A stretch of DNA of 64,000 nucleotides, taken from the NCBI GenBank assembly GCA_963699235.1, contig OY969424.1:887898-951897 (forward strand), written 5' to 3'. Under the pieces are notes generated by a model, which did not search any database, had not been told where the DNA came from, and was given only the letters and a program-made list of their open reading frames with translations. This document shows, one piece after another, positions 1 to 64,000 of this stretch. This stretch comes from an uncultured Chloroflexia bacterium. GTDB lineage: Bacteria > Chloroflexota > Limnocylindria > QHBO01. The stretch's first letter is position 1; every line of letters begins with the position of its first letter. The position numbers and the translations under genes are program-made.

Positions 1-837
1 GTTCGGCCTGGACAAGCCGCTGTTCCTCAACCTCGGCAGCGGCGAGCTCGTTCGACTCGCAGTACTTCATCTACATCGGCGCCCTGCTCCAGGGCGACCT
101 GGGGACTTCCTATGCCAGCCCCGACAAGGAGGTCAACGAGCTCCTCGTGACGGCCCTCGGCAACACCCTGTGGCTGGTCATCCCGTCCCAGTTCCTGTCC
201 ATCATCCTGGGCATCCTGCTCGGGCTGGTCGCTGCCTGGCGGCGGGGAAAGGCGACCGATGTCGGGGCCCTCTCGTTCTCGCTGTTCATGTGGTCACTGC
301 CGACGTTCTTCCTGGGGATCATCCTGCTGTTCATCGGGGCCCAGTACTTCGACCTCCCGATCGGCGGCAAGCAGACGATCGGGGCCGAGTACGCGAATCC
401 CGTTCGAGGCGGCCGTCGATCTGCTCCGCCACCTCCTCCTGCCAACCCTGACCCTCACCCTCGTCCTGCTCGGCGAGTACATGCTGATCATGCGGTCGAG
501 CGTGCTCGACGTCTTCAGCGAGGACTACATCCTCACCGCCAAGGCGAAGGGTCTCTCCACCTACCGGATCATCCGCGACCACGCCCTGCGCAACGCGATG
601 CTGCCCATGGTCACGCTGATCGCCATCAACCTCGCCTTCACGGTGTCCGGCGCGATCCAGGTCGAGGAGGTCTTCTCGTGGCCGGGCCTCGGGCACCTGA
701 CCGTGGAGGCGGTCAGCGAACGTGACTACCCGGTCCTGCAGGGCGCGTTCCTGCTGCTGGCGGTGGCCGTCGTGTTCGCGAACCTGGCCGCGGACCTGCT
801 CTACGGCTGGCTCGACCCCCGGGTGACGGATGCCTGA
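1..837 (+). CDS. Peptide/nickel ABC transporter permease (DppB/OppB family), 5'-truncated, frameshifted near 50 and 400
   Basis: FGLDKPL..., GDLGTSY, EAA loop EDYILTAKAKGL, HALRNAMLP, EEVFSWPGLG, C-terminal LDPRV; the pieces lie in different frames. Confidence 0.9.
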
Positions 838-840
838 CCG

Positions 841-2810
841 ATGACCGCCGTCGCCGAGGTCACCACCCGCCCGACCGGGATCGCCCCTCCTCGCGGGGCG
901 CTGCGGAGCCTCCTCCACCACCCGGTCGGCATGACCGGCCTCGATCATGCTGGGCTTCACCTTCTTCATCGCCGTCTTCGCGCCGGTCCTGGCGCCGTAC
1001 GACCCGTACGCGCCCGTGACCGATGTCGACATCTCGGACATCTACCAGCCGCCATCGGCCGAGCACCCGCTGGGGACCGATGACGGCGGCCAGGACGTCC
1101 TCTCCCAGCTCCTGTACGGCTCGCGGGTCTCGCTCATCGTCGGCTTCACGGCGGCGGCCATCGCGATCGTCATCGGCGGCACGATCGGGATCGTGGCCGG
1201 CTACAAGGGTGGTCGGATCGGCGGTGGGCTCATGCGCTTCACCGACTTCTTCCTGGTCATCCCCGACCTGGCACTCCAGATCGTGCTCGTCGCCGTCCTG
1301 GGGCCGAGCCTGACCACGATCATCATCGTCATCGGCATCCTGGGCTGGACGACGACGGCCCGCCTCGTGCGGTCCCAGTCGCTGACCGTCCGGGAGCGGA
1401 AGTTCGTCGGTCGGGCCCGCGCCATCGGTGCCTCGGACGCCCACATCATCCGCCGCCACATCGTCCCGCTCGTCCTGCCCCTGATGATGGCCAACGCCGT
1501 CCTGGTGGTCAGCCTGGCCATCCTGTCGGAGTCGACCCTGGCCTTCATCGGCTTGGGCGATCCGACCGTCATCAGCTGGGGGAAGATGCTGAACTTCGCG
1601 TTCAGCCGCGGCGCGGTCTCGGCCGGCGCGTGGTGGGCCTTCTTCCCACCCGGCCTGGCGATCGTCTTCGTGGTCCTCGCGACCACTCTGCTGGGTACTG
1701 CGCTGGAGGACATCCTCAACCCCAGGCTGAAGCGGCACCACCTCGAGGCCGACCGCGACGACGTCGTGCGGGGAACGGAGCCGCCGCTCCCGCTGCCGGC
1801 CCCCTCGGCCGCGGCGCCGCTCCTCTCGATTCGCGGCCTGAGCGTCGAGTTCGAGACGCCGGACGGCCCGGTACGCGCCGTGGACGACGTCAGCTTCGAC
1901 CTGGCCAAGGGTGAGACGATTGGCCTGGTCGGGGAGTCTGGCAGCGGCAAGACGACGGCCATGCTCGGCCTCCTCCGGCTCCTGCCGCCGGGCGGGACGG
2001 TGGTCGCCGGCCAGGCCCTGTTCGACGGCGAGGACCTCCTGTCGCTACCACCGGACGAGCTGCGAGCCTTCCGCTGGACCCGGCTGTCGATGGTGTTCCA
2101 GGGGGCGATGAACGCCCTCAACCCGGTCAAGACGGTCGGCGAGCAGGTGGCCGAGGCGATCCGCCTCCACGATCCCGCCTGCACGAGGGAAACGGCCAAG
2201 CAGCAGACCGGCGAGCTCCTCGACCGGGTGGGGATCGGGGCGCGACGGGCGAATGAGCATCCGCACACCTACTCCGGCGGCATGCGCCAGCGGGCCATGA
2301 TCGCTCTCGCCCTCGCCTGCCGGCCGGACGTCATCGTCGCCGACGAGCCGACGACCGCCCTTGACGTCATGATCCAGGCCCAGATCCTCGAGCTCCTGGC
2401 CGGCCTGAGCCGCGACCTGGGGATGAGCACGATCATCGTGACCCACGACCTTGGGGTCGTGGCCCAGGTCTGCGACCGGGTCGTGGTCCTGTACGGCGGG
2501 CGGGTGGCGGAGGATGCCCCGGCCCACGGCCTGTTCTCCGAGCCGCGGCATCCGTACACCCAGGCCCTGCTCGAAGCCTTCCCCGACGTCGCGCGGCCCG
2601 ATCGCGAGCTGCACGCCATCGGTGGCACCCCGCCGCGGCTGGACCAGATGCCACCCGGCTGTCCCGTTCGCCCCCCGCTGCGCCCACGCCTTCGACCGAT
2701 GCGACGCGGCCAAGCCGCCGCTGTACCCGATCACCGATGGCTGGGCGGCCTCGTGCTACCTCCTCGACCCGGCCCATCCGCCGCCCGAGACGGCCACGAC
2801 CGATGCCTGA
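841..2810 (+). CDS. Fused peptide ABC permease (DppC) plus ATP-binding subunit (DppD); frameshifts near 945 and 2665
   Basis: [11 protein letters not shown] and ARAIGAS permease motifs run in frame into [25 protein letters not shown] and HPYTQAL; the CPFAPRC tail is in another frame. Confidence 0.85.
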
Positions 2811-3833
2811 GCCGCTCATCGTCGCCGACGACCTCCAGGTCCGGTTCATCGGGAATCGGTCCTTCGCCGACACGCTCCGCCGGCGACCGCCGCCCTCGGT
2901 CCGGGCGGTGGACGGCGTCTCGTTCTCCGTGGCTCCCGGGGAGGTGCTGGCCCTGGTCGGGGAGTCGGGGTGCGGGAAGACGACGACCGGCAACCTGCTC
3001 CTCGGGCTGCTCCCGCTGAGCGGCGGCTCGGTGCGCTACGAGGGGCGGACGCTGGCCGAGATGGACCGCCGCCAGATGGCCGCCCTCCGCCGGGCGGGCC
3101 AGATGATCTTCCAGGACCCGTACGAGTCGCTGAACCCGCGGATGCGGATCCGGGACATCATCGCCGAGCCGCTCCGCGTCCACCACGTGGCCACCGACAA
3201 GGAGGACGAGCGGGCCCGCGTCCGGCACGGCGCTGGCCCAGGCCGGCCTCGCCCCGCCGGAGGTGTACGAGAATCGTTACCCGTTCGAGCTGTCCGGCGG
3301 GCAGCGCCAGCGGGTCGTCATCGCCGCCGCCCTGACCCTCGAGCCGCGGCTGCTCATCGCCGACGAGCCGGTCTCCATGCTCGACGTCTCGATCCGGGCC
3401 GACATCCTCAACCTGCTCCGCGCGCCTGGCCACCGAGTCGCGGATCGCGATCGTGATGATCACCCACGACCTGGCGACCGTCTCGGCCTACGCCGATCGG
3501 CTGGCGGTCATGTACCTCGGCCGGATCGTGGAGGTGGGGGACACGAAGACGATCCTGGCCGATCCACAGCACCCGTACACCCGGGCCCTCCTGTCCGTGG
3601 TCCCGACCACCGATCCGGCCGCCCGCCAGCGGCCCCAGGTCCTGGCCGGCGAGACGCCGGACCCGTCGCGGATCCCGTCAGGCTGCCGCTTCCACCCGCG
3701 CTGCCCGGTGGCCATCGAGGCCTGCAAGACGATCGACCCCGCCCTGGTGTCCCTCGGCGCCGACCACGAGGCGGCCTGCATCCTCGTCGGCAGCGGACCG
3801 ATCGCTACTGGTTCGTCAGCAGCCGAACGATGA
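2803..3833 (+). CDS. Peptide ABC transporter ATP-binding subunit (DppF/OppF); frameshifts near 3230 and 3425
   Basis: [52 protein letters not shown]. Confidence 0.88.
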
Positions 3834-4315
3834 GCAGGGCCGTGACCCCGCCGGCGAGGGCGGGGCTCACGATCCGACGGATGCGGCTCGCCCGATCGGC
3901 GAGCAGCGAGGCGAGCATGCCGGTGGGGACGGCCGCCACGACGCCGGCCACGGCCGCGACCGTGGCCGTCCCGAGGGCGACGCCGTCGGCGAGCACGGTT
4001 CCCACCACCACCAGCCCCAGGGCGCCGAACAGGCCGGCCCCGATGGTCGTCACCAGCGCCCGCCATGAGCCGCGCTGGGTGGCGCCGGTGATCGCCGCTC
4101 CCGCGGCCAGGGTGGCGGCGAGGGCCGAGGTGCCCGCCACCGCCTGGGCCGGATCGGCGGGCGCGGCCAGCGAGGAACCAGGCGGCCCCGACGATGGGCC
4201 CGATGAGCATGCCCCCGGCCACGACCCAGGTCAGCGGCTGACCCCAGTCCTCCGGGTCCTCGGGCGGGACGACCTCGCCCAGCCGGACGCTGGGCGGCCG
4301 GTTGTCGTCGATCAT
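3805..4315 (-). CDS. Hypothetical multi-pass membrane protein (frameshift near 4165)
   Basis: Starts [24 protein letters not shown] with an ATGA overlap on the upstream gene; hydrophobic helices continue in the 3805..4140 frame. Confidence 0.6.
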
Positions 4316-5554
4316 CGGGGGCCGTCCAGCCGCAGGCCCAGGATCCGGGTCGGCCAGGTCGTGGAGGTGGGTCGCCGCTGATCGGCGCGCTCGGCACCGG
4401 CTGCCGGCCCAGCGCCACGCCGGCCAGCGCGTCGAGCCTGCGGATGGCGCCGGGCGCGTCGAGGTCGTTGGCGAACGCGGCCAGCACGTCCTCCCGCTCG
4501 CCCGGCGACCGCATCGGTGAGCGCGAGCTCGTCCTCGGCGCTCCGCTGCCCAGCGGCCTCCGTCCATCGGCGCACCAGCCCGGCCGCATCGGCCAGCCGC
4601 GCATCGGTCCAGATCAGGTCCTCGCGGTACGGCCAGTCGACCAGGGCGAGCCGGACGACGTCGGCCGGCCACTGCCCGAGCAGGTCGCGGACCATGACCA
4701 GGTTGCCCAGCGACTTGCTCATCTTCTCCTGCTCGTAGTGGACCATCCCGGTGTGGACCCAGTGGTGGACGACCGGCCGGACCCCGGTGGCGCCCTCGGA
4801 CTGGACGCGCTCTGCCTCGTGGTGGGGGAACGCGAGATCCCGGCCGCCGCCGTGGATCTCGAACGAGGTGCCGAGGTGGGTCACGCTCATGGCCGAGCAC
4901 TCGATGTGCCACCCCGGACGGCCCTCGCCCCACGGCGAGGGCCACGCCGGCTCGTCGGGGAGCGAACGCTGCCAGAGCACCGGGTCCAGCGGGTCGCGCT
5001 TGCCCGGCAGCTCCGGCCGGTTGCCCCGCTCGTTGGCCAGCGCCAGCTGGTCGCGGCGGGGAACGTGGGACAGCGATCCCCAGCCGGGGTCGGCGGCGAC
5101 CGACAGGTAGACGTGCCCGTCCCCGCGGTAGGCCAGGCCCGCGGCCTGCAGGCGCTCGATCATGGCCGACCATCGGCTCCACGTGCTCGGTCGCCCGGGC
5201 GTAGACGTCGGGCGGCAGCCAGTTGAGGGCCGCCATGTCGGCGAGGAAGGCCTCGGCCTGCCGGTTGCCGAGGGCGAGGTAGTCCTCGCCCCGGTCTCGG
5301 GCCCGGGCCAGCATGTCGTCGTCGACATCGGTCAGGTTCTGGACGTACCGGACCTCGTGCCCCGCGTACTCGAGGTACCGATGGATGACGTCGAAGGCGA
5401 GATAGGTGAACGCGTGGCCCAGGTGGGTGGTGTCGTACGGCGTGATGCCGCAGACGTACAGCCCGATCGGACCCGGTCCGAGCGGCTCGACCGGGAAGAT
5501 CCCGTCCCGCCGAGTGTCATACAGGCGCAGTACGGGAGTCCGGGGGGTGGACAC
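4312..5554 (-). CDS. Cysteine ligase, class I CysRS/MshC-like, short form (frameshifted)
   Basis: [53 protein letters not shown]; about 410 aa ending ILGLRL, with no anticodon-binding domain. Confidence 0.85.
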
Positions 5555-5583
5555 TTGCGTCGTGGCCCTAGAATCCGTGGGCC

Positions 5584-5694
5584 ATGTGGGAAGTCTTGAA
5601 GTGGCTCGCCGTCTTCGCGGCCGCGTTGCTCGTCATCATCATCGGGGCGTCGTTCGTCCTCGGGACACCGAACCCCATCGACACCCTGTTCTGA
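5584..5694 (+). CDS. Small single-pass membrane protein, 36 aa (MWEVLKWLAVFAAALLVIIIGASFVLGTPNPIDTLF)
   Basis: ATG..TGA ORF filling the intergenic gap, GC-rich third positions, one hydrophobic helix, TAGAAT -10 box at 5569-5574. Confidence 0.65.
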   Translation: MWEVLKWLAVFAAALLVIIIGASFVLGTPNPIDTLF

Positions 5695-5776
5695 TCCGAC
5701 TGACCACGGCTGTGACCTGCTCCACTTGGGCGGGACCGATGCTAGCGCACGGCATCATGCCGAACCCCGATCGCCG

Positions 5777-6736
5777 ATGGAGCTGATCGACGCCGCGACC
5801 CTCACGGCCCTGGTCCCGATGGACCGACTCCTCGATGCGGTGGAGGCCGCCTACCGCGACGTCGCCGCCGGCCGCGATCGGTCGCCGCTCCGCCAGCACC
5901 TCGAGCTCCAGGGCGGCGGCCTGCTGGTCCTCATGCCCGCGGTCCGGGAAGGCGGTGCGGGGGCGGCGGTCAAGCTGATCACCTGGGTCCCCGGCAACCC
6001 GGAGCGTGGCCTACCGACCATCCAGGGCACGGTCACATGGTTCGACGCGGTCACCGGCGAAGCGGCCTACCAGTTCGACGGTCCGACCGTCACCGCCCTG
6101 CGGACGGGGGCCGCCTCGGGGGTTGGTTCCCGCCTCCTGGCCCGGCCCGATGCCTCGGTCATGGCCCTCATCGGCGCCGGCGTCCAGGCCGAGTCCCAGA
6201 TCCGGGCGGTCCTCGCCGCCCGCCCGATTCGCGAGGTGCGGGTCTACGCCCGGACCCGCGAGCCGCGCGAGGCGTTCGCGGCGGCGATGGACGAGGCTCT
6301 GCCCACCAGCGTTCGAGCGGTGGAAACAGCGGAGGAAGCGGTGAGCGGCGCGGACGTCGTCTGCTGCGTGACGCCGTCGGAGAAGCCGGTCTTCGAGGCG
6401 GGGTGGCTCGCTCCCGGGACCCACGTCAATGCCATCGGCAGCTTCCGGATGGGGATGGTGGAGATCCCGTTCGAGGCCTTTGGGCGAGCGTCGCTGGTGG
6501 CCGTGGACTCCCGCGAGGCCGTCGGCCACGAGGCCGGCGACGTGGCGGCCGCAGTCGCAGCTGGATCCCTGGCCGCGGACGAGATGGTCGAGATCGGATC
6601 CGTGGCGCCGGATTGGGCAGCGAGCCGGGATCCGGCGGCGATCACGATCTTCAAGAGCGTGGGGCTGCCCATCCAGGACCTCGCCACGGCCGACCTGGCG
6701 GTGGCGGCCCTTCGCGCGGGGGCCGGGCCGGCCTAG
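5777..6736 (+). CDS. Ornithine cyclodeaminase/mu-crystallin family protein
   Basis: TALRTGAASG, GAGVQA, GTHVNAIGS, IFKSVGLPIQDLA. Confidence 0.9.
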   Translation: MELIDAATLTALVPMDRLLDAVEAAYRDVAAGRDRSPLRQHLELQGGGLLVLMPAVREGGAGAAVKLITWVPGNPERGLPTIQGTVTWFDAVTGEAAYQFDGPTVTALRTGAASGVGSRLLARPDASVMALIGAGVQAESQIRAVLAARPIREVRVYARTREPREAFAAAMDEALPTSVRAVETAEEAVSGADVVCCVTPSEKPVFEAGWLAPGTHVNAIGSFRMGMVEIPFEAFGRASLVAVDSREAVGHEAGDVAAAVAAGSLAADEMVEIGSVAPDWAASRDPAAITIFKSVGLPIQDLATADLAVAALRAGAGPA

Positions 6737-6766
6737 TCGCCGGCCGGAGCGAGGACCCGGCCGCGG

Positions 6767-7915
6767 TCAGCGGCCGTTGACCACCGGCAGCTCGACGGGT
6801 GGTGGGCGCATGCCCGGGTCGGGGCGTCCGACGAAGAGGGGCACGGCCAGCTGGGCTGCCAGGTCCTGGATGACGGACGCCGCGACCGCCCGAAAGGTCC
6901 AGGCCGGTGGCGGCACGGACGGCGGGTCGTGCGCGGTGCTGACCCGGACGTCGCCCTCGAGCACCCGGTCGCTGGCGGCCGGCCGACGGAGCCACGGCGC
7001 GGGATCGTCCGGCGGCGCCTCGGGGCTCTCCGCGGGAGCGGACCCCACGCGAACCGGATCGGGCGAGGTCGGCGGCGGAGGCGGCGGGGCGGACTGGCCG
7101 ATGATCCCGGACTGTCCTCCGCCCGGCGTCCCGCCAGACGGAGGCGGTGGGGTGGGCGCCGGGGTCGGGGGAGGCGGTGCCGGGGTGGGCACGGGCGTCG
7201 GCGGCGGTGGAGTTGGGCCCGGCGGTGGCGTGGGCGGCGGCGTCGGCATCGGGGTTGGGACTGGAGTCGGAACCGGAGTCGGTGGGGGAGGCCCGGGCGG
7301 TGCGCCGGTGACGGTCCAGCCGGGGTAGTAGTAGGTGAGCAGGATCTGAGCCGCGGTCCGGCCCGCCAGGCCGCAGGCCTGGGTGCCCCATTGGTACATC
7401 CGCCAGCCGTTGGCATTCGCCCCGCACGGCTCGTTCGCCGATCCGGCGTTGTAGTAAGTCGGGGCGATCGCCCCGTTCTTCAGGGCGCGGGTGGCCCAGG
7501 TGGCGTCCACCGCCGCGGCGGCGCCGGGCCACGTCGGCTGGGCTGGGTTGTAGACCTGGTCTCGGGTGTCGTCGTAGACGTCGAAGCACTGGCCGGAGGC
7601 GTTCGTCAGACCCCGCCAGTGGAGGACTTGGTACCAGGCGTACATCTTCACCGCGACCGCACCCGAGCGCAGCGACTCGGTCGTCCACGAGCCGATCCAC
7701 TCCCGTGACAGGACGTTCCTTGTGTAGACGCGGAAATCCACGGTCTCGACCGCGCCGGTGGCGACGCGGAAGACGCGGATGGTGGGTGGAGGCGACGTCT
7801 CACTGGCCCAGCCGCTGCAGGAAGAGGCACTCGCCGGGAGGGCAGTCCCGGGAAGCCCGCTGCCAAGCAGGGCGACCACGGCCAACAGTGACGCCGCACG
7901 GGCATGGCGCGGCAT
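6767..7915 (-). CDS. Exported SpoIID/LytB-domain protein with Pro/Thr-rich linker
   Basis: Signal peptide; YTRNVLSREW...ESLRSGAVAVKMYA, DTRDQVY, MYQWG, QILLTYYY; PTP repeats. Confidence 0.7.
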   Translation of the reverse strand: MPRHARAASLLAVVALLGSGLPGTALPASASSCSGWASETSPPPTIRVFRVATGAVETVDFRVYTRNVLSREWIGSWTTESLRSGAVAVKMYAWYQVLHWRGLTNASGQCFDVYDDTRDQVYNPAQPTWPGAAAAVDATWATRALKNGAIAPTYYNAGSANEPCGANANGWRMYQWGTQACGLAGRTAAQILLTYYYPGWTVTGAPPGPPPPTPVPTPVPTPMPTPPPTPPPGPTPPPPTPVPTPAPPPPTPAPTPPPPSGGTPGGGQSGIIGQSAPPPPPPTSPDPVRVGSAPAESPEAPPDDPAPWLRRPAASDRVLEGDVRVSTAHDPPSVPPPAWTFRAVAASVIQDLAAQLAVPLFVGRPDPGMRPPPVELPVVNGR

Positions 7916-8001
7916 CGGCCCCCACCGTATCGGCCGCCTCTCCGGGGGTCAGCCGGGCCGATGGTCCGGTCCGGGCCGGGGTCGGGAGTACCGCTTCGGG
8001 G

Positions 8002-8874
8002 TCAGGCCCAGCGGTGGACCCGGGCTGGAATGGACTCGAACCCGAGCTCGGCGCAGAGCGCCTCGAACGGTGCCCGCGGCACCCCCTGCCAGGCGAGGTC
8101 GTCCACCGTGCCCGGAGCGTCGGCGTCCCGGTTGAGGATCGCAAGACGGCGATAGAGGTACGCCTCGTCCCGCGCCTGGCGGAGCACGACCGCCAGGCGG
8201 CCCGCGCCCCGGACGTCCACGTCCCAGGCCAGCGGGTCGTCGGGGATGGCCTCAAGGTGCTCCCAGCGAGCGAGTACCGCCGCCGCGCTTTTCGACCCCC
8301 ATCCCGGCAGGCCGGGATAGCCGTCCGAGCTGTCGCCCACGAGGGCCAGGTAGTCCGGGATGCTGGTCGGGCGGACGCCGAACTTGGCCATCACCCCCGC
8401 CTCGTCGTAGGTGATGTTGCGCATCCGATCCCGCTGGACGATCCGTTCGCCGACGACGCACTGGGCGAGGTCCTTGTCCACCGTGCAGATGACGACCTGG
8501 TCGACCCGCGGGTCCGCGGCCACGCGGGCGGTGACCGTGGCCAGGGCGTCGTCGGCCTCGTCCTCGACCATGGCCCAGCAGGTAATGCCCAGGGTCTGGA
8601 TCGCCTGCTCCGCGAGATCGAACTGGCTCAGCAGGTCCCATGGCAAACCCGCACTCGACTTGTAGCCGCGGAACACGTCGTTGCGCCAGCTCTCGATGAC
8701 ATGATCGGTGGCCGCCCCCACGTGGGTGACATCCGGCTCGCGCAGCAGGCTCAGCAGCGAGTCCACCAGGCCGCGGACCGCGTTCACCGCACGCCCGTCC
8801 GGTCCGGTCTCCGCCGGACGCGAGTGGTAGGCGCGGAACAGCTCGAAGGTGGCGTCGACGAGGTGAACCTGCAC
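8002..8874 (-). CDS. Stand-alone 5'-3' exonuclease/flap endonuclease (PolI N-terminal-like)
   Basis: LVDATFELFRAYH, GYK, EADDAL, DKDLAQ, DYLALVGDSSDGYPGLPGWGSK. Confidence 0.9.
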   Translation of the reverse strand: MQVHLVDATFELFRAYHSRPAETGPDGRAVNAVRGLVDSLLSLLREPDVTHVGAATDHVIESWRNDVFRGYKSSAGLPWDLLSQFDLAEQAIQTLGITCWAMVEDEADDALATVTARVAADPRVDQVVICTVDKDLAQCVVGERIVQRDRMRNITYDEAGVMAKFGVRPTSIPDYLALVGDSSDGYPGLPGWGSKSAAAVLARWEHLEAIPDDPLAWDVDVRGAGRLAVVLRQARDEAYLYRRLAILNRDADAPGTVDDLAWQGVPRAPFEALCAELGFESIPARVHRWA

Positions 8875-9013
8875 GAAGTGATCCTACGGCCGATAGGCGG
8901 ACGGTAGTGACCGCCCTGCGACGATCACGGTCGGCGACCGTGCGGCGTGGCGTGCGTGCCCTGCCGCCGTCGGCGTTCATCGCGTTCGCCGGTGGCCCGC
9001 GCTGCGCGGTACC

Positions 9014-10623
9014 TCAGACGGCGAGCGGCTCGCGGTACTCCCCGAACACCTCGCGCAGGACGCCACACATCTCGCCGATTGTGGCGTAGGCCTCGACCGC
9101 GGCCACGATCGCCGGCATGAGGTTCACCCCGTCGCGGAGCGAGTCCTCGCGGAGGCGGGTGATGGCCTGCGCGTGGGCGTCTGCGTCCCGCTCGGCGCGG
9201 ACCCTTACCAGGCGGTCGAGGTGGCGCCGTTCCATGTCCTCGGTGATCTCGAGGAGGGGAATCCCCAGCTCCTCGTCCGGATCGGCGTACTTCGTGACCC
9301 CCACGATCTGGTGCTCCCCGGATTCCAGGGCACGGGACTGGGCGTAGGCCGCGTCCGCCACCTCGGCCTGCGGGTAGCCGGCCTCCACCGCGCGCAGCAT
9401 CCCGCCCATGTCGTCGATGCGCCGGATGTAGTCCCAGGCCGCCGCCTCGGTCTGGTTGGTGAGCGCCTCGACGAAGTACGACCCGCCGAGCGGGTCCACC
9501 GTGTTGGCCACGCCCGGACTCCTCGGCCAGGATCTGCTGCTGGCGCAGGGCGAGCAGGGCGGCCGCCTCGCTGGGAACGGCCCACGCCTCGTCGTACGCA
9601 TCGGTGTGGAGCGACTGGGTGCCGCCCAGGATGGCCGCCAGGGCCTGGATCGCGACCCGGGTCAGGTTGTTCAGCGGCTGCTGGGCGGTCAGCGACACGC
9701 CCGCGGTCTGGGTGTGGAAGCGCATCCAGGTGGAGCGCTCGTTCTCGGCCCCGAAGCGCTCGGCGCAGAGGCGGTACCAGATCCGGCGCGCCGCGCGGAA
9801 CTTGGCGATCTCCTCGAAGAAGTCGTTGTGGCTGTTGAAGAAGAACGACAGGCGCGGGGCGAAGTCGTCGAAGCGCATCCCGCGGGCCAGCGCGTCTTCG
9901 ACGTAGGCGATGCCGTCGGCGATGGTGAACGCCAGCTCCTGGACCGCGGTCGAGCCGGCCTCCCGGATGTGGTAGCCGCTGATGCTGATCGTGTTCCAGC
10001 GCGGCAGCTCACGGGTTCCGAACTCGACCGTGTCGGTCACCAGCCGCAGCGACGGCGCCGGCGGGAAGATGTACTCCTTCTGGGCGATGAACTCCTTGAG
10101 GATGTCGTTCTGGAGGGTGCCGGTGAGCTGGGCGCGCGGCACGCCGGCCTTCTCGGCGGCCACGATGTACATGGCCCAGATCATGGCCGCCGGCGAGTTG
10201 ATGGTCATCGAGGTGCTGATCTCGCCGATCGGCAGGCCCGACAGCAGGATCTCCATGTCGGCCAGGCTGCTGACCGCGACCCCGCAGGTCCCGAATTCGC
10301 CGGCCGCCTCGGGATCGTCGTGGTCGTAGCCGTACAGGGTGGGCATGTCGTAGGCGATCGACAGCCCGGTCCCGCCCTCGGCGATGAGGCGGCGGAAGCG
10401 GGCGTTGGTGTCCTCCGCCGCCCCGAAGCCGGCGAACATCCGCATCGTCCACAGCCGACCGCGGTGGCCGGTGGCATGGATGCCGCGCGTGAACGGCGGC
10501 GCGCCGGGCTCCCCGAGGTCGCCGCTCCGCGTTCCATTCGGCCAGGTCGGTCGGGGTGTAGAGGCGGTTGATGTCGACCCCTGACTGGGTCGTGAACCGC
10601 GGCTTGCGCTCGTTCCCGCTCAC
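9014..10623 (-). CDS. icmA: B12-dependent acyl-CoA mutase large subunit, isobutyryl-CoA-mutase type (frameshifts near 10520 and 9510)
   Basis: [72 protein letters not shown]; no B12 domain. Confidence 0.8.
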
Positions 10624-12002
10624 CGGACCACCTCGACCTGCTCCGCGCCCTGCGATGCTGCGCCCGGCGGTGCGGCGGTCTCGGTTTCCGGCTCGTTCAC
10701 GAGCAGGACCTTCATCGGTCCGCGCCCGCGGACCTCGATCGTGCCGCGCGGCTCGAGCCCCACCCCGGTCGTCAGCCGCTGGGCGGTCGTCTCGGTGACC
10801 TGGACCCGACCCGGGAGGCCCTGCGACTCCATCCGGCTGGCGATGTTGACCGTGTCGCCCCACAGGTCGTAGGCCAGCTTGTCGCGGCCGATGACCCCGG
10901 CCACCAGCGGACCGGTGTGGATGCCCACCCGCAGCACGAGGGGCATACCGCGCTCGGTCGCGAGGTCGGTCGTCGCGCGGTGGATGTCGAGGCCAAAGCG
11001 CACCGCCCGGTCGGCGTGGTCTTTCACCTGCTGCGGCACCCCGGCGACGGCCATGTAGCCATCCCCGATGGTCTTGATCTTCTCCAGGCCGTGCCGTGCG
11101 GCGAGCTCATCGAACCGGTTGAAGAGCTCGTTCAGGACCGAGACCAGGTCGGCGGGCGCCATGTCCATGCCGATGGGCGTGAACCCCACGATGTCGGAGA
11201 ACACGACTGTCGCGTCGGGAAAGGCGTCGGCGATGACGCGGGGATCATCGCGCAGCCGGTCGGCGATCGATGCCGGCAGCATGGTGTGGAGGAGGCGATC
11301 TGACTTCGCCTTCTCCCGGGCCAGCGCTTCGCCCTGCGTCGCCAGGTCGTGGCGCTGGAGGAATCGGGCCCGGCTCGACGACTCGAGCATGTAGGCCCCG
11401 TAGGCCGCAACGCCCAGGCCGCTGGCCAGGAGGAAGACGGTGAACCAGCCGATCTCGGGATAGGTGCCGATCCAGGCCAGGGCACCGACCCAGATGAGGA
11501 CCGGCAGCTCGGCGGCGAGGCCGATGACGAAGCCCATCCGCACCACGCTGAAGGCGAAGATCGCGTTCAGGATGAGGACCGTGCCCAGGATCTCGGGCAC
11601 ATCGGCGACCTCGGTCGCAATAACCACCATCGACAGCCCGCCGGAGAGGTTGACGATGGCATTGACGACCTGCTGCGCATCCCAGCTTTCGAAGCGGCCG
11701 ATGATCGCCAGCCCGCCCACGACGAAGGCAATGGGAATCGAGACGGCGAACGCGACCGTCACCGGGTCGATCCCGTAGATCACGATCAGCATCAGCCCGG
11801 CGGTGACCCACAACCCGACCGCGAGCAGGAGTCCCACCCGGTGCTGGAGGATGAGGTTGCGTCCGAGGTCCACCTGGAACGCCCGCTCCAGATCGAGGCT
11901 TTCGAATCGGAGGGTCAGGCGGTCGCGGTCGAGGTCAAGCCCGTCTCCCCCGTAGCGCTCGGGCTGGTCGTGCGACGTGGTCGAGTCCTGCTGGTCGGTC
12001 AC
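10620..12002 (-). CDS. Membrane-anchored class III adenylate cyclase (about 6 TM helices)
   Basis: FSDIVGFT, EKIKTIGDGYM, RVGIHTGP, YDLWGDTVNIASRMES; Lys/Asp adenine-specificity pair; hydrophobic N-terminal half. Confidence 0.9.
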   Translation of the reverse strand: MTDQQDSTTSHDQPERYGGDGLDLDRDRLTLRFESLDLERAFQVDLGRNLILQHRVGLLLAVGLWVTAGLMLIVIYGIDPVTVAFAVSIPIAFVVGGLAIIGRFESWDAQQVVNAIVNLSGGLSMVVIATEVADVPEILGTVLILNAIFAFSVVRMGFVIGLAAELPVLIWVGALAWIGTYPEIGWFTVFLLASGLGVAAYGAYMLESSSRARFLQRHDLATQGEALAREKAKSDRLLHTMLPASIADRLRDDPRVIADAFPDATVVFSDIVGFTPIGMDMAPADLVSVLNELFNRFDELAARHGLEKIKTIGDGYMAVAGVPQQVKDHADRAVRFGLDIHRATTDLATERGMPLVLRVGIHTGPLVAGVIGRDKLAYDLWGDTVNIASRMESQGLPGRVQVTETTAQRLTTGVGLEPRGTIEVRGRGPMKVLLVNEPETETAAPPGAASQGAEQVEVVR

Positions 12003-12008
12003 CCGGAC

Positions 12009-13277
12009 CTAAGGGTATAGGCCACGCAGCGTGGTTGCCTCTGCGGCGCGCCCGATGCCGACCATCAGGGCGGCGGTCCGGAGGTCCACCGCGTGCTTAT
12101 CGGCGGCGGCCATGACGGCGGCCGAGGCCTCGTCCATCACCCGCTCGAGCTCCGCGGTCACCTCTGCATCGCTCCAGAAGAACGACTGGAGGTCCTGCAC
12201 CCACTCGAAGTACCCCACCACGAGTCCGCCGGCGGTGCAGAGCAGGTCCGGGATGACGGTGACGCCGTTGTCGTGCAGGACCTGGTCCGCCTCCGGCGAC
12301 GTCGCGCCGTTGGCGGCCTCGGCCACGATCCTGGCCTGGATCTGCGGAGCGTTCGCGGCGGAGATCTGGCCCTGCAGGCCGGCCGAGACGAGGATCTCGC
12401 ACGGCTCGCCGAACACGTCCGCGCGGTCCATCGGCTCACCGCCGGGCAGGCCCTTGGCGCTGTCGTGCTCGGTCATGTGGGCCACCGCCGGCCCGACGTC
12501 GATCCCGGCCGGGTTGCGGATGGCGTGCCGGTCGTCGGCGATGGCGATGATGCTCGCACCGCTGCCGGCCAGCATCTCGGCCAGGATGGTGCCCACCCGC
12601 CCGAAGCCCTGGACCACGACCCGGGCCCCGTCGAGTGCGAGCCCCCGGGTCTTGGCCACGGCCTGGATGGCGCGCAGGGCACCGAGGCTCACGGCCTCCC
12701 GCTGGCCGCGCGTGCCGCCGATGGCCTCCGGCTTTCCGGTGACGACGCCGCGGATGGTGTACCCGCGGTGCATCGAGAAGGTGTCCATCATCCAAGCCAT
12801 CGTCTGCTCGTCGGTGTTCACGTCGGGCATCGGGATGTCCTGGGTCGGACCGATGAGGAGGCCAATCTCGGTCGTGAAGCGCCGGGTCAGGCCCTCCCGC
12901 TCGTGGGCTGACAATCGCTTGGGGTTGACCACCACGCCCCCGAAGGCTCCGCCGTAGGGGATCTGAACGATCGCCGCCTTCCACGTGTTCCACATCGCGT
13001 TGGCGCGAACCAAGTCGAGGGTGAGATCGGCCGTGTAGCGGATGCCGCCGGTAGATGGTCCGCGGTTGATGTTGTGGTGCACCCGCCAGCCGGTCATCGC
13101 CTCCACGTGGCCGTCGTCGAAACGAACGGGGAAGTGGACCTCCAGCTCGCGCTTCGGGACGCGCAGGACGCGATGCATGCCGTCATCGAGCTCCAGGCGC
13201 TCGGCGACGTCGTCAAGCTCGGCCTGGGCCGCGACCCATTCCTGGGTGCCGCTGTACGAGGGCTCCGGTTCATTCAT
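12009..13277 (-). CDS. Glu/Leu/Phe/Val dehydrogenase homologue lacking catalytic lysines (probable regulatory subunit)
   Basis: Full-length paralogue of 41125..42393 but reads RGPSTGGIRY and GGAFGG instead of RGPAKGGIRY and GGGKGG. Confidence 0.85.
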   Translation of the reverse strand: MNEPEPSYSGTQEWVAAQAELDDVAERLELDDGMHRVLRVPKRELEVHFPVRFDDGHVEAMTGWRVHHNINRGPSTGGIRYTADLTLDLVRANAMWNTWKAAIVQIPYGGAFGGVVVNPKRLSAHEREGLTRRFTTEIGLLIGPTQDIPMPDVNTDEQTMAWMMDTFSMHRGYTIRGVVTGKPEAIGGTRGQREAVSLGALRAIQAVAKTRGLALDGARVVVQGFGRVGTILAEMLAGSGASIIAIADDRHAIRNPAGIDVGPAVAHMTEHDSAKGLPGGEPMDRADVFGEPCEILVSAGLQGQISAANAPQIQARIVAEAANGATSPEADQVLHDNGVTVIPDLLCTAGGLVVGYFEWVQDLQSFFWSDAEVTAELERVMDEASAAVMAAADKHAVDLRTAALMVGIGRAAEATTLRGLYP

Positions 13278-13376
13278 CGCAACGTGCTCAAGAGACCAGT
13301 GTGGGCGCCTCGACGGTTGCCCGCCAGGCGCCCACGATGCGGGTCGCGCATCCGGCGCGACGCGCTGGTTCGACGA

Positions 13377-14000
13377 CTACGCGTTGGGGTCGCTGTCGTC
13401 CGTGCCGGTGCTCGGGGCGGTGCCGCCCGTTGACTCGCCGCTCCACGTGTTGGGCTCTGCCGCCGGCGGTGCTGCCGGGGGCGGAGCAGCCGGAGGCGGA
13501 GCAGCCGGAGGCGTTGCTGCCGGCGGAGTCGCGGCGGGGGTCGCCGCGGTCGAGCCTGCGCTCGCCGAGCCCATTCCGCCGAGGACCGCCGTCTGGAGGT
13601 CGCCTTCGATGCCAAAGGCCGCCTTCACCTCAGGCGTGAGGAGGTAGTAGATGATCGCGATGGTGATGGCGATGCCCACGATCGTGCCGATGCCAATCCC
13701 GACCCCGCTGAAGAGGGCCACCAGGATCGACACCATGATGCTCGCCGCCGCGACGAAGATGCCGAAGCGCCAGCTCGACTTCACGAGCCGCCAGAATCCC
13801 CATCCGACGTAGACCCAGGCGACGCCCACGACGAGGCTGAGAAGGCCCCACACCGCGACGAGACCGCCCGCGGCCGGTGCGCCGATCGCTCCCAGGGCTC
13901 CTCCGAACAGGGCCCCGAGGCCGCCGAAAAGAATCCCGACCACGCCATTGATAAAGGCGAGGATCGAGAGAATGGTCACGCCCATAGGTCGCTGATTCAT
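13377..14000 (-). CDS. Hypothetical four-helix membrane protein with Pro/Ala-repeat tail
   Basis: GGAGG RBS, RPMGVTILSIL..., YYLLTPEVKAAF, tandem (T/P)PPAA repeats near 13460-13545. Confidence 0.75.
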   Translation of the reverse strand: MNQRPMGVTILSILAFINGVVGILFGGLGALFGGALGAIGAPAAGGLVAVWGLLSLVVGVAWVYVGWGFWRLVKSSWRFGIFVAAASIMVSILVALFSGVGIGIGTIVGIAITIAIIYYLLTPEVKAAFGIEGDLQTAVLGGMGSASAGSTAATPAATPPAATPPAAPPPAAPPPAAPPAAEPNTWSGESTGGTAPSTGTDDSDPNA

Positions 14001-14195
14001 CGTCCAATGACCTCCCAACTTGGTCTTGGCCGTCGAAATCGGGCGGCCGTCCGGGGTGTTGTAGCACTTTGACGCCCGACCGCAACAGTTCTTTTGCGCG
14101 AGCGGGTACCGGGGTGGCACCATGGGCCGGTCCAATCAATCCCGCGACGCCGGCGGCTCGCTGTTCCCGACCGGCGCCCCGACCGAGGTACCGCC

Positions 14196-15137
14196 ATGGC
14201 TCCCCGGGTGATGACCGTTTCCGGGCCGATCGCGCCCGACCAGGTTGGATTTGCCCTCCTCCACGAGCACACCAGGATCGCCCTGTGGCACATCACCGGC
14301 CGGTTTGACTACTGGGAGCTGGCCGCCGATGAGCTGACCGTCGCCGATGAGCTGCGCGACTTCCGCCGCCGCGGCGGCCGGACCCTGGTCGATCTCACCG
14401 TTCCCGGGATCGGCCGTGATCCTGAGCGTCTTCGTCGCCTGGCCAGCCGGTCCAACGTCCAGATCGTGATGGGCTGCGGCTGGTACCGCGGGCCGTACTA
14501 CCCCGCCGAGGCGCTCATCGATCGCCGCTCGGTGGACAGCCTGGCCGACGAGCTGGTGGCCGAGTTCGAGCACGGGGTGGGGGAGACGGGCATCAAGCCC
14601 GGGATCATCGGCGAGATCGGCACCGACAAGCCGTGGATCAATGCCCTCGAAGAGCGGGTGCACCGGGCTGCGGCCCGTGCCGCGCTCCGCACCGGGATGG
14701 CGGTGACCACCCACGGCGTCCAGTCGGCGGTGGGCGAGGCCCAGCTGGACCTGTTCCTGTCGGAGGGCGTCGATCCTGCCCGGATCGTCATCGGTCATGC
14801 CGACTCGTGGCCGGACCTCGACCACTACCTCGCAATCCTGGACCGCGGCGCGAACCTCCAGTTCGACTTCCTCGGGCACCGCTTCGATCCGGTGGACGAG
14901 GCGCGTGAACCGCGGATCGTCGAGCTGCTGGTGGACCTCCTCGACCGGGGATACGGAGCCCAGATCCTCCTCAGCCAGGACGTCTGCCACGACATGCAGC
15001 TCAAGGTGAATGGCGGCTTCGGCTACACGTTCCTCCAGCAGCATTTCCTGCCGGCGCTTCGCACCGCAGCGGTGGGAGAGGGCGAGCTCGAGCGGATCAT
15101 GGTCGAGAACCCGCGACGGATCCTGACCCTCCCGTAG
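14196..15137 (+). CDS. Phosphotriesterase-family (PHP) amidohydrolase
   Basis: LLHEH, IVMGCGWY, GIIGEIG, TTH, IGHAD, LLSQD, ENPRRIL. Confidence 0.9.
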   Translation: MAPRVMTVSGPIAPDQVGFALLHEHTRIALWHITGRFDYWELAADELTVADELRDFRRRGGRTLVDLTVPGIGRDPERLRRLASRSNVQIVMGCGWYRGPYYPAEALIDRRSVDSLADELVAEFEHGVGETGIKPGIIGEIGTDKPWINALEERVHRAAARAALRTGMAVTTHGVQSAVGEAQLDLFLSEGVDPARIVIGHADSWPDLDHYLAILDRGANLQFDFLGHRFDPVDEAREPRIVELLVDLLDRGYGAQILLSQDVCHDMQLKVNGGFGYTFLQQHFLPALRTAAVGEGELERIMVENPRRILTLP

Positions 15138-15173
15138 ACTGGCGATCCACCCGTCTCGTTGGAGGACTACCCG

Positions 15174-15377
15174 ATGTCGGTCGCCAGGGTCACCGAGCTG
15201 AGCTGCACGTCAACCGAGAGCTTCGAGGACGCCGTTCGCCAGGGTGTCGAGCGCGCCCAGCGCACGCTCCGCGGCGTGAAGGGCGCGTGGGTCAAGGAAC
15301 AGCGCGTGAACGTCCGCGACGATGGGGCGGTCGAGTTCCAGGCCAACATCCTGGTGACGTTCGTCCTCGAGGACTAG
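15174..15377 (+). CDS. Dodecin family flavin-binding protein
   Basis: MSVARVTEL...SFEDAV..GVERAQRTLRGVKGAWVKEQ...TFVLED; GGAGG RBS. Confidence 0.9.
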   Translation: MSVARVTELSCTSTESFEDAVRQGVERAQRTLRGVKGAWVKEQRVNVRDDGAVEFQANILVTFVLED

Positions 15378-16267
15378 GCCAGGCCGATCTTCCCCTCGGC
15401 CCGCGTGAAGCGCGAGCGGTAGCGCGGGTTCGAAACCCGAACGCTGACCGCGGTCGCATCGAGCGGCTTGCTGCTGCGCGGGGGCGCGTAGATGCCGCGC
15501 TCGGTCACGGCGGTCGCCAGGTCGGCGGCGGTCATCGGGCCGCGCTCGCCGAGCACCGCAGCGATCTCCTCGTGGAGCGGCACGGCCGGGTTCTTGCCCT
15601 TGCTCTTGCTCCGCGCCCGCTTCGGCTTGGCCGCGGCGGTCTTCCGGGCTCGCGTCTTCGACGGCGCGGTGTCCATGGTCGTGCCATTCCCGTCCGACGA
15701 TGAGGTAGTGGCCGCCTTGGGTGGCCGTCCGCGGCGCTTGGCCGGTGCGGGTTCCGCGGCTGTCGGCTCGGCGGCGGCCGTCTCAGGCGCGTCTGCCTTG
15801 GCCGCGGGCGCGGGTGACGAACCGCCCTCGAGCGCGTCCAGTCGCCGCGAGTCGCGTCGAGTCGCCGCGACAGGGCCTCGATCCGTTCGTTCAGGGACTC
15901 GAGGACCGGGCCGACTGCGGTCGGCGACGGAGCGCCAGCTCCGTTCCGCGTCGAGGCGCTCGGTGACCCACAGGTTGACCAGCTCGCCGGGTCGGACGCC
16001 TGCCTCCGAGGCGAGGGCGCGAAGGGTGGAGAGGTGTCGCGGGTCCAGGCGGAGGGACATGCCGCCCTCGTCCGGAGCGCTCCGCGGTGGCCGCGGACCC
16101 GAGGGATACGGCGGACGAGGGCGATACGGTCGGTCTCCGCCCCGGTCCGGGCCGCGATCGGGACCCCGATCGGGTCCTCGGTCGGAGGGGCGGTAGCGGT
16201 CGGGTCCGGGTCGCCGGTCGTCCGGTCGGCGAGGGCGTGGAGGTCGTCGGTCACGGTCATATGCCAT
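15374..16267 (-). CDS. Putative DNA-binding protein: RHH/CopG-like, AT-hook, Lys/Ala-rich linker and C-terminal winged HTH (HARE-like)
   Basis: SLRLDPRHLSTLRALASEAG...WVTERL; KRRGRPPK; LHEEIAAVLGERGPMTAADLA...; probable compensating frameshifts near 15850-15930. Confidence 0.6.
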   Translation of the reverse strand: MAYDRDRRPPRPRRPDDRRPGPDRYRPSDRGPDRGPDRGPDRGGDRPYRPRPPYPSGPRPPRSAPDEGGMSLRLDPRHLSTLRALASEAGVRPGELVNLWVTERLDAERSWRSVADRSRPGPRVPERTDRGPVAATRRDSRRLDALEGGSSPAPAAKADAPETAAAEPTAAEPAPAKRRGRPPKAATTSSSDGNGTTMDTAPSKTRARKTAAAKPKRARSKSKGKNPAVPLHEEIAAVLGERGPMTAADLATAVTERGIYAPPRSSKPLDATAVSVRVSNPRYRSRFTRAEGKIGLA

Positions 16268-16273
16268 GGCGCC

Positions 16274-16302
16274 ACCTTACCCAAGTTTTGAAAAACGCGC
16301 AA
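16274..16302 (-). promoter_or_regulatory. Sigma70-type promoter for a leaderless transcript of 15374..16267
   Basis: TTGCGC-N17-TAAGGT, 6 nt before the ATG, in an AT-rich patch. Confidence 0.6.
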
Positions 16303-16315
16303 AGTTTGTAATGAG

Positions 16316-18013
16316 CTAGAAGCCGCTGCTCCCGCCACCCCCGCCTCCGCCGCCCCCTCCCCCGAAGCCGCCGCCGCTGGACGACGAGGCCGGCGCCGAG
16401 CCCACGCTGCCGATGGTGCCCAGCATTCCGCCCACGTCCGGGACGCCCGAGCCCGAGAAGAGGCTCCCGCCTCCACCGCTACCGGAATCGCCACCGAATG
16501 ACGAGCCGAGCCACATCGGGTAGTAGGAGCCCGACGACTGGGCGGCCGCCGCCATCTGGGGGTCCGCCATCTCTCGGGCGAGGACCTCGCCAACCTGCTT
16601 GTGGAGGCCGAGGGCCACGCCCCACACCACGGCCTTGTCCGGCGTGTCGGCGAGCAGTCGAACGGTTGGCTCCTGGGCCACCTCGGCCATGGAGCGCGAC
16701 TGCTGGAGCGTCTTTTCAAGTGTTCGCCGGAACGCCTTGAGCATGGCGTCCACGTAGGCGCCGTTCTCCGTGCGCTTTGACATCTGGGTCCCGAAAGCGG
16801 CGGTCGCCAGCCCACCGACGATCAGGGCGCCGCCGACCAGGGTCAGGCCGCTCATCGGAATCGTGAAGCCGAGGAAGATCGCGCCACCACCGAGGACCGC
16901 TTCCACCACGCCGATGGCCACCCACTTCGTGATCTCGGGCGTCGGCCGGCGGGTCAGCCACCCGAGCCGGACGCCCTCCTCCTCGAGGCGGCGCTTGAGC
17001 GGCTCGAGCGTCTCGTTCACCGCCCATAGCGACTCGCGGCGAAGCATGGTGTCCGAGCCGCCCAGGATGACGAGCTCGCGGAACGCCTCAGCCAGGACGC
17101 CCGTCGGCTGCTCGCGGTCGCCGGATACGCCGAGGACCTCGATGGCCGGATCGGTCTCTGGATCGGGATCATCCTCGCGCTTGACCTCCTTGACCCGATC
17201 GAGGTTGTGGAACCGGATGAGCCCGGTCCCGGCGAGCTGGACCATCAGGGTGCGGATCGCGTTGCCGGTGGCTCGACCCTCGGTCAGGACGGTGGCCAAT
17301 GGCGGAGTCATATCGGCCGGTGGACCGGCCATCAGGACGGAGGGCGAGTCCACCAGGTCCGGGTCGTCACCGTGACGCTTCCACGCCACGAACGCCGTGC
17401 CCAGGGTCAGGGCCACGACGAGGAGGCCCCCGGGAATGCCGATGACCGCATTCGCCTGGCGGTAGAGGTTCAGGGACGCCGTGGCTTCGGGTGTCACGTT
17501 CTCGTCGATGACGTCCATGGCGGCCAACAGACCGGCGCCCACCTGCTCCGCCTGGAAGTACGGAACCATGACGTCGTCGCGCAGCGCGGTCTGCTCATCC
17601 TCCGACAGGTAGGCGACCTTGAACCCGCCGCCCGCGTACGTGCTGAGGACGCCGTGGATGCGGTCCTCCTCGAAGCTGACCAGGATCACAAACCCGTCGT
17701 CGTAGCCGGCCCGCCCGACGCCCCATTCGTTCATGAGGCTCTCGGCGAGGGCGAGGTTCGAATCGAAGTCCTGGCTCGGATCGACCTGGAGGTAGATCGC
17801 GACCTCGGCGCCGCTTCGCGCTTCGAGCGCGTCGATCCGGGATTCGAGCTCGGCGATCTCGGCACCGGTCAGGACCTCGGCCTCGTCGTACACCGCCTGG
17901 TCGATGACCGGCGGCGGGAACTGCGGGGTACCTGTCTGGTCGGTTAGCGCGCCCGCCAGCACGGCGACGACGATGACCCCGACGACGACGACGAGCCAGA
18001 TGCGGCCGATCAT
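16316..18013 (-). CDS. TPM-domain/DUF2207-like membrane protein with Gly-rich C-terminus
   Basis: VYDEAEVL...EWGVGRAGYDDG (TPM), TM helices, GGGFGGGGGGGGGG tail. Confidence 0.8.
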   Translation of the reverse strand: MIGRIWLVVVVGVIVVAVLAGALTDQTGTPQFPPPVIDQAVYDEAEVLTGAEIAELESRIDALEARSGAEVAIYLQVDPSQDFDSNLALAESLMNEWGVGRAGYDDGFVILVSFEEDRIHGVLSTYAGGGFKVAYLSEDEQTALRDDVMVPYFQAEQVGAGLLAAMDVIDENVTPEATASLNLYRQANAVIGIPGGLLVVALTLGTAFVAWKRHGDDPDLVDSPSVLMAGPPADMTPPLATVLTEGRATGNAIRTLMVQLAGTGLIRFHNLDRVKEVKREDDPDPETDPAIEVLGVSGDREQPTGVLAEAFRELVILGGSDTMLRRESLWAVNETLEPLKRRLEEEGVRLGWLTRRPTPEITKWVAIGVVEAVLGGGAIFLGFTIPMSGLTLVGGALIVGGLATAAFGTQMSKRTENGAYVDAMLKAFRRTLEKTLQQSRSMAEVAQEPTVRLLADTPDKAVVWGVALGLHKQVGEVLAREMADPQMAAAAQSSGSYYPMWLGSSFGGDSGSGGGGSLFSGSGVPDVGGMLGTIGSVGSAPASSSSGGGFGGGGGGGGGGGSSGF

Positions 18014-18486
18014 TGGCAGAGCACCACGGCGCGGGCCGGATCCTCGGTCAGGCCGGGAACCTGGGCGTCGAAGGTCAGGGTCTCGCCGGCTGCGATCGGA
18101 GGCGAGAGGGCGACGGTGCGGGCGACCGGGCTGCCGACGTCATCGAGCGCGGTCACCTCGCATCGGGCCCGCCCCGACCGGGTGCCGTCGTTGGTGACCT
18201 CGACCGTCACCAGGACCGATGCCTCCTCGACCGGGGCCACGCCGCCGACCGATGCGGTGAAGGGCCCGACGCCACCGACCAGGATCGAGGCGGCGATGCC
18301 GAGGGCGACCACGGAGCCAATGATGGCGACCGCGAGGGTCCCGTGCATCTGGGTGGCGGCCGGCGAGGTCATGCCGGCCCGGTTGCAGATCTCGCACATC
18401 GTGTCCGCCGGGTCGATCGGCCGCCCGCACTTCAGGCAGCGTCCGGCGGTGCCGAAGGCGGGCAGGCTGTCGGGTGCCTCGCTCAT
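18010..18486 (-). CDS. Hypothetical protein: N-terminal Zn ribbon, TM helix, Ig-like extracellular domain
   Basis: CLKC..CEIC, hydrophobic helix, VEVTNDG...ARCEV; ATGA overlaps on both sides. Confidence 0.65.
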   Translation of the reverse strand: MSEAPDSLPAFGTAGRCLKCGRPIDPADTMCEICNRAGMTSPAATQMHGTLAVAIIGSVVALGIAASILVGGVGPFTASVGGVAPVEEASVLVTVEVTNDGTRSGRARCEVTALDDVGSPVARTVALSPPIAAGETLTFDAQVPGLTEDPARAVVLCQ

Positions 18487-19107
18487 GACCCGTGGCCCTC
18501 GGCCAGGCGCTCCCCGGCCGGGACCCGCAGCGCGAGCCAGTTGTCCCGGGGCGCGAGCGGGCAGCTCCATCGGGGGTCATACGTGCAGGACGGGTGGTAG
18601 GCATAGTTGAAGTCGAGGACCAGCTCGTCACCGGTGGACCCGAGGTCCGCGCCCTTGACCGAGTCCCACAGGTAGCGGCCGCCGCCGTAGGTCTCGGTTC
18701 CGCTGGTCGCATCCCGGAACGGGATGAAGATGCCGCCGCCGTAGCCGGACAGCCAGTACACCGCCAACCGAGCCTCGCCGCCCGGAGCGGCGACCGTCAC
18801 CCAGCCGATGCGGCTGAACGCGAACGGGTTGCCGGTCGAGACGGGGAGCGCTGACGCGTCCTCCGGATCGGGCTCGAGCCGGGCGCGGAGGCGCCAGGAC
18901 GGGTCATGCGGCCAGTACGCGAGACCGCTGAACGTGGCCCGCTCGGCGCTGGGAATGGGGGACTGCGAATGCCCCCCGAACAACCGGTCCTTCGCGGTCC
19001 GGAAGGCGCGCCAACTCGTCCGCTCCCGGATCGGGGACCGCCCGGACGGCCTCGTACAAGGCCGCGATCTGCCGCCGCCAGTCCGCCAGGTCCAGGTGCT
19101 CGCTCAT
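18483..19107 (-). CDS. DUF1684 family protein (frameshift near 19030)
   Basis: LADWRRQ..., FIPFRDATSGTETYGGGRYL, LDFNYAYHPSCTYDPRWSCPL. Confidence 0.85.
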
Positions 19108-19175
19108 CGTTCGAAGCATAGAGGTGGCCGGCCTCGCGGCCGGCCACCATCGGTCTGGGGTCTCGAGCAACGCCC

Positions 19176-20126
19176 TTACAGCAGGCCGTTGTCCTCGAGC
19201 CAGGTCTGCGCCACGTCGGCGATGTCTTCGGCATCGACCGCCACGGCGAAGTACAGGTTGGTCAGATCGTCGGTGGTCAACGCGGCCGAGATGTCGTTCA
19301 GCGTCGTCTCGAGCAGGTCCCCGCCGGCGTCGGCGAGCTCCTGGGTGAGAACCGGCGCCATGTTCTCGGCACCCACCAGGCCCTGGTCGTCCTCGAGGAC
19401 CACCAGGTTGTAGGTGACGATCTCCGGCTGCGTCGAGCACAGGCGCCCGACGTCGATCGCACCGGTGTCCAGCGCCTCGGCCATGGCCGGGCCACACGGG
19501 TCGATGGTCTCGACCGGGATGGCGGCCACGTCAATGCCGTAGAGCTCGTTCAGGCCGATCCCGCACGTCGGTCGGGTCTCGCACTCGGGCGGCAGGCCCC
19601 AGGTGAGGTCGCCGGCGATGGCCGCCAGGTCGGTGACCGTGGCGAGGTCGTTCGTCTCGGCGGTCTCGGAGGTCACGGCGAAGGCGTCCTGGTCCGCTCC
19701 GGGAGCGAAGTCGAACGCGGTCAGCCCGTGCTCGGCGAGCCCCTCGAGCAGGTCGGCGAAGGTCGCCTCGGCGTCACCGGTGGCCTCACCGCCCAGGCTG
19801 ACGTTGAGGAGGCTGCCGATGTACTCCGGCATGAGGTTCAGCTCGCCGCTCTCGAGCGCCGGGAAGGTCGTCTCGCGCGGTCCGGTGTAGAGGTTCCGCT
19901 CGACGGTGAAGCCAGCTGCCTCCAGTGCCTGGGCGTAGATCTCGCCGACGACGGCGGCCTCGTCAAAGTTCGCCGAGCCGATGATGACGGTAGGGAGTTC
20001 CGCCTGGGTCGAGGGCGATCCGGAACTCGGGGACGACGGGCTTGGGCTATCGCTGCCACCCGGCTGACAGGCACTGACGAGCAGTGCCAGAGCCGCCCCA
20101 GCAGCAAGCATGCGGGTCTTCCGCAT
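19176..20126 (-). CDS. Osmoprotectant (glycine betaine) ABC transporter substrate-binding lipoprotein
   Basis: Lipobox VSAC, IGSANFDE, EIYAQALE, PEYIGS, VVLEDD. Confidence 0.88.
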   Translation of the reverse strand: MRKTRMLAAGAALALLVSACQPGGSDSPSPSSPSSGSPSTQAELPTVIIGSANFDEAAVVGEIYAQALEAAGFTVERNLYTGPRETTFPALESGELNLMPEYIGSLLNVSLGGEATGDAEATFADLLEGLAEHGLTAFDFAPGADQDAFAVTSETAETNDLATVTDLAAIAGDLTWGLPPECETRPTCGIGLNELYGIDVAAIPVETIDPCGPAMAEALDTGAIDVGRLCSTQPEIVTYNLVVLEDDQGLVGAENMAPVLTQELADAGGDLLETTLNDISAALTTDDLTNLYFAVAVDAEDIADVAQTWLEDNGLL

Positions 20127-20228
20127 TGGGTCCTCCTCTGGACTGATGCATCGGCTCGCGCCGACCCGGGCCGCCCGACGCGGACCGAAGGGGCAGTCTA
20201 CCAGTTACCAGCGTACCGAGTACGGTGG

Positions 20229-20975
20229 TTAGAGACCGAGCCCCGGCGCCGGTTCGGCGGCTCGCGCTGCCGGGTCGGACCGATCCGTCCGGAGTCCCGG
20301 CGAGACGGCCCGGCGTTGGGCGAGGGCGAACAGCGCCTCGCTGGTCAGGGCCAGGACCATGACCAGGATCGCGCCGCTGACCATCATCGGGTAGTCCACC
20401 CGGGCGAAGCCGTCCACGATGTAGCGACCCAGACCGCCGGTGGAGATGATGGCGCCCAGGGTCGCGGTGGCGATGACCTGGATCGACGCCGTCCGGACGC
20501 CGGCCAGGATGACGGGCAGGGCCAGCGGCACCTCCACCCGGGCCAGGACCTGTTTCTCCCGCATGCCCATCCCGCGCGCTGCCTCGACCGTGTCCGGGTC
20601 CACGTCGCGGATCCCGGTGTAGGCGTTGACCACGATCGGCGGGATGGCCAGCGCGATGAGGGCGATGATCGCGGCCGGGGTGCCGATGTTCCGCAGGTCG
20701 AGGGCCGCGACCAGCGGCAGGGTGAGGGTGAAGGCGATGCCCAGGATCCCGACCGAGGGGACGGCGCGGCCGACGTTGGTGATGGCCACCACCGCGCCGG
20801 CACCGCGACCGGTGTGCCCGATGGCGAGCCCCAACGGGAGGGCGATGGCCAGGCCCACCAGGAGCGAGAACCCCGACATCAGGATGTGCTCCTCCATCCG
20901 GAGCGGGATGGAGGAGCGGCCGGTCCAGTGGGCCGGGTCGGTGAGCCAGGCGATGACCTCGCCGATGAGCTCCAT
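20229..20975 (-). CDS. Osmoprotectant ABC transporter permease
   Basis: EAARGMGM, VEVPLALPVILAGVR, GGLG. Confidence 0.9.
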   Translation of the reverse strand: MELIGEVIAWLTDPAHWTGRSSIPLRMEEHILMSGFSLLVGLAIALPLGLAIGHTGRGAGAVVAITNVGRAVPSVGILGIAFTLTLPLVAALDLRNIGTPAAIIALIALAIPPIVVNAYTGIRDVDPDTVEAARGMGMREKQVLARVEVPLALPVILAGVRTASIQVIATATLGAIISTGGLGRYIVDGFARVDYPMMVSGAILVMVLALTSEALFALAQRRAVSPGLRTDRSDPAARAAEPAPGLGL

Positions 20976-20978
20976 GGC

Positions 20979-21647
20979 CTAGCTCGTCCCCGCCCGCTGC
21001 CGGGCCCACGGGGTGAGTGCCCGCTCGACGAGCACCAGACCGCGGTCGGCCAGGAAGGCCAGCAGGACCGAGAGCACGACGCCAACCACGATGGCCGTCT
21101 CGAACGCGCGCCGGATGCCCAGGGTGATGATCACGAAGCCCAGCCCGCCCTGGCCGATCAGCGCGGTCACGGCCACCAGCCCGATGGTCGTGACGGTCGC
21201 GACCCGGACCCCGGCCATGATGACCGGGACGGCCAGCGGCAGCTCCACCCGCCACAGGCGCTGGCGGCGGCTGTGGCCCAGCCCGGTGGCCGCCTCGAGG
21301 ACGTCGGGCTCGACTCCGTCGAGGCCCGCCACCCCGTTGCGGATGAGGATCAGCAGGGTGTAGCTGATGAGCGCGATCTCGGCGGTCAGGAGGCTGAGGC
21401 CGAAGTACGGGACGAGGACCGCGAACAGGGCGAGGCTGGGGATGGCGTACAGGATGCCGGTGAAGCCGAGCACCGGACCGATGAGCCGCCGCCGGCGCTG
21501 GATGAAGATCGTGACCGGGAAGGCGATGAGGATCCCGCCGGCCATCGCGATCAGGGTGAGCGCGACGTGCTCCAGCGTCGCCTGGGCGAGCACGTCGGCG
21601 TTGTCCACCACCCAGTCGATGCGGAAGAACGGCTGCTCCTCGGTCAC
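20979..21647 (-). CDS. Osmoprotectant ABC transporter permease
   Basis: YAIPSLAL, EAATGLG, VELPLAVPVIMAGVR. Confidence 0.9.
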   Translation of the reverse strand: MTEEQPFFRIDWVVDNADVLAQATLEHVALTLIAMAGGILIAFPVTIFIQRRRRLIGPVLGFTGILYAIPSLALFAVLVPYFGLSLLTAEIALISYTLLILIRNGVAGLDGVEPDVLEAATGLGHSRRQRLWRVELPLAVPVIMAGVRVATVTTIGLVAVTALIGQGGLGFVIITLGIRRAFETAIVVGVVLSVLLAFLADRGLVLVERALTPWARQRAGTS

Positions 21648-22813
21648 GGCTCGACCTCCGGAGCCGGGCCGATGCCGTCCTGGAGGGTGGCCGAGATGGC
21701 ACCCACGCTGAGGACCCCCAGCAGGGCCTCGTGCTCGTCCACCACCACGCCCACCTGGGCCGACGAGGCGAGCATGGCCGAGAGGGCGTCACGGAGCGTG
21801 GACTCCGGCTGGAGCAGGGTGGAGCCGGGGATGGCCATGGCCTCGTCCACCGTCCCATCGCCGGCCAGGTCCGAGGGGTCGATCCAGCCCAGGGGATGCT
21901 CGCGGGCATCGGTCACGAGGATCCATCCGGCGTCGTCTGCCAGCCGGGATCGCGCCGCCGCCCGGGACTCACCCACGGTCACCGTCATCGGCGTGTCCAG
22001 CGGCAGGTCGCGGACGCGGGCCAGCGACAGCCGTTTCAGGCCGCGGTCGGCTCCCACGAAGTGCTCGACGAAGTCGCTGGCCGGCGCGGCGAGGAGGCGA
22101 TCCGGGGTGTCGTACTGGGCCACGATCCCGCCCACCTGGAGGATCACGATCCGGTCGGCCATCTTGATCGCTTCGTCCACGTCGTGGGTGACGAACACGA
22201 TCGTCTTCCGCAGCCGCGCCTGGAGGCGGAGGAACTCGTTCTGGAGCCGTTCCCGACGGATCGGGTCCACCGCGCCGAACGGCTCGTCCATGAGCAGGAC
22301 GGTGGGATCGGCGGCCATCGCCCGCGCCACGCCCACCCGCTGTCGCTCCCCACCGGACAGGGCAGCCGGATAGCGATCGCGGTACGTGTCCGCGTCGAGG
22401 CCGACCAGCTCGAGCAGCTCCTCGACCCGCTCCCGGGTCCGCGTGCTGGTCCAGCCCAGGAGATTGGGCACCACCGCGACGTTGTCGCCCACCGTCATGT
22501 GCGGGAAGAGGCCGACGTGCTGGATGACGTACCCGATCCGGCGTCGCAGCTCCACGGCCGGCAGGGACGCAACGTCCTCGCCGTCGATCGTGATCCGCCC
22601 CGAGGTCGGCTCCACCAGGCGGTTGACCATCTTCATGGTGGTCGTCTTGCCGCATCCCGACGGTCCGACGAGGACGCAGATCTCGCCCGCCCCGATCTCG
22701 AGGGACAGGTCGGTCACCGCCGGCGGGCCGTCGCCGTAGCGCTTGGTCACGTGCTCGAAGGCCACCACCGAACCGCTCGCGGCCGGCACCGTCCCGGGCG
22801 ACGGATCGGTCAT
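21644..22813 (-). CDS. Osmoprotectant ABC transporter ATP-binding protein with CBS domains
   Basis: GPSGCGKT, LSGGERQR, LMDEPFGAVD, VTHD; C-terminal CBS pair. Confidence 0.9.
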   Translation of the reverse strand: MTDPSPGTVPAASGSVVAFEHVTKRYGDGPPAVTDLSLEIGAGEICVLVGPSGCGKTTTMKMVNRLVEPTSGRITIDGEDVASLPAVELRRRIGYVIQHVGLFPHMTVGDNVAVVPNLLGWTSTRTRERVEELLELVGLDADTYRDRYPAALSGGERQRVGVARAMAADPTVLLMDEPFGAVDPIRRERLQNEFLRLQARLRKTIVFVTHDVDEAIKMADRIVILQVGGIVAQYDTPDRLLAAPASDFVEHFVGADRGLKRLSLARVRDLPLDTPMTVTVGESRAAARSRLADDAGWILVTDAREHPLGWIDPSDLAGDGTVDEAMAIPGSTLLQPESTLRDALSAMLASSAQVGVVVDEHEALLGVLSVGAISATLQDGIGPAPEVEP

Positions 22814-24825
22814 GGATCCGATGATAGGCGGTAGATCGTGACGCTCCCGCCGGAGTAGGCCTCCTCGAAGAGCGGGCTGCCGGCGAAGTCGGTCGGAGTG
22901 GCGCAGTCCGGACCGCCGGTCGGGAAGACGTACGTCGCGCCCAGGTCGGCCATCAGGCCAGCGGCGCGCTCGGGGTCGCCGGCGCAGCGGATCTCCTTGA
23001 TCAGCGCCTCGCGCTCGCCGGGGTCATAGCCCAGGTTCGAGACGTAGGGTCCGAAGGTCGTGAGCCGGAGCCGCCCGGCGGGATCGGTGGGCGAGATGAT
23101 CCAGCTGTCTGTCACGAACACCGAGCCCTCGGGGGTGTTGTCCGCGATCCATCCCGCGGCGGCGAGGTCGTCGGGGCTCATCAGGTAGTTCCGCGAGAAC
23201 GCGTGATGGACGGACGAGAGCATCGGCGAGATGGCGCTCAACGCCAGGACGGCGGCGATGACGGGAACCGGCCAGCGGGCCACGAGCGAGCCGGCTGCGA
23301 CCGCGATCCCGATCCACATCGCCTGGAAGTACTTGTTCATGTCGAACGACACGTAGCTGACCTGGACGACGTTGGGGATGAGGAACAGGAGGCCGATCCA
23401 CACCGCGAGGAAGGCGCGGGACGGGGTCCGCCGCAGGGCCACGGCAACCAGGGCCAGCGCGAATGGGATGCCCAGGTTGGTGAGGTAGAAGAACAGGACC
23501 GCCAGCGGCCCATCGTCGAGGGGAGCGGTTCTCCAGCCGATGACGATCTCGGCCCAGCCCGAGCCGGTCGCCTGGGACACGGCGCCCAGGGCGAAGGGAA
23601 TGGCGAGCAGGTACGGCGCGCCGAAGGTGAGCGCCAACCGAGGGGCGGACCGGTCGACCAGCCGCCGCCCAAGGAGAACCCAAACCAGGACGAGGAGCGG
23701 AACGACGGGGAAGAAGAAGAAATGGAATGGCGCCAGCAGGGCTCCCGCCAGCCCGCCGAGGAGGACGAGCCGGGGCCGATCCACGAATCCGGCAGCCCGC
23801 CGCCTGGCGGTTGGGATCCCGACCACCACCAGGAGGACCGCGCCAACCAGCAGCGGCAGGCCGATGGTCGTGGCGCGATGGACCAGCAGCCCGGTGGTCA
23901 TGACCGAGGGGATGGAGAAGAACGGCCACTCCGAGAGCCACTCGTTGTCGTAGGCGTGCGTCATCAGCAGGTCCCACGCCTCGCCCATCCCATTGCCCAG
24001 GTCGCCGACGAGACGGATCCACCCCAGCCCACCGCCGAAGATGACGAGGAAGACGGCGATCCACGCCGCACGCGCCGACCAGCGGCCGCGGAGCAGGGTC
24101 GTCGCCAGCCCGTGGACCACGAGCGCCAAAGCGCCGGCCAGGATGGCCGACTGCGCGACGAAGACCGGGATGGCGAAGAGCTCCGCCGCTTCGGCCAGGA
24201 TCGCCGCATGGAAATCCGCGAACCAGTGGTAGACGAGCGGCTCGCCCGCGAAGAACGGCACGTCCGGCGGGAAGTTCCCGGCGTTGACGGATTGGGCGAT
24301 CGACAGGTGCACGCCCAGGTCACTCCAGTTCGAGCCGCCGACATAGACCCCGCCCGGCTCTACCTGCCACAGCCCTCGGGCGAGGACCAAGCCCACGAAG
24401 CCGGTTGCGAGAAGGGCGAGGCCGTACGCGCCAGGCCGGCGGCGGAACGCCCGGACCGCGCCTGACACGGCGCCGCGCAGAGCCGTACGCCACTCCCCGG
24501 TGAGCCGCCCTGCGGCGAGGGGGATCGGCAGTCCCAGCAGGGCAGCGGTCACGAACACGATCTCCCGCCCGTAGCCCCCCGTCAGGGTGGAGAGCCACCA
24601 GACGACATGGGCCGACACCGCGACCGACAGCACGATCGCCAGTCCCAACCGCCCGGTGGACGCCAGCCGCGCCCCGCCACGCGTTCCCCACGCCACCAGG
24701 GCCCAGCCAGGAACGACCAGGAACAGCGGCCAGACGGTGACGATCGCGAGAGGCGGCCAGACCCAGGCAGCCACCAGCCCCAGGCCGATGACCGCCGTGG
24801 CGCCGAGGGCCGCGAGCCAGTTCAC
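22810..24825 (-). CDS. Large polytopic membrane protein, GT-C glycosyltransferase-like
   Basis: More than 12 TM helices, NWSDLGVH loop, PFFAGEPLVYHW, WIADNTP..SVF; TATCGT box 6 nt before the GTG. Confidence 0.55.
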   Translation of the reverse strand: MNWLAALGATAVIGLGLVAAWVWPPLAIVTVWPLFLVVPGWALVAWGTRGGARLASTGRLGLAIVLSVAVSAHVVWWLSTLTGGYGREIVFVTAALLGLPIPLAAGRLTGEWRTALRGAVSGAVRAFRRRPGAYGLALLATGFVGLVLARGLWQVEPGGVYVGGSNWSDLGVHLSIAQSVNAGNFPPDVPFFAGEPLVYHWFADFHAAILAEAAELFAIPVFVAQSAILAGALALVVHGLATTLLRGRWSARAAWIAVFLVIFGGGLGWIRLVGDLGNGMGEAWDLLMTHAYDNEWLSEWPFFSIPSVMTTGLLVHRATTIGLPLLVGAVLLVVVGIPTARRRAAGFVDRPRLVLLGGLAGALLAPFHFFFFPVVPLLVLVWVLLGRRLVDRSAPRLALTFGAPYLLAIPFALGAVSQATGSGWAEIVIGWRTAPLDDGPLAVLFFYLTNLGIPFALALVAVALRRTPSRAFLAVWIGLLFLIPNVVQVSYVSFDMNKYFQAMWIGIAVAAGSLVARWPVPVIAAVLALSAISPMLSSVHHAFSRNYLMSPDDLAAAGWIADNTPEGSVFVTDSWIISPTDPAGRLRLTTFGPYVSNLGYDPGEREALIKEIRCAGDPERAAGLMADLGATYVFPTGGPDCATPTDFAGSPLFEEAYSGGSVTIYRLSSDP

Positions 24826-24861
24826 GGGCGGACGATAGCGGGCTGCTAGCATCGGCGATCC

Positions 24862-25422
24862 ATGACCTTCGAGGACGCGGTTCGCACGATCCTGACCGAG
24901 ATCGGCGAGGACCCCGAGCGCCAGGGCCTGCAGGGGACGCCTGACCGCGTTCGCCGCATGTTCGAACAGATCACCGATGGCTACCGGGTCGATCCCGACT
25001 CGATCCTGGAGGGCGCCCAGTTCGACGTGGACTACGACGAGATGGTCGTCGTCCGCGACATCGAGCTGTACTCGCTGTGCGAGCACCACCTCGTCCCGTT
25101 CTTCGGCCATGCGCACGTCGGGTACCTGCCGCGGGGCAGGGTCATCGGCCTGTCGAAGATCCCGCGGGTGGTGGACCTGTTCGCCCATCGGCTCCAGGTC
25201 CAGGAGCGGATGACCTCGGAGATCGCCGAGTTCTTGATGACCCATCTCGAGCCCAAGGGGGTGGGCGTCGTGCTCCAGACCACCCACCTCTGCACCGCCA
25301 TGCGCGGGGTGCGCCGCCCGGGGGCGACGATGGTCACCTCGGCCATGCTGGGCACCTTCCGCCGCGACCCGAAGACCCGCTCCGAGTTCCTGGCCTTCAT
25401 CGGCTCCTCGTTCGAGACCTGA
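24862..25422 (+). CDS. folE: GTP cyclohydrolase I
   Basis: [32 protein letters not shown]. Confidence 0.95.
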
Positions 25423-25481
25423 CCGATGTCGCCCGGGACCCTGTTGGAGCGCGGGACCGCCGGACTAGAATCGCCGCGCTC

Positions 25482-25916
25482 ATGACTGCCGACGCCGCCG
25501 CGACCCCTCCAGCATCCGAGAGACCGATTCGCGTCCTGCTGGCCAAGCCCGGCCTGGACGGTCACGACCGGGGAGCGAAGGTCCTGGCCCGCGGCCTCCG
25601 GGACGAAGGTTTCGAGGTCATCTACACCGGCCTGCGCCAGACGCCGGAGATGGTCGCGGACGCCGCGGAGCAGGAGGACGTGGACGTCGTCGGCCTGTCC
25701 ATCCTGTCCGGGGCGCACATGACTCTCCTGCCGCGGATCGTGGAGCTGGTGCGGGCCAAGGGCATGGACGACGTCCTGGTGGCCGCCGGCGGGATCATTC
25801 CCGACGCGGACGTGTCCAAGCTCAAGGCCGCGGGCGTGGCCGAGGTCTTCGGGCCGGGAACGACCATCGGCCAGGTGGCGACCTTCTTCCGGGAGCATGC
25901 CCGCCGGCGTGCCTGA
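25482..25916 (+). CDS. Cobalamin-binding small subunit of acyl-CoA mutase
   Basis: [33 protein letters not shown]. Confidence 0.92.
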
Positions 25917-26829
25917 CCTGGCGGATCGGCTGCGGGAGGCGCAGGGCGGCAACCGGCTCGCGCTGGCGCGGCTGCTCACCGATCTCGAGGACGGGGCCCT
26001 GGACGCGACCGAGCGCGGCGCCCTGTTCGCCGCCGGTCACGACGCGCACCTGGTGGGGATCACCGGTCCCCCGGGGAGCGGCAAGTCCACCCTGGTGGAC
26101 GCCCTCATTCGGCAGTGGCGCGGCCAGGGCCGGCGGGTGGGCGTGATCGCGGTCGATCCCAGCTCCCCGCTGACCGGCGGCGCGATCATGGGCGACCGGA
26201 TCCGGATGATGGACCACTTCGGCGACGAGGGCGTCTTCGTCCGTTCCATGGCCTCGCGCGGCGCGCTGGGTGGGCTGGCGTCCACCACCTGGCTGACCGC
26301 GGCCGCCCTCGACGCCGCGGGCTACGACCCGGTGCTCATCGAGACCGTCGGTGCCGGGCAGTCCGAGGTCGAGATCGCGACGCTGGCCGAGACGACGGTC
26401 GTGGTCGAGGTACCGGAGATGGGGGACGAGGTGCAGGCCATCAAGGCCGGCCTGCTCGAGATCGCGGACGTCATCGTCGTGAACAAGAGCGACCGCCCCG
26501 GCGCCGACCGCGCCGCCCGGCAGCTGAAGGCCATGCTGTCCACCGCCGGCGGCCGCGTGGCCCGGCCCGCTCCTCTTGTGCTGCTCACGGCCGCCACGAC
26601 CGGCGAGGGGGTGGAGGCCCTCCGCGAGGCGGTTGACGCGCACCGCGCACGGCGCACGGCGGAGCAGATCAGGACCCGCGCCGGCGAGCTCCTGCGCCGC
26701 GCCCTGGCCAACCGCGCCCACGAGCAGGCGCTGCGGTCACCCGCGTGGGACGACGCCGTCGCGGCCGTGGCCGAGCGCCGGGAGGACCCCTTTGCCGCCG
26801 CAGACCGGCTGCTAGGCTTCGATCGATGA
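25909..26829 (+). CDS. meaB: Mutase-associated GTPase chaperone MeaB/ArgK
   Basis: [42 protein letters not shown]. Confidence 0.92.
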
Positions 26830-27700
26830 GCCTGGAGCGGGTCTACGTCGTCGGCGCGGGCTTGATGGGTCACGGCATCGCCCAGGTCAGCGCCGCCGCC
26901 GGCAAGCAGGTCACCCTCGCCGATCGGACCGAGGAGCTGGCCGACTGCCGGCCGCAAGCGGATCGCCGGCAACCTCGGCCAGGCAGGTGGACAAGGGCAA
27001 GCTGGGCCAGGCCGACTCCGAGGCCACCCTCGATCGGATCACCATCGCTACCGGCGCGGAAGCCGCCGCCGGCCACGACATCGTCGTTGAGGCCGTGTTC
27101 GAGGACGAGGCTGTCAAGCGCGAGACCTGGACGGCGGTGACCCACGCTGCCGACCCGGGCGCGATCTTCGCCTCGAACACCTCGTCGATCAGCATCACCG
27201 CCCTGGCCACCGCCACCGACCGGCCGGATCGGTTCATCGGTCTCCACTTCTTCAGCCCGGTCCCGGTCATGAAGCTGATCGAGATCATCCGCGGCCTGGA
27301 GACGTCGGACGAGACCGAGCAGGCGTGCCGCGACTTCGCCGCCGCCCTGGGAAAGACGGTCATCACCTCGAAGGACTACCCGGGCTTCCTCGTCAACCGG
27401 ATGCTCGGCCCGTTCATCAACGAGGCGGTGTTCGCCCTGGCCGAAGGCACCGGCACCGCCGAGGAGATCGACACCGGCGCCCGGCTGGGCCTGAACCACC
27501 CCATGGGCCCGCTCGAGCTGGCGGACTTCGTCGGGGTAGACGTCATGCTCAACGTCATGGACGTCCTGTACCGCGGGTTCGGCGACCCGAAGTTCCGTGC
27601 CTCGCCGCTCCTCCGCCAGATGGTGGCCGCCGGCCACCTGGGCCGAAAGACGGGTCGCGGGTTCTATTCGTACGACGAGCAGGGGAATAAGATCGGCTAG
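26826..27700 (+). CDS. 3-hydroxybutyryl/3-hydroxyacyl-CoA dehydrogenase (frameshifts near 26945-26985)
   Basis: GAGLMGHGIA, EAVFE, ASNTSSI, GLHFFSPVP, HPMGPL, LGRKTGRGFY. Confidence 0.9.
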
Positions 27701-27743
27701 CCCACCCATCGGCCCGCCCAGCCCTGGACATGAGGAGTTATCG

Positions 27744-29676
27744 ATGACCACCGCGGCACCCGCCCCCTCCGCGGCCGCCACCGACCGCATCTCGACATCG
27801 CCGGGCTCTCGCCGGATGTGGAACGAGGTCGAGACCCTCCTCATGCCGGAGTCCGAGAAGGCCCGGAACGTGGTGGAGCTGATCCATCGGTCGGTCGAGC
27901 GGATTCCGGACAAGGAAGCGCTCCGCTGGAAGTTGCCCAAGGACCAGGGCGCCGGCTGGGTGAGCCGGAGCTACGCCGAGTTCTGGGACTGGGTCACTCG
28001 GACCTCGCTGGGCCTCAAGGGCCTGGGCCTCAAGGACGGCGACGGGGTCTGCATCATGTCGCGGACCCGGCCCGAGTGGCTGGTGGCGGACATCGGCAGC
28101 TGGGCGCTGGGCGCGGTGTCGTGCCCCATCTATCCCCAGACCGAGGCCGGCCAGGCGGCCTTCATCCTCAACAACGTGGGCGCGGTGGTGCTATTCGTCG
28201 AGAACGCCCAGCTGGCGTCCAAGATCGAGTCCATCCGGGACCAGGTGCCGACCCTGCGCCACGTCATCACCTTCGACAAGGCGGGCAAGTTCCCGGCGGG
28301 CACGATGACCCTCGAGGACCTCGCCAGCCTGGACCTCGACGACGCGCAGCGAAAGACGTGGGAGGCCGGCTGGCGCGCGATCGACCGCGAGCACCTGGCC
28401 ACCGTAATCCACACCTCGGGAACGACGGCCAATCCCAAGGGGGCGATGATTCGCCACGGCAACCTGCTCTACAACTACGAAGCCGCGGTCCAGATCGTGG
28501 ACTTCTACGAGACCGATGTCTTCTTGTCCTGGCTGCCGCTGTCCCACATCTTCGAGCGGCTGACCGGCGAGATCATCCCGCTGGCCCACGGGTCAACCGT
28601 CGTCTACGCGGAGTCCCTCATCGAGCGACTGGCGGACAACATGGTCGAGGTCAGGCCGACGGTCATGGCGGCGGTGCCCCGCTTTTACGAGCGGGTCTAT
28701 GGCCGGGTGCTCGCCTCGGTCGAGGCCTCGCCGCCGCTCCGGCAGCGGATCTTCCACTGGGGGATCGGGGTCGGCCGGAAGCGGTACGAGAACCACGTCG
28801 CCGGCAAGGGCGACGGCATCGGCCTGAAGGTCCAGCACGCGATCGCGGACCGCCTCGTCTACCACAAGGTCAAGGCCCGGACCGGCGGGCAGGTCCGCTA
28901 CTTCGTCTCCGGCTCGGCGCCCCTCTCGCGGGAGGTGGGGGAGTTCTTCTACGCGCTGGGCATCCTCATCCTCGAGGGCTACGGGCTGTCCGAGACGAGC
29001 CCGCTGGTGTCCATCAACCGGCCCAACGGATTTCAAGTTCGGGACGGTCGGGCGACCCGCGCCCGCGACCGAGGTTCGGATCGACCCGGAGACCGGCGAG
29101 ATCCAGGTCCGCGGCCCGCAGATCATGCTCGGCTACCTGAACAACCCCGCCGAGACGGCCAAGGCCATCGATCCCGACGGCTGGTTCCACACCGGTGACA
29201 TCGGGGAGCTGGATCCCGTCGGCCGGATCACGATCACCGACCGGCTGAAGAACATCATCGTCCTGGCCAACGGCAAGAACGTGTCGCCCGGACCGATGGA
29301 GGCCGCGCTCTCAGCGTCGAAGTACATCGCCCAGGCGGTGATCCTGGGCGACCGACACCCCTACACCGGGGCCTTGATCGCGCCCAACTTCGACGAGCTC
29401 AAGCCGTGGGCCGAGGCCAACGGGCTGGGTGGCATGCCCCTTGAGAAGCTCGTCGAGGAGAAGGCCGTCCGCCAGCTCATCGAGGGCGACGTGCGCGACC
29501 TCCTGGACGACTTCGCCGTCTTCGAACGGCCGCGCCGGATCGCGCTCCTGCCCCGCGCATTGACCGAGGAGAACGGGGAGCTCACGCCGACGCTGAAGAC
29601 GAAAGTCCGGGTGGTCCAGGAGAACTGGCCGGCCCAGATCAACCGCCTCTTCGAGGACGACGGCGTCCCGTCCTAG
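27744..29676 (+). CDS. Long-chain fatty acyl-CoA ligase (frameshift near 29030)
   Basis: HTSGTTANPKG, EGYGLSET, GWFHTGDIG, DRLKNIIVLANGKNVSP. Confidence 0.9.
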
Positions 29677-29703
29677 CTCCAGACCGATGCCGCCTGGCGG
29701 CGT

Positions 29704-31407
29704 TCAGTCCACGAAGCGGAACGAATCCAGGATTCGGCGGAAGATTGGTCCGCCGCCACCGGTGGGAGCCCACGCCATGATCAGGGGACGGCCTTCGCGG
29801 AACGCGACTACGTAATAGCGAACGCGGCCGCCGTACTGTCGACCCGGCCACTGCTCGACGACGAGGCGGTTAGCCATCTCCCCACCGAGAGCAATGGTCC
29901 GTGTCGAGACCTTCGTCGAGTTCGGTGCCCAGAACGTCGATTGCTCCGGGGCCACCAGGTCGGTCAGCTCCTCCAGCGATGGGATGCTGACCAACGCGCA
30001 CGGGGATCCTGTCGCAGCGCCGCAATTGAGGATCCTCCCTGCACCATCGCCAATCCGGAGCGTGAGCCGCCCGCCACGCCCAGCCACCGACAGGACGAGG
30101 GGGTCAGTGTCGGAGCGCAGCTCCCACGAGGCCGGAGCGTCAAACTCGATATCGGCCTCCTCCCACGAGATCGTCTGGAAGGTTGGCTGCGACGGCTCAG
30201 GCGGTGTGGCGGACGGCGTCTCCACTGCCCCTTCGTCGATGAACTGGAAGGTATCGAGGAGCATGTCGATGGTCGCGATTCGCGGGGCTGAGGGCTGAAA
30301 CGCGAAGCCGTTCCGGTACCGAATGAGATAGGGCCGTCCCTCGTGCAGCGCGAAGGCGTACTCATGACCCCGGATCCGGAATTGCCTCGCCTCTTCTCCG
30401 CCAAGGGAAACAGGTCGAACTCGGACCGAGGTCGGGCAGGGATTCAGGCACTCCGCGCCCGTATCAAAGACTGGGCCGGCGAAGAACTCCTCTTGCTGGA
30501 ATGGCTCGGCGACATCGTCGAGTGTTTTGATAGTGACGGCCTCACATCGCTCCCACCGTCGCTCTTGCGTTTGGCAGGCTCCTTCGAGGCGGCCGTCGGC
30601 ATCGCCAACCCGCACCGCGAGCTCGATAGCCTGCCCTGGTCCACTGATCCGCACGGCGCTCGCACCTTCCGCGAGGACCGACCATCCCGCCGGCAGGGTC
30701 ATCTGAAAGCCTGCCTCACGGAATGCCCGCACATCCGGGGTGGCGCCTGAGGGGTCGACGAACTGGAACGAGGCGAGGATCTCGTCCCAGAGGTGTGGTG
30801 GGGACCTACGTTCGGCCGAGGTGTGGAACCGGATGAAGTACGGGCGATCCTCGTGGATCGTCAGCACGTACAGTGCGCTCTCGGCGCCCTGAGCAGGGTA
30901 CTCGTAGCCATGGAAGCGGATGAACACCGCTTCTTCTCCGGCCATCGTCGACACACTCCTTTTCGCACCGGGGATGCACCAGCCGCAGCCAGCGGGCGGG
31001 CCTGTCGCGACCGCGTCACGGAATTCGTCGAGGTTCGCGATCCGGGCGTCGCGACATCGCTCCCATGGCCTGTCAGGGGCCTCGCAGGTGATCAGCTGGC
31101 CGTCGGGCTGACCGACCCGGATCGTCAGGCTGGTGCCGAATCCCCTCATCTCGACATTCGAGCCTTGCTCGTTCATGGTCCAGAAGCGCGGAATCCGTAT
31201 CCGGTAGCCAGCCTCGGCGAACACCAGCGTTTCGCCCACGAACTCATCCAGATTGCTCTGGGCCGCCGGGGTGGAGGGCTGCGGTGGGTCCGCGGCGCTC
31301 GCGGCGGAGTCCGCCTGAGGAACTAGGGAGAATCCACCAAGCAGCACCGTCCCGAGCACGACGACGACCGCAAGGTATCCGAGGCGCGGGTCCATTCGAC
31401 CTGTCAT
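29704..31407 (-). CDS. Exported protein with three tandem PsbP/DcrB-like Cys-loop repeats
   Basis: N-terminal hydrophobic signal; three units (G/D)(Y/F/I)xxxxPxxW...C-xn-C...GE-A...GRP...F(Q/R)F(V/I)D. Confidence 0.7.
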   Translation of the reverse strand: MTGRMDPRLGYLAVVVVLGTVLLGGFSLVPQADSAASAADPPQPSTPAAQSNLDEFVGETLVFAEAGYRIRIPRFWTMNEQGSNVEMRGFGTSLTIRVGQPDGQLITCEAPDRPWERCRDARIANLDEFRDAVATGPPAGCGWCIPGAKRSVSTMAGEEAVFIRFHGYEYPAQGAESALYVLTIHEDRPYFIRFHTSAERRSPPHLWDEILASFQFVDPSGATPDVRAFREAGFQMTLPAGWSVLAEGASAVRISGPGQAIELAVRVGDADGRLEGACQTQERRWERCEAVTIKTLDDVAEPFQQEEFFAGPVFDTGAECLNPCPTSVRVRPVSLGGEEARQFRIRGHEYAFALHEGRPYLIRYRNGFAFQPSAPRIATIDMLLDTFQFIDEGAVETPSATPPEPSQPTFQTISWEEADIEFDAPASWELRSDTDPLVLSVAGRGGRLTLRIGDGAGRILNCGAATGSPCALVSIPSLEELTDLVAPEQSTFWAPNSTKVSTRTIALGGEMANRLVVEQWPGRQYGGRVRYYVVAFREGRPLIMAWAPTGGGGPIFRRILDSFRFVD

Positions 31408-31416
31408 GTCGAGATG

Positions 31417-31441
31417 GATGCCGGAAGACGCTCTGCGGTTC
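31417..31441 (-). promoter_or_regulatory. Putative ECF promoter, probably leaderless
   Basis: GAACC-N15-GCATC, 9 nt before the ATG at 31407; same motif and spacing as the promoter of the sigma gene at 34726. Confidence 0.65.
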
Positions 31442-31627
31442 GAAAAGACGCTTCACACAGCCATGCGTGCTTCGCATCAGGTGCCAGAGGTCTTGAGATC
31501 TGTGCCGGAACCGTCCAGGAGGATCTTCAGCCCCCCAGCAGAACGACTGTATCCGGACCATCGTGAACAGACCGATGCGGGCGGCAGGCTGGGTCTCAGT
31601 CCACCGCCCGCTGGAGTACGGAGGCGA

Positions 31628-32584
31628 TCAGTGGCCGCCGTGGGTCCGGCTTCGGGTGGTGACGTAGATGTCCGTCATTCCTTCCGGGCCGGGTGCTCGT
31701 CCGAAGTACAGGGTCTTCCCATCGAGGGAGAACGATGCCCGCGTCTCGTTCGCGCTGGTGTTCAGCTCGGTCACGGCCATCGGCGCCGACCAGGGATCCG
31801 AAGTTCCGGAACGGGTCGCGACGTAGATGTCGAACCCGCCGGCTCCGCCGGTGCGGTCGGAGTCAAAGACGATCTCGAGACCGTCGGCCCGAACGTTCGG
31901 CCGCAGGTCGTTTGATGTCGTGTTCAGCGCGGCCACGGGGACGGCGGGTCCGAAGGATCCGTTCGACTGCATGGTGCTATCCACGATGTCCGGGCCGCTC
32001 GAGAAGTACAGGTGCAGCCGGCCACCGCCCAGGAACACCGAAGGGCCTGCTTCGCCGAGGGCGGTGTTGGGACCGCCATTCACCTGGCAGCCGAGGTTTT
32101 CCGGAGTCGTCCAGCCGCCGCCGAACAACCGCTGCCGGGCGACGTAGATGTCGCCGGCCCCACAGCCGCCCAGACGGGCACTGACGAAGAACAGGATCTT
32201 GCCGATAACGGGCGTGGGACAGAAGTCGTCCGCGGTGCTGTTGATCGCATCACCCAGGTTCACCGGGGCACCGAACGGTGCACTCGGGCTCGCCCGGTGG
32301 GCGACCCAGATGTCGAGGTCGGTCCGTGGATCGCCCACGTACCGTGGCCGGTTGGAGGCGAAGTAGAGGCTCTTGCCGTCGGGCGACTGGATCGGGCAGC
32401 CGTCCACCGACGGAGAGTTGATGTCGGCATGGTTGCCGGCAATGGTGTCCACCTTCTGGGGCGCGGCCCAGCTGGAGAACGACCCGCCGGCGACGGTGCC
32501 GACGAGCGTCGCCACCAGCACGAGGGCCGCCGTGGCGGCCGCCGCGAGGCGGGCATGTCGCCGATTCGTGACGCTGGGTCCCAT
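31628..32584 (-). CDS. Exported PD40/TolB-like beta-propeller protein
   Basis: Signal peptide; repeats SPDGKSLYFASNR, ADGLEIVFDSDRTGG, SLDGKTLYF, DIYVATR. Confidence 0.8.
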   Translation of the reverse strand: MGPSVTNRRHARLAAAATAALVLVATLVGTVAGGSFSSWAAPQKVDTIAGNHADINSPSVDGCPIQSPDGKSLYFASNRPRYVGDPRTDLDIWVAHRASPSAPFGAPVNLGDAINSTADDFCPTPVIGKILFFVSARLGGCGAGDIYVARQRLFGGGWTTPENLGCQVNGGPNTALGEAGPSVFLGGGRLHLYFSSGPDIVDSTMQSNGSFGPAVPVAALNTTSNDLRPNVRADGLEIVFDSDRTGGAGGFDIYVATRSGTSDPWSAPMAVTELNTSANETRASFSLDGKTLYFGRAPGPEGMTDIYVTTRSRTHGGH

Positions 32585-32648
32585 GGTGTGTTCCTCATCC
32601 AGTTGCGGTTTGCGGATGAGGCACCTGCGCAGGGCCTGTACTGGGATA

Positions 32649-32674
32649 GAGGCCGTGTAGACCCCGATCGGTTC
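32649..32674 (-). promoter_or_regulatory. Putative ECF promoter variant for the PD40 gene
   Basis: GAACC-N16-GCCTC upstream of 32584. Confidence 0.45.
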
Positions 32675-32711
32675 AGTAATCGGCGCCGTCGGCGGTTGTC
32701 CGCGGCACGGC

Positions 32712-34178
32712 TCAGTCGAGGAAGGTGAAGCTCTCCAGCATCTGGACGAGGTACTCGTCGTCGATCTCGCCGAAGGTGACGAGCCACCAGTCGAAGGCCA
32801 GCACGACGGGCTGGCCTTCGCGCACGGTGAAGACCTGGTAGAGCACGCCCGGGCAGCCTAGACAGTTACCTCCGGCCGACTCGGCGATTCCGATGTCCGC
32901 GTACGGGCCGGGAAGCAGCGGGTAGTCCGGCCAGTTCACACGGGCATCACCACCGGACAGCACGTAGTCTGCTGCCGAGTCTCCTTCGGGCATTCCGTCT
33001 CCGCCGACCTCCACGAAGTAGGTCGGCATGGCGACAAGCCCCAGATCCATGTCCCCCAGCGTTGGCGCGGTCAGCGGCTGGCAAACGATCTCTGCGGTCG
33101 TGGAGCCGTCGAGCGGCTCGGGGATGCAGTTGGCGAACACCGATCCGTCGGGTAAACCGACGCTGATCGCCAGACCCGGAGCCTGCTCCGACCCAAACCC
33201 GGTGCCCTGGCCGAATGCCTGCACGCCTGGGTACGGGTCGCCGTTCGGATCCGAAAGATCAGCGGCGCTCTCCTGCCAGAAGCGCGGCATGAGCATCTCG
33301 TATCCGTCGTCGGGGTTCGAGTACAGGATCAGCTCGGTGGGATCGACAAAGGGCGGTGGACTGCCTCCCGCTCCGGGGTCGAGGAACTGGAAGCTGTCTC
33401 GCATCGCTTCGACCCGAGCGAGATCGGCAGTCCCCATGGGCTCGGCCCAGTACAGGATGATCGGGCGGTAGTTGTGGAACGTCGACACGTAGGTGAGCTG
33501 AAGGTCGGTGATCACTGCCCGGTCCTGGCCTGCGGGCTCCCGGTCGAGGGTCGTTTCCGTGTATTCCACCGGGCAGGCGCCGTCACAGCGGTCGAGCCAA
33601 CCCTCCTGGGAGATCGGCCCGGTGTAGTCCGAAGGCACGACGGGCACCGAGTAGCCGTAATCGATCGTCAGGCAGGTGTTGTAGTCAGGGAGTGGCGGCG
33701 CGCAGATCGAGACTTCGCCGCCGTCGAAGATCGAGGTCCCGTAGCTGATCATGAGCTCGCCACTCGGACCGGAGAACAGCTTCGCATCGGGGAACCCGGA
33801 GTCGACCTCCAGCCAGTTGGCCGGAATCAGGAGCTGATATCCGGCCTCCTCGGAGATGTACGGGACGAGCGCGTCCGCGGCGGGCGACGGACTCTGGCTC
33901 GGGGTGGGCGTCGGCGTTTCGTCGCCGACGAGGACCGGGCCAAGCACCACACCTAGACCGATGGCCAGGACGAGGATCACCGCCGCCCACGCCACCGGCG
34001 ACTCGACCATCCATGACCACATGGCAGTGATGCGGCCGCTCTCCTGCGGCGTGGTGGCGACCTCGAGCATCGCCCGCTCGGCGATCCGATCCGGCCCGGT
34101 GTCCGGACCCTCGTGCATCCAGGTCCCCAAGAGGGCGTCGAGCTCGGCGTCGTTCATCGGTCGATCGCGTCCGGTCAT
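32712..34178 (-). CDS. Putative anti-sigma/sensor 1: cytoplasmic N-domain, one TM helix, two PsbP-like repeats
   Basis: LGTWMHEGPDTGPDRIAERAMLEVATTPQ, TM helix, PT linker, two repeats; ATGA-coupled to the sigma gene. Confidence 0.7.
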   Translation of the reverse strand: MTGRDRPMNDAELDALLGTWMHEGPDTGPDRIAERAMLEVATTPQESGRITAMWSWMVESPVAWAAVILVLAIGLGVVLGPVLVGDETPTPTPSQSPSPAADALVPYISEEAGYQLLIPANWLEVDSGFPDAKLFSGPSGELMISYGTSIFDGGEVSICAPPLPDYNTCLTIDYGYSVPVVPSDYTGPISQEGWLDRCDGACPVEYTETTLDREPAGQDRAVITDLQLTYVSTFHNYRPIILYWAEPMGTADLARVEAMRDSFQFLDPGAGGSPPPFVDPTELILYSNPDDGYEMLMPRFWQESAADLSDPNGDPYPGVQAFGQGTGFGSEQAPGLAISVGLPDGSVFANCIPEPLDGSTTAEIVCQPLTAPTLGDMDLGLVAMPTYFVEVGGDGMPEGDSAADYVLSGGDARVNWPDYPLLPGPYADIGIAESAGGNCLGCPGVLYQVFTVREGQPVVLAFDWWLVTFGEIDDEYLVQMLESFTFLD

Positions 34179-34726
34179 GCCGTCCACCTTCCGGCGCCGG
34201 GTCGGGCGTCAGCCTCGAGTGCCCCCCGGAGCGCCGTCCGACCGGCCGCCGATCGCGACTTCACCGTCCCGAGCGGGATGCCGAGCATCTCCGCAATCTG
34301 GGGGTGACCGAGGTCGAGGTAGTACTGGAGGACGAGGACCGCCCGCTGCTCGGCCGGTAGGCGGGCGAAGGCCCGCTCCAGCATGTCGCGGTCGGCGACG
34401 CTGACCTGGGAGTCGCCCGCGGCGGCATCGGTGTCGAGGAGGTGGAGCCCGTCGGGGTTGCGCTTCCCCCGACGGGTCTCGGCGTAGCAGGTGTTGACCA
34501 GGATCCGATACGCCCAGCCTTCGAACTTCTCCGGATCCGACAGCTTGGGCAGCTTGCGCCAGATCTGGACGAGGGCCTGCTGGGTCGCGTCCTCGGCCCG
34601 GTGGTAGTCGCGGAGGATGCGCTGGGCGACGGTGAACAGGCGCGGGCTAATGGCAAAGGCGAGTTCGGAGAACGCCCCCTGGTCTCCTCGCTGGGCCAGC
34701 TCCACGAGCCTCCGCTCCACAGACAT
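34175..34726 (-). CDS. ECF RNA polymerase sigma factor 1
   Basis: AQRGDQGAF, AEDATQQA, FEGWAYRIL, QRAVLVLQYY, GIPLGTVKSR. Confidence 0.92.
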   Translation of the reverse strand: MSVERRLVELAQRGDQGAFSELAFAISPRLFTVAQRILRDYHRAEDATQQALVQIWRKLPKLSDPEKFEGWAYRILVNTCYAETRRGKRNPDGLHLLDTDAAAGDSQVSVADRDMLERAFARLPAEQRAVLVLQYYLDLGHPQIAEMLGIPLGTVKSRSAAGRTALRGALEADARPGAGRWTA

Positions 34727-34734
34727 ACCTCGGT

Positions 34735-34793
34735 GCGGCCCGATTGGGCGGGCCCGCTCAGCGCGTTTGATGCCCGAGCCCGCGGTTCGGTTC
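34735..34793 (-). promoter_or_regulatory. Putative autoregulatory ECF promoter plus 5'-UTR hairpin (sigma 1)
   Basis: GAACC(34793-34789)-N15-GCATC(34773-34769), then TGAGCGGGCCCG-cccaat-CGGGCCGC ahead of the GAGG RBS. Confidence 0.65.
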
Positions 34794-34824
34794 GATTATC
34801 GGATCTGGCCGAACCGCATCGGGC

Positions 34825-36165
34825 TCAATCGATGAAGCGGATGCTCGAGCTGATCTCGTCCCAAAGTCCCGGCCCGGAGAAGACGGGGCCCCACTGGAGG
34901 ATTACGGCTCGCTCATTTCGGATGAATACGAGGTATCGCTCCGTACCGGGGCCGGTCATGGGTCCTGGGGGGCTTATGGTGACCCGGGCCGCGGCGACAC
35001 CGTCGAGGATGACCCGTTGATCCCTCACGGTTGGACTCATGGTCGGCTCGAGCCCCCAACGGACGCGGTACTCCCCTCGAGCGACGCCGATGAGATCGTC
35101 CATGGAGCGAGCCTCGACCAGTTGGCAGGGCGCCAAGACGAGACACGTCGAGATGTGACCACTCTGATCGCCGGCTCGAACCTGGACGCTTCCACTCGTG
35201 CCACGAATGGTGACCACCGCCGGGTCAGCACCGGCGTCAACCACCCAGTCCGACGGAATGTCAACAGCGACACCGGCGTTGGCGAGTTCGACCGTCTTCC
35301 ACGTCGTTAGGTCGGAGTCGTCGGGGCTCGGGATGGGGCTTTCGTGGAGATCCAGGAACCGGAAGCCCTGGATGAGCGCCCGGACCCAGCCGATGTCATT
35401 CGACTGACGCCCCACGCCGTAGGCGTACTTGTCGAACGACAGGACGATGGGGCGGCCGTTGTGGATCGCGAACAGATGGTGGAACTGTGGCCCGGCTTCG
35501 ATCAGTCCGCCGGCAAAGGTCACGTACTCGAGCCGCGCCGGCTCGCCGTCCAGAGTCACATCGACATCGTTGGTCGTGATACTCCGGCCTCTGGTACGGT
35601 ATTTGCGATGGCGGCGTCCAGCTCGTCGATCGTGGTCGCGACGATCGGACGGCATAGGCCAGGAGCGCAGTCGTAGACGGTCCCGTCGGCGGCGCCGATG
35701 CTCACTGTCAGGGCGCCGAAAGAAGAACCCCGCTTCGCCGGGGTGGGCGTCGCCAAATCTCATCGTCCCGGGCGGATCGGAGAAGAACTCGGCGGGGGTC
35801 CAGCGTGCGGGCAGCGTCAGCTCGTACCCATCCTCCTCGTTCGTGAAGACGACCATTCTTGACGGCGGGTCGGAGGCGTCCGGGGTCGGCGTGTCGGTGT
35901 ACCCAGGCGTCGGCGTCGCCTCCGTGCCAGGCGGCGGCAGCACCTGTCCAAGGCCGGCGCCCAGTGCCACGACCGCCGCTACGGCAGCCAGCGTCAGACC
36001 AACAGGGACAAGCGGCGATCCGCCGGTGAAGCGCAGCAGGCGACCCCGCCAGCGGCGCTGCGGGGTCCGTGCCGCGGTTCGCAGGGCAGACTCGACCATG
36101 AGGTCGGGTGCGACGACCGGCCCGTCGTCGAGCCAGTGGTCGAGGACGCGGGTGATGTCCGTCAT
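34825..36165 (-). CDS. Putative anti-sigma/sensor 2 with two PsbP-like repeats (compensating frameshifts near 35715 and 35590; true start may be 36193)
   Basis: LDHWLDDGPVVAPDLMVESALRTAARTPQ, TM helix, two repeats; the missing segment LTVSIGAADGTVYDCAPGLC lies in the 35556..35756 frame. Confidence 0.7.
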   Translation of the reverse strand: MTDITRVLDHWLDDGPVVAPDLMVESALRTAARTPQRRWRGRLLRFTGGSPLVPVGLTLAAVAAVVALGAGLGQVLPPPGTEATPTPGYTDTPTPDASDPPSRMVVFTNEEDGYELTLPARWTPAEFFSDPPGTMRFGDAHPGEAGFFFRRPDSEHRRRRRDRLRLRSWPMPSDRRDHDRRAGRRHRKYRTRGRSITTNDVDVTLDGEPARLEYVTFAGGLIEAGPQFHHLFAIHNGRPIVLSFDKYAYGVGRQSNDIGWVRALIQGFRFLDLHESPIPSPDDSDLTTWKTVELANAGVAVDIPSDWVVDAGADPAVVTIRGTSGSVQVRAGDQSGHISTCLVLAPCQLVEARSMDDLIGVARGEYRVRWGLEPTMSPTVRDQRVILDGVAAARVTISPPGPMTGPGTERYLVFIRNERAVILQWGPVFSGPGLWDEISSSIRFID

Positions 36166-36189
36166 CGGTCAGTGGGCGGCCGAAGGTGC

Positions 36190-36733
36190 TCATGCTGGTT
36201 GCGCTCCTGAGGCTGGGCGGGCATCGGCTTCCAGGGCGGCCCGGAGGGCCTGGCGTCCGGCATGGCTCCGCGACTTGACGGTGCCGAGCGGGACTTGCAG
36301 GAGCTCGGCGATCTCCGGGAGGCCCAGGTCCAGGTAGTGCTGGAGGACGAGGATCGCCCGCTGGTCGGCCGGGACGCGTCGGAAGGCCCGGTCGAGCTCG
36401 TCCCGGTCGGCGACGGACAGGGCGTCGTCCGGCGTTACGCCGTCCGGGATGACCGTCGGCCGGATGGTCGTCGCGCCGACCCTGGCGCGCCTCCGCATAG
36501 CAGGCGTGAACCAGGATCCGATACGCCCAGGCCTCGAACCGCGACTGGTCGCGAAGGCTGGGAAGGTCGCGCCAGATGGCGACGATCGCGTGCTGCGCGG
36601 CGTCGTCGGCTCGGTCGTGGTCGCGGAGGATGCGGTAGGCGATCGCGTAGAGCCGCGATCCCAGTGCGTGGGCCAACTCGGCGAAAGCCTCCTGGTCGCC
36701 TCGCTGTGCCTGTTCCACGATCCGCGGGTCCAC
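36190..36733 (-). CDS. ECF RNA polymerase sigma factor 2 (frameshift near 36490)
   Basis: AQRGDQEAF, ADDAAQHA, FEAWAYRIL in one frame; DRDELDRAF, QRAILVLQHY, GTVKSR in the other. Confidence 0.88.
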
Positions 36734-36747
36734 TCGTCGACCTCGAT

Positions 36748-36806
36748 GCGGCCCTCTTGGGCAGGTCCGCTCAATGGGAGGAGTGAGGGAGTGGTGGTCG
36801 CGGTTC
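36748..36806 (-). promoter_or_regulatory. Putative ECF promoter plus 5'-UTR hairpin (sigma 2)
   Basis: GAACC(36806-36802)-N16-CACTC(36785-36781), then TGAGCGGACCT-gcccaag-AGGGCCGC. Confidence 0.55.
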
Positions 36807-36837
36807 GATTATGCGCTCGGTGCCGCGTCTGATCGCC

Positions 36838-38271
36838 TCAATCGAGGAACCGGAAGGCGTCGATCAGCCGAAACGCCGATTGATGGTCACCCGCGCCATT
36901 CCTCAATGCCCAATGCTCGAAGGCGATCACTAGGGGACGCGCGTTGTGCACGGCGAAAAGGTGCTGGAATTGCGGCGTGGCGGTCCAGCCGTTGGGCGAG
37001 GTAATGCCTACATAGAGGGCAGGTTCGCCGTCCAGGGTTACGTCCTGACGGACCTCGGACATCCCGGGGACCCCCCCTAGGCCTTCCGTCAACGAGTCAA
37101 TGGCCTCGTCCATTTCCTCGATCGTGGTGCCCACTTCGTACGTGTGGAGGCACCCGCCGGCCTGACACAGGCGGATTCGGCCTCGGGAATCACCAACCGA
37201 AATCGTCATGAGAGCGGTGTACGGACGCTCGTAGCCCTCACCCCATCCGGCGATGGGTAGTGCTGGATCGACAGGTCCGAAGAAGGCGCCTTCTCCAAAC
37301 AGGTCGCTTCGCGGCTCCCAGGAGGAGGGCACACTGACCTCGTACCCACCTTCGTCCACCGCGTAGACGACAAGTCCTGACTCCGGAGTTTCCGGTGACG
37401 CCGTCGAATCAAGGAAGCGGAAGCTGCGCAAGATCGCGGTGTACGTCGACAAGACCTCCGGCTGACCGCCGACCCAGGACTCGATCTCGAAGGTCATCAC
37501 AACCGGCCGCCCGTCGTGAATGGCGTAGATGGAGCCGATGGCCCAACCGCCCCCCCCGAAGCCCAATCCGCCCGGATGGTCAGTAGCGGGATAGCGGAGA
37601 CGGGCAGGTTCTCCGTCAAGCTCGACATCAGCGATGTGCTCGACCAGCTCCCGACCCATCAGGTTGAAGCGATTCGGCCACGTGGCCTTGATCGCGTCCT
37701 CGAGCTCCTCGAGCGTATCCGCGGTGACCTGACGGCATACGACGGTGTAACAGAGGTCCACCTCGCCAGCAGGGCTGCCGACACTGATGCTCAACCCTCG
37801 CGGCAGCCCTCCGTCCAATACGTCCGGTCGCAGCCAGACTGTCCCTAGGTGGTTCGTCCATTCCAGGGGTAGGTCATAGATGCGATCCAGTCCCACCTCA
37901 TCCCAGGTGGCGGGCATAGTCAGCTCGTACCCGTCGACCGTGTTCTGGTAGAGCTGCCCACTCGGCTCTAATGACGGCGCGGGGACGTTTGAATCCTCCG
38001 GGCCAGGCGAGGCCGACGGGTCGGTCCCGACCAGCCCGGGCCCCAGGCCCAGCCCGAGGCCGATGAGCAGCGCCGCCACGGTGGCTGCCACCAACCCGAG
38101 GCGGAGGGTGGTCACGTCGATGGCGAACAGGCTCGGCCGAACTTGGCGGGTCGCTTGCAGATCGGTCAGGGCGGAGGCGACGACCCGATCAGCCGAAAGC
38201 CGAGGCCCGTCGCGGAACCAGCCATCAAGGAGGCCGTCCAGGTCAATCGGGCGCTTCGCCATCTCGCTCAT
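36838..38271 (-). CDS. Putative anti-sigma/sensor 3 with two PsbP-like repeats
   Basis: LDGWFRDGPRLSADRVVASALTDLQATRQ, TM helix, two repeats ending FRFLD; ATGA-coupled to the sigma gene. Confidence 0.7.
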   Translation of the reverse strand: MSEMAKRPIDLDGLLDGWFRDGPRLSADRVVASALTDLQATRQVRPSLFAIDVTTLRLGLVAATVAALLIGLGLGLGPGLVGTDPSASPGPEDSNVPAPSLEPSGQLYQNTVDGYELTMPATWDEVGLDRIYDLPLEWTNHLGTVWLRPDVLDGGLPRGLSISVGSPAGEVDLCYTVVCRQVTADTLEELEDAIKATWPNRFNLMGRELVEHIADVELDGEPARLRYPATDHPGGLGFGGGGWAIGSIYAIHDGRPVVMTFEIESWVGGQPEVLSTYTAILRSFRFLDSTASPETPESGLVVYAVDEGGYEVSVPSSWEPRSDLFGEGAFFGPVDPALPIAGWGEGYERPYTALMTISVGDSRGRIRLCQAGGCLHTYEVGTTIEEMDEAIDSLTEGLGGVPGMSEVRQDVTLDGEPALYVGITSPNGWTATPQFQHLFAVHNARPLVIAFEHWALRNGAGDHQSAFRLIDAFRFLD

Positions 38272-38816
38272 GCCGACTGCACCTCACGGGCGAGCGCGCG
38301 CTCATCCGCTTCCATGGCGGCCCGGAGCTGGCGCTTCGCCGCATGGCTGCGGGACCGCGCTGTCCCGACCGGGATGTCGAGCCGCTCGGCACACTGGTCC
38401 AGGGTCAGGCCCAAGTAGTGCTGAAGGACGAGGATGGCCCGATGCTCGACCGAGAGGCGGAGGAAGGCCTGCTCGAGCTGGTCCCGGTCGGCGAGGTCGG
38501 TTCCGGCTTGGTGAACGGGTCCATCGTCGGGCAGCAGGCTCCGGGTCGGGATCGCCCGGCGCTCACGGCGCAGCTCAGACCGGCACTCGTTGAGCAGGAT
38601 GCGGTAGGCCCAGCCCTCGAAACGGTCCGGGTCGCGGAGACGGGGGAGCTGCTGCCACATGGCAACGATCGCCTGCTGGGTCGCGTCCTCGGCCAGGTCG
38701 ACGTCGCGCACGATCCTGTGGGCGAGGTTCAGCCATCGGTCGCCCAGCGCGATCGAGATGGCGGAGAAGGCGTCTTCATCGCCATGCTGGGCTCGGATCA
38801 CCAGGTCACGCTCCAC
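38268..38816 (-). CDS. ECF RNA polymerase sigma factor 3
   Basis: AQHGDEDAF, AEDATQQA, FEGWAYRIL, HRAILVLQHY, IPVGTARSR; GTG start after GAGG. Confidence 0.92.
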   Translation of the reverse strand: MERDLVIRAQHGDEDAFSAISIALGDRWLNLAHRIVRDVDLAEDATQQAIVAMWQQLPRLRDPDRFEGWAYRILLNECRSELRRERRAIPTRSLLPDDGPVHQAGTDLADRDQLEQAFLRLSVEHRAILVLQHYLGLTLDQCAERLDIPVGTARSRSHAAKRQLRAAMEADERALAREVQSA

Positions 38817-38830
38817 GCGCTTGCCTCGCT

Positions 38831-38888
38831 GCGGACCTCTCAGGCAGGTCCGCTCACTGTAGAGATGCCGGGCAACGGCTTCCGTATC
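38831..38888 (-). promoter_or_regulatory. Putative ECF promoter plus 5'-UTR hairpin (sigma 3)
   Basis: GATAC(38888-38884)-N15-GCATC(38868-38864), then a perfect hairpin GCGGACCT-gcctgag-AGGTCCGC. Confidence 0.55.
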
Positions 38889-38913
38889 GATCTTCCTGCC
38901 TCGGGTCGCGGAT

Positions 38914-38945
38914 TTGACAAACATACCGATATCGGTATATATAAC
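38914..38945 (+). promoter_or_regulatory. Sigma70 promoter with palindromic operator for arsR
   Basis: TTGACA at 38914; perfect palindrome ATACCGATATCGGTAT at 38923-38938; TATATA/TATAAC. Confidence 0.7.
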
Positions 38946-38953
38946 CGTCCGAT

Positions 38954-39310
38954 ATGGCCCGAGCAGCTACGACGACCGACGCGTTCAACGCCGTGGCCGA
39001 GCCCCGTCGACGTCAGATCCTCGATGCGCTGGCGGAGGGCGAGCGCCCGGTGAACGATCTGGTGCTGTTGCTCGGCCTTGGCCAGCCCCAGGTGTCCAAG
39101 CACCTTCGGGTGCTGCGGGAAGTGGACCTGGTGGCGGTCCGAGACGAAGGACGGCAGCGGATGTATCGGCTGAATGGCCAGTCGCTCAAGCCCATCCACG
39201 ACTGGGTAAAGGCCTACGAGCAGTCGTGGAACGAGCGGTTCGAGGTGCTGGACGAGGTCCTGGATGAGCTGAAGACAGAGGAGCACGACAATGGTGGCCA
39301 TGACGACTAG
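38954..39310 (+). CDS. ArsR/SmtB family transcriptional regulator
   Basis: FNAVAEPRRRQIL, QPQVSKHLRVLRE, GRQRMY. Confidence 0.9.
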   Translation: MARAATTTDAFNAVAEPRRRQILDALAEGERPVNDLVLLLGLGQPQVSKHLRVLREVDLVAVRDEGRQRMYRLNGQSLKPIHDWVKAYEQSWNERFEVLDEVLDELKTEEHDNGGHDD

Positions 39311-39788
39311 CCAGTCGGCGGTAGTGACCCTCCCGACCGACACCCAGATCCTGGTTACCCGCGAGTTCGCCGCGCCGGCGCACCTGGTCTACCGGGCGTG
39401 GACCGAGCCGGAGCTGATCAAGCGCTGGTGGAACGCCAGGCGCGGCGAGGTGACCGTCGCCGATGTGGACCTCCGGGTCGGCGGGAAGTGGCGGTGGGTG
39501 ATGCTCGCCCACGGGACCACCGAGGTGGCCTTCCACGGGGAGTACCGCGAGATCGTCCCCGGCGAGCGCCTGGTCTACACCGAGATGTTCGAGATGCCGG
39601 GCGGGACCGATGACGACGCGCCCCTCAACACGGTCACCCTCACCGAGCAGGACGGTCGAACACTCATGACCTCCCTGACAGAGACGTACAGCGCTGAGGT
39701 CCGGGACATGATCATCGCGACCGGCATGGAAGCCGGGATGCAGGACGCGTATGACCTGCTCGAGGAGGTCGCGATCTCGCTGGCCTGA
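39300..39788 (+). CDS. SRPBCC/AHSA1-START domain protein
   Basis: [48 protein letters not shown]. Confidence 0.88.
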
Positions 39789-39810
39789 GCACGCCGGGTA
39801 CCATGTGGAC

Positions 39811-40995
39811 GTGAGCGACGTTCTCATCCTGTCCGCCGCCCGGACGCCCATCGGCAAGTTCGGCGGCGGACTTTCCACGGTTCCGGCCACGGACCTTGGG
39901 GCGGTCGCCATCCGGGCGGCCGTTGAGCGCTCCGGGGTGGACCCGGCATCTGTCGACGAGGTCTTTATGGGCCAGGTCATCCAGGCCGGCGCCGGCCAGG
40001 CGCCCGCCCGCCAGGCGGCCCGAAAGGCCGGGCTGCCGGACGGGGTCAGCGCGACGACCATCAACAAGGTCTGCGGCTCTGGCCTGAAGGCCGTGATGCT
40101 GGGGGCGGCGTCCATCCGTGCGGGCGACGCGGACGTGATCGTGGCCGGCGGGATGGAGAACATGAACCTGGGGCCGTACCTCCTCCCCGGCGCGCGGGCC
40201 GGCTATCGGCTCGGCAACCAGGAGCTGGTGGACGCCACCGTGTTCGACGGCCTGTGGTGCTCCGCCTGCGACGTCCACATGGGCATGCACGCTGAGCGCG
40301 TCGCCGCCAAGCACAACGTCAGCCGCGAGGCGCAGGACGCGTTCGCACTTCGGTCCCACGAGCGGGCGCTGGCCGCCCAGGCATCGGGCGCCTTCGCGGA
40401 CGAGATCGTCCCGGTCGAGGTGCCCGGCAAGAAAGGCCCGACGGTGGTGGACACCGATGAAGGCCCACGGGCCGACACCTCCGCCGAGGCACTGGCCAAG
40501 CTGAAGCCCGCCTTCCAGACCGAAGGCGACGGCACCGTAACCGCCGGCAACGCTCCGGGCATCACCGATGGCGCCGCAGCCCTGGTCCTCGCCTCGTCCG
40601 AGGCCGTGGAGCGCGACGGGCTGACGCCGATGGCCCGCATCACCGGCTATGCCCAGGCCGACGTCGCCCCCGAGTGGCTGTTCGAGGCTCCGATCGAGGG
40701 CGTCCAGCGGCTGGTGGACAAGGTCGGCATCCCGCTGGCCGACTTCGACCTGATCGAGATCAACGAGGCCTTCGCGGCCCAGGTCCTGGCCGACGGCAAC
40801 GCCCTGGGTTTCGACTGGGACAAGGTCAACGTCAACGGGGGAGCAGTGGCACTCGGCCACCCCATTGGCGCATCCGGCGCCCGCGTCCTGACCACCCTCC
40901 TGTACGCCCTCCGACACCGTGGCGGAGCGCGCGGCCTCGCGACGCTGTGCCTCGGCGGCGGGGGAGCGGTGGCCCTCGCGGTGGAGCTGACCTAG
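39811..40995 (+). CDS. Acetyl-CoA acetyltransferase (thiolase)
   Basis: [33 protein letters not shown]. Confidence 0.93.
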
Positions 40996-41124
40996 GCCCA
41001 TCCGGGGTGTGGGCTAATCGCCGAGCCGCCCGTATAATCGGCGCGCCTTTTCGCTGGGCGCCCGTCGGGCACGCGCCGCCCGCCTGTCATTCGTTCTGAT
41101 TGCCAAGGAGAGCATCCGCCCCCC

Positions 41125-42393
41125 ATGACCGAACAGCAGTCCGTCGCCGAAGCCCCGAACATCTGGGCCGTCGCCCAGCAGCAGTTCGACCAGGCCGCCG
41201 ACAAGCTCGACCTCGACGCCGGTCTTCGCAACGTCCTCCGCGTGCCCAAGCGCGAGCTGACCGTCCACTTCCCGGTGACCATGGACGACGGGCACGTCGA
41301 GGTCTTCACCGGGTACCGGGTCCAGCACAACCTCTCGCGCGGACCGGCCAAGGGCGGCATCCGCTACCACCAGGACGTGACCCTGGACGAGGTCCGGGCC
41401 CTGGCGATGTGGATGACATGGAAGTGCTCGGTCGTGAACATCCCGTACGGCGGCGGCAAGGGCGGGGTCATCGTCGATCCCAAGCTGCTCTCCAACCGCG
41501 AGCTGGAGGGCCTGACCCGTCGGTTCGCCACGGAGATCAGCCCGCTCATCGGTCCGGACCGCGACATCCCCGCGCCGGACGTGAACACCAACGCCCAGAC
41601 CATGGCCTGGATCATGGACACCTACTCGATGCACAACGGGTACACCATCTCGGGCGTGGTGACTGGCAAGCCGATCGCGGTCGGCGGCTCGCTGGGCCGA
41701 AACGAGGCCACCGCCCGGGGCACGATCTTCACGCTGCTGCAGGCGTCGAAGGTCCTCGACCTGCCGCTCCAGGGCGCTAAGGTCGTCATCCAGGGCTACG
41801 GAAACGCCGGGTCCATCGCCTGCCAGCTGGCATGCGCGGAGGGAGCCACGGTCGTCGCGGTCAGCGACTCGACCGGTGGCATCTACAACCCGAGCGGCCT
41901 CGACCCGACCAACCTGAGCTCCTGGAAGCAGGAGCACGGCACCGTCGTCGGCTTCCCCGGCACGGACACGGTCGGCACCGATGAGCTCTTGACCCTGCCG
42001 TGCGACATCCTCATCCCGGCCGCGCTCGAGAACCAGATCACCGGCTCGATTGCGGAGCGGATCCAGGCCAAGGTCGTGGCCGAGGCCGCCAACGGTCCGA
42101 CCACGCCCGAGGCGGACGACGTCCTCTACGACCGCGGCATCTTCCTGATCCCGGACATCCTGTGCAATGCGGGCGGGGTCACGGTGAGCTACTTCGAGTG
42201 GGTCCAGGACATGCAGTCGTTCTTCTGGACCGAGTCGCGGATCAACGAGAGCCTGAAGGAGATCATGGATCGCGCCTTCGAGGCCGTGCACCAGATGAGC
42301 GACCTGCACGAGGTGAACATGCGGACCGCGGCCTACATGGTCGCCGTGGCGCGCGTCGCCGAGGCGACGACGCTCCGGGGTCTCTACCCATAG
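41125..42393 (+). CDS. gdh: Glutamate (Glu/Leu/Phe/Val) dehydrogenase, catalytically intact
   Basis: GPAKGGIRY, MTWK, GGGKGG, PAPDV, QGYGNAG, EAANGP, SYFEW; TATAAT at 41033. Confidence 0.93.
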   Translation: MTEQQSVAEAPNIWAVAQQQFDQAADKLDLDAGLRNVLRVPKRELTVHFPVTMDDGHVEVFTGYRVQHNLSRGPAKGGIRYHQDVTLDEVRALAMWMTWKCSVVNIPYGGGKGGVIVDPKLLSNRELEGLTRRFATEISPLIGPDRDIPAPDVNTNAQTMAWIMDTYSMHNGYTISGVVTGKPIAVGGSLGRNEATARGTIFTLLQASKVLDLPLQGAKVVIQGYGNAGSIACQLACAEGATVVAVSDSTGGIYNPSGLDPTNLSSWKQEHGTVVGFPGTDTVGTDELLTLPCDILIPAALENQITGSIAERIQAKVVAEAANGPTTPEADDVLYDRGIFLIPDILCNAGGVTVSYFEWVQDMQSFFWTESRINESLKEIMDRAFEAVHQMSDLHEVNMRTAAYMVAVARVAEATTLRGLYP

Positions 42394-42398
42394 AGCCC

Positions 42399-43028
42399 AT
42401 GCTCGACCACGAAGAGCGGTTCCTCTTCCGTGAGGAGATCCTCACCCTGGGCACGGCGTTGTCCGAGCCGGGGCAGCTGGACAACGTCGAGGACCTGCTG
42501 GCGGACGTGACCACCAGCCCGCGGTTCGACGCGGACGTCTTCACCCTGGAGCGATCGCTCCAGGTCATGCTCGGCAACCGCCCCGGGTCCACCCTCATCG
42601 GTCTGCTGACGGTCACCCGCGAGGTGTTCGAGGAGGTCGGCCAGATCGGGCTGCCGCCGGAGATCCTGGAACGGATCGTCGGCTGGCGAGCGCGCTTCGG
42701 GCTGGCGATCGACAACGCCCTGAACTTCCTGAACAACCCCGACGGCATCCAGGGCCACAACCTCGGGACCCAGGTCATCCATGGCGACGGCGGCTCGACC
42801 CTCCAGGGCCGGCTGACCCTGGTCCGCTACAACAACGAGCCCCAGTTCTTCATCGCCGACGCGGACATCCTGCTCCACATCGCGGCCGATCTCATGGAGC
42901 AGCTCGGCGAGCATCTCGAGCCGGAGATGGTGGACACGGAGCTCGTGGCGCGGCTGCGCGAGGCGGTCGAGCGGATCGAGCGCCGAGCCGGCGCCCCGGC
43001 CCCGCCGAGCCCCATGACCGAGGACTGA
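42399..43028 (+). CDS. Hypothetical protein
   Basis: Long ORF with host codon usage between gdh and the HhH gene; no recognised motif. Confidence 0.7.
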   Translation: MLDHEERFLFREEILTLGTALSEPGQLDNVEDLLADVTTSPRFDADVFTLERSLQVMLGNRPGSTLIGLLTVTREVFEEVGQIGLPPEILERIVGWRARFGLAIDNALNFLNNPDGIQGHNLGTQVIHGDGGSTLQGRLTLVRYNNEPQFFIADADILLHIAADLMEQLGEHLEPEMVDTELVARLREAVERIERRAGAPAPPSPMTED

Positions 43029-43031
43029 CCG

Positions 43032-43622
43032 ATGGCCACCGCCGCCGCGCCGATCCTGCCGTTCACCGACAACCCCGAGGCGAACAAGCTCCTCGGCGCG
43101 GAACCGCTGGCCCTGCTCATCGGCTACGCCCTGGATCAGCAGGTCACCGTCCAGCATGCGTTCAGCGGACCGTGGGAGCTGCGACGACGGATCGGCCACC
43201 TCGACCCCATCCGAATCGCGACCATGGACCCGGACGACCTGGAGCGCGTCTTCCGCGACCGGCCGGCCCTCCACCGCTACCCGGCGGCGATGGCACGGCG
43301 CGTCGGTGACCTGTGCCGGATCGTGGTCGACACCTACGACGGAGACGCGAGCCGGATCTGGACCGAGGCTCGCGACGGCGCCGACCTCCGCGCACGGCTG
43401 CTGGCCCTCCCGTCCATCGGCGAGATGAAGGTCTCGGGCCTTCTATCCATCCTGTACCGGCGCTTCGGCCTGCGCCTGCCGGGACTCGAGGAGGAGCTGC
43501 CGACCTGGCCCACGCTCGGTGACGTGGACAGCCCCGAGGCCCTCGAGGCGTACCAGGCGACGAAGCGAGCGTACAAGGCCTCACTCCGGGCGGCCGAGGC
43601 GGCCAAGGGCACCCGGGCATAG
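43032..43622 (+). CDS. HhH-GPD-like base-excision repair family protein
   Basis: LALLIGYALDQQV, AFSGP, LHRYPAAMA, YDGDASRIW, DV..PEAL. Confidence 0.8.
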   Translation: MATAAAPILPFTDNPEANKLLGAEPLALLIGYALDQQVTVQHAFSGPWELRRRIGHLDPIRIATMDPDDLERVFRDRPALHRYPAAMARRVGDLCRIVVDTYDGDASRIWTEARDGADLRARLLALPSIGEMKVSGLLSILYRRFGLRLPGLEEELPTWPTLGDVDSPEALEAYQATKRAYKASLRAAEAAKGTRA

Positions 43623-43700
43623 AGAAAGGAGGCCGGACGTGGGCACTCGCCGGCCTCCCCAGCCATCCTACCCATCGGGTAGGCGCGGTCAGTAGTACTT

Positions 43701-44510
43701 TCAGCCCAGCTGGACGCTGTCCGTGAGACGGGTCCGACCGATCCACACCGCGGCCATCGCGAGGGCCGGTCGATCGAGCCGCGAGAGCTCCGCCAGGGAC
43801 TCGTTGTCGGCCACGCTGAGGTAGTCGATCCGGGCCAGCGACTCGGCACTGATCCGCTCCGTCATCCGGGCCCGCAGCACCTCGGCCGACCGCTCCCCGC
43901 CGTCGTAGGCCGTCTCCGCGGCCGCGATGGCGGCGAAGAGACAGGTCGCTGCGTGGCGCTCCTCGATCGACAGCCCGCGATTGGCGGCCGAGACCGCCAG
44001 GCCGTCCGGGTCGCGCACGACGGGGCACACGACCAGCTCCACGTTGGCGAAGAGGTCGGCCAGCATGCGGCGGATGACGACGACCCGCTGGGCGTCCTTC
44101 TGGCCCAGGTAGAGGTGGGCCGGCCCGACCAGGTGGAGGAGCTTCATCGTGGTCGTCGCGACCTCGTCCAGGTAGCCGGGCCGCGAGGCACCCTCCAGCC
44201 GTCCGGTCAGGCCGTCCACGGTGATCCGGGTGACATGCGGCGGATCCACCGTGCCGTGGCCCGGCAGGAACGCGACGTCCACCCCCGCCTGCTCGAGCAG
44301 GACGAGGAGCCGTTCCTCCTCGGCGGCTCCACCCGGATCGGCCTGGTTGCTGACCACCACCCCGCCATCGGCCTGGCGCGCCCGTTCGACGAGTGACAGC
44401 TGGCCGGAGTGGACGAGCCCGGTGGTGGGCACGAAGCCGATGCCGTGGCCGGCTCGGCGGAGTTCGAGGATCGCTTCCCGCAGCTCGTCCACGCCGCGGA
44501 CGACCTCCAC
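43701..44510 (-). CDS. panC: Pantoate--beta-alanine ligase homologue with degenerate active site
   Basis: GFVPT, LEGASRPG, GQKDAQ, VRDPDGLAVS, IGRTRLTD; located downstream of coaBC. Confidence 0.75.
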   Translation of the reverse strand: MEVVRGVDELREAILELRRAGHGIGFVPTTGLVHSGQLSLVERARQADGGVVVSNQADPGGAAEEERLLVLLEQAGVDVAFLPGHGTVDPPHVTRITVDGLTGRLEGASRPGYLDEVATTTMKLLHLVGPAHLYLGQKDAQRVVVIRRMLADLFANVELVVCPVVRDPDGLAVSAANRGLSIEERHAATCLFAAIAAAETAYDGGERSAEVLRARMTERISAESLARIDYLSVADNESLAELSRLDRPALAMAAVWIGRTRLTDSVQLG

Positions 44511-44512
44511 GC

Positions 44513-45820
44513 CTACGTGTCCTGCTGGCGGGTGCGGCGCGGCGCGCGCGAGCGGCCGGACCTCGAGGTGCGGGCCGGCTCGGACGGGGTGCCGCGGCTG
44601 GCGCGGTACCGATCGGCGATGAGGTCCCACAGGCGCTCGGCGACCTGCCGCTTGGGGAGCATCGGCCAGTCGGTCAGGGTGCCCTCGGCCCCGAACACCA
44701 CGACCTTGTTCTCCTCGGAGCCGATCGCGTCGAACGGCCCGCCCACCTTGTTGGCGACGATGAGGTCCAGCCCCTTGTCGCGCAGCTTTCCGGTGGCGTT
44801 GGCCTCGAGGTCGTCCGACTCGGCCGCGAAGCCGATGAGGAAGGGGCGGATGGTGTCGGGCATCTCGCCGACCTCGGCAATGATGTCCGGGTTGGGGACG
44901 AGCTCCAGGCGCAGGGCGTCTGAGCCGCGCTTGATCTTTCGCCCGCTCGCCTTGGCCGGGGCGTAGTCGGCGACGGCGGCGGCCATGACCAGGATGTCCG
45001 CCCCGGGGGCGATGCGGAGCACGGCCTCGCGCATGTCCGAGGCGGTCGTCGCGTCCACCACGTTCACGCCCCGCGGCGGGGTCACCGACATCGCGCCAGC
45101 GACGAGGGTTACCGCCGCGCCGCGATCGCGGGCGGCTTCCGCAAGGGCCACCCCCATCTTGCCGCTTGAGCGGTTGCCGATGAAGCGGACCGGGTCGATG
45201 GGCTCGCGGGTGCCGCCGGCGCTGATCGCGACCCGCAGGCCGTCGAGGTCGCCGGCACGGGCGAACAGCCGCTCGACGGCCGCGACCACCGTCTCCGGCT
45301 CTGCCAGGCGGCCGATCCCGGTGAGGCCGGACGCCAGGGCGCCGACCTCCGGATCCACGACGAGGTAGCCAAAGCCGCGAATCGTCTCGACGTTGCGCTG
45401 GGTCGCGGGGTGGGTCCACATCCCGGCGTCCATTGCGGGCGCGACGACCACCCGAGCCCGGCTGGCGGCGACGATGGCGGTCACCGCGTCGTCCACCAGG
45501 CCGGCGGCCAGCTCGCCGAGCAGGTTGGCCGTGGCCGGCGCGAGGACGATGGCGTCGGCCGCCTCCGCCAGCTCGATGTGGGCGATGTGCTGGTCCGGGT
45601 CAAGGGCCATGACGTCGGTGAGGACCGGTCGGTGGGTCAGGGATGCGAAGGTCAGCGGGGTGACGAAGGCCGTCGCGGCCGGGGTCATGGCCACGTCCAC
45701 GATGGCGCCGGCACTCATGAGCTGGCGGACGAGGACCGCGGCCTTGTAGGCGGCGATGCTGCCGCTGACGCCGACCACCACCCGGCGGCCGACAAGGGTG
45801 CCGTCCGTCGTCTCGGTCAC
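44513..45820 (-). CDS. coaBC: Phosphopantothenoylcysteine decarboxylase/ligase
   Basis: [46 protein letters not shown]. Confidence 0.95.
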   Translation of the reverse strand: MTETTDGTLVGRRVVVGVSGSIAAYKAAVLVRQLMSAGAIVDVAMTPAATAFVTPLTFASLTHRPVLTDVMALDPDQHIAHIELAEAADAIVLAPATANLLGELAAGLVDDAVTAIVAASRARVVVAPAMDAGMWTHPATQRNVETIRGFGYLVVDPEVGALASGLTGIGRLAEPETVVAAVERLFARAGDLDGLRVAISAGGTREPIDPVRFIGNRSSGKMGVALAEAARDRGAAVTLVAGAMSVTPPRGVNVVDATTASDMREAVLRIAPGADILVMAAAVADYAPAKASGRKIKRGSDALRLELVPNPDIIAEVGEMPDTIRPFLIGFAAESDDLEANATGKLRDKGLDLIVANKVGGPFDAIGSEENKVVVFGAEGTLTDWPMLPKRQVAERLWDLIADRYRASRGTPSEPARTSRSGRSRAPRRTRQQDT

Positions 45821-46629
45821 AGGCGGGCTTCGGTCCGGGCCGCGATCAGCTCGTAGGCATAGCGGACGCCGCGCAGGGTCAGCTCCGGCTCCACGCGGTC
45901 GATGCCGGGGACGTCGGCGAGCCACGGCTGGAGGGCGAAGCCCCCGGTCGCGATGACCGTGACCCGCGCGTCGTTCGGCGACCGCTCCACCAGCTCGCCC
46001 CTGATGGCGGCGAGCAGGCCGCTGAGCAGGCCGATGTACCCGTTCACGGTTCCACTCTGCATGGCCGCGATGGTATTGGAACCGATCGCCTCCGGTGGCC
46101 GGGTCAGCTCGATCCGTGGCAGCTTCGAGGTCCGCCCCACCAGGGCGTCAACCGAGATGCCCAGGCCCGGGGCGATGGCGCCGCCGATGTACGCGCCCTC
46201 CGCGCTGACCACGTCGAAGTTCGTGCTCGTGCCGAGGTCGATCACGATGGCCGGCCCGCCGAACTCCTCCCGCGCGGCAAGGGCGTTCGCCAGCCGGTCC
46301 GCGCCCGCTTCGGCCGGCCGGTCGATGTCGATGTCGAGAATGCCCTCGAGGGCCGCCGCGTCCACCACGACGGGGCGAACCCGAGCCCGGCGGGCGAGCA
46401 TCCGGGTCCACCGCGCGATGAGCGGCGGGACGACACAGGCGATTGCCGCCTCGTCGATGTCGTCCAGCCGGTGCCCGTCGAGGGCCAGGAGCCCGGTCAC
46501 CATCGCGGCGAGCTCGTCGTCGGTCGCCCGGGCATCGGTCTCGGCCGACCACGAGCCGACCATGACGTCGTCCTCGAAGAGGCCGATGCCGGTGTTCGAA
46601 TTGCCGATATCGGCGGCCAGGAGTCGCAT
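45817..46629 (-). CDS. coaX: Type III pantothenate kinase
   Basis: ADIGNSN, GADR, IDLGTST, GGAIAPG, ATGG, LTLRG. Confidence 0.93.
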   Translation of the reverse strand: MRLLAADIGNSNTGIGLFEDDVMVGSWSAETDARATDDELAAMVTGLLALDGHRLDDIDEAAIACVVPPLIARWTRMLARRARVRPVVVDAAALEGILDIDIDRPAEAGADRLANALAAREEFGGPAIVIDLGTSTNFDVVSAEGAYIGGAIAPGLGISVDALVGRTSKLPRIELTRPPEAIGSNTIAAMQSGTVNGYIGLLSGLLAAIRGELVERSPNDARVTVIATGGFALQPWLADVPGIDRVEPELTLRGVRYAYELIAARTEARL

Positions 46630-46704
46630 CCGCGAAGCATCGTAACAGCCAACGGGACCGATTCTGGCGGTGCTAGACTCCCCGGGATCCCGCAGGAGTG
46701 ACCG

Positions 46705-47175
46705 ATGGAGCCCACGCCCGAACCGCGCGCCAAGCTCTACATCAACACCGGTCTGGTCACCGACAAGAGTGACGTCTACAACATCCTTCGTCCGCTGCTC
46801 AAGCAGACGGTGACCTATACCTACTTCCGCGGAAACCAGGTTGCCAGCTACGGGACGGGCTGGGTCGAGCGCCTCGTCGTGGACCATCCCGAGATCGCGT
46901 CGTACTTCACGCCGCTCTCCATCTGCCTCAACCTGGACTCGTTCGACTACCTCCAGTTCGACACGACCTCCGACCAGCTCCTGACCTACACCCTGGTCAT
47001 CGGGTCCGAGAAGGTCGTGATCGAGTTCGCCCAGACCGCCACCGAGATCGGGATCGAGGACGAGGCTCCGATGCGCGCGCCGACCGCCGTGGACGAGATC
47101 GCGTTCGACCCCGACTTCATCCAGATGGAGCTCCTCAAGTCGCCCGACGCCCCCGACGAGGACGAGGACGGCTAG
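46705..47175 (+). CDS. Hypothetical protein with acidic tail
   Basis: AGGAG RBS, TAGACT -10 box, strong host codon bias. Confidence 0.75.
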   Translation: MEPTPEPRAKLYINTGLVTDKSDVYNILRPLLKQTVTYTYFRGNQVASYGTGWVERLVVDHPEIASYFTPLSICLNLDSFDYLQFDTTSDQLLTYTLVIGSEKVVIEFAQTATEIGIEDEAPMRAPTAVDEIAFDPDFIQMELLKSPDAPDEDEDG

Positions 47176-48463
47176 ACGGCGCGCTCGCGCCCACGAGCGC
47201 AGCACCCTTCCCAACGGCCTTCGCGTGGTGAGCCAGTCCATGCCCCACGCCCGATCGGTCTCCGTCGCGCTCTTCGTGGGCGTCGGCTCCCGCCACGAGG
47301 CGGACGGGGAGGCCGGCCTCTCGCACCTGGTCGAGCACCTCGCCTTCAAGGGAACGCGCGGCTACCCCGAGGCCGGCGCCCTGTCCGAGGCGATCGAGGC
47401 CTGCGGGGGGTCGGTGAATGCCTCGACCGACCGCGAGCTGACGGTGTACTCGGCCCGGGTCCCGAAGAGTCGCGCCGATCGGGCCTTCGAGGTCGTGGCC
47501 GAGCTGGTGCTCCACCCGCTCCTCCGACCCGCGGACCTCGTCGCCGAGAAGCCGGTCGTGGTGGACGAGATCCGGGCCTACGTTGACTCGCCGTCGGACC
47601 ACGTCTTCTCGCTGTTCGACGAGCTCCTCTTCGGGTCGCACCCGCTCGGCCGCGAGATCGCCGGCACGCCGCGTGGCGTGCGCCGCACGACCCATGGCGC
47701 GGTGGAACGGCACTGGGGCCGCTGGTACGCCGCCGAGCACATGGTGCTGGCCGTGGCCGGCGCGATCGACCACGCGACCGTCCGCCGGGCGGCGCGAACC
47801 TGGTTCTCACCGTCAGACCGGGCCACCCGGGCGCGCCGCCCGATGCGACTGACGAAACCCTCGGCCTCGGCGGCGGGCTCGGTCCGGGTTGGCTACCGGC
47901 GGCTGGCGCAGGGCAACCTGTGCCTCGGCATGCCGGGCGTGTCACGGACTCATCCCGACCGCTGGGCGCTCGACCTCCTGACCGCGGTCCTCGGTGACGG
48001 GATGAGCAGCCGGCTCTTCCTCGAGCTCCGCGAGAGGCGGTCGCTGGCGTACGACGTCGGCACCTTCGCGACCTCGTACGCCGACTGCGGAACGGTGGGC
48101 ATCCATGCCGGATTCGAGCCGACCCAGGCGACCGCCGTCATCCGCGCCGCGCTCGAGCAGCTCGAACGCGTCGTCCAGGAGCCGATCCCGGACGTCGAGA
48201 TCGAGCGGGCCAAGGCGTACACCCGCGGTCGGATCGAGCTGCGGCTCGAGGAGTCGAGCGCCGTGGCGGCGTGGCTCGGGACGGGGGAGAGCCTCCTGCC
48301 GCGGATCCTCACCGTGGACGAGGTCCTCGAGCAGTTCGAGGCGGTGACGGCCGAGGACATGCTCCGCGCCGCGCGCACCTACCTCCGGCCCAACCTCGCC
48401 CGAATCGCCATGCTGGGGCCGTTCCGCGGGCGCCGCCAGGTGGAGGCCTTGATCGCCGCATGA
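47168..48463 (+). CDS. M16 (pitrilysin) family peptidase; start uncertain
   Basis: TLPNGLRVV, GLSHLVEHLAFKGT (HXXEH), NAST, MSSRLFLELRERRSLAY. Confidence 0.88.
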   Translation, partial: TARRRARAHERSTLPNGLRVVSQSMPHARSVSVALFVGVGSRHEADGEAGLSHLVEHLAFKGTRGYPEAGALSEAIEACGGSVNASTDRELTVYSARVPKSRADRAFEVVAELVLHPLLRPADLVAEKPVVVDEIRAYVDSPSDHVFSLFDELLFGSHPLGREIAGTPRGVRRTTHGAVERHWGRWYAAEHMVLAVAGAIDHATVRRAARTWFSPSDRATRARRPMRLTKPSASAAGSVRVGYRRLAQGNLCLGMPGVSRTHPDRWALDLLTAVLGDGMSSRLFLELRERRSLAYDVGTFATSYADCGTVGIHAGFEPTQATAVIRAALEQLERVVQEPIPDVEIERAKAYTRGRIELRLEESSAVAAWLGTGESLLPRILTVDEVLEQFEAVTAEDMLRAARTYLRPNLARIAMLGPFRGRRQVEALIAA

Positions 48464-49161
48464 CCGTCGACAACGGGATCGACCTGGTCCCCGACCAGCT
48501 GGCCCTCGCCCGGGCCCAGATGGACGCGGCGCAGTACGGCATCGTCGAGGGCACGCTCCGCCGGCGCATCGCGACCCTCGAGGCCACCGGGCGCAACGCC
48601 GAGGAGCTGGACGCCGCCCGCGCCCTCCTGGCGGAGGCCCTGTGGCGCTCCGGACGCCCGGCTGCCGCGTACGACGTCGTCACCTCCGTCCGGGCACGGG
48701 GCGTCGAGCGGCGGCGGACGATCACGATGATGGTCGAGGCCGAGGGCCTGGCGGCGATCGGCGAGCAGCGACAGGCCGAGGGGCTTCAGGAACGGGTCGT
48801 CACCGCTGTCGGGGCCGACGAGGCGTGGCGCCTCAGACGGGGAGCGCCGAGCCGCCTGGAATGGCCGTCACCGTCGTGGGCCGGTCCCGGCTCGAGCCCG
48901 ACCGACGACTCTCCGGCCGAGGACCGCCTCGGCGCGGCGGCTGTGGCCTACGGGGCCGGAGACCTGGCCACCGGGGATCGGGAGCTGGCCCTCGCCCTCC
49001 GCCGGGACCCGCGCATCGCGGCCGCCGGCATCGCCCTCATCGAGCCCGATCTCGGTGCCCAGCCGAGCGCGGAGCGTCTGGTACTGTACGGCGACCTCCT
49101 CCGGGCCGCCGGTCGCGAGCACGACGCCGCCGCTGCCTACGATCGCGCCGCGCGCACCTGA
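48460..49161 (+). CDS. Hypothetical helical-repeat (TPR-like) protein
   Basis: ATGA-coupled; LLAEALWRSGR and LYGDLLRAAGR..AAAAY repeats. Confidence 0.6.
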   Translation: MTVDNGIDLVPDQLALARAQMDAAQYGIVEGTLRRRIATLEATGRNAEELDAARALLAEALWRSGRPAAAYDVVTSVRARGVERRRTITMMVEAEGLAAIGEQRQAEGLQERVVTAVGADEAWRLRRGAPSRLEWPSPSWAGPGSSPTDDSPAEDRLGAAAVAYGAGDLATGDRELALALRRDPRIAAAGIALIEPDLGAQPSAERLVLYGDLLRAAGREHDAAAAYDRAART

Positions 49162-49183
49162 TCCCCAGCCAGGAGACCTCGCC

Positions 49184-49651
49184 ATGGAGCGCACCCTCGT
49201 TCTCGTCAAACCCGACGGCGTCCAGCGCGGCCTGGTGGGCGAGATCGTGGGCCGGCTGGAGCGGAAGGGGCTCAAGGTCATCGGCCTTCGACTGCTGTGG
49301 GTTTCCCGCGAGCTCGCCGAGCACCACTACGCCGTCCATGCCGGCAAGCACTTCTACGCCGGCCTGGTCGAGTTCATCACATCGGGTCCGGTGGCCGCGG
49401 TCGCGGTGGCCGGTCCTGACGCGGTGGCCACCGTTCGACGGCTGGTGGGCAAGACGATGCCGAACGAGGCAGAGCCGGGCACGATCCGGGGCGACCTGGG
49501 GGTGAGCGGGCTGCGGAACCTGATCCACGCCTCGGACGCGGTGGACACCGCCGAGGCGGAGCTGGCCCTCTGGTTCGAGCCGGGGACGCTCGTGGACTAC
49601 GAGCGGGCGGTGGACGCCTGGATCGTCGCCGAGGAGCCACCGGCCGGCTGA
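49184..49651 (+). CDS. ndk: Nucleoside diphosphate kinase
   Basis: ERTLVLVKPDGVQRGL, PGTIRGD, NLIHASD. Confidence 0.95.
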   Translation: MERTLVLVKPDGVQRGLVGEIVGRLERKGLKVIGLRLLWVSRELAEHHYAVHAGKHFYAGLVEFITSGPVAAVAVAGPDAVATVRRLVGKTMPNEAEPGTIRGDLGVSGLRNLIHASDAVDTAEAELALWFEPGTLVDYERAVDAWIVAEEPPAG

Positions 49652-49699
49652 GGGAGCCCCGCCGACCACCCGTCCCGAGCCGAGGTCTCGTCCAGACCC

Positions 49700-50350
49700 G
49701 GGATAGACCGGAACCTCGAAGATCGTGATCCGATCGAGCGGGAAGTAGCGAACGAACGCCCGACCCACGATGAGGTCGCGCTCGATGGGCCCGAAGAAGC
49801 GCGAGTCCTGGCTCTCGGGCCGGTTGTCGCCCATGACGAAGTACTTGCCCTCGGGGACGACCCACTGCGTCGTTCCCTGGGCGTCTCGCGGCAGGGTCGG
49901 GGCGGGCTGGCCGTCGGTCCCGATCACGACGTAGTCCTCCGTCAGCCGAACCTCCACCCCGCCGGGCGGGGTGACGAACACGGCGCCGTTCTCGAGGCGC
50001 ACGGTTTCGCCGGGCAGGCCGATGACCCGCTTGATGAACGGCACGCCACCCTGCTCGAACCCATCCGGCGGCTGGAACACGACGATGTCGCCACGGACGT
50101 AGTCGTTCCAACGGGGCGTGAGCTTGTCGATGAGGACGTAGTCGCTGGGCTGGATGGTGGACACCATCGAGTTCTGCTCGACCTCGAACGGCTGCGCCAC
50201 GAAGTTGTGGATGACGAGGTAGATGACCAGGGTGAGGACGATCGTCTCGACGATCTCGAGCAGGCAGCCGGCGCCTCGACGAGCCGCGGAACGGTCGTCG
50301 GCGGGTGGTTCCGCGGTCGGCTGCACGTAGGTCAAAACGGGCGGAAGCAT
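49700..50350 (-). CDS. lepB: Signal peptidase I (3' end uncertain; stop probably lost by an indel)
   Basis: NSMVST, RGDIVVF, FIKRVIGLPGE, YFVMGDNR.ESQDSRFFG. Confidence 0.88.
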
Positions 50351-50521
50351 AACCCGGAACGGCGCCTGGCCCGCGCGGTTGACCCTGCTCGCGGCCGCGC
50401 GCTACCATGGCGCCGCTTCGCTGGCGGAACCCGAATTGGGTGACCTCGCCGGCGTTTCGTGTGTGTCCCCCCTGATCCGTTGCGCCCTCGGCGCCGTCGC
50501 CCAAGTTCCCTCGGAGGTTCC

Positions 50522-52723
50522 ATGGAGATTCAGCCCATCACCTGGGTGATTCCGGTCGCCGGACTGACAGCCGTCCTGTTCGCCATCTATCTCGCCCGCG
50601 ACGTGCTCAGCCGCGACACCGGGACGGTCGCCATGCAGGACGTGGCCGGCACCATCCTCGAGGGCGCGGTGGCGTTCATCCGACGCCAGTACGTGACCAT
50701 CCTCGTCCTCGCGGTGGTGGGAGCCCTGATCATCGGCGTCGTCATCGGCCTGGTGGAGACCCAGGAAGCGGCCGACACCGACGTGTTCGGCATCCAGCTC
50801 GGGGTGATGACGGCGGTGGCCTTCTTCGTCGGCGCGCTGTGCTCGATGGCCTCGGGCGTGATCGGGATGTACATCTCGGTCAAGTCCAACCTCCGCACCG
50901 CGGCGGCGGCCCAGCACAGCCTGGTGGAGGCGGTCCAGGTCGCCATGCGCGGTGGCGCGGTCTCGGGCTTCCTGGTCGTCGCCCTCTCCCTGCTCGGGGT
51001 GTGGGGCATCTTCGTGGCGTACGGCGGATTCACGAACCCGGCGGTGGCACCGTTCCTCATCGTCGGCTTCGGGTTCGGCGCCAGCTTCGTGGCGCTGTTC
51101 GCCCAGCTCGGCGGCGGGATCTACACCAAGGCCGCGGACGTCGGCTCGGACCTGGTCGGCAAGGTCGAGGCCGGCATCCCGGAGGATGACCCACGCAACG
51201 CGGGCGTCATCGCCGACCTGGTCGGCGACAACGTCGGCGACTGCGCCGGTCGTGGGGCGGACCTGTTCGAGTCCACCGCGGCCGAGAACATCGGCGCCAT
51301 GATCCTGGGCGTCGGGGTCTACGTCATCGCCCTCGGGGCCGGTTGGCCGAACCCCGAGTCGTGGATCTTCTTCCCGCTCGTCATCCGCGCCTTCGGCCTG
51401 TTCGCGACGATCATCGCCATCTTCTTCGTCCGCGGGAAGGAGACCGAGGACCCGATGAGGATGCTGAACCGCGGCTACTGGGTGACGACCGCGTTGTCGG
51501 TCGTCGCCCTCGCGTTCGTCACCAACGTGATGATGAACACCGGTGGCGAGCCGGGCGCCTACGGGATCCCGGTCTGGGTCTGGTTCTTCTTCGCCGGCGT
51601 GGTCGGCCTCGCCACCAGCGTGGCGTTCGTGTACATCACCCAGTACTACACCGCCGGCGCCTGGCGCCCGGTCAAGGAGATCGCGGAGGCGAGCAAGACC
51701 GGCCCGGCCACCAACATCATCAGCGGCACCGCGGTGGGCTTCGAGACGACCGGCGTCACCGCCATCACGATCGGCATCGCGCTGTTCGCCAGCCACTGGC
51801 TGGGATCGCAGACCGGGCTCGTGAACGAGGCTGGCCACGACGTGGGCGGCATCTTCGGGACCGCGGTCGCCACCATGGGCATGCTCATGACCACGGCCTA
51901 CATCCTGGCCATGGACACCTTCGGACCGATCACCGACAACGCCGGCGGCATCGCCGAGTTCGCCAAGGCCGAGGGTGGTGCCCGGGAGATCACCGATCGG
52001 CTCGACGCGGTGGGGAACACGACCAAGGCCCTGACCAAGGGCTATGCCATCGCCAGCGCGGCGCTGGCCGCGTTCCTCTTGTTCAGCGCCTACATCGACA
52101 AGGTGAACCTCATCCTCGCCCGGCAGGGCCAGCCGCTCATGGAGTCGGTCGACCTGGCCGAGGTGAGCGTGTTCATCGCCGCCCTCATCGGCGCGATGCT
52201 GATGTTCTTCTTCAGCTCGCTCGCCATCCGGGCGGTGGGCACGACCGCGCAGTCGATCATCGTCGAGGTGCGCCGCCAGTTCCGCGAGATGCCGGGGATC
52301 ATGGACTATACCCAGCGACCCGACTACGCGCGGGTGGTGGACATCACCACCGCGGCAGCGCTTCGACAGATGATCCTGCCCGGGATGGTCGCCGTGGCCA
52401 CCCCGATCCTGGTCGGGCTCCTGCTCGGCCACCAGGCCGTGGCCGGCATGCTCATGGTCGGGACCATCGTGGGCGTGATGCTGGCCACCGTCCTGAACAA
52501 CGGCGGTGGGGCGTGGGACAACGCGAAGAAGTACATCGAGTCCGGCCAGCTGACCGACGACGACGGCAACGTGCTCGGCAAGAAGTCGCCGGCCCACGCC
52601 GCGGCGGTGGTCGGCGACACGGTCGGCGATCCGTTCAAGGACACCGCCGGCCCGTCGCTCCACGTCCTCGTCAAGCTTCTCGCGACCATCACCCTCGTCC
52701 TCGCCCCGCTGTTCATTCGGTAG
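50522..52723 (+). CDS. hppA: Membrane pyrophosphatase, K+-independent H+-PPase type
   Basis: GGIYTKAADVGSDLVGKVE, DNVGD, GNTTKA (Lys marks the K+-independent type), GGAWDNAKK, GDTVGDPFKD. Confidence 0.93.
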   Translation: MEIQPITWVIPVAGLTAVLFAIYLARDVLSRDTGTVAMQDVAGTILEGAVAFIRRQYVTILVLAVVGALIIGVVIGLVETQEAADTDVFGIQLGVMTAVAFFVGALCSMASGVIGMYISVKSNLRTAAAAQHSLVEAVQVAMRGGAVSGFLVVALSLLGVWGIFVAYGGFTNPAVAPFLIVGFGFGASFVALFAQLGGGIYTKAADVGSDLVGKVEAGIPEDDPRNAGVIADLVGDNVGDCAGRGADLFESTAAENIGAMILGVGVYVIALGAGWPNPESWIFFPLVIRAFGLFATIIAIFFVRGKETEDPMRMLNRGYWVTTALSVVALAFVTNVMMNTGGEPGAYGIPVWVWFFFAGVVGLATSVAFVYITQYYTAGAWRPVKEIAEASKTGPATNIISGTAVGFETTGVTAITIGIALFASHWLGSQTGLVNEAGHDVGGIFGTAVATMGMLMTTAYILAMDTFGPITDNAGGIAEFAKAEGGAREITDRLDAVGNTTKALTKGYAIASAALAAFLLFSAYIDKVNLILARQGQPLMESVDLAEVSVFIAALIGAMLMFFFSSLAIRAVGTTAQSIIVEVRRQFREMPGIMDYTQRPDYARVVDITTAAALRQMILPGMVAVATPILVGLLLGHQAVAGMLMVGTIVGVMLATVLNNGGGAWDNAKKYIESGQLTDDDGNVLGKKSPAHAAAVVGDTVGDPFKDTAGPSLHVLVKLLATITLVLAPLFIR

Positions 52724-52738
52724 CCGCGGAGCGGCCCG

Positions 52739-53584
52739 GTGGAGGAGATCTTCCAGGCCATCGTCATGGGCCTCGTCCAGGGCCTGACCGAGTTCATCCC
52801 GGTCAGCTCATCGGCCCATCTCGAGCTCGTCCCGTGGATCCTCGGTTGGGAGCAGGACGCGCTGATCGGCAGCCTCTCGTTCAACGTCTTCCTCCACCTC
52901 GGAACCCTGATCGCGCTGCTGGTCAACGTCTGGCGCGACTGGGTCCGGCTGCTCCGGGCGATGTGGCGGTCCATCGCCGAGCGGCGCATCGGCGACGACC
53001 GCGACCGGAGGCTCGGCTGGCTCCTCGTCCTGGCGTCCATCCCCGCGGCGCTCATCGGCTTCGCCTTCGAGGACGCCATCGAGGCCGCCTTCCACGGGGA
53101 TGACGACCTGTCGCGGCTCGCGATCTGCGGCTTCCTGGTGATCGGGGCCGCCGTCCTGTACGTCGCGGACCGATACGGGTCGCGGCAGCGGGACCTCGAC
53201 CACGTCGGGACCGGACGGGCGCTGACCATCGGCCTGTCGCAGGCTGCCGCCCTGCTGCCGGGCATCAGCCGCTCGGGCGCGACGATGTCCACCGGCCTGG
53301 CCTTCGGGCTCACCCGCGAGACGGCGGCCCGCTTCAGCTTCCTGCTGGCGACGCCCATCACCCTCGGGGCGGGGCTCTACGGCTCGCGGCACCTCCTGAC
53401 CGCGAGCCACACCTCCACCGAGTGGGTGGCCATCGCCGCCGGGTTCGTGGCGGCCGCGGTGTCCGGAGCCCTGGCCATCGGCTTCCTCCTGCGCTGGCTC
53501 CGGACCCGATCGATGGCCGTATTCAGCCTCGAGCGGGTGCTGCTGGCGGCCCTCGTCGTCGTCCTCCTCGCCGTCGGCCACTGA
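52739..53584 (+). CDS. uppP: Undecaprenyl-diphosphate phosphatase
   Basis: QGLTEFIPVSSSAH, PGISRSGAT, ARFSFLL. Confidence 0.93.
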   Translation: MEEIFQAIVMGLVQGLTEFIPVSSSAHLELVPWILGWEQDALIGSLSFNVFLHLGTLIALLVNVWRDWVRLLRAMWRSIAERRIGDDRDRRLGWLLVLASIPAALIGFAFEDAIEAAFHGDDDLSRLAICGFLVIGAAVLYVADRYGSRQRDLDHVGTGRALTIGLSQAAALLPGISRSGATMSTGLAFGLTRETAARFSFLLATPITLGAGLYGSRHLLTASHTSTEWVAIAAGFVAAAVSGALAIGFLLRWLRTRSMAVFSLERVLLAALVVVLLAVGH

Positions 53585-53620
53585 GCGCCTCGGGACGGGC
53601 TCGAAACCGGTCGTCGCGCT

Positions 53621-53649
53621 TTGACACCGGCCCACCTCACGCCTACAAT
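53621..53649 (+). promoter_or_regulatory. Near-consensus sigma70 promoter of greA
   Basis: TTGACA-N17-TACAAT. Confidence 0.8.
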
Positions 53650-53669
53650 CCGCCGACGCCAGCACCTGT

Positions 53670-53708
53670 GCCAGCATCCCGAAAACCGCGGGAGCTGGGC
53701 CTTTTTTG
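53670..53708 (+). terminator. Intrinsic terminator/attenuator in the greA leader
   Basis: GCCAGC-A-TCCCG / CGGGA-GCTGG-G-C stem followed by CTTTTTTG, between the promoter and the ATG. Confidence 0.7.
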
Positions 53709-53756
53709 TTATCAGGGCCGCCTGAGACTCCAACCGTTACGAGTGACCCCGACGAC

Positions 53757-54218
53757 ATGAACAACAAGCCGGTCTACCTGACCCCCGAGGGCGTCGAGCG
53801 CCTGCGCACCGAGCTCCGCCACCTCATCACCGAGGAGCGGCCACGGGTTGCGGCACGCATTCACGACGCCAAGCTCGACGGCGACATCACCGAGAACGCC
53901 GAGTACGAGGACGCGAAGCAGGAGCAGTCGTTCCTGGAGGGACGGATCGCGACCATCGAGGCGCAGCTCAAGAACGCCGAGGTCATCGAGCACCCGAACG
54001 GGGACAAGGTGAAGATCGGATCCACGGTGGTCATCTCCGGGCCCGACGGCAAGGAGACGTTCACGATCGTGGGCTCGGCCGAAGCCGCTCCCCGTGAGGG
54101 ACGGATCAGCAACGAGTCGCCGGTCGGCGTCGCGCTGATGGGCCACAAGAAGGGGGAAGAGGTCACCGTCCAGGCACCGGCCGGCCCGGTGACCTACACG
54201 CTGGTCAGCATCCGCTAG
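53757..54218 (+). CDS. greA: Transcription elongation factor GreA
   Basis: GDITENAEY, ISNESPVG. Confidence 0.95.
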   Translation: MNNKPVYLTPEGVERLRTELRHLITEERPRVAARIHDAKLDGDITENAEYEDAKQEQSFLEGRIATIEAQLKNAEVIEHPNGDKVKIGSTVVISGPDGKETFTIVGSAEAAPREGRISNESPVGVALMGHKKGEEVTVQAPAGPVTYTLVSIR

Positions 54219-54228
54219 CGTTCGCCGC

Positions 54229-55860
54229 ATGTTCTGGGCCGACGAAATCGCGGCCAGAGCGGCTGCGGCAGCCGAGTCGTCCGGGGCGGGCGCCCCGTTC
54301 GTCATCAACGACTCCAAGACCCCCTCAGGCACCGTCCACGTCGGCAGCCTGCGGGGCCCGGTCATCCACGACGAGATCTGGCGCGCGCTTCGCCGCGCCG
54401 GCCACGACGCGGTCTTCCGCTACGGGGTGGACGACCTCGATCCAATGGACTCGCAGGCCCTCCTGACCCCCGACGCGGTGGACCGATACATGGGCGTCCC
54501 GCTGGCCCACGTCCCGGCGCCGGAGGGGTCGGCGTCGCCGAGCTACGCGCGCCACTTCGTCGGTGAGCTGTTCCTCGGCACCTTCGAGCCGCTCGGCCTC
54601 CACCCGCAGGTCTACTGGATGAGCGAGGTCTATGCCGCCGGCGACATGGACCGATACATCCGCGCCGCCCTCGACGCAGCCGAGGTGATCCGGACCATCT
54701 ACCGCGAGGTGAGCCATGTCGACAAGGAGGCGGGCTGGCTCCCCCTGTCGGTGATCTGCACCACCTGCGGCCGGGTCGGGACGACCATCGCCACCGACTG
54801 GGACGGCGAGACGGTGGCCTTCGAATGCCGGCCCGACCTGGTCACCTGGGCGACCGGCTGCGGGGCCTCGGGCCGGGCGTCGCCCTTCGGCGGGATGGCC
54901 AAGCTGCCGTTCAATGTCGACTGGGCGGCCAAGTGGTCCCTGTTCGACATCACCCTCGAGGGCTGCGGCAAGGATCTCGCCACAGCCGGCGGGTCGCGCG
55001 ATCGGTCGGAAGCCATCGCGCGACAGGTCTTCGAGCGCGAGCCACCGATCAACGTCCCGTACGAGTTCATCAACATCGGCGGCCGGAAGATGAGCACCTC
55101 GCGCGGAAGCGGCGTACCGGCCCACGAGATCACGGCCGTCATGCCGCCGGACGAGCTGCGGATGCTCTTCGTCCGCCACCGACCCAATGTCGCATTCGAG
55201 TTCGACCCGAACCAGACCGATGCCATCCCGCGCCAGGTGGACGAGTTCGACCGCCTGGCGGCGGCGACCGCCGGTCGCCCGATCCGCGGCGAGCTGCCGG
55301 CCGACGCGGAGCGCATCTTCGCCGCCGCGCTCGTGAATCCCGACGCCGACCCGGACGTGGAGGCCGCCCTCCATCGGCCGGCCTTCGCCCACCTCGCCCT
55401 CCTCGTCCAGCTGCCGGGGGTGGACGTGGGAGAACGGGTGGCGGCGGAGAAGGGTTCGGCACTGACCGATCGAGAGGCCGTCATCCTGGACGACCGCACC
55501 CGAGCGGCCCACGCCTGGCTGGCCACGTACGCGCCGGAGTCCGCCCGGATCGAGGTTCGGCGCGACGGGGTGCCGGCCGAAGTGGAGGGGCTGAACGACG
55601 AGCAGCGTGCCTTCCTTGGCGGTCTCGCTGCGATGCTGGTCGAGCTGCCCGCTGCCGAGTGGGCCGGCGAGGCGCTGCAGTCGGCGGTGTTCACCACGGC
55701 CAAGGAGCGCGGGATCGGGGCCGGGGCCGGCTTCGCCGCCCTGTACGCTGCCTTCCTCGGGCGGTCCTCCGGTCCACGGGCCGGCTGGCTCCTGGCATCC
55801 CTGGACCGACCGTTCGTGATCGAGCGCCTTCAGGCTGCCGGCGCGAATCCTCCAGCGTGA
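54229..55860 (+). CDS. lysS: Lysine--tRNA ligase, class I
   Basis: FWAD, PSGTVHVGSLRG, CTTC/CGASG zinc sites, GKDL, KMSTSRG, GPRAG. Confidence 0.92.
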   Translation: MFWADEIAARAAAAAESSGAGAPFVINDSKTPSGTVHVGSLRGPVIHDEIWRALRRAGHDAVFRYGVDDLDPMDSQALLTPDAVDRYMGVPLAHVPAPEGSASPSYARHFVGELFLGTFEPLGLHPQVYWMSEVYAAGDMDRYIRAALDAAEVIRTIYREVSHVDKEAGWLPLSVICTTCGRVGTTIATDWDGETVAFECRPDLVTWATGCGASGRASPFGGMAKLPFNVDWAAKWSLFDITLEGCGKDLATAGGSRDRSEAIARQVFEREPPINVPYEFINIGGRKMSTSRGSGVPAHEITAVMPPDELRMLFVRHRPNVAFEFDPNQTDAIPRQVDEFDRLAAATAGRPIRGELPADAERIFAAALVNPDADPDVEAALHRPAFAHLALLVQLPGVDVGERVAAEKGSALTDREAVILDDRTRAAHAWLATYAPESARIEVRRDGVPAEVEGLNDEQRAFLGGLAAMLVELPAAEWAGEALQSAVFTTAKERGIGAGAGFAALYAAFLGRSSGPRAGWLLASLDRPFVIERLQAAGANPPA

Positions 55861-55873
55861 GAAGGGCCACCGC

Positions 55874-57145
55874 GTGATCTCGATCCAGGCCATTCGCGAC
55901 GACCCGGACGCCGTCAAGCGCGCGATCGCGCGCAAGGGCGAGGGTCCCGAGGTCATCGACCGCCTCCTCGAGGCCGACGCGCGTCGTCGCGAGCTGCTGG
56001 CCGATGCCGACGCCGTCAAGCACGAGCGCAACGCCGGCAGCCGCGAGGTGGGGGAGTACGTGCGCGCCGGCAAGACGGCCGAGGCCGAGGCCCGGAAGGC
56101 GTCCCTCGGGCAGCTCGGCGACCGGATCAGCGCCCTGGACGCGCAGCTCGCCTTCGTCGAGGCCTCCATCGAGGCCGACCTGCTGCTCGTCCCGAATCCG
56201 CCCCGCGACGCGGTCCCGGACGGGGCCGGTCCCGAGGACAACCCGGTGGTTCGCAGCTGGGGAGCCCCCGCGCCTGCCGGGGAGCGGCCGCCACACTGGG
56301 AGATCGGGGAGCGACTTGGGCTGTTCGACCTAGAGCGCGGGGCCAAGATCTCCGGCTCGGGCTTCGTCCTGTACACCGGCGCCGGTGCGCGCCTCCAGCG
56401 CGCGCTCATCGGTCTGTTCCTGGACATGGCGACCGAGCGTGGCTACACCGAAGTCTGGCCGCCGGTCCTCGTCAACGCGGACTCGGCACGGGGCACCGGA
56501 CAGTTGCCGGACAAGGAGAGCCAGATGTACGTCGTCGAGGCCGACGGTCTGTACCTGGCGCCCACGGCCGAGGTGCCGGTCACCAACATCCATCGCGACG
56601 AGATCCTGGCCCCGACCGCGCTGCCTATCCGCTACGCCGCGTTCACGCCGTGCTTCCGCCGGGAAGCGGGTGCCGCCGGCAAGGACACCCGCGGCCTCCT
56701 CCGCGTCCACCAGTTCGACAAGGTCGAGCTCGTGAAGTTCGTGACCCCCGAGACCTCCGACGCGGAGCTGGAGACCCTCACGGCGGACGCCGAGGCTGTC
56801 CTCCAGGCGCTGGAGCTGCCGTACCGCACCGTCGAGCGTTGCACCGGCGATGTCGGCTTCTCCCAGGCCCGCGGGTACGACATCGAGGGTTGGGCACCGG
56901 GCGTCGGCCGCTGGCTCGAGATCAGCTCGTGCTCGAACTACACCGACTTCCAGGCCCGGCGGATGAACGTCCGCTACCGCCCCGCCGCCGACGGCAAGCC
57001 CGAGCTGGTCCACACGCTCAACGGGTCGGGCGTGGCCCTCGCCCGGACTGTGGCCGCTCTCCTCGAGACCCACCTCCAGCCCGACGGCTCCATCCGCCTG
57101 CCCGAGGCCCTCCGTTCCCATTTCGGAGCCGACGCCATCTCCTGA
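55874..57145 (+). CDS. serS: Serine--tRNA ligase
   Basis: PTAEVP, CFRREAG, RVHQFDKVE, EISSCSN, HTLNGSG. Confidence 0.96.
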   Translation: MISIQAIRDDPDAVKRAIARKGEGPEVIDRLLEADARRRELLADADAVKHERNAGSREVGEYVRAGKTAEAEARKASLGQLGDRISALDAQLAFVEASIEADLLLVPNPPRDAVPDGAGPEDNPVVRSWGAPAPAGERPPHWEIGERLGLFDLERGAKISGSGFVLYTGAGARLQRALIGLFLDMATERGYTEVWPPVLVNADSARGTGQLPDKESQMYVVEADGLYLAPTAEVPVTNIHRDEILAPTALPIRYAAFTPCFRREAGAAGKDTRGLLRVHQFDKVELVKFVTPETSDAELETLTADAEAVLQALELPYRTVERCTGDVGFSQARGYDIEGWAPGVGRWLEISSCSNYTDFQARRMNVRYRPAADGKPELVHTLNGSGVALARTVAALLETHLQPDGSIRLPEALRSHFGADAIS

Positions 57146-57329
57146 ACATGGTGCGTCGGTGCACCGCCCGCGGGCCCGATCGGTTCAGTACCCCTGGCCT
57201 ATGTTCGCGGCCCGTTGGCGCCCGTAGGGTCGGCGCTGTCCCGAGAAGGCCCTGGCTCGCCTGGTTGGCGTCCACGTTGACTGATGCGCCGGGCGCGCGG
57301 GACGGGGTCAACCGCAACGAGGCCGTACC

Positions 57330-58523
57330 GTGCGCCGAGTTCCATGGCAACGCCTGCTGATCGCGATCCTGGCCGGGGCCCTGATGGTCGAGGTCTTGGC
57401 GGCCTTCACGTTTGCCGCGGCCGCCGAGGACATGGGCGTCGGCCAGGTGCCGAGCGAGGCCGCCTCCGCATCGGCTGATCCAGCGGGCTCCAGCCAGCCT
57501 CCGGGCTCGGCCACCGGGTCGGCGCCTGACGCCTCCACCGGTCCCGGCGGCACCGATCCCGCGTCGCCATCGGCTCCGCCGTCGAAGACCCCAACCAACG
57601 ACCCCCAGGGACCGATCGAATCCGCCGATCCGACCGAACCGAGTGACGACCCGGGATCCACAGGGTCCACGCCGGGGTCCACCCCGAAGCCCACGCCGGT
57701 CCCAACCCCGGCCCCCACCGCCAAGCCACCCCCGCCTCCGCCGCCACCCCCGGCACCTCCACCCCCGCCTCCGCCGCCACCGATCGCCACCAACTGCGCC
57801 TCCGGACCGCCCGGCGAGCCGGCGGGATGGACGCGCCGGGTCACCTCGAACTTCAACGAGACGACGGCGGTCGGCAGCTGGCCGGGCCCGGTCGCGGCAC
57901 GCGACTGGCGCAACCGGCAGGCCGGCGCCACCGACTCGAGCGGCCGCGGCGTGTACCACAGCGGCAAGACCGTGAGCGAGCACAACGGGGTGATGGACGT
58001 CTTCATTCACTCCGAGGGCAGCACCCGCTACGTGGCGGCGATCGTCGCCAACCTGGGTGACACCTACGGCCAGCGGATCAATGTCTGCATGCGGGCCGAC
58101 CGAATCCCGGGCTACAAGCTCGTGTTCATGCTGTGGCCCGGAAGCGGACAGGGCAACCAGCTGGGAGAGATCGACTATCCCGAGGGCAAGCTGACGCCGG
58201 ACGGCGTGGCCAACGCCTTTATGCACTATTCGCCCAAGCCGGCGTCGGATCCAAAGCAGGACGCCTACAACACCGGGATGTGGACCCAGGACTGGCACGT
58301 CTACACCATCGAGTGGGACCCCGGCTCATCGGCCCAGTCGGACGACTTCGCCTCGTTCTACGTCGATGGTCGGCTGATCGGTCGGTCCGACGGCGCCAAG
58401 GTTCCCGACGGGCCGATGCACTACCTCCTCCAGATGGAGACCTACGTGGGCAGCCAGCCGCTCCCGCCCCCGGCCTCGGGCCACGTCCTGGTGGACTGGA
58501 TCACGATCAGCACCCCGAACTAG
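57330..58523 (+). CDS. Exported GH16/ConA-like glycoside hydrolase with Pro/Ser-rich linker (copy 1)
   Basis: Signal/TM segment, poly-Pro, LW..GEIDYPEG catalytic-type motif, WHVYTIEW, FYVDG. Confidence 0.75.
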   Translation: MRRVPWQRLLIAILAGALMVEVLAAFTFAAAAEDMGVGQVPSEAASASADPAGSSQPPGSATGSAPDASTGPGGTDPASPSAPPSKTPTNDPQGPIESADPTEPSDDPGSTGSTPGSTPKPTPVPTPAPTAKPPPPPPPPPAPPPPPPPPPIATNCASGPPGEPAGWTRRVTSNFNETTAVGSWPGPVAARDWRNRQAGATDSSGRGVYHSGKTVSEHNGVMDVFIHSEGSTRYVAAIVANLGDTYGQRINVCMRADRIPGYKLVFMLWPGSGQGNQLGEIDYPEGKLTPDGVANAFMHYSPKPASDPKQDAYNTGMWTQDWHVYTIEWDPGSSAQSDDFASFYVDGRLIGRSDGAKVPDGPMHYLLQMETYVGSQPLPPPASGHVLVDWITISTPN

Positions 58524-58579
58524 CCGGACCGCCCGCCCGGCTGGCCGAACGATGGCGCGGCCGCCGATAATCGTCGCCC

Positions 58580-58667
58580 GGAGGGGTGGCAGAGCGGACG
58601 AATGCGGCGGTCTTGAAAACCGTTGAAGCGCAAGCTTCCGTGGGTTCGAATCCCACCCCCTCCGCCA
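58580..58667 (+). tRNA. tRNA-Ser(UGA)
   Basis: Cloverleaf with long variable arm, anticodon TGA at 58614-58616, GTTCGAATC, CCA end. Confidence 0.95.
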
Positions 58668-58849
58668 CGCCCGTTCGCGCTCAGTGGCCTGGCCCGGTAG
58701 GATGGGTGGTGACTCCGCGGTGCTGCCCACCGTGCGAGGGTTCCTCGCGTCCCCTCGGACTTCCCCTCTCCGGCAGCGTGCCCCAGACCGAAACCTCGGC
58801 GCAGCCCACGCGCTGACCGGGCTCAACGCGAAGGAACCCGTTCTCGCCT

Positions 58850-60016
58850 ATGCAGGACCTTCGGCCCCGACGTCTGCTCAACGCCGCGCTGGCGGGCACC
58901 CTGCTGACGGTGGCGGCGGCGACGTATGCGGTTGCCGACGACGTCCCGGTCGGACCCGCCGCCCACCAGGCCGGCAGTCTGCTGCCCGAGGCCCCGCCGA
59001 TGCCGCCAGAGTACGGACGCGACATGGCGGGCTCACCGTCACATGCTCCGACGCGCGGTAGCTCACCGGTCCGGACCCAGATCGGGCCGTGGCTCGAGGA
59101 ATCGCTCGACGATGCAACCGCGCCACCGACGCCAGAGCCCTCCTTCGAGGACTGGCCCACCCGCGCCGAGATGCCCCCCGCCGGCGAGTCGCCGGCCCCG
59201 ACCGAATCGGAAGGTGCGACCCCGGAGTCGCCGCCGGAGGTCGCCGCCCAACCGGAGCCCCCGCCCCCGACCGTCATGAACGCGAGCTGCGCGGCGGTTC
59301 CCGGCGAGCCGGCCGGATGGACCCGCCGCGTGACCTCCACCTTCGACGAGACCACCCCGCTCGGCGCCTGGCCGGGACCAGTCGCGGCCCAAGCCTGGTT
59401 CGCCCGCCAGGCCGGCGCCAATGACTCGAGCGGCCGCGGCACCTACGACGCCAATCGGACCGTGACCGAGCACGACGGCGTGGTTGACGTCTTTATCCAC
59501 TCGGAGGGCAACGCCCGGTACGTCGCCGCGCTGGTGGCCGCCATCGGCGACACCGTGGGCCAGCGGATCACGATCTGCATGCGGGCCGACCGGATCCCGG
59601 GCTACAAGCTCGCGTTCCTCTTGTGGCCCGGCGATGGAGACGGCAACAGCCGGGGCGAGATCGACTTCCCGGAGGGGAAGCTCGACCCGAGCGGCACCGC
59701 GCACGCCTTCATGCACTACGACCCCAAGCCGGCGGGCGACCCGAACCAGGACGGCTGGGACACGGGCGTTTCCACCGCGGACTGGCACGTGTACACCATC
59801 GAGTGGGACCCTGGCAGCCCGTCCAGCCAGTCGGATGACGTCTGCGCCTTCTACCTGGACGGCCAGCTCATCGGACGGTCAACCGGGGCGCCGGTTCCCG
59901 ACGGGCCGATGCACTACGTGGTGCAGATGGAGACCTATCTCGCGGGGCAGGACCTGCCGGCTCCGGCCTCGGGCCACGTCCTCATCGACTGGATCACGAT
60001 CGCCACCCCGAACTAG
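58850..60016 (+). CDS. Exported GH16/ConA-like glycoside hydrolase (copy 2)
   Basis: GEIDFPEG, WHVYTIEW; C-terminal domain closely paralogous to copy 1. Confidence 0.75.
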   Translation: MQDLRPRRLLNAALAGTLLTVAAATYAVADDVPVGPAAHQAGSLLPEAPPMPPEYGRDMAGSPSHAPTRGSSPVRTQIGPWLEESLDDATAPPTPEPSFEDWPTRAEMPPAGESPAPTESEGATPESPPEVAAQPEPPPPTVMNASCAAVPGEPAGWTRRVTSTFDETTPLGAWPGPVAAQAWFARQAGANDSSGRGTYDANRTVTEHDGVVDVFIHSEGNARYVAALVAAIGDTVGQRITICMRADRIPGYKLAFLLWPGDGDGNSRGEIDFPEGKLDPSGTAHAFMHYDPKPAGDPNQDGWDTGVSTADWHVYTIEWDPGSPSSQSDDVCAFYLDGQLIGRSTGAPVPDGPMHYVVQMETYLAGQDLPAPASGHVLIDWITIATPN

Positions 60017-60600
60017 ACCAGGGACGCCGCCGGAACCTCGTGGTGGAGGCGGCAGCGCGCCTCGTACTTCTCGTCACCCATCCCGCCGACCATGATCAGG
60101 GGAGAGTCGGCCGGGGCCGGCTGACCGTCGATCAGCCGCTGGGTCCGGGTGGCGGGCTCGCCGCAGACCATGCAGATGGCGGTCAGCTTGGTGACCTGAT
60201 CGGCCAGCGCCATGAGCGCCGGCATCGGCCCGAAGGGACCTCCCCGGTAGTCCTGGTCCAGCCCGGTGACGACGACCTGCTTGCCGCTGTCCGCCAGCCG
60301 CTCGACGACTGCCGCCAGGCCCTCGTCCCAGAACTGGCCCTCCTCGATGGCCACGATGTCGGCCGTGCCGACCACCGCCTCGATGTCTCCGGATCCGTCC
60401 ACCGTCACCGCCTGGTGCTGGGCCCCCGACCGTGAAACGACCGCCTCCTCGGCGGTCCGGGTGTCCACCCGCGGCTTGACAAGCACCACCTGGCGCCCGG
60501 CGATGGCGAAGCGGCGGAGGAGGCGGAGCATCTCGTCGGTCTTGCCGCAGAACATGCAGCCGCAGATGACGTGGACCCAGCCCGACGTGTAGAACATCAC
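60013..60600 (-). CDS. tdk: Thymidine kinase
   Basis: GCMFCGKT, IEEGQF, GLDQDYRGGPFG, CMVC, YEARCR. Confidence 0.93.
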   Translation of the reverse strand: MMFYTSGWVHVICGCMFCGKTDEMLRLLRRFAIAGRQVVLVKPRVDTRTAEEAVVSRSGAQHQAVTVDGSGDIEAVVGTADIVAIEEGQFWDEGLAAVVERLADSGKQVVVTGLDQDYRGGPFGPMPALMALADQVTKLTAICMVCGEPATRTQRLIDGQPAPADSPLIMVGGMGDEKYEARCRLHHEVPAASLV

Positions 60601-60618
60601 CGCCCGCGTGCCCCCGGC

Positions 60619-61494
60619 TCAGTCGCCGACGACGGCGAGTCCCTCTTCAGGCAGCCCGAGGTGAGTGGCGAGTGCAGTCCGCATGACCTCCGTCGAGGCT
60701 TCTTCCCCGGTCCAGAGCTGGAACGCGGCTGCCTGGGCCACCAGGAACGAGCCCTGCCCGTTGGCCACCGTCCCGCCACGGGCGGCAGCCTCGCGCATGA
60801 GCGGCGTCTCGGCCCGGTTCAGCACCAGGTCGAGGACGAAGAGATCGTGCGCCAGCAGGTCCCCGGGCACCGGCGACTCCTCGGTCTCGGCCCCGATCCC
60901 CGACGCGTTCACCAGGAGTGGCGCCTTCGACAGCTCGGACTCGATGATCGTCTCGTGCCATGGCAGGGCGCGGAGGTCGGTCTGGCGCGCGGCCCGGTCG
61001 AAGTGGGCGACGACTGCCTCGGCGCGATGGAGGTGGCGGTTGAACACTGCGATCCGGCCCAGGCCGGCCTCCAGCAGGACCGATACGACCGCCCGGGCGC
61101 CTCCCCCCGCTCCCAGCACCACCGCCTGGCTGGGCCAGCGCGACGCGCTCTCCGGCAGGATCGACTCCAGGCCGGCGCGCACGCCGGCCGCATCGGTGTT
61201 GTAGCCGTGCAGGCGTCCGTCCCGGTTGACGACGACGTTCACCGCGCCGCTGGCACGGGCCTCATCGGCCAGCAGGCCGATGAGCGAGGCCGCCTTTTCC
61301 TTGTGCGGGGATCCGATCATCGCGCCCAGCACGTCGGCGTTCACGAGCTCGCCCAGGGCCTCGCTCACCTGGTGGGCGCGGCGCTCCCAGCGCTCGATCT
61401 CGACCTCGCGCCCGGCAGCCGCCAGCGCCGCCCGTTGAACCGCTTCCGCGGGGCCGGGGGCAACAGGGGAGCCGATGATGAGTAGGCGCGTCAA
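60619..61494 (-). CDS. Shikimate dehydrogenase-family protein (divergent substrate site)
   Basis: PHKE, GAVN, GYNTD, GAGGGAR, FNR, QAAAFQLWTG. Confidence 0.8.
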   Translation of the reverse strand: MTRLLIIGSPVAPGPAEAVQRAALAAAGREVEIERWERRAHQVSEALGELVNADVLGAMIGSPHKEKAASLIGLLADEARASGAVNVVVNRDGRLHGYNTDAAGVRAGLESILPESASRWPSQAVVLGAGGGARAVVSVLLEAGLGRIAVFNRHLHRAEAVVAHFDRAARQTDLRALPWHETIIESELSKAPLLVNASGIGAETEESPVPGDLLAHDLFVLDLVLNRAETPLMREAAARGGTVANGQGSFLVAQAAAFQLWTGEEASTEVMRTALATHLGLPEEGLAVVGD

Positions 61495-61606
61495 AGGTCG
61501 GTTTCTCGTTCAGAAGCAGTGTCCCGGAAGCCGTCAGCAGGGCACATCGAGCCAACCGGGGAAGGCCGGTTCCAGAGGGGCAGATGCTATCATCGGCGCC
61601 GCTTCC

Positions 61607-61698
61607 GGAGAGGTCGCATAGTGGCCTAGTGCGGCGGTTTGCTAAACCGTTGAAGGGGATTTCCTCTTCCGAGGGTTCGAATCCCTCCCTCTCCGCCA
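61607..61698 (+). tRNA. tRNA-Ser(GCU)
   Basis: Cloverleaf with long variable arm, anticodon GCT, CCA end; TGnTATCAT extended -10 upstream. Confidence 0.95.
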
Positions 61699-61709
61699 GA
61701 ATGTCTCGG

Positions 61710-61785
61710 GTGCCCGTAGCTCAGCGGATAGAGCGTTAGGTTGCGGACCTAAAGGTCGGAGGTTCGAGTCCTCTCGGGCACGCCA
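61710..61785 (+). tRNA. tRNA-Arg(GCG)
   Basis: 76-nt cloverleaf, anticodon arm TTAGG-TTGCGGA-CCTAA, Arg-type D loop, CCA end. Confidence 0.9.
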
Positions 61786-61824
61786 CACGAATCGCCAGCG
61801 GTCACACTGGCGCCGTGGCTCGAG

Positions 61825-62400
61825 ATGCGTAGCACTCCGCTCGAAACGGTGGCGGTCGTCCTGATCGTCGCGCTGAAGTTCGCGCTCCCGCTGCTCATCA
61901 TCCGCTTCCCGTTTGCGGCGGGCTGGGCCAACTTCGCCCTCGACGGCATCGACGGCGACCTCCTTATCCCCCTGGGCCTGTCGAACGACGTCTACCAGCC
62001 GGTGGACAAGATCTCGGACTGGGTCACGTACGTGGCGATCGTCGTCGTCGGGTATCGGAACCAGTGGCCCATCCGGCGGCTAATGCTCGGTCTGTTCCTG
62101 TTCCGCACGGTCGGCCAGGTCGCGTTCCTGCTGACCGATGAGGAGCTCTTCCTCGCATTCTTCCCGAACTTCCTCGAGCCGCTGTTCCTGGTGACCGCGA
62201 CGATCCTGGCCTGGCAGCGGGTCGTCCGCCATAACCCCGATTGGAGGGAGGCCGCGTTCGCCGTCCTGCGCCGCTATCGGTGGCCGATCGGCATCCTGAT
62301 CGTGATCTACAAGCTCCAGGACGAGTACTTCACCCACGTCGCCAACGTCGATCGCAGCGACTTCTTCCAGCAGCTCCTCGAGCGGCTGTCCGGGGGATAG
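61825..62400 (+). CDS. Membrane protein with CDP-alcohol phosphotransferase-like Asp motif
   Basis: TM helices; DGIDG...DKISD. Confidence 0.55.
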   Translation: MRSTPLETVAVVLIVALKFALPLLIIRFPFAAGWANFALDGIDGDLLIPLGLSNDVYQPVDKISDWVTYVAIVVVGYRNQWPIRRLMLGLFLFRTVGQVAFLLTDEELFLAFFPNFLEPLFLVTATILAWQRVVRHNPDWREAAFAVLRRYRWPIGILIVIYKLQDEYFTHVANVDRSDFFQQLLERLSGG

Positions 62401-62401
62401 A

Positions 62402-63010
62402 GTGGCGGTGGAATCCGCGTCGGGGAGAATCGAGTTGAGGCTCGTCGCCGTGACCGCCATCGCGATCCTGCTGGCTGGCTGCGGGGAGACCACGGCAGCT
62501 CCTTCGGCCACGGTGCCCGGCAGCATCGCGCCCGGCCCATTGGGTCCGCCGGGGACATCGACCTGTCGGGAAATCGATCTGCGGCTCTCGAATGGAGATC
62601 CCCTGGACCTGACCGGTACGTGGCTTGGCGACGACGCCTCCTACTGGACGTTCACCCAATTGGATGACTGTGTCTGGGCCACGGCGACGGACCAGTACGG
62701 CCCTTCCGATGGGTCATTTACCTATTGGCAGATCTACTTGCGTGGCACGCTTGCCCACGACTTCACGATCTCCGTCGAGTACGCCTACTCGCCGTACGCT
62801 GATGGCGCCTCCGCCGCCCACTACGGGCATGCGGTCCTGTCCATTGAGTTCCTCGACGCCGACGGCGCTATGACCCTCCGCAAGACAGCCGGGTGCGATG
62901 CTGGGGAGGGCACGGCACCCTGTCCCGCGGGAGAAGGGACGCTCCAGACGACCGTGTGGACTCCCGTCAGCTCAAGAGTCATCCTCCCAGCTCCGACGCC
63001 CGAGCCGTAG
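62402..63010 (+). CDS. Hypothetical lipoprotein
   Basis: Lipobox LLAGC, DLTGTW, beta-rich Cys-containing domain. Confidence 0.6.
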   Translation: MAVESASGRIELRLVAVTAIAILLAGCGETTAAPSATVPGSIAPGPLGPPGTSTCREIDLRLSNGDPLDLTGTWLGDDASYWTFTQLDDCVWATATDQYGPSDGSFTYWQIYLRGTLAHDFTISVEYAYSPYADGASAAHYGHAVLSIEFLDADGAMTLRKTAGCDAGEGTAPCPAGEGTLQTTVWTPVSSRVILPAPTPEP

Positions 63011-63029
63011 TCCTCGTCTGACGTGGGGC

Positions 63030-63800
63030 TCAGTTTGTGACTGGGCCTGCCATGACCGGGTCGCTGGTCGGAGCGGTGACCACCTCCGGCTCGACCGTGA
63101 CCGCGAACACCGCGAATCCGGCCAGGTCCTGCTCGATGGTGGCCACCACCAAGTCGGCGTTCGATTCTTCGATGCTCCCGACCGCGAGCGGGGTCCCGTC
63201 CGCGTCGATGAGCCACATCTCGTACAGCTCACTACCCGGCAGTGACTCGAGGCCAGCGACGAGGAAGGTCGAGCCCGGCCCGGCGGTGTCGATCACATAG
63301 CCCGTTCCCGCCGGACCGCTCACCGGGTAGGCCGGATAGCCACCGGCGATGGCTTCAGCCACCGCGGCCAGCGCCGCGTCACGGGTCTCGAGCTGTGCCC
63401 GGAGCGAGACGTTCCAGATGCCGATCGCCAGGACGCCGACGGCGGCCACCGCCGCGAGTCCGCGCCAGAGGGTGAGGGAGCGCCACCCTGACCATGCTGG
63501 CCGCTCCCGGTCCGTGGTCGTGGTGGCGGGAGTGACCGACTGCTCGCTCTGTGGCTCAGCCGCGATGGTCCGCATGAGGCGGGCGCGTACCGCCGGGTGT
63601 GGCTCCATCGGCTCCAGCGTGGACGCCAGCCCGATGGGCGCTCCGAGCAGGGCTCGGACCTCGTCGTGTGGCTCGGGGCAGGTTGTCAGATGCTCGTCCA
63701 CCGCCGACTGCTCGTCTGGATCGAGGGCCGCCAGCGCCAGGGCACCCGCAAGCTCGTCCACGCGCGCGCAGTCCAGCTGCCTGTCGGGACGGTCGGTCAT
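63030..63800 (-). CDS. Anti-sigma factor, RskA-like
   Basis: HLTTCPE zinc-site remnant, TM helix, YEMWLI, FAVTVEP..APTSDP. Confidence 0.85.
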   Translation of the reverse strand: MTDRPDRQLDCARVDELAGALALAALDPDEQSAVDEHLTTCPEPHDEVRALLGAPIGLASTLEPMEPHPAVRARLMRTIAAEPQSEQSVTPATTTTDRERPAWSGWRSLTLWRGLAAVAAVGVLAIGIWNVSLRAQLETRDAALAAVAEAIAGGYPAYPVSGPAGTGYVIDTAGPGSTFLVAGLESLPGSELYEMWLIDADGTPLAVGSIEESNADLVVATIEQDLAGFAVFAVTVEPEVVTAPTSDPVMAGPVTN

Positions 63801-64000
63801 CGGTCCTGCTCCATGTTGTCCTGCAATCCGCTCCTCAGCTTGGCAAGCCCCAGGCGGAGGCGGCCGCTGGCCGTGCCTTCCGGGACGCCGGTCAGCCGCG
63901 CGATCTCGCGGTAGGTCCGGCCGCCGAAGTATGCGAGTTCGATGGCTTCCCGCTGCTCGGCGGGCAGGGTCTCGAGCACCCCGCGCACCTCGATCGCGGA
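63797..64000 (-). CDS. ECF sigma factor, SigK-like (partial, continues beyond the window)
   Basis: LPAEQREAIELAYFGGRTYREIA..GVPEGTASGRLRLGL; ATGA-coupled to the RskA-like gene. Confidence 0.88.
   Translation of the reverse strand, partial: SAIEVRGVLETLPAEQREAIELAYFGGRTYREIARLTGVPEGTASGRLRLGLAKLRSGLQDNMEQDR

Follow-up and report, generated by a model that had tools for sequence, protein, structure and literature searches.

What do the membrane proteins encoded directly behind three paralogous ECF sigma factor genes do, and do they belong to a sensor family that is already described? The question is raised by positions 29704-38924 (minus strand) of the window, meaning the whole 64,000-nucleotide stretch analyzed. 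Here, each of three ECF sigma genes is followed by an ATGA-overlapping gene for a single-pass membrane partner, and genes for a PD40 propeller and an exported three-repeat protein lie downstream of the three pairs on the same strand (Table 1). This content, proposed in a first-pass annotation, is confirmed by translations, Pfam and NCBIfam matches and the overlaps. An ArsR/thiolase block on one side and an acyl-CoA synthetase gene on the other bound the array slot. The host is an uncultured soil Chloroflexota bacterium. The three-pair array follows the canonical ECF design; its partner (sensor) family is undescribed. We regard it as probable that it comprises three paralogous, translationally coupled ECF sigma/anti-sigma operons with two probable target genes, acting by the mechanism proposed below.

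Table 1 Features of the array. TIGR02937 is the NCBIfam ECF superfamily model, with a cut-off of 42.9 bits.
Feature	Position	Strand	Content and basis
Sigma 3 promoter-like site, TCGATAC-N16-CATCTC	38862..38890	-	by eye; -35 part deviates from the other sites
Sigma 3 conserved leader hairpin	38831..38855	-	pattern match, RNA folds
ECF sigma factor 3	38268..38816	-	Pfam Sigma70_r2 and r4_2; TIGR02937, 74.4 bits
Sensor 3	36838..38271	-	N-module, one hydrophobic span, two PsbP/Mog1-like repeats (residues ~103-288, ~297-477); translation, ATGA overlap, repeat alignment, structure model and fold search
Sigma 2 promoter-like site, TCGAACC-N16-CACTCC	36780..36808	-	
Sigma 2 conserved leader hairpin	36748..36772	-	pattern match, RNA folds
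ECF sigma factor 2	36190..36733	-	three-frame reading; match to the intact G009 orthologue falls in two frames (tblastn)
Sensor 2	34825..36193	-	frame breaks near 36158, 35730, 35590; conserved core continues in another frame
Sigma 1 promoter-like site, TCGAACC-N16-CATCAA	34767..34795	-	orthologous sites in four relatives
Sigma 1 conserved leader hairpin	34735..34759	-	pattern match, RNA folds
ECF sigma factor 1	34175..34726	-	Pfam r2, r4_2 and Sigma70_ECF; TIGR02937, 77.9 bits
Sensor 1	32712..34178	-	N-module, one hydrophobic span, two PsbP/Mog1-like repeats; translation, ATGA overlap
PD40 gene promoter-like site, CTGAACC-N17-CCTCTA	32647..32676	-	
Exported PD40 (TolB-like) beta-propeller protein	31628..32584	-	PF07676, 72.7 bits, 3 stretches; hydrophobic signal-like N-terminus
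Three-repeat gene promoter-like site	31415..31443	-	ends 7 nt before ATG
Exported three-repeat protein, PsbP/Mog1-like, without N-module	29704..31407	-	translation; repeat alignment

The sigma paralogues align with sigma 1 at 50-62% identity, and for all three the best-scoring NCBIfam subfamily is TIGR02983, at 102-122 bits and thus below its cut-off of 141.55. As assembled, sigma 2 gives a Pfam match to region 4 only, region 2 lying in another frame. Judged from start context, sigma 1 begins at ATG 34726 or, as in its orthologues, at GTG 34720. For sigma 3, the GTG start is indicated by the paralogue alignment and by a GAGG 7 nt upstream, and is favoured over the ATG at 38924, which sits inside a palindromic operator; the longer reading frame from that ATG is probably not translated. 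The partner starts (38271, 36193 and 34178 for sensors 3, 2 and 1) each overlap the stop codon of the sigma gene in an ATGA. As had been stated earlier, this is direct in pairs 1 and 3 and needs a one-base indel near 36158 in pair 2; the sensor 2 orthologue in genome G009 is intact, is 453 aa long and has the overlap. A 4-base overlap was present at every sigma/partner junction read, paralogous pairs included.

The indel near 36158 stands, but not as the single break that it was first taken for, as pair 2 contains four: near 36440-36480, in the linker between sigma regions 2 and 4, and near 36158, 35730 and 35590. Pair 2 could be a decaying pseudogene pair, such that two of three pairs work and the array is shrinking rather than being maintained as three receptors, a reading that we judge unlikely. 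It draws on the crowding of four breaks inside ~2 kb, on rpoB and rpoC (~8 kb) being free of frame breaks and on a genome-wide scan that gave about one frameshift candidate per 19 kb, far sparser than pair 2. The same scan, based on codon usage, nonetheless found at least 109 clustered frameshift-like junctions genome-wide, and undercounts frameshifts, because it missed those of pair 2. Moreover, the adjoining acyl-CoA synthetase gene is also split, and the few-contig sister assemblies G008 and G016 have many breaks at different positions, both in the corresponding genes and in thiolase, synthetase and glutamate dehydrogenase. Glutamate dehydrogenase is also broken in G014, while the 310-contig G009 assembly has no breaks in the genes compared. 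Within pair 2, the conserved residues, including the Cys pair, continue in the other frame, and the extra bases are missing from contigs of ~91% identity, which have one base fewer at 36450 or 36452 and, in one contig, at 36158. Assembly indels are the more likely explanation than decay.

Each partner combines a conserved N-module of ~45 residues, a single hydrophobic span (read from the translations, and earlier described as one transmembrane helix) and two copies of a ~170-residue repeat. The cytoplasmic motif reported in the first pass is real, with Q38 invariant across 21 aligned N-modules and Q39 invariant across 100 database relatives; in the 21-sequence alignment, the N-modules are 33-35% identical to that of sensor 1, its first row. 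No Pfam or NCBIfam anti-sigma model, nor any other curated family, matched the N-module above cut-off; its profile showed no sequence similarity to PDB chains (best E 0.72, to a non-anti-sigma chain), and the translations contain no His/Cys zinc motif. Weaker matches occur in the N-modules of relatives, namely to NF052375 'anti-sigma factor' in 8 of 100 (best E 1.8e-6) and to NF052375 and NF038083 (CU044_5270 family) at 12-20 bits against a cut-off of 100. The N-domain, remarked on as uncharacterised, indeed has no name but is not rare: it marks 4784 protein clusters (E<=1e-3), always at the protein N-terminus, and among the genomes sampled hardly occurs outside one class, labelled Limnocylindria (Candidatus Limnocylindria in the named relatives). 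At 80 related loci, an N-module reading frame lies within 36 nt downstream of 90 of the 93 related sigma C-termini. The present genome (G000) has 11 sigma/partner pairs; its 12 N-module matches include two fragments of a single broken gene.

When sigma was modelled with the sensor 1 partner chain, the N-module was placed between sigma regions 2 and 4, with an ipSAE of 0.86 in all three runs, as compared with a best score of 0.01 among three controls. It should be noted that this score is the model's own confidence, obtained with custom-built alignments, and that the calibration (of 80 solved complexes, 58 attained the mark, as did 2 of 110 mismatched pairs) holds only roughly. The runs agreed in at least 93% of contacts, with a partner pLDDT of at least 82. 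Modelled contacts join sigma residues 14-61 and 107-171 to partner residues 6-41, among them one between two invariant residues, partner Q38 and sigma W56. At full length the sensor is modelled poorly (pLDDT 59.5), and the reading of the N-module as two helices (residues 11-21 and 29-40 in sensor 3) is soft for this reason. Complex prediction, which the first-pass annotation had named as a check on the sigma/N-module interaction, was thus positive and, together with the synteny, supports its anti-sigma reading: in the model, the downstream partners look like anti-sigma factors. It is very improbable that they are, instead, envelope cargo co-transcribed with a sigma that is controlled elsewhere. 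Such cargo would suit a module without above-cut-off curated anti-sigma or solved anti-sigma chain matches and shorter than the classical four-helix domain. The modelled contacts on both sigma regions, the strict pairing, the weak NF052375 matches and the conservation of precisely the short cytoplasmic N-terminus, with ectodomains being freely swapped, all argue against it.

The outer part of the sensors, which had gone unrecognised, is recognisable. Alignment upheld the two copies of one extracellular repeat per sensor, and across 12 repeats (7 from the window, of which two are from sensor 1, two from sensor 3 and three from the exported protein, and 5 from orthologues), P18, W21, G63, G67, C72, C77 and F184 are invariant. 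The repeat model (pLDDT 78.9, pTM 0.78) has the PsbP/Mog1 fold, with PsbP as best PDB match (Foldseek E 1.1e-6, TM 0.51/0.60) and Mog1p, M. tuberculosis Apa, MTC28, LpqN and DcrB as further ones (E 1.1e-6 to 7e-3, TM about 0.45-0.6 for proteins of this fold). The fold and the exported or cell-envelope location are shared with these proteins (PsbP of cyanobacteria and plants, Mog1p, Apa, MTC28, LpqN, Salmonella DcrB). In contrast, identity is 8-15%, Pfam PsbP is matched below cut-off and over its first ~25 positions only, and here the domain is tandem-duplicated and joined to an anti-sigma module; its conserved Cys pair is specific to this sensor family. The repeat profile also matches the common single ectodomain of the family (hhalign probability 97.3%, E 2.1e-11); judged from these profiles, the two-repeat ectodomain is a tandem duplication of that single form. 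With 97/98 support, the repeats of the exported protein cluster with the distal copy found in sensor 2 orthologues.

As previously claimed, sigmas are conserved and ectodomains diverged, the repeats being only 20-36% identical to the first repeat of the alignment. Between species, identity is 52% for sensor 3 vs 85% for sigma 3, 56% vs 82-88% for pair 1 and 68% vs 78-82% for pair 2, and entire ectodomains are exchanged on a retained N-module. The slot holds one pair in G010 and G011, two in G009 and G014 and three in G000, G008 and G016. A survey of synteny thus supports the proposal of a duplicated, diversifying set, in which copy number and ectodomains vary among species of one genus. The switches might, nonetheless, all respond to one general envelope stress, with paralogues differing in timing or targets and ectodomain divergence reflecting weak constraint. 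This is possible, if somewhat unlikely: the three sensors have a fold in common and agree in the invariant residues, the Cys pair among them, and similar promoters stand before all five units, which would permit cross-talk. The much faster divergence of sensors than of sigmas, and the replacement of whole ectodomains, speak indirectly against this, and would fit changing specificities better than one fixed cue.

Related promoters had been suggested for the PD40 and three-repeat genes. A common promoter-like motif, (T/C)GAACC-N16/17-C(A/C)TC, was indeed found upstream of both and of sigma 1, with variants at sigma 2 and sigma 3, and also in orthologues. As the pattern was derived from these very sequences, its support consists of placement and conservation in orthologues. 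GAACCG-N15-16-CMTC occurs three times in the 64-kb window, each time on the minus strand and directly before the sigma 1, PD40 or three-repeat gene, a count not above chance (1.43 expected; at least three in 17 of 100 shuffles). Orthologous sigma 1, three-repeat and PD40 genes in G008, G009, G014 and G016 keep such sites. That of the three-repeat gene has equal spacing in G009 and similar counterparts in G008 and G016, and the G014 PD40 gene, located elsewhere, has TGAAC-N18-CATC. The -35 block of the sigma 2 site, AATCGAACCG, is conserved in the G009 and G014 orthologues. A scan across the family gave no uniform upstream motif, 47 of 91 upstream regions having no (T/C/A)GAAC in the stretch searched. 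From the position of its site, the three-repeat transcript is likely leaderless. The sigma leader hairpins fold at -14.6 to -16.6 kcal/mol and recur in G009 and G014 orthologues.

Canonical pairs of ECF sigma and single-pass anti-sigma factors are RpoE-RseA, SigW-RsiW, SigK-RskA and SigL-RslA. As in the scheme outlined in the available part of PMC7826278, the sigma here is co-transcribed with a one-helix membrane partner having an extracytoplasmic sensor part. Further likenesses are the predicted position of the cytoplasmic N-terminus between regions 2 and 4, the promoter-like site before the sigma's own operon and an M50 peptidase (site-2 protease) homologue in the genome (178 bits). The present N-module differs in being only ~45 residues long, in having no His/Cys zinc motif and in its lack of above-cut-off anti-sigma or solved-chain matches. 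Class II anti-sigma domains (CnrY with CnrH; NepR) are very short helical inhibitors that contact both sigma regions. The short N-module, softly modelled as two helices and predicted on both regions, resembles them, but differs when compared by sequence, its profile having no PDB similarity. According to the part of PMC7826278 available, in most ECF groups the putative anti-sigma factors are one-helix proteins, specific to the group and without a match to any Pfam model of a studied anti-sigma, and the ECF38/39/51/222 clade has a common anti-sigma type. The TIGR02983 and weak NF052375/NF038083 matches recall this clade and the actinobacterial SigE family, although all scores are below cut-off and the host belongs to Chloroflexota, not Actinobacteria. 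In SigI/RsgI of Clostridium thermocellum, as described in the available parts of PMC12203970, PMC4711584 and PMC6852018, several paralogous pairs per genome have their own extracellular sensing modules, which match the regulated exported proteins in kind, with polysaccharides as ligands and release by RseP-type cleavage. Multiple paralogous pairs, each with an outer sensing part, and a sensor module akin to an exported protein are found here as well, and a comparable cleavage would release sigma. Unlike that system, as far as these parts describe it, the sigmas are ECF rather than sigma-I, the anti-sigma N-domain is different (no RsgI-type Pfam match) and the pairs form tandem arrays.

Building on the observed gene order, overlaps, domain homology, fold, family size and synteny, and on the predicted sigma binding, we infer promoter use, proteolytic release and a separate ligand for each sensor, as follows. 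The first ~45 residues of the single-pass partner, cytoplasmic and probably forming two short helices in which a Trp is conserved and a (T)PQ motif invariant, would clamp sigma between regions 2 and 4, withholding it from RNA polymerase. The two outer domains, PsbP/Mog1-like and both containing the conserved Cys pair, would sense a cell-envelope or extracellular cue, upon which the partner would be inactivated, most simply by regulated proteolysis, with the M50 homologue as candidate protease. Released sigma would then read the (T/C)GAACC-N16-17-CATC-type promoter of its own operon and those of the adjacent three-repeat PsbP-like and PD40 propeller genes. The sensors thus share their building module with one exported product, the three-repeat protein. 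From species to species, pairs come and go in the slot and ectodomains are swapped. The stress-switch scheme itself, a sigma factor with an inhibiting membrane sensor, is already well known; the novelty lies in the sensor family, which has no name.

Eight consecutive genes, all on the minus strand, occupy positions 29704-38924 of the window. They encode three pairs, each of an ECF sigma factor (sigma1-3) and a partner that is its putative anti-sigma factor (sensor1-3), together with two exported proteins, a PD40 propeller and a protein built of three repeats. This arrangement had been claimed in the first-pass annotation and is confirmed by Pfam and NCBIfam matches, by ATGA overlaps and by alignment of the repeats.

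Features of the sigma/sensor array and of the adjoining divergent genes (window positions)
Feature	Position	Strand	Description
Three-repeat protein	29704-31407	-	exported protein built of three repeats
PD40 propeller protein	31628-32584	-	PF07676
sensor1	32712-34178	-	partner of sigma1
sigma1	34175-34726	-	ECF sigma factor
sensor2	34825-36193	-	partner of sigma2, frame breaks
sigma2	36190-36733	-	ECF sigma factor, frame break in linker
sensor3	36838-38271	-	partner of sigma3
sigma3	38268-38816	-	ECF sigma factor
ArsR-type regulator	38954-39310	+	PF01022, 48.7 bits
AHSA1/SRPBCC gene	39291-39788	+	PF08327, 89.8 bits; after the ArsR gene

Sigma1 and sigma3 are ECF (group 4) sigma-70 factors, as both match the Pfam models Sigma70_r2 (PF04542) and Sigma70_r4_2 (PF08281), with only regions 2 and 4 present, and both pass the NCBIfam ECF superfamily model TIGR02937 (77.9 and 74.4 bits, respectively; cut-off 42.9). 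Both halves of sigma2 were also found, but in two frames. The best subfamily model, TIGR02983 for the actinobacterial SigE family, was missed by all three at its cut-off of 141.55 bits (sigma1, 121.9; sigma3, 102.2; sigma2 as printed, 68.5), and the closest solved sigma structure is SigW (E 2.6e-20). In all three pairs, the ATG of the sensor gene overlaps the stop codon of its sigma gene as ATGA. For sigma3, the ORF finder chose an ATG at 38924, which falls within a 16-base palindrome; because of the paralogue alignment and a GAGG 7 nt upstream, a GTG at 38816 is the more likely start. The PD40 protein belongs to the PD40/TolB-like repeat proteins (PF07676 in three stretches, 72.7 bits; cut-off 20.9) and does not match TolB proper (TIGR02800, 24.6 bits against 343). 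The G+C content of the array (window 30001-38000) is 0.65-0.675, below the 0.70-0.73 of its flanks.

Each sensor consists of a conserved cytoplasmic N-terminus of about 45 residues (here the N-module), a hydrophobic span preceded by basic residues, and two copies of a repeat of about 170 residues. The N-module consensus is DLDRxLxxWLxEGxxxxPDRxxExAxxxxAxTPQR, with the Gln invariant in all 21 aligned sequences. The earlier proposal that this domain holds the sigma factor is supported by a predicted complex between sigma1 and residues 1-50 of sensor1, which scored 0.86 in three of three runs, the best of three controls reaching 0.01. Among solved complexes, 58 of 80 score this high, as do 2 of 110 mismatched pairs; the calibration is only rough here since the alignments were our own. 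At least 93% of the contacts agree between runs and the partner pLDDT is at least 82. In the model, partner residues 6-41 would contact sigma residues 14-61 (region 2) and 107-171 (region 4), with the invariant partner Gln38 placed against the invariant sigma Trp56. Synteny was read in related loci that had been retrieved with the sigma alignment as query: in the best 80 of these, an N-module reading frame lies within 36 nt of 90 of 93 sigma C-termini, and two of the three exceptions sit at the end of a locus. Every sigma/partner junction read, in this genome and its close relatives, shows a four-base overlap. Prediction and synteny together thus support the assignment of the partners as putative anti-sigma factors.

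The N-module itself is probably a short anti-sigma domain. In a poor model of the full-length sensor (pLDDT 59.5), two short helices precede the membrane span, and for this reason the module appears shorter than a classical anti-sigma domain. It may act like the short class II (CnrY/NepR) type, although the N-module profile gave no sequence match to any chain in the PDB. Class I anti-sigma models (zf-HC2, RskA, RseA and others) were matched neither by the three sensors at E≤0.1 nor by any of 100 scanned relatives at E≤0.001, and the His/Cys motif (HxxxCxxC in the zinc-binding type) is absent from the aligned N-modules. The models NF052375 ('anti-sigma factor') and NF038083 (CU044_5270 family) gave no match in the window's sensors at E≤0.1; among 100 full-length relatives they were matched by eight and four, respectively, at E≤0.001, with scores of 12-20 bits against a cut-off of 100, which places these relatives outside both families. 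A Pfam scan of the same number of full-length relatives found no family that was matched by more than two.

These pairs are part of a large family. The genome holds 11 sigma paralogues, each followed by an N-module partner: three pairs in the window, six in a second array (G000:C1:786000-805999), which precedes the window by about 84-100 kb, and two single pairs. The N-module profile has 12 matches, because one broken gene accounts for two of them. Partner ectodomains vary among the paralogues and are mostly a single domain of about 190 residues; one is AMIN-like (PF24837, 91 bits) and another is a beta-propeller, while the double repeat is the ectodomain of the window's three partners. The latter belongs to the partner at 680 kb in the genome, and the PD40 protein of the window showed no significant pairwise similarity to it (E 0.16). 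In the second array, the ectodomains are mostly single-domain, with one AMIN-like, and two members carry frame breaks. Of the 28 PF08281 (ECF-type sigma region 4) matches above cut-off in this genome, 11 belong to the sigma/partner family; 28 such matches in 2.09 Mb is a high ECF density.

More widely, the N-module profile matched 4784 cluster representatives at E≤1e-3 and, at the stricter E≤1e-10, 1402; every match falls on the protein N-terminus. A word-based search had suggested that sensor3 is a rare protein, with 6 relatives among 5.8 billion; the N-module profile and hhalign led us to reject this, as sensor3 is a two-domain variant within a large family. None of the nearest 30 Atlas clusters has a name beyond 'hypothetical protein', Chloroflexota being their most frequent source, and 71 of the best 80 related loci carry titles of Chloroflexota lineages, many of them Candidatus Limnocylindria. 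Within the class, 59 of 121 sampled genomes carry the N-module, a tally that includes two unpublished genomes (G106 and G130); by family, the counts are 35/40 (f1), 20/35 (f3), 3/39 (f2), 0/5 (f4) and 0/1 (f5). Across the phylum sample, 26 of 301 genomes had a match, and the five matching genomes outside the class had weak matches only (E 1.2e-6 to 4.9e-4). Tandem arrays recur in other genomes of the class, for example in G117, where eight members among the matches listed lie on one contig at 327470-352788. Our literature searches on Limnocylindria sigma factors, on anti-sigma factors with PsbP/Mog1 domains and on Chloroflexi ECF/anti-sigma pairs found nothing on this family; one paper on Limnocylindria sigma factors, as far as its accessible text goes, merely counts the sigma factors in the class.

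The first-pass annotation had not recognised the ectodomain as that of a characterised ECF group; the fold search now identifies it. An alignment of twelve repeats (seven of the window, five of orthologues) has seven invariant columns that include a Cys pair. No Pfam or NCBIfam family covers the three sensors, and they have no sequence match to any solved chain; the Pfam PsbP model was matched over its first 25 or so positions only, at 16.7 and 23.0 bits (cut-off 23.5), which is insufficient for family membership. The model of a single repeat (pLDDT 78.9, pTM 0.78), on the other hand, has PsbP as its best PDB match (E 1.1e-6, TM 0.51/0.60), followed by Mog1p, Apa and MTC28 of M. tuberculosis, LpqN and DcrB. 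With 24 PDB chains matching at E≤0.001, the repeat belongs to the PsbP/Mog1 fold superfamily. The repeat is also homologous to the common single ectodomain of the family (hhalign probability 97.3%, E 2.1e-11, 144 columns); each sensor of the window is thus the standard family sensor with its ectodomain duplicated in tandem. Confidence in the full-length sensor model is too low for the packing of the two domains to be read. The tree built from the 12 repeats has a single supported split (97/98), in which the distal repeat of the sensor2 orthologues joins those of the exported protein, and the order of the duplications is thus not readable.

The chromosomal slot of the array changes quickly between sister species. 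On one side it is bordered by the ArsR-type regulator, the AHSA1-like gene and a thiolase, on the other by an acyl-CoA synthetase. The number of pairs in it is one in G010 and G011, two in G009 and G014, and three in this genome, G008 and G016 (the comparison includes one unpublished genome, G015). Between species, sigma identity is 78-88%, while sensor identity falls to 52-68%. The sensor1 orthologues of G009, G014 and G003 (545-547 aa) keep the N-module at 51-57% identity, yet carry an unrelated ectodomain of about 450 residues with Asp-box-like repeats, seen as repeated S-x-D-G-x-x-W motifs at L012:3692-5326 (G009) and L011:7253-8896 (G014); this ectodomain has no Pfam match at E≤0.001. One could read the three-repeat protein as a soluble version of the sensor ectodomain, induced by the sigma factor, that would bind the same ligand as the sensor or the sensor itself and, as decoy or co-receptor, close a feedback loop; the slot would then be a surface-recognition repertoire whose sensor and effector modules are exchanged by recombination. 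The grouping of the distal sensor2 repeat with the exported repeats and the exchange of the whole sensor1 ectodomain both fit, but we regard this reading as a speculative one that is rather unlikely to be correct.

Pair 2 is interrupted by frame changes. A single indel had been proposed earlier; the break near 36158 stands, but there are four breaks in all, with one in the sigma2 linker (near 36440-36480) and three in sensor2 (near 36158, 35730 and 35590), where the conserved core and the Cys pair continue in another frame. Real decay into a pseudogene pair would be in line with four breaks per 2 kb, far over the genome-wide average, and with rpoB and rpoC, which are free of breaks. Nonetheless, the pair 2 orthologues of G009 are intact, and contigs of about 91% identity, although their cover is patchy, are one base shorter at 36158, and likewise at 36450 or 36452. 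The adjoining acyl-CoA synthetase gene (27597-29676) is also split, at about 29030, and further assemblies of the genus that consist of few contigs have numerous breaks elsewhere, housekeeping genes included. A codon-usage scan for same-strand frame switches with no nearby stop codon found at least 109 frameshift-like junctions genome-wide, eight of them in the window, and is an undercount, as it missed the breaks of pair 2. Errors of assembly are thus the likely, though by no means certain, cause of the pair 2 breaks. Genome-wide, the frame switches point to assembly indel errors or to many broken genes. They cluster, and those in the window lie at about 41, 398, 3218, 3425, 4160, 5168, 9515 and 29039.

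As for regulation, all five transcription units are preceded by a (T/C)GAACC-like word, a 16-17-base spacer and CATC or a variant. The pattern GAACCG-N15-16-CMTC has three matches in the window, all just upstream of sigma1, the PD40 gene and the three-repeat gene; this count is not above chance (1.43 expected; at least three in 17 of 100 shuffles), and the pattern was taken from these same sequences. The strict form of the motif has 11 matches genome-wide, where base composition alone would predict about 1.8, a null that is too crude to be used. Sites of like form lie upstream of sigma1 orthologues in four relatives, of the three-repeat gene in three relatives and of the PD40 gene of G014, which is placed elsewhere, and offer independent support for a promoter-like motif. 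Across the family, no promoter consensus emerged: upstream regions aligned on (T/C/A)GAAC showed no clear -10 element, and 47 of 91 lack the word. Both here and in G009, the -10 part ends 7 nt ahead of the ATG of the three-repeat gene, which suggests a leaderless transcript. A hairpin immediately ahead of the ribosome-binding site is common to the leaders of all three sigma genes. The PD40 leader (about 32585-32646, minus strand) contains an 8-bp inverted repeat, CCTCATCC...GGATGAGG, whose 3' arm covers the ribosome-binding site and which could gate translation. Between sigma3 and the divergent ArsR-type gene lies the perfect 16-base palindrome ATACCGATATCGGTAT (window 38923-38938), which is also found ahead of the one sigma pair that G010 and G011 each have and is probably the ArsR operator. 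Finally, we infer that the partner may be released by regulated proteolysis, which the presence of an M50 site-2 protease homologue in the genome makes possible.

The system is an ordinary ECF design. An ECF survey (PMC7826278) describes putative anti-sigma factors as mostly lacking a Pfam match to a studied one, mostly group-specific and mostly with one transmembrane helix; there is no mention of Chloroflexi in its main text. The nearest analogy in design is the SigI/RsgI set of Clostridium thermocellum, with nine pairs, each with its own substrate, and release by RseP, as described in the abstracts of PMC12203970, PMC4711584 and PMC6852018. The likeness is one of design only, as the SigI and RsgI families are absent from the Pfam and NCBIfam matches of the window's sigmas and sensors. 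What is new here is the undescribed short partner module, the PsbP/Mog1-like sensor that is duplicated in the window, and the fast-changing array. Knowledge of how ECF switches work is unchanged by this system. The family does provide many natural sigma/anti-sigma pairs, a possible toolbox for orthogonality studies, and naming the N-module, a probable short anti-sigma domain, and the PsbP/Mog1-like ectodomain would give a function-level annotation to thousands of 'hypothetical proteins'. Limnocylindria are abundant, uncultured Chloroflexota of soil and freshwater with small genomes. As 11 of the 28 ECF-type sigma matches come from one family, this family is probably one of the main ways in which these cells sense their environment.
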